Positions 1-27,506 of a stretch of DNA of 27,506 bases are shown here, one piece after another. How positions within the stretch are numbered: the stretch's first letter is position 1; each line of letters opens with the position of its first letter. The stretch is from a virus (taxonomy: Duplodnaviria > Caudoviricetes): positions 1 to 27,506 of the IMG/VR virus record IMGVR_UViG_3300035228_001376. One strand, 5' to 3'. The notes beneath the pieces were generated by a model. The model ran no database searches. It was not told the DNA's origin and saw nothing but the letters and a program-made list of their open reading frames with translations. The position numbers and the translations under genes were made by a program.

Positions 1-1380
1 GTTATACCAGTCATCAACACCAGCAACCTCAACTCTAGAATTTGCCTCAGTAACTTCAAGAAGAATCTTGTCATCTCTAAGAGCACTAATGGTCATTGTA
101 GCGTCATCACCTGGTGTGACACCTCCAATTGCATTACCTGGAATGGTAACTGTACCACTATTTTGATATGCAAGACCCGAATTAGTTGCAGTTACAGTAC
201 CAATACCACCAGTTCCATCTCGGTAAACATTAAAAGAGATTCCAGAACCAACGGTGCTTATACCAGCAACACTCAGATATACTCCACTAGATGCTGCAGG
301 AACCCTAGCAGCAGTTGTCAACCCAATGGTTTTAATTGCACCTTGATCCAGATCAAATCCACCAACAGAAGAACCGCCAATAGATACAGTCTCACCAACA
401 GTGTACCCCAATCCTGGGTTAGCAATTACAACACCAGAAGCAACAACGTTACCATCTGTAGAATTTCTTGTAATGTTGAAAGTTGCCTGACTACCAGAAC
501 CTGTTGCAGTTCCAGCTATACCAGAGTAAACCTGACCTTGCTGACCATTGACTGGTGTACTGGTAGTAATACCAACAGCAGAGATTGAGTCAACTGGAGA
601 AGCAATTACTCCTGCATTATCAACAAAACTAATTCTTTGACCTTTACTGAAAGAGGAATATGCACTACCCTCAGAATAATTTACTCTAGTATGCCTGCCT
701 GGTTGTGTACCTCCAGTAGAAACTCTAGAGTGAATCTTAACTGAAATTGCACTAAGTCCAATCTCTGGAGTGTCTACAACTTGAGTGATTACCCCTTTCA
801 AATATCCAGTAAAGGATTCAGTTGATCCAACACCAGGAATGACTTGTCCTGTAATATCAACTGTTACACCATAACCAACAGCAGCACCAAGAGATGCTCC
901 AGAAGTTGTCCCAACTCCAATAATTTGGTCACCTAAGTCATCAATGACGCAAACCTTGAGGTTATTAGACCAGGAACCTGGATTTTTTGCAGCATATAAG
1001 AAGTTAGATGCAGCACTAGCATAGTTGCTGTTATAGTCGTCAAAATTCTTAATCTTTGTGCCTGCAATTAGAGCAGTTCCAATACCAACATTCGAGTTGG
1101 AAATTAAAGCTCCATCGGTACGCACTACTTTGAGAATGCCACCGTATTGTAAGTAAGAAGATGCAGACATCCAGTACTCATACTGATTGTCCTCGGTTTG
1201 GGGTTTGCCGAAATTGTTTATGAACTCTTGCTCGTTGGCAATAGTAATTGGTTCATTAACAGGTCCACGTTCAAACGGACCTGCTATTGCGCCAATATTA
1301 TCAAGAACGTTCTCAGCTCTCCCTACCGTTAAGTCCACCTCTCTGGTTAATACACCAGGAGATAATTGAGGAGTCGCCAT
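1..1380 (-). CDS. gp18: Tail sheath protein gp18, N-terminal 460 codons (truncated by the window edge; absent from the ORF track)
   Basis: ATG at 1380-1378 with AAGGAG 9 nt upstream. Manual translation gives MATPQLSPGVLTREVDLTVGRAENVLDNIGAIAGPFERGPVNEP..., a typical T4-like sheath N-terminus (SPGVxxREVDLT, GPFxxGP). Positions 1-660 read stop-free in the same frame (...VAGVDDWYN). Lies downstream of gp17. Confidence 0.96.
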   Translation of the reverse strand, partial: MATPQLSPGVLTREVDLTVGRAENVLDNIGAIAGPFERGPVNEPITIANEQEFINNFGKPQTEDNQYEYWMSASSYLQYGGILKVVRTDGALISNSNVGIGTALIAGTKIKNFDDYNSNYASAASNFLYAAKNPGSWSNNLKVCVIDDLGDQIIGVGTTSGASLGAAVGYGVTVDITGQVIPGVGSTESFTGYLKGVITQVVDTPEIGLSAISVKIHSRVSTGGTQPGRHTRVNYSEGSAYSSFSKGQRISFVDNAGVIASPVDSISAVGITTSTPVNGQQGQVYSGIAGTATGSGSQATFNITRNSTDGNVVASGVVIANPGLGYTVGETVSIGGSSVGGFDLDQGAIKTIGLTTAARVPAASSGVYLSVAGISTVGSGISFNVYRDGTGGIGTVTATNSGLAYQNSGTVTIPGNAIGGVTPGDDATMTISALRDDKILLEVTEANSRVEVAGVDDWYN

Positions 1381-1389
1381 GGATTCTGT

Positions 1390-1395
1390 CTCCTT
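1390..1395 (-). promoter_or_regulatory. Shine-Dalgarno site for gp18
   Basis: Minus-strand AAGGAG, 9 nt before the ATG at 1380. Confidence 0.8.
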
Positions 1396-1418
1396 GTTAG
1401 TCTCAGTTTATCTGAAAA

Positions 1419-1426
1419 TATTTATT
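1419..1426 (-). promoter_or_regulatory. T4-type late promoter upstream of gp18
   Basis: Minus-strand AATAAATA (T4 gp55 consensus TATAAATA; cyanophage NATAAATA) in the intergenic gap about 40 nt before the gp18 ATG. Confidence 0.85.
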
Positions 1427-1462
1427 AAAAAGACCATTTACGCGGGGAATGTTGGCGTGATC

Positions 1463-1675
1463 CTACCAATCGGGGTATTCCCAAGCGTTTAAAGTTTTCC
1501 TAACTCTCTTTTTTGTACATTCCTTACACTCATATGAAAATGATGATGGTATTGCACCTCTATCTTTTCTGGTCCTATAAAATCCCTCTATGAGATTCTT
1601 TCTCTCACCACAACTTCTACACTTTCTATCATGAAGTAGTAAGTGCCCAAACTTTAGTTGACCATCTAAGTCCAT
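1463..1675 (-). CDS. Small hypothetical Zn-finger-like protein (70 aa)
   Basis: CRSC...CKEC (two CxxC pairs) and C-terminal WEYPDW; fills the gap between gp17 and gp18 on the coding strand. Confidence 0.8.
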   Translation of the reverse strand: MDLDGQLKFGHLLLHDRKCRSCGERKNLIEGFYRTRKDRGAIPSSFSYECKECTKKRVRKTLNAWEYPDW

Positions 1676-1685
1676 TATTCACCTA

Positions 1686-3332
1686 TCAATTGTAATCCCA
1701 CATATAAGACATATCACCGTATTCATCCGTATGCCATCTATCACCTACATTATCAACAAAACTGGTCTCATCTAATCCATCATTCAAGAATCCAAATGGT
1801 GCCATATCCTGCTCTATCTGATTTTTCTGTTCTTCATAAAGTCTTTTACGAACATCTTGATCGGTTAGTTCTTTAAAATAATCTTGCTGAACTAACCATG
1901 CATATATGACCAAACACATTGCAAGGTCATCATTACATCCATCTTCAGCTTCAAATGAGTTATGTTTTTGAATAAACGTTGTAAGTTCTGCAATTATGTC
2001 GTAATCTTTGAATACTAATTTATCTTCTTCAATTAGAGTTTTTAAGTTTAGGCAACCAATTTTCTTTACCGTCTTGGACATCTTAACGCCAAGTTGGGTC
2101 TTCTTACCAGAAAATCCCTGCCCAACAACTTGACCTGCTCTACCTCTCATAGAACACATTAAAACATTATCATATTCTAAATCAAAATTTAAGATAGAAG
2201 CAACTTGATCACCAACATCATTAACTTCACATAATACAAATGCGTTATTATAATTATCTGCTACTTCTTTAATTATGCTAGGGAATAGCATTGGTTTTAT
2301 TTCATTATTCCTATACTTACATACCAATTGGTGTGGGAATGTTGTAATATCAATAACAGTAAATGCTGAGTAGTCTGCACCAACTCCTCTCGCAACGTCA
2401 ACTGTAATTACATAATTATTATCATTTTGTACATCAGTAAATACATCTAATCCTTGGTGTGTTATTGATGGTTGTTCATATACCATCGTTCTAAGTTTAC
2501 TGGGTGCAATCAGAGTATCAACAGATCCAAGAAATTCACACTCAAACTCAACTTTAAACTGTTGCTCGGATGTGTTTGCAATTGTTTGACGTTTCCACTC
2601 GGCATCTCTTCCTGGTACATCACTCCAATGAACTTCTGTTGGAATATATTCGTTCTTACTACGTTCTGCGTCGTGCCAAATTTTATAAAAGTGATTCATA
2701 CCATGAGGGGTACTCACGATAATAACTTTTGTATTTTTACCTGAAGAAATTGTAGGATATACTGAACTGAAGAATTGATCAGCAATATGATTTGCAACGA
2801 ACGCAAACTCATCAAGGAAGATAATATTATATGATCCTCCACGAACTGCAGATGCAGATGTAGATGCTGCAATAATCTTCGACCCGTTCTCTAATTCAAG
2901 AGATGCTTTGTTCCATGTTAATACCCCCTGCTGTAACCACTTGGGAAGATTCTCATATGCAGTTTGTAGACGATCAAGCAAATCCTTAGCAGTTGCTGCT
3001 TTGTTAGCAAGAATTGCAATATTTACATTATCATTAAAAAGTGCATAATGAAGAAGATAAGATACAACAATAGTTGACTTACCCGATTGTCTGGGAAGTT
3101 TACATACATTAAATCGATTATGATGGAATCGATCCAACATAACCTTTTGAAACTCATACGGTTCAAAATTTTTCAGACCGTAATCCAGAGTAACAATTTG
3201 AATATAATTTTCGGCAAAATATACTGGATTATCAATACATCGTGCAAACTCAAGAACTTGATCTTGTGAAAACTCTTGAGTGGTATTTGCTTTTTTTAGT
3301 AGGGGATTACCGAGGTAATGATCAACAGCCAT
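1686..3332 (-). CDS. gp17: Terminase large subunit gp17
   Basis: YLGNPLLK N-terminus, Walker A PRQSGKST, Walker B IIFLDEFAF, coupling motif STPHG, nuclease motifs TVDVARG and DDLAM; 548 aa with no visible intein. Confidence 0.98.
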   Translation of the reverse strand: MAVDHYLGNPLLKKANTTQEFSQDQVLEFARCIDNPVYFAENYIQIVTLDYGLKNFEPYEFQKVMLDRFHHNRFNVCKLPRQSGKSTIVVSYLLHYALFNDNVNIAILANKAATAKDLLDRLQTAYENLPKWLQQGVLTWNKASLELENGSKIIAASTSASAVRGGSYNIIFLDEFAFVANHIADQFFSSVYPTISSGKNTKVIIVSTPHGMNHFYKIWHDAERSKNEYIPTEVHWSDVPGRDAEWKRQTIANTSEQQFKVEFECEFLGSVDTLIAPSKLRTMVYEQPSITHQGLDVFTDVQNDNNYVITVDVARGVGADYSAFTVIDITTFPHQLVCKYRNNEIKPMLFPSIIKEVADNYNNAFVLCEVNDVGDQVASILNFDLEYDNVLMCSMRGRAGQVVGQGFSGKKTQLGVKMSKTVKKIGCLNLKTLIEEDKLVFKDYDIIAELTTFIQKHNSFEAEDGCNDDLAMCLVIYAWLVQQDYFKELTDQDVRKRLYEEQKNQIEQDMAPFGFLNDGLDETSFVDNVGDRWHTDEYGDMSYMWDYN

Positions 3333-3351
3333 AATTTAGTCAGTTAAATTT

Positions 3352-3609
3352 TCAAATTCCAATATCCGAAGCGCCAACTTGTGTGCCAGTAATAGTTGCT
3401 GCACCTCTCAAACCTTGACCAGCAATTAAATGAATTAGAACTCCACTTGACGCAGGAACACTTATTGATCCAAGATCAGCATCATCAGCAGCATTGCGAA
3501 GAGTCACATTAGATGCACTGGTAGCAGTGTTTGATACCCAAACCGCAGTTGCCGATGTAAATTTGGTTGTGCCTGTTGCCAAAGCAGTGGCATCTCCTAA
3601 AATCTTCAT
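3352..3609 (-). CDS. Hypothetical 85-aa protein, Ala/Thr/Gly-rich, possibly a small virion beta-protein
   Basis: On the coding strand, non-overlapping, with its own late promoter about 20 nt upstream. Function not recognised. Confidence 0.75.
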   Translation of the reverse strand: MKILGDATALATGTTKFTSATAVWVSNTATSASNVTLRNAADDADLGSISVPASSGVLIHLIAGQGLRGAATITGTQVGASDIGI

Positions 3610-3628
3610 TTCTTTATACTTTTATTTG

Positions 3629-3636
3629 TATTTATG
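3629..3636 (-). promoter_or_regulatory. T4-type late promoter (85-aa ORF and gp17 transcript)
   Basis: Minus-strand CATAAATA in the 3610-3643 intergenic gap. Confidence 0.8.
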
Positions 3637-3643
3637 ATTGATA

Positions 3644-3958
3644 CTATTTTTTCTTTTTCTTCTCTGTAGCAACATTAATTGCTTTACCTTTACGGTTTGG
3701 ATTGCTATCCTGTCGATTCTTTCTTCTGAATGCACTATCCTCTTCTTTATCTGAGAGGTTGCGCTTCATTTTTGAAGAACCACATTTTGGTTTGGTTGTT
3801 TGACCTGGTTGTTTTGCACATGGTTTTCCTGCAAATTTACCACCCAATTGAACCCAACCAGGCTTGCCATCACTAGAACGACTCTTGCCAAACCAGTCGC
3901 GCAAAGAACTATCGCCACTTTTGTTAGACTCATTAATAAATTCCTCAAATGTTTTCAT
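3644..3958 (-). CDS. Basic 104-aa protein, putative internal head protein with a capsid-targeting-like N-terminus
   Basis: Begins MKTFEEFINE, resembling the T4 internal protein capsid targeting sequence MKTYQEFIAE. Lys/Arg-rich with two Cys. Its ATG lies 1 nt after the stop of the upstream -1-frame ORF. Confidence 0.8.
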   Translation of the reverse strand: MKTFEEFINESNKSGDSSLRDWFGKSRSSDGKPGWVQLGGKFAGKPCAKQPGQTTKPKCGSSKMKRNLSDKEEDSAFRRKNRQDSNPNRKGKAINVATEKKKKK

Positions 3959-3959
3959 A

Positions 3960-4235
3960 CTAGCAGTTCCAGCGACGTAATGCTTTGTTTATTTTAGAGT
4001 CTGGATCTCTTGCAGTTTTTGCAGAGGTCAGTCTCTTTTTCATACCTTTCATCCTGGAGCAGAATGAAGATCTACGCTTAGCATCTTTAGATCCCTTCTT
4101 AATTTTAGAAGGTTTAGTAGTAACTGCAGTCTTAAGTTTAGAACCTGGATTCTCTCTCTTATATGCATTTACTGTACTTTGACTCAGACCATCAGTCTTA
4201 TCTTTTCGATTGGCTTTTTGCCAATCTTCTTCTAC
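3960..4235 (-). CDS. Start-less 91-aa basic domain (DUF6321-like by recollection) in the -1 frame of the 542-aa gene; probable frameshift extension
   Basis: Manual translation: VEEDWQKANRKDKTDGLSQSTVNAYKRENPGSKLKTAVTTKPSKIKKGSKDAKRRSSFCSRMKGMKKRLTSAKTARDPDSKINKALRRWNC*. It exactly fills the gap between two genes. There is no in-frame ATG/GTG/TTG between the upstream in-frame TAA (~4262) and the late RMKGM methionines. Confidence 0.8.
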   Translation of the reverse strand, partial: VEEDWQKANRKDKTDGLSQSTVNAYKRENPGSKLKTAVTTKPSKIKKGSKDAKRRSSFCSRMKGMKKRLTSAKTARDPDSKINKALRRWNC

Positions 4236-4255
4236 TTTCCCAGGCGATCTTCCTC
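4208..4255 (-). promoter_or_regulatory. Candidate -1 programmed ribosomal frameshift cassette
   Basis: mRNA reads GAGG-aagatcgcct-G GGA AAG-TAGAAGAA-GATTGGC AAAAA GCCAATC. Slippery heptamer at 4241-4235, hairpin at 4226-4208. Confidence 0.6.
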
Positions 4256-5860
4256 TTTTTTATGTGCCTGTAAAAACTTCTCCTGAATCTGATGGAATGT
4301 CATTCCTTCAGACTTATTGCCATAGTTAGAAGCGCCCTTCTTACGACACTGAACTAATCTACCGCTAGCATACGCAGAAGGCCAAACCTTTGCACTTGCT
4401 TTTACTTTCTTATAGCAAGCATCTTTCTCGCCTGCTGCCTCTTCTACTTCTTCAAGACCAGGACAACACTTTTTACCATGAATTCCACAGTCTGTTCCTT
4501 TTGCAGTTTGAGCACACTCGGTCTCTTCAAATCTTGCTTTGGACTTTACCTTTTTACCATCGGGTCCAGGTACATACTCGCCAGTGTCAGAACTCTTCAT
4601 GTCACTGCTATTTACAGTGCCATCTGCATTAGAGTCAACTCTCTTGACTGCTTTACTGGTAAGTTTCTTTAGGTTCCCACCACCAATAGATGACTCATCT
4701 TTTGATTCTTTTTGTACTCTTACAATAGGTGAATTGTGAGGAGCATACTGACTAGGAAGATCAGTTCTCTGGAAGCGAGTTACTACTCCACCAGGATACA
4801 CTTTTTCAATTTCTCTTTGAACATCTTCTCTCTTTGGCATAGATGCCTGAGGGAAGAACATCTTCATCATAAGAGATCTGCCTCTCCACATGACAACAAC
4901 TGCTAACAAGTTACCATACTCTGCTGGAAGTCTTGTTGCCTCATCAACTTGAGTTTCTTCCTTTGTTGTTGCTTTAGCAGATTTGAAGTTACGAGCCATC
5001 TGCATTGATGCTTTTTTCTGTGCCTTTGCTCTCTTAGAACCTGGTTCGGTCCTTTCAAGATCATCAGACTTTTGCATTGCACGACGACCAGGAGACATAC
5101 GTGCTTTTTCATCACCACTCAATACTCTTTTATTAGTAGGAGATGGGGACTGATACATTCCCTTATAATCTTCAGTAGTCTTTTCTGCTTTTTTCTTAGC
5201 AGATTTTTTTACATACTTTTCTTTAGTAAAAGATTCTGGTTTACCACCATAAGCGGCTCTAACTGGTGCAGAACCCTTCACATAAGTTTCTGATTCTGAG
5301 ACTTCATCTTCCTTCACACAGTCAGGAACCATTTTACCGCCTTTATTCTTCATACCTTTTTTCTTATATCCTACCCAACATTTCTCTGCAATATCTTCAG
5401 GTTTAATTAAGTCAACAACTTCCATAAACTTATTGCCGAAAGCATCTTCAATAGCAAGAGATTCTCCCATGCCACCGCCGTCTCCACCGCCGTTGTCACC
5501 TTCACCACCTTCTACTGGTTTATCAATACCAACTTCTTCTGGTTCGCGACCACCACCACCATAGCGTGCAGTCATCTTCAATCCTTCAGGAATTTTTTTA
5601 CACTTCTTATCTGTATAGCAATAATACATTCCTTTGCCACACTTCTCTTCACCGAGAATAATATCAACTAGTTTTAATCCAGGAATAATCTCTTCTTGCT
5701 GACCCTGCTTAAGGTTGGGAAGACCAACTCTGCCACTAGGAGTCAACTTTTTTTTAGCGACTTCCCTTTCATTTGGGTTAGTAGATTTTTGCATATTACT
5801 AATCTTTGCCTGCTTTTTTGCAGTTTTATGATTTGTAGGATTTATATCGAAACTTGCCAT
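4232..5860 (-). CDS. 542-aa charged multi-module protein, putative internal head (poly)protein
   Basis: Long ORF after gp16 with its own late promoter. It is a string of short Lys/Cys-rich modules (CGKGMYYCYTDKKC; CWVGYKKKGMKNKGGKMVPDCV; DACYKKVKASAKVWPSAYASGRLVQCRKKG) joined by acidic x-x-E linkers. Confidence 0.85.
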   Translation of the reverse strand: MASFDINPTNHKTAKKQAKISNMQKSTNPNEREVAKKKLTPSGRVGLPNLKQGQQEEIIPGLKLVDIILGEEKCGKGMYYCYTDKKCKKIPEGLKMTARYGGGGREPEEVGIDKPVEGGEGDNGGGDGGGMGESLAIEDAFGNKFMEVVDLIKPEDIAEKCWVGYKKKGMKNKGGKMVPDCVKEDEVSESETYVKGSAPVRAAYGGKPESFTKEKYVKKSAKKKAEKTTEDYKGMYQSPSPTNKRVLSGDEKARMSPGRRAMQKSDDLERTEPGSKRAKAQKKASMQMARNFKSAKATTKEETQVDEATRLPAEYGNLLAVVVMWRGRSLMMKMFFPQASMPKREDVQREIEKVYPGGVVTRFQRTDLPSQYAPHNSPIVRVQKESKDESSIGGGNLKKLTSKAVKRVDSNADGTVNSSDMKSSDTGEYVPGPDGKKVKSKARFEETECAQTAKGTDCGIHGKKCCPGLEEVEEAAGEKDACYKKVKASAKVWPSAYASGRLVQCRKKGASNYGNKSEGMTFHQIQEKFLQAHKKEEDRLGK

Positions 5861-5881
5861 TTCCTAGAAAACAGTTTTTTT

Positions 5882-6304
5882 CTATTTATCTTCTTCAATA
5901 TTTTTAGTTTGCGCCTTAATCATTTTAGATAACTCTGCAGTAGATCCAAAGAACATTGCGTTGTTAGTTACATTTGTTGGACCCTTTTCGTCAGCGTCCA
6001 AATCCTTTACCTTTTTTTGTAGATCAATTAATTTATCGGTTGCATCTGCAACGTTCTTGATCAATTGTCCGACGACTTCAAATTGTCTTGCTTGTCCACT
6101 ATCTTGTGCGAGTTCCAACGCAGTATCCAATGCTTCTTGTCCCTTCTCAATGATGGAATAGAGATTACCTCTCGTATATTCATAATCTTTAGTTACATCC
6201 TCAGATTCGGAAGGTTTTCTTATCTCCGTCCTTTGTTTTTCTGGTTTTACAATTTCTGCTTCCACATCAAATGTATCGTTGAGATCCTTAAACTTTTCAG
6301 TCAT
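5882..6304 (-). CDS. gp16: Terminase small subunit gp16 (140 aa; start revised from 6343 to 6304)
   Basis: DYEYTRGNLYSIIEKGQEAL...FEVVGQLIKNVADATDKLIDLQKK...TNNAMFFGSTAEL matches T4-like gp16. The ATG at 6304 sits 1 nt after the gp15 stop and avoids overlap. Confidence 0.93.
   Translation of the reverse strand: MTEKFKDLNDTFDVEAEIVKPEKQRTEIRKPSESEDVTKDYEYTRGNLYSIIEKGQEALDTALELAQDSGQARQFEVVGQLIKNVADATDKLIDLQKKVKDLDADEKGPTNVTNNAMFFGSTAELSKMIKAQTKNIEEDK
5883..5890 (-). promoter_or_regulatory. T4-type late promoter embedded in the gp16 3' end
   Basis: Minus-strand GATAAATA overlapping the D-K-stop codons of gp16, about 22 nt before the ATG at 5860. Confidence 0.8.
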
Positions 6305-6305
6305 A

Positions 6306-7283
6306 CTAATTACCATCAAATCCAAAATCATCACCAGCTTCAACTGATGAATTGTCTGCAGCAGTGATTACAAGAACACCTGCACCTTCAACATGTTCAG
6401 CAGAACTAGTTCTATACATTCCGCGCTTAACTGTTAATTCTCCACTACTCTTACTCATAACATACATGGTCTCATCATCAATAGTAATATATGATTTTAC
6501 GGGAATATTTTGATCATCATTAACCTTTAACAAAGAACCCTCAGAACTAAGGTCTTCTGCAATATTTGTGATAACATTACCATTGTATGCTTTTGTTGCT
6601 CTTGGTGTTGTATATGTGATAGATCTTGTTGCTTCTGGACTTGGAGTTCCAGCACCCAAACCAACAGATACTCTGGTAATAATATCCTTGCTGCTGGATG
6701 GAACTGGACCAAACAAGAATGTTTTTGCAGTAAACTTTAAGGTGTATAATAAAACTCTTCTAGAAGTATAATCACCTTCATAATTATCTTGGAATGATAC
6801 ACTCTCTAATGTAATCGGAATATCCCTAGATTCCCCAATAGATTCAATCAAGTCAATTGTTAGATTAAAATTTGGTTGAAAATATGGTAATATTTGCTCA
6901 ACAATTTGAAGAGCATCATCATTTAACAGTGTCATAACATTCAACTCAAATTCCATATTATATGGAACAGGAAAGAACATTTTTTTAATATCTTTCTTAT
7001 CTACTCTAGGTGCTACAGCATATGCTTGAGTAGTTGCTAACTTACGTCCATTGTCATAAGATACTCCAGTAAACTCAAACGACATTCTGGGTAGACTGAT
7101 TTGAATTGGTTTATTCAGATCAGGTTGTTGTTCAATTCTTGCCAAAAACTTTTGGGTCGGTCCATATGCAAGGGGAACCTTAATAATCTCATTACCATCC
7201 CTATTTATTTCTATACCATTAAACAGAGTTCCAAAAGCAATCACCGTCTTCCTAAAAATTTGATGATAAAAATGATCAAACAT
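6306..7283 (-). CDS. gp15: Tail sheath stabilizer / tail terminator gp15
   Basis: HFYHQIFRKTVIAFGTLFN, KVPLAYGPTQKFLAR, LPRMSFE, PVPYN, QIVEQILPYFQP motifs; AGGAG SD upstream; order gp13-gp14-gp15-gp16. Confidence 0.96.
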   Translation of the reverse strand: MFDHFYHQIFRKTVIAFGTLFNGIEINRDGNEIIKVPLAYGPTQKFLARIEQQPDLNKPIQISLPRMSFEFTGVSYDNGRKLATTQAYAVAPRVDKKDIKKMFFPVPYNMEFELNVMTLLNDDALQIVEQILPYFQPNFNLTIDLIESIGESRDIPITLESVSFQDNYEGDYTSRRVLLYTLKFTAKTFLFGPVPSSSKDIITRVSVGLGAGTPSPEATRSITYTTPRATKAYNGNVITNIAEDLSSEGSLLKVNDDQNIPVKSYITIDDETMYVMSKSSGELTVKRGMYRTSSAEHVEGAGVLVITAADNSSVEAGDDFGFDGN

Positions 7284-7293
7284 GGTCTATCTC

Positions 7294-8694
7294 CTACGGG
7301 CTGCCAAATGGATTACTTTCACTAAAGTCAAGAATAGAATCTGCTTCCAGTTCAATGGTATTGTTCTGTGCGTAACCATTTTCTGGAATGTTAAACTTAT
7401 TTAGGTCGATATTTGCGTAAGCAGCACCACTCGCTTGACCAACTATTGCTTCACCAGTATTAAAGGTTCCTACAATATCTTTTAATTTGAGAATTTTAGT
7501 TACCGAATTCCAGGAGTTAACTCGTGCAGTTGCACTACTTGCTGCACCAACAACATCCTCATTAGTTAGATATGTACCATAACCAACAGTATTTTTAGGT
7601 CCATCGATTCTAATCTCAGGAACTGCGTCAAAGTATCCACCAGCATCTTCAATTATAAGTTCACTAATTGTTCCAAGACCAGATAGTCTTGCAGTGATTT
7701 TTGCATCGATTGTTGTACTTGCAATGCCAGGTGCAACAACAGTAACATTTGGAATACCAATATACCCACTACCACCACTTGTTATCGTTACAATACCGAT
7801 AGCAGCATCAGATATTTGAGCAATTGCATAAGTACCAGATCCTTCCCCACCATGGAAAGTAACTCTTGGAGATGTAGTATATCCAAATCCAGGATTGGCA
7901 AGAGTAACTTGTTGTACCCTAAGGTTGTCTGGACTTGTATCACATAGATCAATAATTCCACCAATCATTGATGCAATACCTACCGCAGTTTTACCTGATG
8001 TTGGAGCAGAACTAATTGCAACTCTAGGTATACTTGTGTAACCAGATCCTCTTCTACTTACAATAATTCTTCTTACAGCACCATCATTTAGTGTTGTAAT
8101 TGCAGTCGCTGTAGATCCAACTCCAACCATATTGAAGGTTTGAATGTAACCAGCATCTTGAGTATTGTCATCAATTTCAGAGATACCAGTATCAATCTCT
8201 TCGTCATTGTAAGCAAAGAGTTCTAATCTAAGTTCATAAACATAATTTTTCTGTAACTGCCAGAATGGTTTCTCATGTTCAACATATTTTATTTCAAATA
8301 ATCTATCCCCAAGAGGGAAGTATATAAGATCTCCTTCTTTTGGTCTTGATGTAAGTTTTGTTTTATCTATTATTGCTGCCTGTTGCTGTACAACAGACTC
8401 ATACCTCTCTTTTGATACAATTATTGTTAAATCATCAACTTCCTGTACACCAAACTTAGACAGCAAAGTTCCAGCACCACTAAATCCATCATATGTGTCA
8501 ACATATGCTTCCAGAGGAATTGCTGCAGTAAACTCAGACCTAGACACTTCCTCCATCACAGTTTTTTCATTCTGGAAGATTCTGGGAAGATAATAAACTT
8601 CCACTCCGAACATTTTAAGTTGTTCGTTTACTAGATCTTGGACTAAATTTTGTTCTCCAGAAGAACCGTGGAGAAAGAATGGATTTAACGCCAT
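7294..8694 (-). CDS. gp14: Neck protein gp14 (head closure) with C-terminal repeat extension
   Basis: MALNPFF...EQNLVQDLVNEQLKMFGVEVYYLPR, LSKFG, RPKEGDLIYFP, LFEIKYVEHEKPFWQL, terminal DFSESNPFG. Confidence 0.96.
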   Translation of the reverse strand: MALNPFFLHGSSGEQNLVQDLVNEQLKMFGVEVYYLPRIFQNEKTVMEEVSRSEFTAAIPLEAYVDTYDGFSGAGTLLSKFGVQEVDDLTIIVSKERYESVVQQQAAIIDKTKLTSRPKEGDLIYFPLGDRLFEIKYVEHEKPFWQLQKNYVYELRLELFAYNDEEIDTGISEIDDNTQDAGYIQTFNMVGVGSTATAITTLNDGAVRRIIVSRRGSGYTSIPRVAISSAPTSGKTAVGIASMIGGIIDLCDTSPDNLRVQQVTLANPGFGYTTSPRVTFHGGEGSGTYAIAQISDAAIGIVTITSGGSGYIGIPNVTVVAPGIASTTIDAKITARLSGLGTISELIIEDAGGYFDAVPEIRIDGPKNTVGYGTYLTNEDVVGAASSATARVNSWNSVTKILKLKDIVGTFNTGEAIVGQASGAAYANIDLNKFNIPENGYAQNNTIELEADSILDFSESNPFGSP

Positions 8695-8698
8695 ATTG

Positions 8699-9538
8699 CT
8701 ATCCGATCATGTCTAATGGTGGGAGTTCGTATGTGGAGGACATCTTATCCATTAATGCGGTTAATTCGGTTACGCCATCATCATATATTTGTCTTCCATT
8801 TAACTCTGTTCCACCAGGGAGTTTTACTCCTTGGAATTTTATTAAATTTTGTCCCCATTGCTTCTTCAAAGCAGCGGTTACATATTTCTTAAGGAAAGAA
8901 TCATTCCATACTCCAGTAGAGTCGTCTGGATCAAGAAGTCTGTAGCAATCAATGACCAAGATATTTCCAACATCTACGGCGGACCAGTCCATATCTACAT
9001 ATAGTCGGTCTTGTCTTTGATTAAATCTTATTTGTTTTTGTGTTGTTAATAAAAAATCAATATCAGATAATTGTCTCTTAACCATGGAATATGTTAAGAG
9101 TTCAAGTGAACTAAAATGATAAAGATCATTTAAGAATAACTGATACTTTATATTAAACATTCCAGCGGAGATACTACTAGATCCCTCCATTTGGAATACT
9201 TTAGTGATACCAATAATTTGAGGTGGAACAGGTATAAAGTTCTCAGTTTCATAGAAGTCGAACGTAGTTGGTGTTCCGCCAATTTTTGCCGTTACTTGAG
9301 TTGATGCAATACCAACTCCACCTACTTGTGCTCTTGCTCTATCAATGTCTGCTTGAGTTATTACATATTTTAAAAATGTTTGGACTACACCATCAAAATG
9401 ACGCTCATGGAAAAACTGTAAAGAATCATCGATGATATCATCGACTTGCTCCTCAGCAACATTGATCTCCAGCACAGGAGCACCTAGTTGCCTCTTTGCG
9501 TAGTCAATCAGTCCTTGTCTGCTTGCTGGAGTTGCCAT
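8699..9538 (-). CDS. gp13: Neck protein gp13 (head-tail adaptor)
   Basis: LIDYAKRQLGAPVLEINV, HFDG, KKQWGQNLIKFQGVKLPGG, C-terminal ELPPLDMIG. Confidence 0.96.
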   Translation of the reverse strand: MATPASRQGLIDYAKRQLGAPVLEINVAEEQVDDIIDDSLQFFHERHFDGVVQTFLKYVITQADIDRARAQVGGVGIASTQVTAKIGGTPTTFDFYETENFIPVPPQIIGITKVFQMEGSSSISAGMFNIKYQLFLNDLYHFSSLELLTYSMVKRQLSDIDFLLTTQKQIRFNQRQDRLYVDMDWSAVDVGNILVIDCYRLLDPDDSTGVWNDSFLKKYVTAALKKQWGQNLIKFQGVKLPGGTELNGRQIYDDGVTELTALMDKMSSTYELPPLDMIG

Positions 9539-9539
9539 C

Positions 9540-9752
9540 TTACTTGTCCTTGTTTATTAACTGAATAAGAAGATCCTTGATTTCACTAACATCATTTTCT
9601 AATTTGTCAAGTCTTTCTTTTTCTTTACCCTTTGCCACTTTAAGATTTTTATATGTGTCATAGCCACTCTTGTCTCGATTCACAATCGCATTTGTTTGTG
9701 AATCTCTGACAAGAAAGCTATGACCTTCAACTTTAAGATACCTATTGTCCAT
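9540..9752 (-). CDS. Small conserved hypothetical protein with C-terminal coiled coil (70 aa; start revised from 9767)
   Basis: MDNRYLKVEGHSFLVRDSQTNAIVN...LENDVSEIKDLLIQL. The ATG at 9752 is 1 nt after the upstream stop. I recall similar ORFs just before gp13 in cyanomyoviruses. Confidence 0.8.
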   Translation of the reverse strand: MDNRYLKVEGHSFLVRDSQTNAIVNRDKSGYDTYKNLKVAKGKEKERLDKLENDVSEIKDLLIQLINKDK

Positions 9753-9753
9753 A

Positions 9754-12700
9754 TTATGCAAGTGCAATAACTCTAAGGTCTCTGATTCTTGGCGGGTACG
9801 CCTGGTTTGTTGAGGTTCCCACGAGTTTAATGGTAAAGTATTTAAACTCTGGCAGAGTATCTATACTGAACTCAAAATCTTTGTAGATTAGGTTATCACT
9901 GTCAGATGCCAAAACATCTGTTTTGGAAACTTTTTTGTTTGGTAAACCATTACTCTCTGCAAAGTCTAGAATTTTACCATTTACATCCAAGTTGGTATAA
10001 CCAGGGAATGGGTAGTAAAGTGGTTCTATTTCTGGAGAATTACTAATAGAATAGAACGCTCTGATGTCATTGTAAGTATTGACATATCCTGCAAGAAGCA
10101 CCTTAATAGATGTTGCGGGATTTTCTAGTTCTACTGGTTTGTTTGCATAGATGAATGCGGTTGGATCCTCATTAAGACTTGCGGTCCTTGGGTCATTTTT
10201 ATAATCTGTAATTGGAGCATTTACTCTATTAGAGATCATAACCATACCAACTCGATCAAGGTCAATAACTGGAGATACATTACTATTTGCGGTAGACAAT
10301 GTAAATGTCAGTTCCATAGATTTATTACCAGGAAGACTATTGAGTTGTGCAAGCTCATTGACTCTAGAAGCAACCATTCTAGGTTCTGGAAGATAAGTGT
10401 CCTCATCGAGATTGATATTTGTCTTCTCAGTCTCAATGAATGAGATCTCATTACCATCCACACTAGTTGCTGAAATACCCTTCAGTTCTGCCGATATGGT
10501 TGTTCCTGGAAGAGTCATAGTTTGAACAATTGGTCTAACTGCTTCATACTGAATATTCTGTGTAGCGTAGATAAACTCTCCACCACTAGATTTAGCAGAA
10601 TTAATATAGAGTTTATTAAGACCAGATCCAGAACTTCTATCAACACCGTTAATTGCAGTATTGACTCTAATGTAATAAGAATCGAGAGTAATTGATCGGT
10701 TAACAAGAGCATCTTGCAGAGCGTGATCAGTATTGATCCTTCTCAGAGAGATACCATTGTTCTCATACTTCTGAATAGAAGTTTTTAATGGATATGTAAA
10801 GGTTCTTGTGTTATCAATACCTCTAGTAATTCCAATTAACTGACCTGCAGCGACACCAGTGTACGAGATGATCTCGTCATCAAGAAGTACATAACCTGGA
10901 TTAGTAGATGCAACAGATACATTCTCAAAAGTATTGTAACCAAGGGTACTTGCAACACTGATTGGTCCTGAATCTGAGTTTGTATACTCTGCGGTAAGAT
11001 TGGTTGCTTTAATATCACCCTTAACACCAGCAATTCTTACCGTGTTAAGTGTGGAATGCATACCATGGTTTTTATGATTAACCTTGATATGTAGACCATC
11101 TTCCGCAAGAGTTGCAAGTTCAAAATCAAGAATTCGCGTATTACCACCAGAAACCGAAGTCAGAGTTGTAATCCCTGCAGCACTTATAAATTGTAAGGGT
11201 TTAGCGCCGTTGAGTTCAAATTCGCCCTGGATATTATCAATGATTAATTCATTGATACCAGTTACATTTCCAAGAGATAGTTGAAGATTTCTTCCTAACT
11301 GATCATTGCCGAAGTTGCCAACGGTAAATACATCACCGACTTGATAACCAGAACCACCAGTATTAATTGTTGCTCCAATAGCAATACCGTTAGTAGATCC
11401 TTGAGCACCAATTGTAATATCAGCAGTGGCATTTCTGCCATTACCACTAAATGTTACGAGTGGCACATTTGCAAAGGTAAACTGAGTCCCATTAGATGGA
11501 GTATATCCAATACCTGCGTTGATAATTGTCAGATCTCCTGTTGCAGATCCACCAGCACCAACATAGTCACCACTTACATTAGCGTTCTCTTGAATAATAG
11601 TATTACCAATAACCAAACTAGAGGTATCGATAATATCCTGACCCGTAAGAATTACTCTCTTTGACTCAAATTCAAACGCATCTTTGACGAGGTTTGCAAT
11701 CTGACTATTACCCTTATCAAGTTCTGGGTTAAAGAATGATATGGTAGCACTCTCATCAAAACCTGCAGTATAAAGACTAAACTTGAGATCCTCATATTGA
11801 GAAGCATTCCAAGTAGAACCATTCTGAGACTTGAACAAGGAACCTAGGTGTGGTTGTGCGGACACAAGAACCTGTCTAGATTCTGCTTGAAGCAGAGTAC
11901 TAATGTCAACCTCACCCATTCTGGAAATCCAGACGGTATATTCGTTAGACTGTGACAGAAGAACAACGCAGTGTTCTGTTCCACCATTCAAGTAAACTGG
12001 TGCAGGGAACAATACCGTTGTAGGAACCGTTGCATCAAAAGACTCTTCAATTTGATCAGATTCGAGAATTACTTCTCCAAACGGATAAATTTCATTTGAT
12101 GGATATCCATTAACCATTGGTCTCAGTTGTACTGTGACAGATAAAAGTGGATCCTTCGTTCTGAAGAATACTTCAATTTCTGTTACAAATGCACCTGGAT
12201 CATCCACAATCGTAAATGATTGTGCCAAGGGATCTTTACCTCTTCTGGGCGGTCTTGGGGGACGTGGCGGACGAGGTGGTCTCGGAGGACGTGGCGGTCT
12301 TGGAGGTCTTGGAGGGGGCGCTGGACGCGGACGTGGCGCTGGCCTAGGTCGCACCGATGGACGCGGTGGTGCCGAAGGTCTTGGCCTTGGTGGTGGTGGT
12401 GGTGGCGGTGGTGGTGGCGGTGGCGGCGGTAAGACCCTAACGCTAGTACTAGTACTATTAGTAATTGCAGTGGTTACCTGTACATCAGTTGCTGGTCTAG
12501 CTTCAGCTGTTGCTCTTCTTTCAAATCTTGGTTTTCTTGTAGATCTAATAGTTTCTTGAACATTATTGAGAGTACCTGAAGCAAAGTACGCTTCTTCTCC
12601 GCTAGTATCTGTAAGACCACCGATAGTGCTATTTACAGAACTACTTGTAAGTCTAAAGACTTTTGTACCAACCTCAAAGGTTGGGTTTGTTGGATTATTT

Positions 12701-15700
12701 GGATTAGGAATAAAGAATGTTCCAATAACAGTTCCAATTCTGTCAGTAACTAACTTAACATCGGTAACTTCTGCTTCACCAGTAGCACCTCTGAGGCGCA
12801 TACCCGTTCTTATCCAACCAAAATAACGTGATTGATTACTTTCTGAGAGAGTTCTGGTATCTACGTTAAGAATAACTGAAGAACTAGAATAATTCTGAGG
12901 AATCGTATAGTTCTCGTCATATGGACTTAAGGCATAGGTATCAGTAGGTTGATTAATTGGACCATACTTGTGGTTAGACTGAGCAACTCGGAATGAAATT
13001 GTAGGAGATGCCCCAATAACAGTGGGAGTTGCACTAGTTGACATAGAACCAGTTACAGTTTCACCAACAGTGAAAGTTCCACTGATCATTCTAATTTCAA
13101 CTAGTTTTGGAACAACAAATCCATTTACATTAACACCATCAAAGAATCCATAAACTCTAGTTCTTGGTTTGAACTTTCTACCAGTAAATTCAACATTACG
13201 TGATCTCATAAATGCGACCACATCCGAACTTACAACCCTATCACCTTCATTGATGGTCTCAGTTTGTTCAGAAACTCTAAGTCTCTCTCCAGCTCTATTC
13301 TCAGTACCAGTCCTAGTGGTTGTTGTTACTGCAGTAGTTCTTAACTGATTAGTTGTAGTGATCGTTCTACCACTCTGTACTGAACTACTTCCAGTTGTAA
13401 CTGTGCTCCTTGCTACGGTAGCAGAAGATCCAGTCCAGGTTGCTGCCCAAGCACCCCAACGTACAGGTCCTAAACCAGTTTGTGCATCATAACCTGCAAA
13501 CTCAAGTTGAAGTCTTGATTGAGTATAATCATCAACATTGATTCTCTGTGGTGCCAATCTCACTTGGTCAATCCAGATATCAGACGTTGGGAAGAGTTCA
13601 ATATTACCCGAGTAAGTTGTAACCAGATATGGAGTTACGTTTTCAACTCTAGTAGCAAATGGATTTTGAATCTCAAGACCATCAACATAGTTGATAGTGA
13701 TTACCTGACCAGTTCTTCTAAAGTTAGAACCTACAATGTCAGTTACAAATGCAGGACTTACGTTTGGATTTGCAGTAGTTCCAATACCAATCAAAGATCT
13801 AGAACCAACTAACATATCAACTTCAGTTGTGAAGTGTGATGGTCTTAGTTCAGTATTAAGTGGGTCGATAGAATTTGTAATGTTACCTGATTTGAGTTGA
13901 TTCTGAGTACTTGTAAAGTTGTCAACAAAAATACCAGATTTAAATCTAGTCAGACCACTGTCATCGGGGATAATTAATGCTTCAGTCTTTGCTTCAAGCA
14001 GAGACAATGCAGTATAGTACTCAAGATTCTTAATTCGATCTTCCAGAATTGCAATATCTTGCATTCTGTATCTCTTATGTGACTTCAGAGAAATGCTAAC
14101 ATTTTCAGCATTGCATAAGTATGGTGGAAGATTGATAGTAGCAACTTCTAGAGCATTGTCTATTGGAAGAGGTGGAAGTGGAGATTCGCTAGGAACACCC
14201 TTCAATAATTGGAATCCGCCGTCTGGATTAAAGTAAATTTTATCAATTCTTGGTAGATAGTGCCCATAAGTAATTAAAATAGACTCATCAGATGCAAGAA
14301 TATTCTTAGCAGAGTTTGTCCCATCTTCAAAAGTGCGGGAATTGAATTCAAATGGAGATGTTGTAGTAGAATTTGGATTAAATTGTCTTACTCTTGGTCT
14401 AATATCAAGAACATCAGATAATCTTGTATTATCCCTAAGGAGAGGAAGGTCACAATAATCAAATTGATCGTAAGAAGATATCGTTGTCAGATCACCTTCA
14501 GTCGAGTCACTATACTCTGCAGACTCAAATATAACTCTTAACTGCCTTCTAGGTGCTTTAGAAGATGGTTTTCTTATCAGTCTTGAGTAGTCAACAATAG
14601 TCTCCCTATGACCAGAGTCTAATGTATATCTACTAAGAATATTTTCATCACCTAGATCAAAATCATTAATTGTTCCAGTAATACCAGTAGTCTCTGTAAG
14701 AATAGATTCTCCAATCTCAAAACGAAGATCATTGAGATATACTAGACCTGCAATAGAAGAGGTTGGTTTTTCAATGAACAGACCAATGGCACCACTAGTT
14801 TGTCCAACGATTTCTTCACCAATAATAAAGTCGTCAGTTTTTCCTGTAGGACCATTAAGATTGAATAACGTAATATTAGGTATATTTGGTTGCCCGTTGT
14901 CATCTGCTTCAAATACGGCATAGACTTTAATTACGTCTGGTTCAAGAAGACAAACATCTTTATCTTGAACTCTAAGACCATAACCATATGAACCATAGGT
15001 AAGACCGTCGTTCAAAGTGGTTGATCCAATACCCGATGAAGATAATTTGGATTTATTGACAATGATTGAATTTGTTTTAATCGAATTTTTGACTTTATTA
15101 GTTACATTAGTCTTCTTGAGGGTTGCAATTAAGCGTCCAGAACCAGTAACATCAAGACCAAAAATTCTTAACTCTCTTCCACCATTTGTATATCTAAATT
15201 TATCCGCAGTTAATTCTTCAAATCCACCTTGACTATTAATGAGTACATAACGCTCTTCATCATATGCGAGGAATGTCTCATTATCTCCTGCTTGAATGGT
15301 ATTAGTTGCATTTGCAGTAATAGTGACATTAAACTCTTTCTTGATAGAAATAGTCGATTTAGTAAGATCTACTGAAGAGACAAACTCTTTTGGCAAAGGA
15401 GTGTATAGAGTATTGTCTGTTGATGATTGGAATCTTGTTCCGATAATCTGAAAGTCTGCGGGATTAATGCTTGAGGTTGGCAGACCGCCGTCATTAATAA
15501 GCGATACTGTAGTAATGCCAGAAATAATAATATTATTAGGGTCAGTAACACTGTCAACTTTCGCATAAGTTTTAATTGAGGTACTTCCAAGTAAATTATT
15601 TGTAAACGATACCAGATCTCCAGATTTAATGAGATTCGTAAATACTTGGTCTGAAGACGTTACTGTGGATATTCCTGGAGCGGATCCAGACTTCGGGGAA

Positions 15701-17418
15701 ATGGTAATACCACTATAGTCTACTTTAGAATACTGCTTAACATCAGAGTTAAAGGTCTGTCCAGCACCAACGCTACTGTAGAGTGATTTTACATCAGCAA
15801 CACTGTATTCTATAACTGAAGTTGAAATTCTTCCATCATCAACACCATTAAATACGAGTTTCTCTCCTTTAAGGAAAGATCCTTTAGTGCCATATGCAGT
15901 TACAATACCAATAGCAGTATCATATCGCAAGTGTGCTGTGGCACCACTAGACTTACCAACAATATATGTTGGCACAGTTAATGTTGATGCTTGATTGAGA
16001 CTAATCTCAGTATATGGTTGAATATCATATAACGTAACATCCCACTCATTGATATCGGATGCTACCGATGAGTATGATCCAGACTCCAGTGCATAGTCAT
16101 ATACACGAGCTACACCAATTTCTTTACCAGCAGGGGTAGTACTTGTTACACCAATTCTAGAATCTCTAAGGCTAATATTTGATGATGTACTAAAACCAAT
16201 TCTAGGAGCACCAAATGTTCTATTAAGAGTTAAAGTAGGTCCAGTAAAGTAATTAACTGCTTGTTCTTTTAATGTTTTAATAGATCTAGTTTTGGGGAAA
16301 TCTAGATAATGAACTGTACCAGAATCTACCTCAAAACCCCGAATAAATGCTTTACCTGGGGAGATCTTATATGTTGCTAAATCACTACTAGGAATATTAC
16401 TATTATACGTTAACTGATCTCTTGAGAAGATGCCATTATTACCCTTACGATCATCAAGAGACTCTCTAGAATGAATAGAAAATGGTTTTACATAGAAGTC
16501 GCCAGACTGATCATAGGTTCTCCTTGCAAGTTCTTCTGCTAACTCATTATATTTTGTTCTGTCTTCTATATGCTGTAAATCGCCATCCCTAATCAACATT
16601 AACTGAACAAAGTTTTCACTTTTATCAGACTCTAAAGGTCTCTTTGCAAGCAAAGCACTAATTCTAAGTCTGTCTGCACCTGGGGCAGCATAATTATTAA
16701 AACCCTTTGCATTATCAGTAAGAGTATTGTCTTGATTTGATGAGATTACTTCCTCAAAGATTTCAAGACCAACCCTATACGATGGATCCGATTTATGAGC
16801 ATCCAGAATTAAAGTTTGTGACGGAACCTTTACAAACGTTCCACGAAGAAAATATACGCCTTCTGTTAAAAATACTGCCGAACCAATAGCAGTTGACTTA
16901 ATTGGTGCAGTATTTGCAAATCCCTGACCAGATTGGAAGTTTACAATAGTAGTTGAAAGATTATCCTCTAAAAGGAGAGTCTCGTCATCGTCAAAAATAT
17001 CTTTACCTTCATTACCTGCACCAACATAACTTACAAAGAATGTGTAGTAACCGCGTTCAGATGCATCCGTTCCTTCATAAAAAACTATTTTCGCAAGTAC
17101 ATTGGAGTTTTGACCTCTAATGTATACATTTACTAGATCATCCGCGTAGTTATCAATAGGAACCCCAAGATATTCGGGTTCAACCTCTACAGAAAAGAGG
17201 GTATTATTATAGTTAATTTGTCCTGGTATGACAATAGAACCCTCTTTAAATAAGTGGGTTCCAACCTGTTCAACTTGATCTTGAAGAACTGCTTGGAGTG
17301 AAGTTAACTCCCTGGCTTGAACTGGCAGCCCTGGTTTAAATAGTACTCTGTAATAATTCTTTTCAGAATCAAAATCATCAAAATAAGGAGATACATTGAG
17401 ATTAGTTTCTTGTGGCAT
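9754..17418 (-). CDS. Large virion structural protein (DUF4815 / VrlC-like), 2554 aa
   Basis: NLNVSPYFDDFD...RVLFKPGLPVQARELT, APGADR, LARRTYDQSG, RYRMQDIAILEDRIKNLEYYTALS, RFKSGIFVDNF, DPLAQSF, GSLFKSQNGSTW, terminal PRIRDLRVIALA; lies between gp8 and gp13. Confidence 0.9.
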   Translation of the reverse strand: MPQETNLNVSPYFDDFDSEKNYYRVLFKPGLPVQARELTSLQAVLQDQVEQVGTHLFKEGSIVIPGQINYNNTLFSVEVEPEYLGVPIDNYADDLVNVYIRGQNSNVLAKIVFYEGTDASERGYYTFFVSYVGAGNEGKDIFDDDETLLLEDNLSTTIVNFQSGQGFANTAPIKSTAIGSAVFLTEGVYFLRGTFVKVPSQTLILDAHKSDPSYRVGLEIFEEVISSNQDNTLTDNAKGFNNYAAPGADRLRISALLAKRPLESDKSENFVQLMLIRDGDLQHIEDRTKYNELAEELARRTYDQSGDFYVKPFSIHSRESLDDRKGNNGIFSRDQLTYNSNIPSSDLATYKISPGKAFIRGFEVDSGTVHYLDFPKTRSIKTLKEQAVNYFTGPTLTLNRTFGAPRIGFSTSSNISLRDSRIGVTSTTPAGKEIGVARVYDYALESGSYSSVASDINEWDVTLYDIQPYTEISLNQASTLTVPTYIVGKSSGATAHLRYDTAIGIVTAYGTKGSFLKGEKLVFNGVDDGRISTSVIEYSVADVKSLYSSVGAGQTFNSDVKQYSKVDYSGITISPKSGSAPGISTVTSSDQVFTNLIKSGDLVSFTNNLLGSTSIKTYAKVDSVTDPNNIIISGITTVSLINDGGLPTSSINPADFQIIGTRFQSSTDNTLYTPLPKEFVSSVDLTKSTISIKKEFNVTITANATNTIQAGDNETFLAYDEERYVLINSQGGFEELTADKFRYTNGGRELRIFGLDVTGSGRLIATLKKTNVTNKVKNSIKTNSIIVNKSKLSSSGIGSTTLNDGLTYGSYGYGLRVQDKDVCLLEPDVIKVYAVFEADDNGQPNIPNITLFNLNGPTGKTDDFIIGEEIVGQTSGAIGLFIEKPTSSIAGLVYLNDLRFEIGESILTETTGITGTINDFDLGDENILSRYTLDSGHRETIVDYSRLIRKPSSKAPRRQLRVIFESAEYSDSTEGDLTTISSYDQFDYCDLPLLRDNTRLSDVLDIRPRVRQFNPNSTTTSPFEFNSRTFEDGTNSAKNILASDESILITYGHYLPRIDKIYFNPDGGFQLLKGVPSESPLPPLPIDNALEVATINLPPYLCNAENVSISLKSHKRYRMQDIAILEDRIKNLEYYTALSLLEAKTEALIIPDDSGLTRFKSGIFVDNFTSTQNQLKSGNITNSIDPLNTELRPSHFTTEVDMLVGSRSLIGIGTTANPNVSPAFVTDIVGSNFRRTGQVITINYVDGLEIQNPFATRVENVTPYLVTTYSGNIELFPTSDIWIDQVRLAPQRINVDDYTQSRLQLEFAGYDAQTGLGPVRWGAWAATWTGSSATVARSTVTTGSSSVQSGRTITTTNQLRTTAVTTTTRTGTENRAGERLRVSEQTETINEGDRVVSSDVVAFMRSRNVEFTGRKFKPRTRVYGFFDGVNVNGFVVPKLVEIRMISGTFTVGETVTGSMSTSATPTVIGASPTISFRVAQSNHKYGPINQPTDTYALSPYDENYTIPQNYSSSSVILNVDTRTLSESNQSRYFGWIRTGMRLRGATGEAEVTDVKLVTDRIGTVIGTFFIPNPNNPTNPTFEVGTKVFRLTSSSVNSTIGGLTDTSGEEAYFASGTLNNVQETIRSTRKPRFERRATAEARPATDVQVTTAITNSTSTSVRVLPPPPPPPPPPPPPPRPRPSAPPRPSVRPRPAPRPRPAPPPRPPRPPRPPRPPRPPRPPRPPRRGKDPLAQSFTIVDDPGAFVTEIEVFFRTKDPLLSVTVQLRPMVNGYPSNEIYPFGEVILESDQIEESFDATVPTTVLFPAPVYLNGGTEHCVVLLSQSNEYTVWISRMGEVDISTLLQAESRQVLVSAQPHLGSLFKSQNGSTWNASQYEDLKFSLYTAGFDESATISFFNPELDKGNSQIANLVKDAFEFESKRVILTGQDIIDTSSLVIGNTIIQENANVSGDYVGAGGSATGDLTIINAGIGYTPSNGTQFTFANVPLVTFSGNGRNATADITIGAQGSTNGIAIGATINTGGSGYQVGDVFTVGNFGNDQLGRNLQLSLGNVTGINELIIDNIQGEFELNGAKPLQFISAAGITTLTSVSGGNTRILDFELATLAEDGLHIKVNHKNHGMHSTLNTVRIAGVKGDIKATNLTAEYTNSDSGPISVASTLGYNTFENVSVASTNPGYVLLDDEIISYTGVAAGQLIGITRGIDNTRTFTYPLKTSIQKYENNGISLRRINTDHALQDALVNRSITLDSYYIRVNTAINGVDRSSGSGLNKLYINSAKSSGGEFIYATQNIQYEAVRPIVQTMTLPGTTISAELKGISATSVDGNEISFIETEKTNINLDEDTYLPEPRMVASRVNELAQLNSLPGNKSMELTFTLSTANSNVSPVIDLDRVGMVMISNRVNAPITDYKNDPRTASLNEDPTAFIYANKPVELENPATSIKVLLAGYVNTYNDIRAFYSISNSPEIEPLYYPFPGYTNLDVNGKILDFAESNGLPNKKVSKTDVLASDSDNLIYKDFEFSIDTLPEFKYFTIKLVGTSTNQAYPPRIRDLRVIALA
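12241..12429 (-). repeat. GC-rich coding repeat: 14 consecutive Pro, an RP-rich spacer, then (RPP)x7
   Basis: Plus-strand (TGG/CGG)14 at 12388-12429 and seven degenerate 9-nt units at 12247-12309. Confidence 0.95.
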
Positions 17419-17424
17419 AATCCT

Positions 17425-19008
17425 TTAGAATTGCAAAATAACTTTGATATCTTCTCTTTGATTTACTGACCTAGTAATGGAAGGTCTATTATCAACGTAA
17501 AGTATGATTCCAGAATATTTTTCTGCTTCTGGATCTGCGACACCCTTAATATAAGTTTGTCCCAGGTAGTATGTTCTATTATTTATCACGGTACTAATAC
17601 CTGGATTTGTGTCTGTTCCAAATCCCTCATCAATGAACAATTCTTTACTTCCACCAACAATTTTTAATGAACCCCCTCCTTGGAGAGTGCTAGAAAATAA
17701 ATTTTGATCATAACCAAATTCAGGATTTGATTTTTGAGTCCCATCAGTATTGAATCCGACAAGAGATCTATCTTGCCAGTACCTTAAGACACCAGTTTGA
17801 GCATCATATGAGATAACCCTGCCAGTAGCAGTAACTCCTGTACCAATTGTTTGCTTGATTAAAGAATTTGCTTCAAATGTAGTTGTTTTAAAATCTTCTT
17901 GGTTTGGTGATTGTCCTTTGAGGACAAGACCATATAAAGCACTTGCCCTATCATCAGATAAGACTGCATTTGATTTAAATCCTTTTGGATTTTCTACAAT
18001 ACCAATTCTTGCGATAGATGCTCCAGTAACAAAGTCTGGATTTTGATCATCATTTTCAATTCTAGAGTAAATTAGAACATTAGTTGACCCAAGTTCTGAA
18101 TATATATTGGACCCATGACCACCTGGTGGTGGAATAATTATATCAAAAATAGGTGTTGTTGATCCTGTTGGAACATTACCACCAACTAAGTCAATACTGC
18201 CATATGTATATCCAGTACCACCATTAGATACTGTAATTGACTCTACTTTTGAATCATTGTTTACGACAATGGTACATTCTGCATCATTACCATCTCCTTT
18301 AATTGGAACCCTAGAATATGTAGAGTTTGGAGGACCAACAAGGAAACCTCTATTCCTAACAGTGACAGTTTTTAACTGCCCACTAGTAATTGCATTATTT
18401 TTAACCGTGGTATACTCGGCATTAGTCTCCCAATCAACAGGAAGTGGAATAAAGTTTAGAGAGTCAAATTTAATTACATCACTAGGACTAATCGTATAAA
18501 GATACTTCCAAACATATCCATCACCACTAGTACCAGCAGATCTTGGTTCTAAATCGGTAAACTTTGGTTCATCTAGAGAAGGTTTTCCATTAGGATTCTC
18601 TGGATCAATTCCATTATTTAAACAAATATATACTCGGAACTCACTATTTAAAATATAATAGTTCGACGCATATAAACTTGTTTTGTTTGATGGTTTTGAT
18701 AAGTTATTACGATTCACATCATGACGATACATATCGTAAATGGTTGCAGATGCCCACTGAATCTTTCTTACGACTGGTCTGATATCATCAGCAGAAATCT
18801 TTTTGAGTGCCACCATAGTATCCCAATATGTATTGGAATCGTCAAAGCAATCTCTTGGAGAGGGTGGGGAGGTATCCCATGACGAAGCAACTTCTGAGGC
18901 ATTAGGTAGTCCAATAAACGTATAATACGAGTTATTGGCGTCCCTAATTTTCTCAATAAAGTTCCTAGCGTTATTAACTCTCAATAAATCAGTTATAATT
19001 GCTGCCAT
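17425..19008 (-). CDS. gp8: Baseplate wedge subunit gp8
   Basis: MAAIITDLLRVNNARNF, YTFIG, VYICLNNG, DGYVWKYLYTI, PPPGGHG, terminal YSGIILYVDNRPSITRSVNQREDIKVILQF. Confidence 0.94.
   Translation of the reverse strand: MAAIITDLLRVNNARNFIEKIRDANNSYYTFIGLPNASEVASSWDTSPPSPRDCFDDSNTYWDTMVALKKISADDIRPVVRKIQWASATIYDMYRHDVNRNNLSKPSNKTSLYASNYYILNSEFRVYICLNNGIDPENPNGKPSLDEPKFTDLEPRSAGTSGDGYVWKYLYTISPSDVIKFDSLNFIPLPVDWETNAEYTTVKNNAITSGQLKTVTVRNRGFLVGPPNSTYSRVPIKGDGNDAECTIVVNNDSKVESITVSNGGTGYTYGSIDLVGGNVPTGSTTPIFDIIIPPPGGHGSNIYSELGSTNVLIYSRIENDDQNPDFVTGASIARIGIVENPKGFKSNAVLSDDRASALYGLVLKGQSPNQEDFKTTTFEANSLIKQTIGTGVTATGRVISYDAQTGVLRYWQDRSLVGFNTDGTQKSNPEFGYDQNLFSSTLQGGGSLKIVGGSKELFIDEGFGTDTNPGISTVINNRTYYLGQTYIKGVADPEAEKYSGIILYVDNRPSITRSVNQREDIKVILQF
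17580..17587 (-). promoter_or_regulatory. Possible internal late promoter for the 2554-aa gene
   Basis: Minus-strand GATAAATA within the gp8 3' end, about 160 nt upstream of the ATG at 17418. Could be a chance match in AT-rich coding DNA. Confidence 0.35.
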
Positions 19009-19033
19009 TTTTGGAAGAACTTTTTCTATAATC

Positions 19034-19041
19034 TATTTATT
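19034..19041 (-). promoter_or_regulatory. T4-type late promoter upstream of gp8
   Basis: Minus-strand AATAAATA overlapping the upstream TAA, about 25 nt before the gp8 ATG. Confidence 0.82.
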
Positions 19042-22000
19042 AGGAAATATAACCGAGATATTTGAGTGGATTTTTACGTCTCAATATTGGATTGGTTGTA
19101 ATACCAGATTGAGACCCATTATGTGCCACATCCCAGTTCTTGGGTCCAATCCTTACGGGAAGACCAACTTTACCCCATGTGTAGTATCCATAGAGTGCAG
19201 TTGTAGCAACACCAACTACGTTATTTGATCCAGCACTTTGTAGAGACACAACAACTGATGTTACTGTTGTTCCAAGACCAACGGTTGTTCCAAGTCCATT
19301 CAGACCTGCAGGAACTACGGATTGTTTTGTATAGTAGTCAATACATTCATAAGTCATGTCACCATGAAGTGTTGATATTCCAATTACAGAACCATCAGCA
19401 CTAAGAGAAGTTTGACCAGCACTTACAAAGTTAGTCTGATTAAGGTTAAATAAATCTCCAGTTGTAATTCCAGGGAGAGTTATATTCAATCCACGTCTCA
19501 TATCAGAATCCATTGGGATATATAAGTCAAAGACCACTCCCATACTGGTTCCTGCACCAATGGTAGTTGTACCAACACCGACGACTAATCCATAGTCACC
19601 CTCATATGTTACAAATCGACATTCCTCAAGACCTCTATCTGGTGTAGCAATCAGTACTGGAGGTGGACTAATTGTTGCGACATTAAATTTAATTGGAGAA
19701 GAAAGTGCAAACTGCCTGGATGTTGTTGCAAGACCGACATTATCGTAAGTATCAACAATCAAAGTGTCCCCAATTTGATAATTTGCACCACCTTGCAATA
19801 TAGTAACTGAAGCAACTTGAAAGTTAATTGGACTAAGTTCAATGTCAGCAACAGCACCCACACCCACACCAGATGTATTTTTAAGTTTTGCTCCTCTGAA
19901 TACATTATTGGAACCATCAATTGGTGGGAATCCAGCACCCTGTTGCTGAACTGTCATAGAAGCAAGAGGCCCGTAATAGTAATTTGATCCACCAGCACCT
20001 ACTGATACTGAGATTAAAGATCCACCAGCACCAACAACAGCTCCACCCGTTGCTTGTGTGCCACCTGGATATGGAGATGCAATAGTTACCTCAGGTGCAG
20101 ACGTATACCCATATCCTGGATTTGTAAGAATAACATTTACAATAGATCCTCCTGCACCAATAACTGCAGTTGCAGTTGCGGGTATTACATTATCTTGAGA
20201 TATGATCTCCACCTCAGATCTTTCATCTGCACCGATTCCTTCAAATGGATTATCAAATAATGGTCTAAGGTCATACACATATACTGAACTAGCTCCAACA
20301 CCAATATTACTAATAATATTTGTATTTGGATTAACTATTGGTTCATAGTAGACTCTATCCTTACCAATGTATTCATTATCAATGATCTTATCAACTTGTT
20401 GCTTAGACCAAGAAAGTGGTCTCTCAAATAGTTCATCTAGTGTTACACCTTGACCAGCATAGTTATTTGTAATAACTTTATCTGCTGCCTTAATTTCCAT
20501 TACCAGTCTAGGATCTTCAGTAAACGTTGTATTTTGGTTACTATAAAGTTGAACCTCGTCACCAACTTTAACACTGGGCAAAACATCCACTGTGCGAACG
20601 TCAATATCTTGTGTACCAGTGTACATAAAGATTTTCGCAGTATCACCTTCTGTTGTAAATCCAGTAACACCACCTTTAGGTGCTTCTGTAAATCTAATGG
20701 TGCTACCACCAGTAAACTGATAACCTTCTCCAGGAGTCTGGAGAATGTCGTTAACAAATACCAGAAGATTGGATTGGAGATTAATACCAGAGTTTGATTT
20801 TGCGAAGAATGAAATGCTGTCTCCATTTACAGATAGTGGGAATAGTCTTCTTGCCCCATTGAAGAATAAATCAACTCGGTCAAGAACGATAAACTCACCA
20901 ACATTCCAACCAGAGAATTTGGATGCGAATATTTTATCTACAGTTAGTTCAAACTGAGAGTATGAACCAACACCAACAAATACATGTTGATATTGTAAAC
21001 TTGCTGGTGATGGTCCAGCAAATACGGTGATACTGTCAGAAGTAAAGGAGGTAATACCTACCGACTTACCATAGATGTTTGTATCCTTATTTGCTCTTGG
21101 ATATGCTTCAATGCTACTATAATTATCAAGAGAGCACTTGAACAACAGTGACTCATTGGCAAGTCGAATACTATTTGCAGTTGTTAAATTATGAGTTCCA
21201 ATGGTGAGAACAGAAAGACCTGTCGCAGGATCATAAGTAGCATCCGTAACAGGATACTTGACCAAAGTAGATATACCAACAAATATTGTGATTGTATCTG
21301 TTGTTCTACTTGTAATTGCAGTTACAATTCCAGCAATCGGGTCAGTTGCTTTTGGATAGTATGTAACAGTTGAACCGCCGTCCATGCCACAAGTAAATGC
21401 GATTGTACCTGTGGCAATACCTACAGTATTCGATGTTGTATATGGGTGTCCTGGAATAGTTAGAATAAGTTCTCCAGTAGAACCAGAATAAGTTGCCGTA
21501 GTTGGAGTAGTTGTGCCAATTCCTGTTACATTGACACTTCCTGCTTCGGCACTTACAAATGTGTGTGGATAATCACCACCAGCAACAACAGGAAGAATTG
21601 CATTGGAGGTCTTTGTAGCAAATGTTTGAATTCCAACAGTTCCTCCAATTGCAACAGTCAATTTCTCGCCAGAACCATACCCATATCCAAATTTATTAAC
21701 TTCAAAGTTAAGAATGGTACTATCAAAACTTGGAATAAGATCGACAGTTGCTCCAGTACCAAATCCAACATTATCTGATGAATAAATTAGATCAATACCA
21801 TCAAGTGGTAATGGTTGATCAATTACAACATCAAGAGGCATTCTAACTTCACCACACCTCTTATATTCATGAGTATATGGAGATATGCCAGAATTAATGA
21901 TGAATGAGAAATCATCAACAATTTTAATAACAGTTGTTCCATCTACAGAAGGATCTTGCCCCGTTGGTGAGTTATTAATTTGTCTAGGCGCTTTAATAAT

Positions 22001-25000
22001 CTCTTCAACAATACCACCAGAACTGTAGAAAGTTGGGACAGTACTTACGCCAACATTGATTTCAAATTCAGTAATACTATTAATTTTAGTAACTGGTGTA
22101 CCACAATAAGTTGGATCACTGACTCTTGGATAAGTATGAATTCCAACCCCTAGATCACAAGTAAATCCAAGTCCAGTAAGAGCAGTATCGGTGCCAATTT
22201 TAAGTTTGTGACCGAAGGTTAATGTTCCACCACTTACGTAATAATGAGGGATAGTAGAAATTCCTGCATTAAATGTAAGCGTATTCCAATTTGGTGAAGA
22301 AGAAACACTAAATGTGTCTCCAAGAGGAGAGTTTTGAGCATTTCCTGGGAAGATATTTGTTGTAATACCAGTTTGAACAACACCACCAGTCACATATGCA
22401 TGAGAGATTGAAGATATACCAACACTTACAGTAAATGAAGTTGTTGTTCCAACGTTATTGACATTGAAGAAATATCCTTGAGATCCATCTGGGAACTTAG
22501 TTGTAGTAAGTCCAGCGGTTACCTGACCAGCATCATTCTCAACATAAGAGTGTTGGATAGTTGATATACCAACATATAATTCAAACTTATCGGATGCTAT
22601 TACATTAGTAACAGAATACGTATATCCTTGAGTTCCATCTGGGAAGATGCTAGTGGTAACACCAGAACCTCCTGGACAAGAGAACTGAAGATTGTCAAGT
22701 CTAATATCACTACCAATTCCTATAATACCAGTAATAGGCTGAGAAGTAGTAACTGTAGACAAACCAGTAGCATTGTCATACTTGAACTGTGTAACCGTAA
22801 ATGTCTGTCCATAACCAGTTGCTCCTCCAACGTTACAACTAAAAATAAGTTCTCTCATCTTAAAGTCGTCGGATGCACTCAAACCATGATCTGTTGTGGT
22901 AAATACCGTTGCTAATCCAGTCGTGTTATCATATACAAAATCATAAACACCAAAAGTTTGACCATAACCAACACATGATAATCCCAATCCAGCAAGACTA
23001 AAGCTTCTTCCGATAGCAGTCATCGGAACAATTTTCATTGGTTCCAATGTTGTAATTGTTGCAAAACCAGTAAGATTGTCATAAGTGAAGTCACTTACGG
23101 TAAACGTAGAGGTTCCAGTACTAACTGTCATGATGCCAGTTGTATTGTCATACAGGGCGTTTGTAACGTCCACTGGTGGGTAGTAATCACAGGTGAATGC
23201 TGCACCTACAACTTGGACTTCATTACCCAACTGCAAGTTATGTCGGAGTAAAGTTGTAACAGTTGTTATACCAGTTACAGAACTATATCCAATATTAGTT
23301 ATTTCTTTAGGTTCATAGAAGACTTTAGTGCTAGTAATAGCAACACCAACAACATGACCATCAACAATAGTTGCAATACCAACATTAGTGATATTTGCTG
23401 CACCAAAACTTGCAGTTTGAATACCTACAGATACAGTTTGTAAACCAGATCTATAACCAGCACCAGAATTACCAATTGAAATGCTTTCAATTGTTCCTGT
23501 TGAAGATACTAAAGCAGTTGCACCAGCACCAATTAGGGGTTGGAATCCATATCCTTCTTTAGAGGCAACACTAACAATGATGCCACCTTTTGGAACATTA
23601 TTTACATTAATATCACTATGAATTTGTGGGTCAGTAAGTTCTCCATTAAATCCAAGTTCTAATGCACCACCACCAGCTTCTAATTTATAATCACCCTCAA
23701 TATTAGTAAGAACATTACCGAGTCTTTGAGGACCTTGGAATATATCATCAATTAGAATGATTGTGTTCTTTGCAACAATATTATCAATATCATTTCCTTT
23801 ATATTTTAAGGTAAATGATGTTGTTAGTCCATTGAATTCATTGGAAATATCATCATATACAAAGTTATTGTCATATGCAGGTAAGAAACTTGTAGTGAAT
23901 GCCTGACTAAGTGCAGATCTTAAGAAGATGCGACCACTAAATCTGGAACTAGTAGTAAGTCCAGAGTAATCAACATCACCAGCATCTCGTGCGGTTGTTC
24001 CTAAACCTACAGGTACATTGCCCCAAGGACCTTCAATAAAGTGAAGACTATTTCTGACAACACTATAGTTGCCCGCCTGTCTAGTCATGACATCAGAAGA
24101 ACTATGAGATGCCTCAGTTGATCCCATCCATCCTCTTCTAACTGTGAAGGTATTGCTAATATTATTAGATGCTGCAACAAGCATTACCTCATCATTTACT
24201 CTAAGAAGATCTCCACCAAAGATTGAGGTAACACCGACAACATTGATTATAGTTGATCCAATACCAACACCTGCACTTAAGGCAGTAGTGACAGCAGTTC
24301 CCACCATTGGGGATTGAATAGTTCCATTAACCGTAATTAAGAGTCTATTGTTGGGTTCAATTGCTCTAAAAATATGGGTAGATCCTATACCTACACCAGT
24401 TAAACCAACACCAATTGGGTTAAAAAGAAGTGCATTTGTTGCGGAAATGGCAACTCTGACCTTCTGATTATCTTGTTTAATAATAAAGAATTGAGATGGT
24501 AATAATGTTGTGGTTCCAATTCCAACACCAAAGTCAGTTTCTTGAATTTGAATTGAATTTGCTTTATTATTTCCTGGTGGAATATACTCAATGAGTTCTC
24601 CACTTACAAAGTAGTGATTATTAACATTAATTGTTCCCTCTCCAATCCCAATACGAGTAGAGTCACTACCGTTAAACTCAATTTCAAAAATAGGATTATT
24701 AGATGTAAATAATTCAAATCCTCTCTGTTGCCCATTAAATTGATCACTAAAGTCATCAATGGTCAGAACTCTGTTACCAATAAACTCTTGATATTTTGCA
24801 AGGAAGGGTAAGTTGAATAGTATCTCATTCGATACTAATTTGCCACTAACATCGATACTTTTTTCTCGTCCAATATCAAAATCTTTAACAGTATTGATAT
24901 CTACAATATTTGTTAGGTCCGAAATTGCAATAACAGTATTTAAATCTTGAGATGTTTGAATACCTGATATAGTTGGATCATAAGAATCGATCACTAACTC

Positions 25001-27506
25001 GCTAAATTTTTTAAATCCTGCGGTGTGATTAAGATTACTTACAATGGGATTCCACTTATCATATGAGATAGAAGATCTAACTGAGTATGAGAAATACTGG
25101 TAGTAATCATTATCATGAATTCTCTGGAAGAATTTATTCAGTTTACCTGTATCTCTTAACCAACCTCTTCTAGTAACACTATTGGAACCAATCGTATACT
25201 TGGCACTAATACCGTCAACACTGGATATTAGACCTTTGTTTTGCGATGATTGTCCAATTATTAATCCATCAATACTAAACGGAATCTTAGACCTTACTCT
25301 TAAATACTCATTTTTAGTGTCATATGATTGAACAACTCCAACATTATCATTCTCATCAATAATAACCTCACCAGTTCTAAATGAATCTTTTTCCAATTCA
25401 ATAATAAATTGAGGAAAGTATGATTCTGGAGTTACAGTACCAAAGGAATCAAAACTATCGAAGTTGCCTGGTTGTTCACCTGGTTTAAGATATTCGTCTA
25501 GACTATATGTGATTGTTGGATTATCTCCAGTTAGGTCTGGATCTACTGCCGTTAAAACAAATAGAGCATACCCATAATCTGCAGAATTATATCCCACTGG
25601 TTTGGATACTATGGTGTCAGTGTTTGTGTTCTCAACTATTACTTTATCACCTACTTTGAAAGGATAAGTTTCAGCACTTGAAAATGTAACTGCCAATCCA
25701 ATTGTGACTACTTTATTACTACTATCAAAATTAATATCTTGAATTCTAACTCCATTTGGATTATTAACTGGAAGAATTCTTGGAGTTACATTATAAAGAC
25801 CTGTGGTATTTCTTACAATTTGTACATCAGTATCGCCAATATTATAAGCAAGAGAAACTTCACTATTGACTCTTCCAGTAAATCCATCAAGAACAACTAA
25901 TTGTGGGGGTATAAAATAATTGACACCTGGATTACCAATAGTAATAGATTTAAACTTAGATAACGGTTCAATCTTGTAAGTATATGGGAACTGTGCAATC
26001 GGACGCAATGTCTTATCTGGCGGATAATCAAATCCAATATCAGTCAGAACAATAGAGTTTACTTTACCAGATGTAGTACTAGCAGGTAAGAAAATTGCAC
26101 CTGTTCCACCAGCACTAACAATTTTGCTGACATTTGGTAAACTTCTATACCCACGCCCAATAGAGTCTAATATCACTTTGTCAACAGGACCAATGGCAGT
26201 TAGTGAAGTTGTGCTGTAAGTTAATTTTCCCTCATTACTTGGATAAAGAGTTCTCTCTGGAGTTTCTCTGAGAGTATAGTTAAATGTATTAGATGTTATA
26301 CCAGTGATATTTGTAGTAATATTATACTTACTATTAATAATTGATAATTTATTAGAGTTTTTAATATTAAAAATATCTCTAATGATGCCCAATTTGTCTT
26401 CAGATGCCCCATTATATTCGATGGGAACCAAATTATAGAAGAGATTATTAGGAACAGAATCACTAATAATTAATTCTAATTTTGCACCTGGTTGTCCAAT
26501 AGTGCCTGACGATTTCACACTAAATTCGTTTACGTTTGAAGGGGCTTGACCACCAAGGAAGTCAAAGGTGGCAACTATTTTTTCACCATAGTAAAACTCA
26601 TCAGATAATTCTTCATCAGAGAATAATATAAATTTAAATGCAGGTAAAGAATTTGCAAGAAGAGTTTGGTCGGACAGATCAAAAATCAGTGTAGAATCTC
26701 GAATTCCACTTAATTCTGGGTTAATTAAACTCAAACTACCAAAAGATGTAGTACTAATATTAATAATCTCAACGTCTTCATCTGAAGAGATTACTTCATA
26801 GTAATAATTTGATAAGCAGATTGTATTGTCATCAAGTTTAATTACATGATAGATAAGTGAATTATCTAATCCTTGAGGGGGAGATGATGAGTTGAAGATA
26901 ACTTTCTCACCGTTTTTGAATCCATGGTTTGGAATATTGATACTATTTCTTATGGTATCAACATCAGAACTAATAAAACTTTTTGGGTTGACAACCATAC
27001 GACGATTGAGGTCATCATATGCAATTTTTATTGATGTCTGAATACCCGCAATTACATTAATAACAGCACTATCTCCATCACTCAAACCATGAGGAGTCTT
27101 TGTTGTAATTTTTGCCGACTTTTTATAGACATCAGCAGTAATAGTTAGAGGTTCATTTGTAGTAAAACTATGAATCTCTCCCCCACCATAATCACTAAAA
27201 GTATATAATGCTAATGCTTCAGATCCAACACCAACAAATCCACCAGTAGATCCAATACCAATCTTCGCTGTAGAAATTCCGATGGAATTAACATCATACG
27301 CTGCAATATACACCTTTTGATCATTCACTAATTGCATGGTAGTTCCTGCAATTCCTACAGTAAATGCTGATCCACCCGCGCCAACATTGTAGGTAAGAAG
27401 ATCATTGGTTTTAAATCCATGGTTTGGAAGAAAGATTGTATTTAATCTTGGCGTAACAAGAGATTCTTGAGATACACCAGGATTACTAAGATAAAGAAGT
27501 CCCGAT
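19040..27506 (-). CDS. gp7: Giant baseplate wedge initiator gp7-like protein, C-terminal ~2820 aa (true start lies outside the window)
   Basis: The frame stays open from 27337 to the window edge (SGLLYLSNPGVSQ...LPNHGFKTND...). It carries the gp7-type motif RIHDNDYYQYFSYSVRS...NHTAGFKKF, lies directly upstream of gp8, and has many HG[FL]-type and GxGY beta-repeat modules. Confidence 0.8.
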   Translation of the reverse strand, partial: SGLLYLSNPGVSQESLVTPRLNTIFLPNHGFKTNDLLTYNVGAGGSAFTVGIAGTTMQLVNDQKVYIAAYDVNSIGISTAKIGIGSTGGFVGVGSEALALYTFSDYGGGEIHSFTTNEPLTITADVYKKSAKITTKTPHGLSDGDSAVINVIAGIQTSIKIAYDDLNRRMVVNPKSFISSDVDTIRNSINIPNHGFKNGEKVIFNSSSPPQGLDNSLIYHVIKLDDNTICLSNYYYEVISSDEDVEIINISTTSFGSLSLINPELSGIRDSTLIFDLSDQTLLANSLPAFKFILFSDEELSDEFYYGEKIVATFDFLGGQAPSNVNEFSVKSSGTIGQPGAKLELIISDSVPNNLFYNLVPIEYNGASEDKLGIIRDIFNIKNSNKLSIINSKYNITTNITGITSNTFNYTLRETPERTLYPSNEGKLTYSTTSLTAIGPVDKVILDSIGRGYRSLPNVSKIVSAGGTGAIFLPASTTSGKVNSIVLTDIGFDYPPDKTLRPIAQFPYTYKIEPLSKFKSITIGNPGVNYFIPPQLVVLDGFTGRVNSEVSLAYNIGDTDVQIVRNTTGLYNVTPRILPVNNPNGVRIQDINFDSSNKVVTIGLAVTFSSAETYPFKVGDKVIVENTNTDTIVSKPVGYNSADYGYALFVLTAVDPDLTGDNPTITYSLDEYLKPGEQPGNFDSFDSFGTVTPESYFPQFIIELEKDSFRTGEVIIDENDNVGVVQSYDTKNEYLRVRSKIPFSIDGLIIGQSSQNKGLISSVDGISAKYTIGSNSVTRRGWLRDTGKLNKFFQRIHDNDYYQYFSYSVRSSISYDKWNPIVSNLNHTAGFKKFSELVIDSYDPTISGIQTSQDLNTVIAISDLTNIVDINTVKDFDIGREKSIDVSGKLVSNEILFNLPFLAKYQEFIGNRVLTIDDFSDQFNGQQRGFELFTSNNPIFEIEFNGSDSTRIGIGEGTINVNNHYFVSGELIEYIPPGNNKANSIQIQETDFGVGIGTTTLLPSQFFIIKQDNQKVRVAISATNALLFNPIGVGLTGVGIGSTHIFRAIEPNNRLLITVNGTIQSPMVGTAVTTALSAGVGIGSTIINVVGVTSIFGGDLLRVNDEVMLVAASNNISNTFTVRRGWMGSTEASHSSSDVMTRQAGNYSVVRNSLHFIEGPWGNVPVGLGTTARDAGDVDYSGLTTSSRFSGRIFLRSALSQAFTTSFLPAYDNNFVYDDISNEFNGLTTSFTLKYKGNDIDNIVAKNTIILIDDIFQGPQRLGNVLTNIEGDYKLEAGGGALELGFNGELTDPQIHSDINVNNVPKGGIIVSVASKEGYGFQPLIGAGATALVSSTGTIESISIGNSGAGYRSGLQTVSVGIQTASFGAANITNVGIATIVDGHVVGVAITSTKVFYEPKEITNIGYSSVTGITTVTTLLRHNLQLGNEVQVVGAAFTCDYYPPVDVTNALYDNTTGIMTVSTGTSTFTVSDFTYDNLTGFATITTLEPMKIVPMTAIGRSFSLAGLGLSCVGYGQTFGVYDFVYDNTTGLATVFTTTDHGLSASDDFKMRELIFSCNVGGATGYGQTFTVTQFKYDNATGLSTVTTSQPITGIIGIGSDIRLDNLQFSCPGGSGVTTSIFPDGTQGYTYSVTNVIASDKFELYVGISTIQHSYVENDAGQVTAGLTTTKFPDGSQGYFFNVNNVGTTTSFTVSVGISSISHAYVTGGVVQTGITTNIFPGNAQNSPLGDTFSVSSSPNWNTLTFNAGISTIPHYYVSGGTLTFGHKLKIGTDTALTGLGFTCDLGVGIHTYPRVSDPTYCGTPVTKINSITEFEINVGVSTVPTFYSSGGIVEEIIKAPRQINNSPTGQDPSVDGTTVIKIVDDFSFIINSGISPYTHEYKRCGEVRMPLDVVIDQPLPLDGIDLIYSSDNVGFGTGATVDLIPSFDSTILNFEVNKFGYGYGSGEKLTVAIGGTVGIQTFATKTSNAILPVVAGGDYPHTFVSAEAGSVNVTGIGTTTPTTATYSGSTGELILTIPGHPYTTSNTVGIATGTIAFTCGMDGGSTVTYYPKATDPIAGIVTAITSRTTDTITIFVGISTLVKYPVTDATYDPATGLSVLTIGTHNLTTANSIRLANESLLFKCSLDNYSSIEAYPRANKDTNIYGKSVGITSFTSDSITVFAGPSPASLQYQHVFVGVGSYSQFELTVDKIFASKFSGWNVGEFIVLDRVDLFFNGARRLFPLSVNGDSISFFAKSNSGINLQSNLLVFVNDILQTPGEGYQFTGGSTIRFTEAPKGGVTGFTTEGDTAKIFMYTGTQDIDVRTVDVLPSVKVGDEVQLYSNQNTTFTEDPRLVMEIKAADKVITNNYAGQGVTLDELFERPLSWSKQQVDKIIDNEYIGKDRVYYEPIVNPNTNIISNIGVGASSVYVYDLRPLFDNPFEGIGADERSEVEIISQDNVIPATATAVIGAGGSIVNVILTNPGYGYTSAPEVTIASPYPGGTQATGGAVVGAGGSLISVSVGAGGSNYYYGPLASMTVQQQGAGFPPIDGSNNVFRGAKLKNTSGVGVGAVADIELSPINFQVASVTILQGGANYQIGDTLIVDTYDNVGLATTSRQFALSSPIKFNVATISPPPVLIATPDRGLEECRFVTYEGDYGLVVGVGTTTIGAGTSMGVVFDLYIPMDSDMRRGLNITLPGITTGDLFNLNQTNFVSAGQTSLSADGSVIGISTLHGDMTYECIDYYTKQSVVPAGLNGLGTTVGLGTTVTSVVVSLQSAGSNNVVGVATTALYGYYTWGKVGLPVRIGPKNWDVAHNGSQSGITTNPILRRKNPLKYLGYIS
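21842..23310 (-). repeat. Five nested copies of a ~95-aa beta-domain within gp7 (protein-level repeat)
   Basis: Five Y[DS]xxTGxxTxxT N-halves in a row, followed by five ...G[IV]SxxxxxYxxxG C-halves. Confidence 0.75.

Follow-up and report, generated by a model that had tools for sequence, protein, structure and literature searches.

A probable programmed -1 ribosomal frameshift would add a DUF6321 module to a T4-like phage late gene product

In tailed phages, most known programmed frameshifts are in genes for tail chaperones, capsid and tail proteins, and the slippery heptamer of the lambda gpG/gpGT pair is G_GGA_AAG. Slipping by -1 close to the end of this lambda morphogenesis gene appends a C-terminal domain to a fixed proportion of the product, and T7 gene 10A/10B and the head and tail proteins of Lactobacillus phage A2 are likewise structural proteins extended by frameshifting (PMC5009743, in part). 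The same source also describes CsoS2A/CsoS2B, a modular protein inside the icosahedral shell of the carboxysome whose short and long forms arise by -1 frameshifting, and the tau and gamma products of E. coli dnaX, whose signal combines an internal Shine-Dalgarno (SD) sequence 9-14 nt upstream, a heptamer ending in AAG and a simple 3' stem-loop (PMC5009743). Both polarities of frameshifting occur among bacterial dnaX genes, the SD spacing for -1 shifts is 9-14 nt, and G_GGA_AAG and A_AAA_AAG are both strongly shift-prone in E. coli (PMC5009743, in part). Some T4-like phages make G and GT without frameshifting, according to PRFect, which cites Vladimirov 2022 (PMC10885494, in part). The sections of PMC9026906 available to us do not mention frameshifting in the genes for the T4 internal proteins, and we found no earlier report in the open-access literature of a frameshift in the DUF6321/T4-GC 119 family. 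The mechanism that we describe here is known from dnaX and lambda G/GT; what is probably new is its use in this gene family, and the selection test, the covariation of SD and heptamer, the several unrelated cassettes and the two polarities reported below are what this analysis contributes.

The window that we analysed, a stretch of 27,506 nucleotides (IMG/VR record IMGVR_UViG_3300035228_001376), is part of the late region of an uncultured marine T4-like phage. Between its genes for the terminase large subunit (1686..3332) and small subunit (5882..6343), and on the minus strand as are all features discussed here, lies a 0-frame ORF (4232..5860) for a modular basic protein of 542 aa (pI 9.35, K+R = 103) that matches PHROG 727. 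In isolates, members of this family are annotated as T4-like GC 119, gp114 or 'virion protein', and annotated homologues of the 542-aa/DUF6321 gene adjoin gp15-gp17, in the synteny of the late head and neck region. A putative late promoter, the hexamer TAAATA at 5883..5888, which we take to resemble the late-promoter consensus, lies 23 nt 5' of the start codon. As the large terminase is 76-78% identical to the enzymes of T4-like phages of Synechococcus and Prochlorococcus, the host is likely to be a cyanobacterium.

The 542-aa ORF ends CTG GGA AAG TAG. Its last sense codons form part of an in-phase heptamer G_GGA_AAG (4235..4241, Gly-Lys), a string that occurs a single time when both strands of the 27.5-kb window are scanned, and the 0-frame stop TAG (4232..4234) follows directly, its TA forming the first -1 codon (Val) with the preceding G. 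A predicted 5' stimulator, the SD-like GAGG at 4252..4255, ends 10 nt 5' of the heptamer, and a 7-bp hairpin of -10.4 kcal/mol (4208..4226), a possible auxiliary stimulator, starts 8 nt 3' of it. The -1 frame is open from 4259 to a stop at 3962-3960, and a slip on the heptamer would append 91 aa to give a fusion product of 633 aa. An earlier note on this DNA, made from its letters, had described the gene ending with its in-phase heptamer, the GAGG, the geometry of the hairpin and a start-less 91-aa frame yielding a 633-aa fusion, and we found each of these as it had described them.

Set against SD-stimulated -1 frameshifts of the dnaX/IS911 type, the window has both an in-phase heptamer ending in AAG and an SD within 9-14 nt. 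As in dnaX, SD and AAG-ending heptamer, with a possible stimulatory stem behind them, come together in a single gene that would give a short and a long product. Unlike dnaX, the window gene is a phage late gene and specifies no polymerase subunit, its G_GGA_AAG has the 0-frame stop directly behind it, its stem is shorter and is missing from some junctions, the one gene family has several unrelated cassettes, and polarity differs among near-identical relatives. With lambda gpG/gpGT the junction shares the heptamer itself and a -1 shift that would extend a phage gene C-terminally; unlike the lambda gene, the window gene lies far from the tape-measure gene. Nor did we find the features of a lambda-type tail assembly chaperone, since the gene stands between terS and terL and matches PHROG 727/DUF6321 only.

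Several lines of evidence indicate that the frame break is real. The earlier note had cautioned that one A lost through sequencing error would give the same picture, and errors of this kind usually show as a gap of one base. However, two further IMG/VR contigs (L081 and L082) match the window letter for letter across the junction, and assembled contigs from five other DNA runs (X6, X7, X8, X11 and X17), all of them free of any mark as a potential source of the window, span it with no gaps; at the contig level, the same break is found in runs dated 2011 to 2022 and in diverged alleles. Because identical contigs and contigs from five other DNA runs bridge the junction without a gap, the caveat is refuted at the contig level, and the probability that an error of sequencing or assembly created the break is negligible.

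The start-less -1 ORF (3960..4235; 91 aa, pI 10.5) encodes a complete DUF6321 domain (PF19846), with a profile score of 56.1 bits against a curated cut-off of 28.5, and this part of the fusion matches PHROG 727 as does the 542-aa part. The domain is predicted to be all-helical (pLDDT 77). A sequence search of the PDB with DUF6321 gave no match and a Foldseek search no PDB match, a structure search of BFVD returned only DUF6321 members at E < 0.001, and an Atlas search recovered only DUF6321; in these searches DUF6321 had no solved relative, although a distant fold match may exist. Readthrough of the stop codon was rejected as a route to the domain, as the 0 frame past the TAG ends after 15 codons without coding for it.

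The -1 frame has no usable start codon, because its first ATG, GTG or TTG comes at residue 62 (position 4052), and by reading we saw no near-cognate start in the eight overlap codons. These observations bear on the possibility that DUF6321 is translated independently, through re-initiation or translational coupling at some non-standard codon close to the stop, with GAGG as the ribosome-binding site. Stand-alone DUF6321 genes do exist (19 of 265 domain matches have their own start, among the matches listed), GAGG lies near the end of the ORF, and separate synthesis would account for the purifying selection described below. It lacks a start codon to work with, however, and leaves unexplained both a heptamer that is invariant among 12 junctions and the in-frame cases in which a slip would truncate the product; we regard it as very unlikely.

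To see how the junction is conserved, we searched with a pattern that admits in-frame as well as split forms, which matched 10 viral loci, nine of them DUF6321 and one unrelated. None of these nine keeps the junction in frame: each breaks at the window's heptamer and stop, with one of two distinct proteins upstream (about 542 or 690 aa), and the check proposed in the earlier note, conservation of break and heptamer in relatives, came out in favour of frameshifting. Of the changes in the -1 frame among five distinct split alleles, 19 are synonymous and 3 non-synonymous, a pN/pS of 0.044 to which recombination with in-frame alleles could contribute, and by this measure the start-less frame behaves as translated sequence. 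A second pattern, restricted to the upstream peptide (EDRLGK), found 33 loci with 24 distinct junctions, of which 12 belong to this family by translation; the other 12, unrelated by eye, were set aside. G_GGA_AAG is present in all 12 family junctions that have the peptide. The stop stands directly behind it in nine, five of which lead into DUF6321 and four into a different module, and behind the same heptamer and stop this different module shows 13 synonymous and 3 non-synonymous changes over its first 46 codons. A pN/pS of 0.76 over 90 codons of this module, the VDEKLN module, was discarded as meaningless because modules swap after codon 47. Two more of the 12 junctions (L360 and L337, the latter a contig of the top 'fused' relative L001) continue in the 0 frame, with a -1 stop one codon after the heptamer and, 5-6 nt downstream of G_GGA_AAG, a perfect stem that differs between the two (10 and 11 bp), and one ends at a contig edge.

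These data also bear on whether the break is simply a fixed loss of function, in which a one-base change dropped DUF6321 and left the 3' ORF as an untranslated remnant. Most relatives are fused in frame, some family members have no C-terminal DUF6321 (S-SCSM2R_117 and the second locus of P-TIM68), and the break may be young because the split alleles are 97-100% identical in the domain, all of which would suit such a loss. Against it stand the strong bias towards synonymous change in the supposed remnant, the presence of the same heptamer and stop before two different intact modules, and the retention of the same signal, with strong and different stems, in in-frame relatives; moreover, a chance indel is unlikely to recur on an in-phase X_XXA_AAG with an SD. 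We therefore consider a loss of function very unlikely.

The hairpin, which the earlier note had cast as a stimulator, carries less weight than the heptamer and SD. It is present, and when the same peptide was recoded synonymously 2000 times, 0.5% of the sequences folded equally well. However, among the matches listed 59 of 199 fused genes have the complete stem, as against 6 of 7 split ones, and it is absent behind the same heptamer and stop in four sister junctions; in addition, a strain variant in X8 and X11 has lost an inner stem pair, and L084 and L088 carry a G-C to G-U change. Because the stem is complete in 59 fused genes it is weak evidence, and we rejected it as independent proof of frameshifting. 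Judged from these alignments the hairpin is largely pre-existing DUF6321 coding sequence, in part a by-product of coding DWQKxN, and covariation within a stem was seen only for the CVKK-type stem described below. The adjacent stop codon may supply the pause of the ribosome.

We propose a mechanism modelled on work with dnaX and insertion sequences (PMC5009743 and PMC4066793, both in part). GAGG would pair with 16S rRNA 9-14 nt behind the slip site while the stop codon, and perhaps the hairpin too, would pause the ribosome at the heptamer; tRNA-Gly and tRNA-Lys would then re-pair from GGA/AAG to GGG/AAA, moving a fraction of ribosomes back by one base, after which translation would resume with V-E-E-D-W-Q. 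One mRNA would in this way yield two products, of 542 aa and of 633 aa, the longer with the basic DUF6321 module at its C-terminus. Slips on heptamers that end in AAG would be favoured in a host whose only tRNA-Lys is the UUU species. The earlier note's reading of a -1 frameshift is well supported by the conserved break, by purifying selection and by the way SD and heptamer recur together at other, unrelated junctions in the family, and we put the probability of a programmed -1 ribosomal frameshift at the window junction at roughly 0.87. A conserved shift in a widespread late gene of T4-like cyanophages would add a gene class and a host group to those in which such shifts are known. Gene callers would then miss or shorten the DUF6321 end of such genes, and the signals, at about 60 nt, are short enough for direct use in reporters.

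Domain-internal pattern scans returned at least 120 viral and at least 115 metagenome loci. Among the matches listed, 225 of 265 domains are open upstream for at least 60 codons, 7 lie at contig edges and 14 lack a start. Twelve of these 14 are the window and loci obtained with junction-specific patterns; the two new ones (L147 and L154) have A_AAA_AAG plus a stop. A break directly before the domain was found in only 2 of 235 loci from the junction-blind scans (among the matches listed), and the split state is accordingly that of a minority, most other relatives listed being fused in frame. Further breaks lie upstream within these 'fused' genes, where A_AAA_AAG in a YPNCVKK module is followed by a stem of 9-12 bp, and unrelated junctions share the layout of GAGG, 10–16 nt, X_XXA_AAG and then a stop and/or hairpin. 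In-phase heptamers ending in AAG occur in 15 of 24 distinct start-less -1 overlaps, the 15 including loci fetched for the window junction, as compared with none of 13 start-less +1 overlaps and 5 of 227 -1 overlaps that have a start.

The association of SD with heptamer could be followed most closely at the YPNCVKK junction, for which a scan with the upstream part only gave 114 distinct junctions in 120 loci; we used the 93 that have Arg before Tyr and dropped 21. A synonymous AGG codon that forms an SD is present in 14 of 16 junctions with the heptamer and in 5 of 77 without it (kinship ignored), and a strong stem in 5 of 13 SD-plus-heptamer junctions as opposed to 0 of 97 others. Across the family ORFs, GAGG lies 10-14 nt upstream of 11 of 99 slippery clusters and of 38 of 2168 non-slippery Lys-Lys/Gly-Lys clusters, again with kinship ignored; all family counts of heptamers, SDs, stems and cassettes are raw and uncorrected for shared ancestry. 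Relative to in-phase heptamers in core neighbour genes (0/24), neither SD nor stem was significantly enriched (p 0.13 and 0.36). In 16 aligned cassettes the CVKK stem is 92.5% paired, with three pairs changed on both sides, whereas slid controls are 47-69% paired, the structure having been derived from the same sequences.

A 4-nt indel in the loop divides these CVKK cassettes into 12 in which a slip would extend the product and 4 in which it would truncate it. Two cassette types vary between phages in the frame of the downstream module, which in some is -1 and in others 0; in the 0-frame cassettes a slip would truncate, as in dnaX and with a polarity opposite to that of the window, which the earlier note had overlooked. 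Having both a short and a long form seems to be the selected trait, since relatives carry the same signal at other joints with the downstream part in either frame. The presence of both polarities in near-identical relatives offers a natural series for the origin and flipping of recoding signals, and lets one ask whether the ratio of short to long form is what selection keeps. We set aside 'truncating' cases of the DSSKK and TLTEKK types, mostly SD plus heptamer alone, as weak because any in-frame gene can be expected to meet a -1 stop early.

A run of six A at other family junctions raises the alternative of transcriptional slippage, in which RNA polymerase would add a base within a purine run and a share of mRNAs would be in frame, giving the same two proteins. 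At the window site the runs are no longer than three G and three A, and an SD at 10-14 nt together with a 3' stem at 5-8 nt are signals to the ribosome. A contig from an RNA run (X18, depth 2.3) spans the site without an extra base, which is weak evidence because contigs drop rare variants and this one may be DNA carry-over. We judge transcriptional slippage to be extremely unlikely at the window junction.

As to what ribosomal frameshifting might achieve here, T7 10A/10B and the A2 proteins are virion-associated and have two C-terminally different forms made by a -1 shift, as is predicted for the window gene. In those phages shell or tail subunits are extended, whereas the window adds a small basic module that is predicted to be internal and cut off. 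CsoS2 is also comparable, without any claim of homology; unlike the window gene, it belongs to a cellular organelle and has no SD stimulator. The homologue in S-SCSM1 (S-SCSM1_29) is annotated as 'virion protein', and 45 virion proteins of S-SCSM1 are reported from mass spectrometry (PMC9602691, in part). In T4, gp21 cleaves after L/I-X-E and the internal proteins bear a short capsid targeting sequence (PMC9026906 and PMC5694885, both in part). Like T4 IPI-III and Alt (PMC9026906, in part), the family has small basic units after hydrophobic-x-Glu, a neighbouring gene with a targeting-like start and a virion-annotated homologue. Unlike them, the 542-aa protein does not begin with a targeting-like peptide, which only the next gene has, and its junction is V-x-E and not L/I-x-E; nor did we find a sequence or fold match to a solved structure behind this likeness. 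The case for the internal head protein proposed in the earlier note is indirect, with one homologue annotated as a virion protein but no targeting-like N-terminus on the protein itself.

Glu ends all 154 distinct hexapeptides that precede DUF6321, although some loci had been fetched with patterns that require it. The place preceding x-Glu is held by L or I in 79 of these, by V in 26 and by another residue in 49, such that I/L/V-x-E is found in 105 of 154 hexapeptides before the domain as compared with 9 of 50 Glu in the window protein. Where a slip would extend the product, the first codon read in the -1 frame encodes Val, in most cases with x-Glu after it, and at the window junction the sequence is V-E-E. 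The suggestion that VEE forms a gp21-like site carries less weight than the earlier note gave it: it departs from the T4 consensus L/I-X-E (PMC9026906, in part), but Val at this place is common in relatives. We somewhat favour, at little better than even odds, a reading in which small basic modules are packed in the head, the prohead protease would cut after the junction Glu, and the rate of shifting would set the amount of the last module. If DUF6321 were shown to be required in sub-stoichiometric amounts, this would be a first handle on its function, which matters because the domain has no solved relative.

Immediately downstream, 1 nt past the DUF6321 stop, starts a 104-aa gene (3644..3958) of the same PHROG family as the 542-aa gene. 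The N-terminus of its product resembles what we take to be the capsid targeting sequence (CTS) motif of T4, and a CTS-like start was found in five of the five distinct loci in which this gene adjoins the DUF6321 stop. Its start region has no SD, and its translation is possibly coupled to shifted ribosomes. Contigs from RNA run X19 cover this downstream gene only.

A broader and more tentative reading, which we think has the odds against it, joins these observations. One clade of T4-like cyanophages would tune a head-cargo polyprotein through -1 frameshifting, as with a dial that can evolve: cassettes of SD plus slippery sequence would have arisen at up to five module joints, small indels would flip them between extending and truncating, the shift would itself create the Val-x-Glu site at which the added module is released, and shifted ribosomes would here gate the coupled, CTS-bearing gene. 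If true, it would amount to a Gag/Gag-Pol-like dosing of cargo that is loaded into, and delivered from, a T4-type head.

With regard to distribution, we examined 15 named phages from 509 matching records and saw no full cassette at a module joint, and BLASTN with three cassettes found no phage record that matches in full. In S-SKS1 the gene breaks between SWZG_00153 and SWZG_00152, at an in-phase A_AAA_AAG that has no SD; the break could be a homopolymer error, and if real it would make S-SKS1 a cultured model. The five cassette types occur in 61 of 389 domain-bearing loci, some of them fetched for the cassettes, and since the DUF6321 domains of the carriers are 76-100% identical, the cassette may be a trait of one clade.

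Among cultured phages, the gene of S-SKS1 (SWZG_00153/00152, L327:3701-4291) is split at an in-phase A_AAA_AAG, beyond which the -1 frame stays open up to the end of the DUF6321 (PF19846) domain. The split site has no Shine-Dalgarno (SD) element and its structure is weak, so that the break could reflect either a frameshift or a homopolymer error. S-SM2_109 (L492), also from a cultured phage, carries an in-phase A_AAA_AAG at codon 634, close to where DUF6321 begins. This heptamer is preceded at 10 nt by GGAG and followed by a fold of -12.7 kcal/mol. The -1 frame meets a stop after 2 codons; the gene is a weak candidate for a truncating shift. In S-8S55 the heptamer is present and the SD is absent.

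Across 199 genes in which DUF6321 is fused in frame with the upstream protein, the Val of the DWQKVN motif at the 5' end of the domain is encoded by GTC in 75 of 192 cases, versus a background of 8% in the same ORFs. This codon favours the hairpin whether or not a slippery site is present, and its excess may reflect ancestry or another role of the RNA.

In the window, a 104-aa gene (3644-3958, minus strand) with an N-terminus resembling the T4 capsid targeting sequence starts 1 nt past the DUF6321 stop and has no SD. The gene adjoins DUF6321 in 5 distinct loci, with a gap of -1 or +1; where the allele is split, its translation may depend mostly on coupling to frameshifted ribosomes.

Elsewhere, a 149-codon viral gene unrelated to this family (L363, around 1367-1387, minus strand) ends G_GGA_AAA TAG and has a -1 frame of 130 codons, which may represent a chaperone frameshift of the G/GT type. 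Start-less +1 overlaps with a similar junction recur in another phage gene (L029/L030, L054/L065 and L072), where …QW…S and its stop codon overlap V(E/R)…VPYKPR…, with 280-420 codons downstream; a conserved +1 shift or a non-standard start is possible.

The window's 542-aa protein upstream of DUF6321 has a Gly-rich low-complexity spacer (5470-5560, minus strand) after its YYCYTDKKCK module, which is common to the S-SKS1 and S-SCSM1 homologues, and in the 2554-aa structural protein (9754-17418, minus strand) PP and RPP repeats form a long run rich in proline and arginine around 12150-12400.

Follow-up and report, generated by a model that had tools for sequence, protein, structure and literature searches.

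A predicted five-level nest of homologous beta-barrels in the baseplate protein gp7 of a T4-like marine cyanophage

Introduction

How does a single polypeptide fold when five of its domains have been started and still await their second halves? The question is raised by a 27,506-nucleotide stretch of viral DNA (the whole stretch that was analysed, here called the window), which comes from a T4-like marine cyanophage and encodes on its minus strand, as for all features described below, a large fragment of the baseplate protein gp7. The first-pass annotation had noticed eleven domain pieces in this fragment and had proposed that they close in last-in-first-out order, the chain running out and back as a two-stranded antenna of five domains that grew by repeated self-insertion. 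Deep self-nesting of a single domain is rare, and no description of a nested domain architecture in a phage or virion protein was found in the literature covered, mainly the main text of open-access papers.

Results

The open reading frame at 19040..27505 encodes the C-terminal 2821 amino acids of gp7, the baseplate wedge initiator. It matched PHROG 2885 (baseplate wedge subunit) with E=0 and its tblastn matches carry the names gp7 or baseplate wedge initiator; the 5' end of the gene, including the N-terminus that anchors gp7 in the baseplate, is beyond the window end. The neighbouring gene is that for the baseplate wedge subunit gp8 (17425..19008; Pfam Phage-Gp8, E 1e-14; PHROG 438), and both the family match and the location directly upstream of gp8 are those of gp7 in T4-like cyanophages.

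Within the segment 21839-23302 the eleven pieces all share one frame and follow each other in the order N1 N2a N3 N4 N5, C5 C4 C3 N2b C2 C1. On the way out these are N1 (23189..23302; strands 1-3 of barrel 1, with a Cys at the end), N2a (23117..23167; the first hairpin of barrel 2), N3 (22973..23098) and N4 (22835..22948), followed by the innermost and uninterrupted barrel 5 (22514..22795), which consists of N5 (22676-22795) and C5 (22514-22648) and closes via a 10-residue loop. The returning chain contains C4 (22370..22498), C3 (22214..22354), N2b (22157..22213; the remainder of the barrel 2 N-half, from the HxL motif to the Cys), C2 (22001..22135) and C1 (21839..21994). Linkers are 5-13 residues long, and the linker GYGQTF stands ahead of N4 as well as N5. 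Barrel 1 in turn sits within a Gly-Tyr repeat of gp7, which adds one further level, the sixth, non-homologous to the barrels; the portion of the repeat unit preceding the nest lies at 23333..23554 and its returning strand at 21809..21832 (strand 593-596 in the second model described below), and the unit is uninterrupted in the gp7 of Bellamy and S-SM2. Given that matches over the whole segment (query 1-493/494) were found in 20 IMG/VR loci at 76-94% identity, and that a contig from a run outside those flagged as possible sources covers 21564-23600 with two letters differing, the segment is no assembly artefact.

All eleven pieces stand where the first-pass annotation had placed them, and ten of them were recovered by profiles built from S-CAM7 gp250 alone. 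The N profile detected N1, N2a, N3, N4 and N5 at 14-45 bits and the C profile detected C5, C4, C3, C2 and C1 at 8.5-49 bits, above all 200 shuffles (maxima 4.9 and 6.3 bits), and neither the reversed protein nor eight other open reading frames of the window gave any match ≥5 bits. The 19-residue N2b escaped these profiles, as did the first of the downstream copies. In a 38-position N-half profile, the seeds of which were partly taken from the present gp7, N2a matched positions 1-19 and N2b positions 16-38, and the two are therefore complementary. N2a runs directly into the HxL motif in depth-2 relatives, and this alignment together with the profile spans confirmed the earlier observation that domain 2 resumes at that motif. 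The Pfam scan of the segment found no family and single barrels gave nothing useful against Pfam, as the first-pass annotation had expected of standard scans; PHROGs gave only partial matches, to three families. PHROG tail-fibre families match only the barrels within the 2821-aa fragment, in which no Pfam family of trimer-forming shaft repeats or S74 chaperones was found.

The pairing of the halves was examined in single-chain AlphaFold models of the segment (model 1; pLDDT 73.9, pTM 0.53) and of the segment with flanks (model 2; pTM 0.41, pLDDT <50 over 601-667), nesting being judged from the first and last aligned residues of structural matches. AlphaFold modelling of the segment had been suggested in the first-pass annotation, and its outcome agreed with nesting: 49 of the 50 single-barrel matches listed for model 1 cover one of five nested ranges, namely 165-271 for barrel 5 (21 rows), 115-318 for barrel 4 (5), 66-372 for barrel 3 (19), 43-438 for barrel 2 (1) and 1-494 for barrel 1 (3). 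With model 2 the nested ranges appeared again in 47/50 listed rows, among which the host repeat and the U barrels (see below) were not present. The predicted unit is an FCCH-like beta-barrel of six strands in which one Cys and one His are near-invariant, each half having only three strands in model 1, and the positions of strand ends 159 and 304 in this model suggest that the Cys and His are cross-strand neighbours. Since pTM is low and the linkers joining barrels 3, 4 and 5 have pLDDT <50, the global shape is not fixed by the models.

A second support for nested pairing came from relatives. Of their 355 uninterrupted units, 39 had two ends that could both be assigned a type, and 38/39 fell on the nested diagonal (14 trivial 5-5, 2 of 4-4 and 22 of 2-2); for the unfiltered units the diagonal held 130/355. 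N4 is uninterrupted with a C4-type half in relatives L026 and P0011, the latter having N4, the barrel 5 loop and then C4, that is, two junctions. The N1-C1 pairing is fixed because depth-2 relatives contain only N1, domain 2 and C1, and N3 is assigned to C3 as these are left over once the other partners are assigned; neither barrel 1 nor barrel 3 was found in uninterrupted form among the relatives. The proposed last-in-first-out order, with a chain running out and back, is therefore upheld by the nested model ranges and by the uninterrupted domains 2 and 4, and we consider the predicted six-stranded FCCH-like fold with nested pairing to be very probable. Domain 3 enters domain 2 after the first hairpin of the latter, a different place from the loop at which domains 1, 3 and 4 take up their insertions.

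Nesting depth in homologs, a survey of which had also been suggested, varied widely. In a survey in which 7981 candidates of 866-2470 aa were scored, the same gp7 site was empty, 2, 4 or 5 levels deep, or occupied by a tandem string. The five-level form is intact in 22/69 site records, down to 73-80% identity and without stops. Cultured carriers are Sf-CH8, S-SCSM2R, S-CAM7 and ACG-2014f. In the cultured phages Bellamy and S-SM2 the site is empty, and the arm is therefore dispensable in some lineages. In a tree of 23 rows depths 4 and 5 grouped together (96/99) with the 4-versus-5 polarity not resolved, and relative L026 shows an apparent secondary loss. Brackets of N- and C-halves were balanced in 103/120 database proteins compared with a shuffle mean of 23 (max 41), in a test that is blind to nested versus parallel pairing and on records that are redundant. 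S-CAM7 gp250 closes to zero at depth 8, as does ACG-2014f C90 gp265 with 30 N- and 30 C-halves, and in gene 253 of ACG-2014f US26 (one cultured-phage record) an in-frame deletion has left some five N-halves unpartnered. No clean one-level deletion was found in contigs of four runs; two joints on a single low-depth contig, separated by unknown sequence, were set aside. The barrel domain recurs in tail-fibre and tailspike-type proteins. DNA identity among the halves was 48-63%, with C4/C5 as the top pair, which makes dating of the events impossible.

Across 290 and 260 diverse halves, conserved positions were mostly Gly, Tyr and hydrophobic strand positions together with Cys (99%), His (93%) and Ser (93%), the N-half ending in Cys in 99% and the C-half holding His in 93%, with the proviso that N-profile seeds had to contain the Cys. 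The His is absent from barrel 2 throughout, relative P0111 lacks the Cys and keeps the His, and barrel 4 of L026 is without both.

A second nest is located at 20972..21610. The first-pass annotation had taken the copies in this region as uninterrupted; they are instead two circularly permuted barrels, one within the other, with the last strand of U2 at 21584-21610, U1 at 21251-21565 and the U2 remainder at 20972-21250. Relatives carry 0, 1 or 2 barrels here, and the one-barrel form likewise starts with its own last strand.

Discussion

The closest known architecture is Si3 of the cyanobacterial RNA polymerase subunit RpoC2, with its nested SBHM/HABAS motifs. In both systems copies of a small beta domain are assembled from distant segments, the chain runs out and back and the body is elongated, and gp7 shares with Si3 discontinuous homologous domains ordered A1-B1-C-B2-A2. 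SBHM-2 to -5 are described as discontinuous in the accessible text of PMC10895346, and the accessible part of the 2026 survey PMC13114784 presents Si3 as a six-level recursive insertion, a showcase of complex nesting among 2.7 million domains. In contrast to Si3, an insertion in the RNA polymerase trigger loop, the gp7 nest has a phage baseplate protein as host, so that it belongs to a virion protein and not an enzyme; its unit is predicted to be an FCCH-like barrel, apparently of a different fold, its depth at the gp7 site is polymorphic (0-5), related proteins reach 8 homologous levels and at least three loops are used for insertion. The top Foldseek rank was 8emb (E 1e-4, TM 0.07, probability 0.10), and no SBHM was present among the 50 listed rows of each model's search, which are six-stranded barrels.

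The barrel resembles the E1 FCCH domain (PF16190; Uba1, Uba6), also six-stranded, over about 80 aligned residues (Z 8.6-8.8, rmsd 2.3-2.5 A; for the barrel 5 range ~165-271, Z 8.7, 2.3 A, 78 residues), with a Foldseek probability of 1.0 to Uba1/Uba6, and E1 FCCH is also the nearest named Atlas cluster (score 0.87), which is a lead only. Unlike E1 FCCH, from which they differ with 13-15% identity, the gp7 barrels are repeated and self-nested, have a near-invariant Cys/His and lack an E1 context; none of six single barrels, barrel 5 included, reached the PF16190 gathering cut-off, and relative P0081 scored 27.4 against a cut-off of 29.5. The top match was the barrel of the phage phi92 endosialidase (4hiz 255-341; Z 8.8-9.0, rmsd 2.0-2.1 A, 82 residues), likewise inserted within a phage host-recognition protein but present as a single copy in a catalytic tailspike; a PDB-sequence profile search gave one unrelated match (E 0.66) and there was no Pfam match. 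In endoNF such barrels bind polysialic acid. Fold matches of Z 8-9 at 11-15% identity barely exceed what is commonly seen between unrelated barrels, and the shared predicted fold does not show function.

Gene order (gp7-gp8) and family match are as in T4 gp7 and the giant cyanophage gp7 fusions. As far as the available text of PMC1079782 goes, the latter genes are proposed fibre fusions with N-termini as anchors and contain tandem repeats, unlike the single-chain nested barrel tree in an internal loop predicted here.

We favour the view that the gp7 five-barrel nest is a likely forked two-stranded arm, one of which would project from each baseplate wedge, and that it likely grips polymers of the host surface in a multivalent manner; as a whole this appears reasonably probable. 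Both chain ends would return to one point, because the block occupies an internal gp7 loop. Folding of five barrels one inside another would turn this one-point return into reach, with barrel stacked on barrel and two linkers at each step; copies placed in tandem in this loop, a form also found in relatives, would instead make a cluster. The antenna proposed in the first-pass annotation thus survives as an out-and-back chain but probably not as a straight one, since entry of domain 3 through a different loop would, from the barrel topology, give the arm a fork or a sharp bend at domain 2. Because barrel 3 would exit at the end joining barrel 1, the arm proper quite probably consists of barrels 3-5, with barrel 2 as a knee or a lobe to the side. 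The tip is merely another barrel, and the barrels themselves are therefore likely to be the working units; that they bind the host surface is held tentatively, at slightly less than an even chance. Growth by repeated self-insertion, as suggested earlier, is plausible, and losses also seem to occur. Depth might change when recombination takes place out of register with a pair of crossovers, one falling between adjacent N-halves and the other between adjacent C-halves; this would add or remove one level and leave the brackets balanced, a mechanism for which we see the chances as evenly divided.

Parallel pairing of the halves, or their independent folding in tandem, is extremely improbable. In a Mantel comparison of N-N with C-C similarity, parallel order ranked ahead in the window (r 0.44, rank 12/120) of nested order (r 0.13, rank 49/120), where no preference for nested pairing was seen; in eight other trees the nested order had the higher r in 8/8, counting a tie with parallel order in S-CAM7, with p<0.05 in 4/8, three of those four being kin. 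On the other hand, no parallel range except one ambiguous row (168-511) occurs among the 100 matches listed for both models, the pairs 2-2, 4-4 and 5-5 are fixed by uninterrupted relatives, each half has three strands, and linkers of this length would be too short for parallel pairing within one chain. Split barrels with flexible linkers may domain-swap, and as the models are single-chain only the N-halves might pair with C-halves of another chain in an oligomeric two-stranded fibre. Such a swap is very improbable, given the 10-residue closure of the innermost barrel and the presence of one gp7-type chain per wedge. Each T4 wedge contains one gp7 chain. Those of cyanophage Pam3 are six heterotriplexes, 'similar to T4' in the available part of PMC9942802.

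Several alternatives keep the nested fold and assign it another role. The arm could be a passive spacer or scaffold that places fibres or virion proteins without binding the host, which is compatible with the nature of most conserved residues, with a tip without a distinct domain and with matches of FCCH-like barrels to head-tail and tail-tube proteins (9jlf, 9n71); we consider this unlikely, though deserving some weight, since wide variation in depth and tree shape at one site would better suit a host-facing part and fibre and tailspike-type proteins contain the domain as well. Closure of the halves could instead create a Cys-His site (metal, redox or covalent attachment) that the tree multiplies. 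The conservation of both residues, their possible cross-strand proximity, their joint loss in L026 barrel 4, the location of 9/12 Cys of the 2821-aa fragment within barrels and the disulfides by which fibres are held on the wedge of cyanophage Pam3 (PMC9942802, in its available part) all point this way, but the Cys was required in the seeds, barrel 2 lacks the His, P0111 has the His without the Cys and a metal site needs more than two ligands, so this is improbable. Slightly more improbable still is tolerated accretion, in which an insertion-prone domain spreads through surface loops by recombination and is kept only if it folds, depth being functionless. The empty site in two cultured phages, the apparent loss and the residue-depleted barrel of L026 and the large deletion that leaves the brackets unbalanced in one isolate's record would fit accretion, whereas the maintenance of five levels without stops to 73-80% identity, and of Cys, His and Ser across diverse halves, argues against it.

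The preferred reading, a host-gripping arm, can be extended to a more general one that is possible but doubtful: marine T4-like cyanophages may use a recombination-driven 'bracket grammar', in which a Cys/His barrel offering three or more insertion loops would be copied into itself by two-crossover events, so that one chain would build branched, tree-like arms that grip the host, with depth and shape tuned by lineage. Depth (0-5 at gp7, 8 elsewhere) would then be tuned like tail-fibre length control.

The gp7 nest represents deep self-nesting in a virion protein, with natural depths of 0, 2, 4 and 5 as well as tandem forms at one orthologous site, and its barrel is a ready module for branched single-chain scaffolds. 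Because of this depth series and of cultured carriers that are open to cryo-EM, three questions can now be put to the test: by what changes in the DNA nested architectures grow, how folding proceeds in a chain while five domains await their second halves, and what part is played in host capture by the unexplained bulk of the giant baseplate proteins of cyanophages.

The gp7 reading frame and its setting

The window is a 27.5 kb piece of a T4-like virus genome, and 18 of the 20 runs containing its DNA were labelled marine or seawater metagenomes. The nest lies in an ORF (19040-27505, minus strand, 2821 aa, 5' end open) that matched PHROG 2885, baseplate wedge subunit, at E=0 and is followed by gp8. 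Its best cultured relatives were Synechococcus and Prochlorococcus phages, annotated as baseplate wedge initiator or gp7 (443 records, every one below 60% identity). Elsewhere in the window a Pro/Arg-rich low-complexity insert with poly-Pro followed by PRPP repeats (12134-12559, minus strand) sits within a 2554-aa DUF4815/VrlC-like ORF, a structural protein. A 70-aa ORF that may encode a zinc ribbon, as it has two CxxC motifs, lies between gp17 and gp18 (1463-1675, minus strand), and two unannotated Lys-rich ORFs with Cys-containing segments lie between the neck genes and the terminase (3644-3958 and 4232-5860, minus strand).

Evidence for a five-level nest

The eleven half-domain pieces claimed in the first-pass annotation were confirmed in the sequence and in the claimed places, in the order N1 N2a N3 N4 N5 C5 C4 C3 N2b C2 C1 (21839-23302, minus strand), where N and C are the two halves of barrels 1-5. 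N2a covered positions 1-19 of the N-half profile and N2b positions 16-38. Because circularity had to be avoided, a second profile set was built from gp250 of cultured phage S-CAM7 alone; it recovered every piece except N2b, 10 of 11, with scores of 8.5-49 bits. The best of 200 shuffles reached 4.9 and 6.3 bits, and these profiles gave no match in the reversed protein or in 8 other ORFs. The whole segment was matched by 20 IMG/VR loci at 76-94% identity. A contig whose run was not flagged as a possible source covered it with 2 differences.

Last-in-first-out nesting was supported by the predicted structure. In an AlphaFold2 model of the nest built from a 38-row alignment (pLDDT 73.9, pTM 0.53) each barrel unit had six strands, and pairing was inferred from the aligned ranges of single-domain structural matches, not from coordinates. 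Among the 50 matches listed (about 70-95 aligned residues, rmsd 2-3.5 A) the range was 165-271 in 21, 115-318 in 5, 66-372 in 19, 43-438 in 1 and 1-494 in 3, corresponding to N5-C5 through N1-C1, and one was ambiguous (161-307, rmsd 4.3). With flanks added (901 aa, pLDDT 64.8, pTM 0.41), 38, 2, 5, 1 and 1 of the matches listed fell on the same five ranges and 3 elsewhere. Model confidence was low in the linkers joining barrels 3, 4 and 5, and the relative orientation of the barrels is therefore not fixed by the model.

Uninterrupted units in relatives gave a further view of the pairing. Of 355 distinct units, 39 were typable at each end, with a minimum identity of 50% and a margin of 0.08, and 38 of these lay on the nested diagonal: 14 were 5-5, which is trivial, 22 were 2-2, and 2 were 4-4, from the relatives L026 and P0011. 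One lay off the diagonal; without the typing filter, diagonal units numbered 130/355. Given that 2, 4 and 5 are fixed and that depth-2 forms comprise N1, C1 and domain 2 alone, N3-C3 follows by elimination. In depth-2 relatives the HxL motif comes directly after N2a, in agreement with the claim that domain 2 resumes at this motif. A similarity-matrix test within the window counts against nested pairing, which ranked 49 among 120 permutations while parallel pairing ranked 12. We consider the reality of the five-level nest well supported; its shape and function are predicted.

Depth among relatives, for which a survey had been proposed, varied between 0, 2, 4 and 5 at one site. Among 69 records at the orthologous site, bounded by two flanking anchors, depth was 2 in 31, 5 in 22 (window counted) and 4 in 1, the site was empty in 2 (Bellamy and S-SM2) and 13 held other trees or tandem strings; these records are redundant and the counts do not equal independent events.

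The barrel unit

Among the matches listed for two models, the top fold matches were the phage phi92 endosialidase barrel (Z 8.8-9.0), the E1 FCCH domain (8.6-8.8) and a head-tail protein of phage FCWL1 (8.3-8.4), values that barely exceed the common level; no sequence-level match of the barrel to these was found. In a set dereplicated at 70%, Tyr6, Gly11 and Cys38 were conserved at 99-100% in 290 N-halves, figures that must be read with the profile seeds in mind, which demanded Tyr, Gly and Cys; in 260 C-halves Gly was conserved at 97%, Ser at 93%, His at 93% and Tyr at 89%. The gp7 fragment has 12 Cys, nine of which lie in barrels.

Insertion points and arm shape

Three insertion points were found: past the first hairpin (barrel 2 of the window), past the Cys (barrels 1, 3 and 4) and within the C-half (related loci L054 and L077). 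Barrel 1 itself interrupts a Gly-Tyr repeat unit, which is unbroken in Bellamy and S-SM2 and which adds a sixth, non-homologous nesting level. By eye, inserted Gly-Tyr units resembling this repeat also occur in the gp18 tail sheath (1-1380, minus strand).

The five-domain antenna first envisaged is unlikely to be straight, given the strand order in the AlphaFold2 model. Barrel 3 enters barrel 2 past strand 2, and as a hairpin ends where it started, barrel 3 would exit from the end by which barrel 2 is connected to barrel 1, which makes a forked or sharply bent arm likely. Downstream copies in the same ORF, earlier taken as uninterrupted, instead form a second nest (20972-21610, minus strand), whose single form in relatives opens with its last strand. 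Close relatives carry 0, 1 or 2 circularly permuted barrels there (inserts of about 8, 119 and 223 aa), and the second barrel enters directly behind the last strand of the first.

Nesting beyond gp7

Bracket strings were balanced in 103 of 120 database proteins (shuffle mean 23) and 111 closed no unopened domain (shuffle mean 26), continuation pieces being left out of the count. Most unbalanced proteins inspected had a match at one end of the sequence, as expected of fragments. Deeper nests were found in two non-gp7 proteins of cultured phages, S-CAM7 gp250 (L086:8065-20571) and ACG-2014f C90 gp265 (L093:5623-17526; 30 N, 30 C), each of about 4000 aa with 30-32 barrels, balanced throughout, up to 8 deep and closing to zero. 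Two further cultured phages, Sf-CH8 and S-SCSM2R, have trees in gp7 itself, apparently at nearby positions. An exception to balance was ACG-2014f US26 gene 253 (L084:10555-14652), where a roughly 7.8 kb in-frame deletion relative to isolate C90, via about 41 shared bases, leaves about five N-halves without a partner; this could be a genuine deletion or the product of a collapsed assembly. Proteins named tail fibre or endosialidase also contain the domain, as does one protein with Mtd_N and S74 domains. Two relatives (P0031, P0108) combine nested barrels with a precomputed phycobiliprotein Pfam match, PF00502.

Possible function and growth of the arm

Placement in an internal loop would force both chain ends back to one point; nesting would then give reach via doubled linkers, and tandem copies a cluster. 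Both forms are found at this gp7 site. In T4 there is one gp7-type chain per wedge, a stoichiometry that would give six arms per virion. The Pam3 wedge is described as six heterotriplexes, "similar to T4" (PMC9942802), and gp7 genes of giant cyanophages have been proposed to be fibre fusions (PMC1079782). It is possible, though somewhat short of probable, that the barrels bind the host surface multivalently, and the barrels themselves would be the binders because there is no special tip domain. We ranked host-surface binding above a scaffold, a Cys/His site and neutral accretion.

P0011 has the order N4, loop of barrel 5, C4, and needs two junctions versus the five-level form. These junctions, the GYGQTF linker found ahead of N4 and again ahead of N5, and the likeness of C4 and C5, the most similar C-half pair, would fit growth by a two-crossover out-of-register exchange or by insertion of a barrel 4 copy into itself. 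L026, at depth 4, looks as if it had lost barrel 5 through a single junction, and its barrel 4 lacks both Cys and His. The tree did not resolve the direction of depth change.

Si3 of cyanobacterial RNA polymerase, whose 150 A long body contains eight SBHMs, of which four are discontinuous (PMC10895346), is alike in architecture, but the gp7 nest appears to fall outside that family. A 2026 survey presents Si3 as a six-level recursive insertion, and "phage" and "viral" are absent from its main text (PMC13114784). In the literature covered, no description was found of domains nested within a virion protein of a phage. To this the window contributes a depth series at one site, a likely fork, a permuted second nest and a two-junction intermediate.
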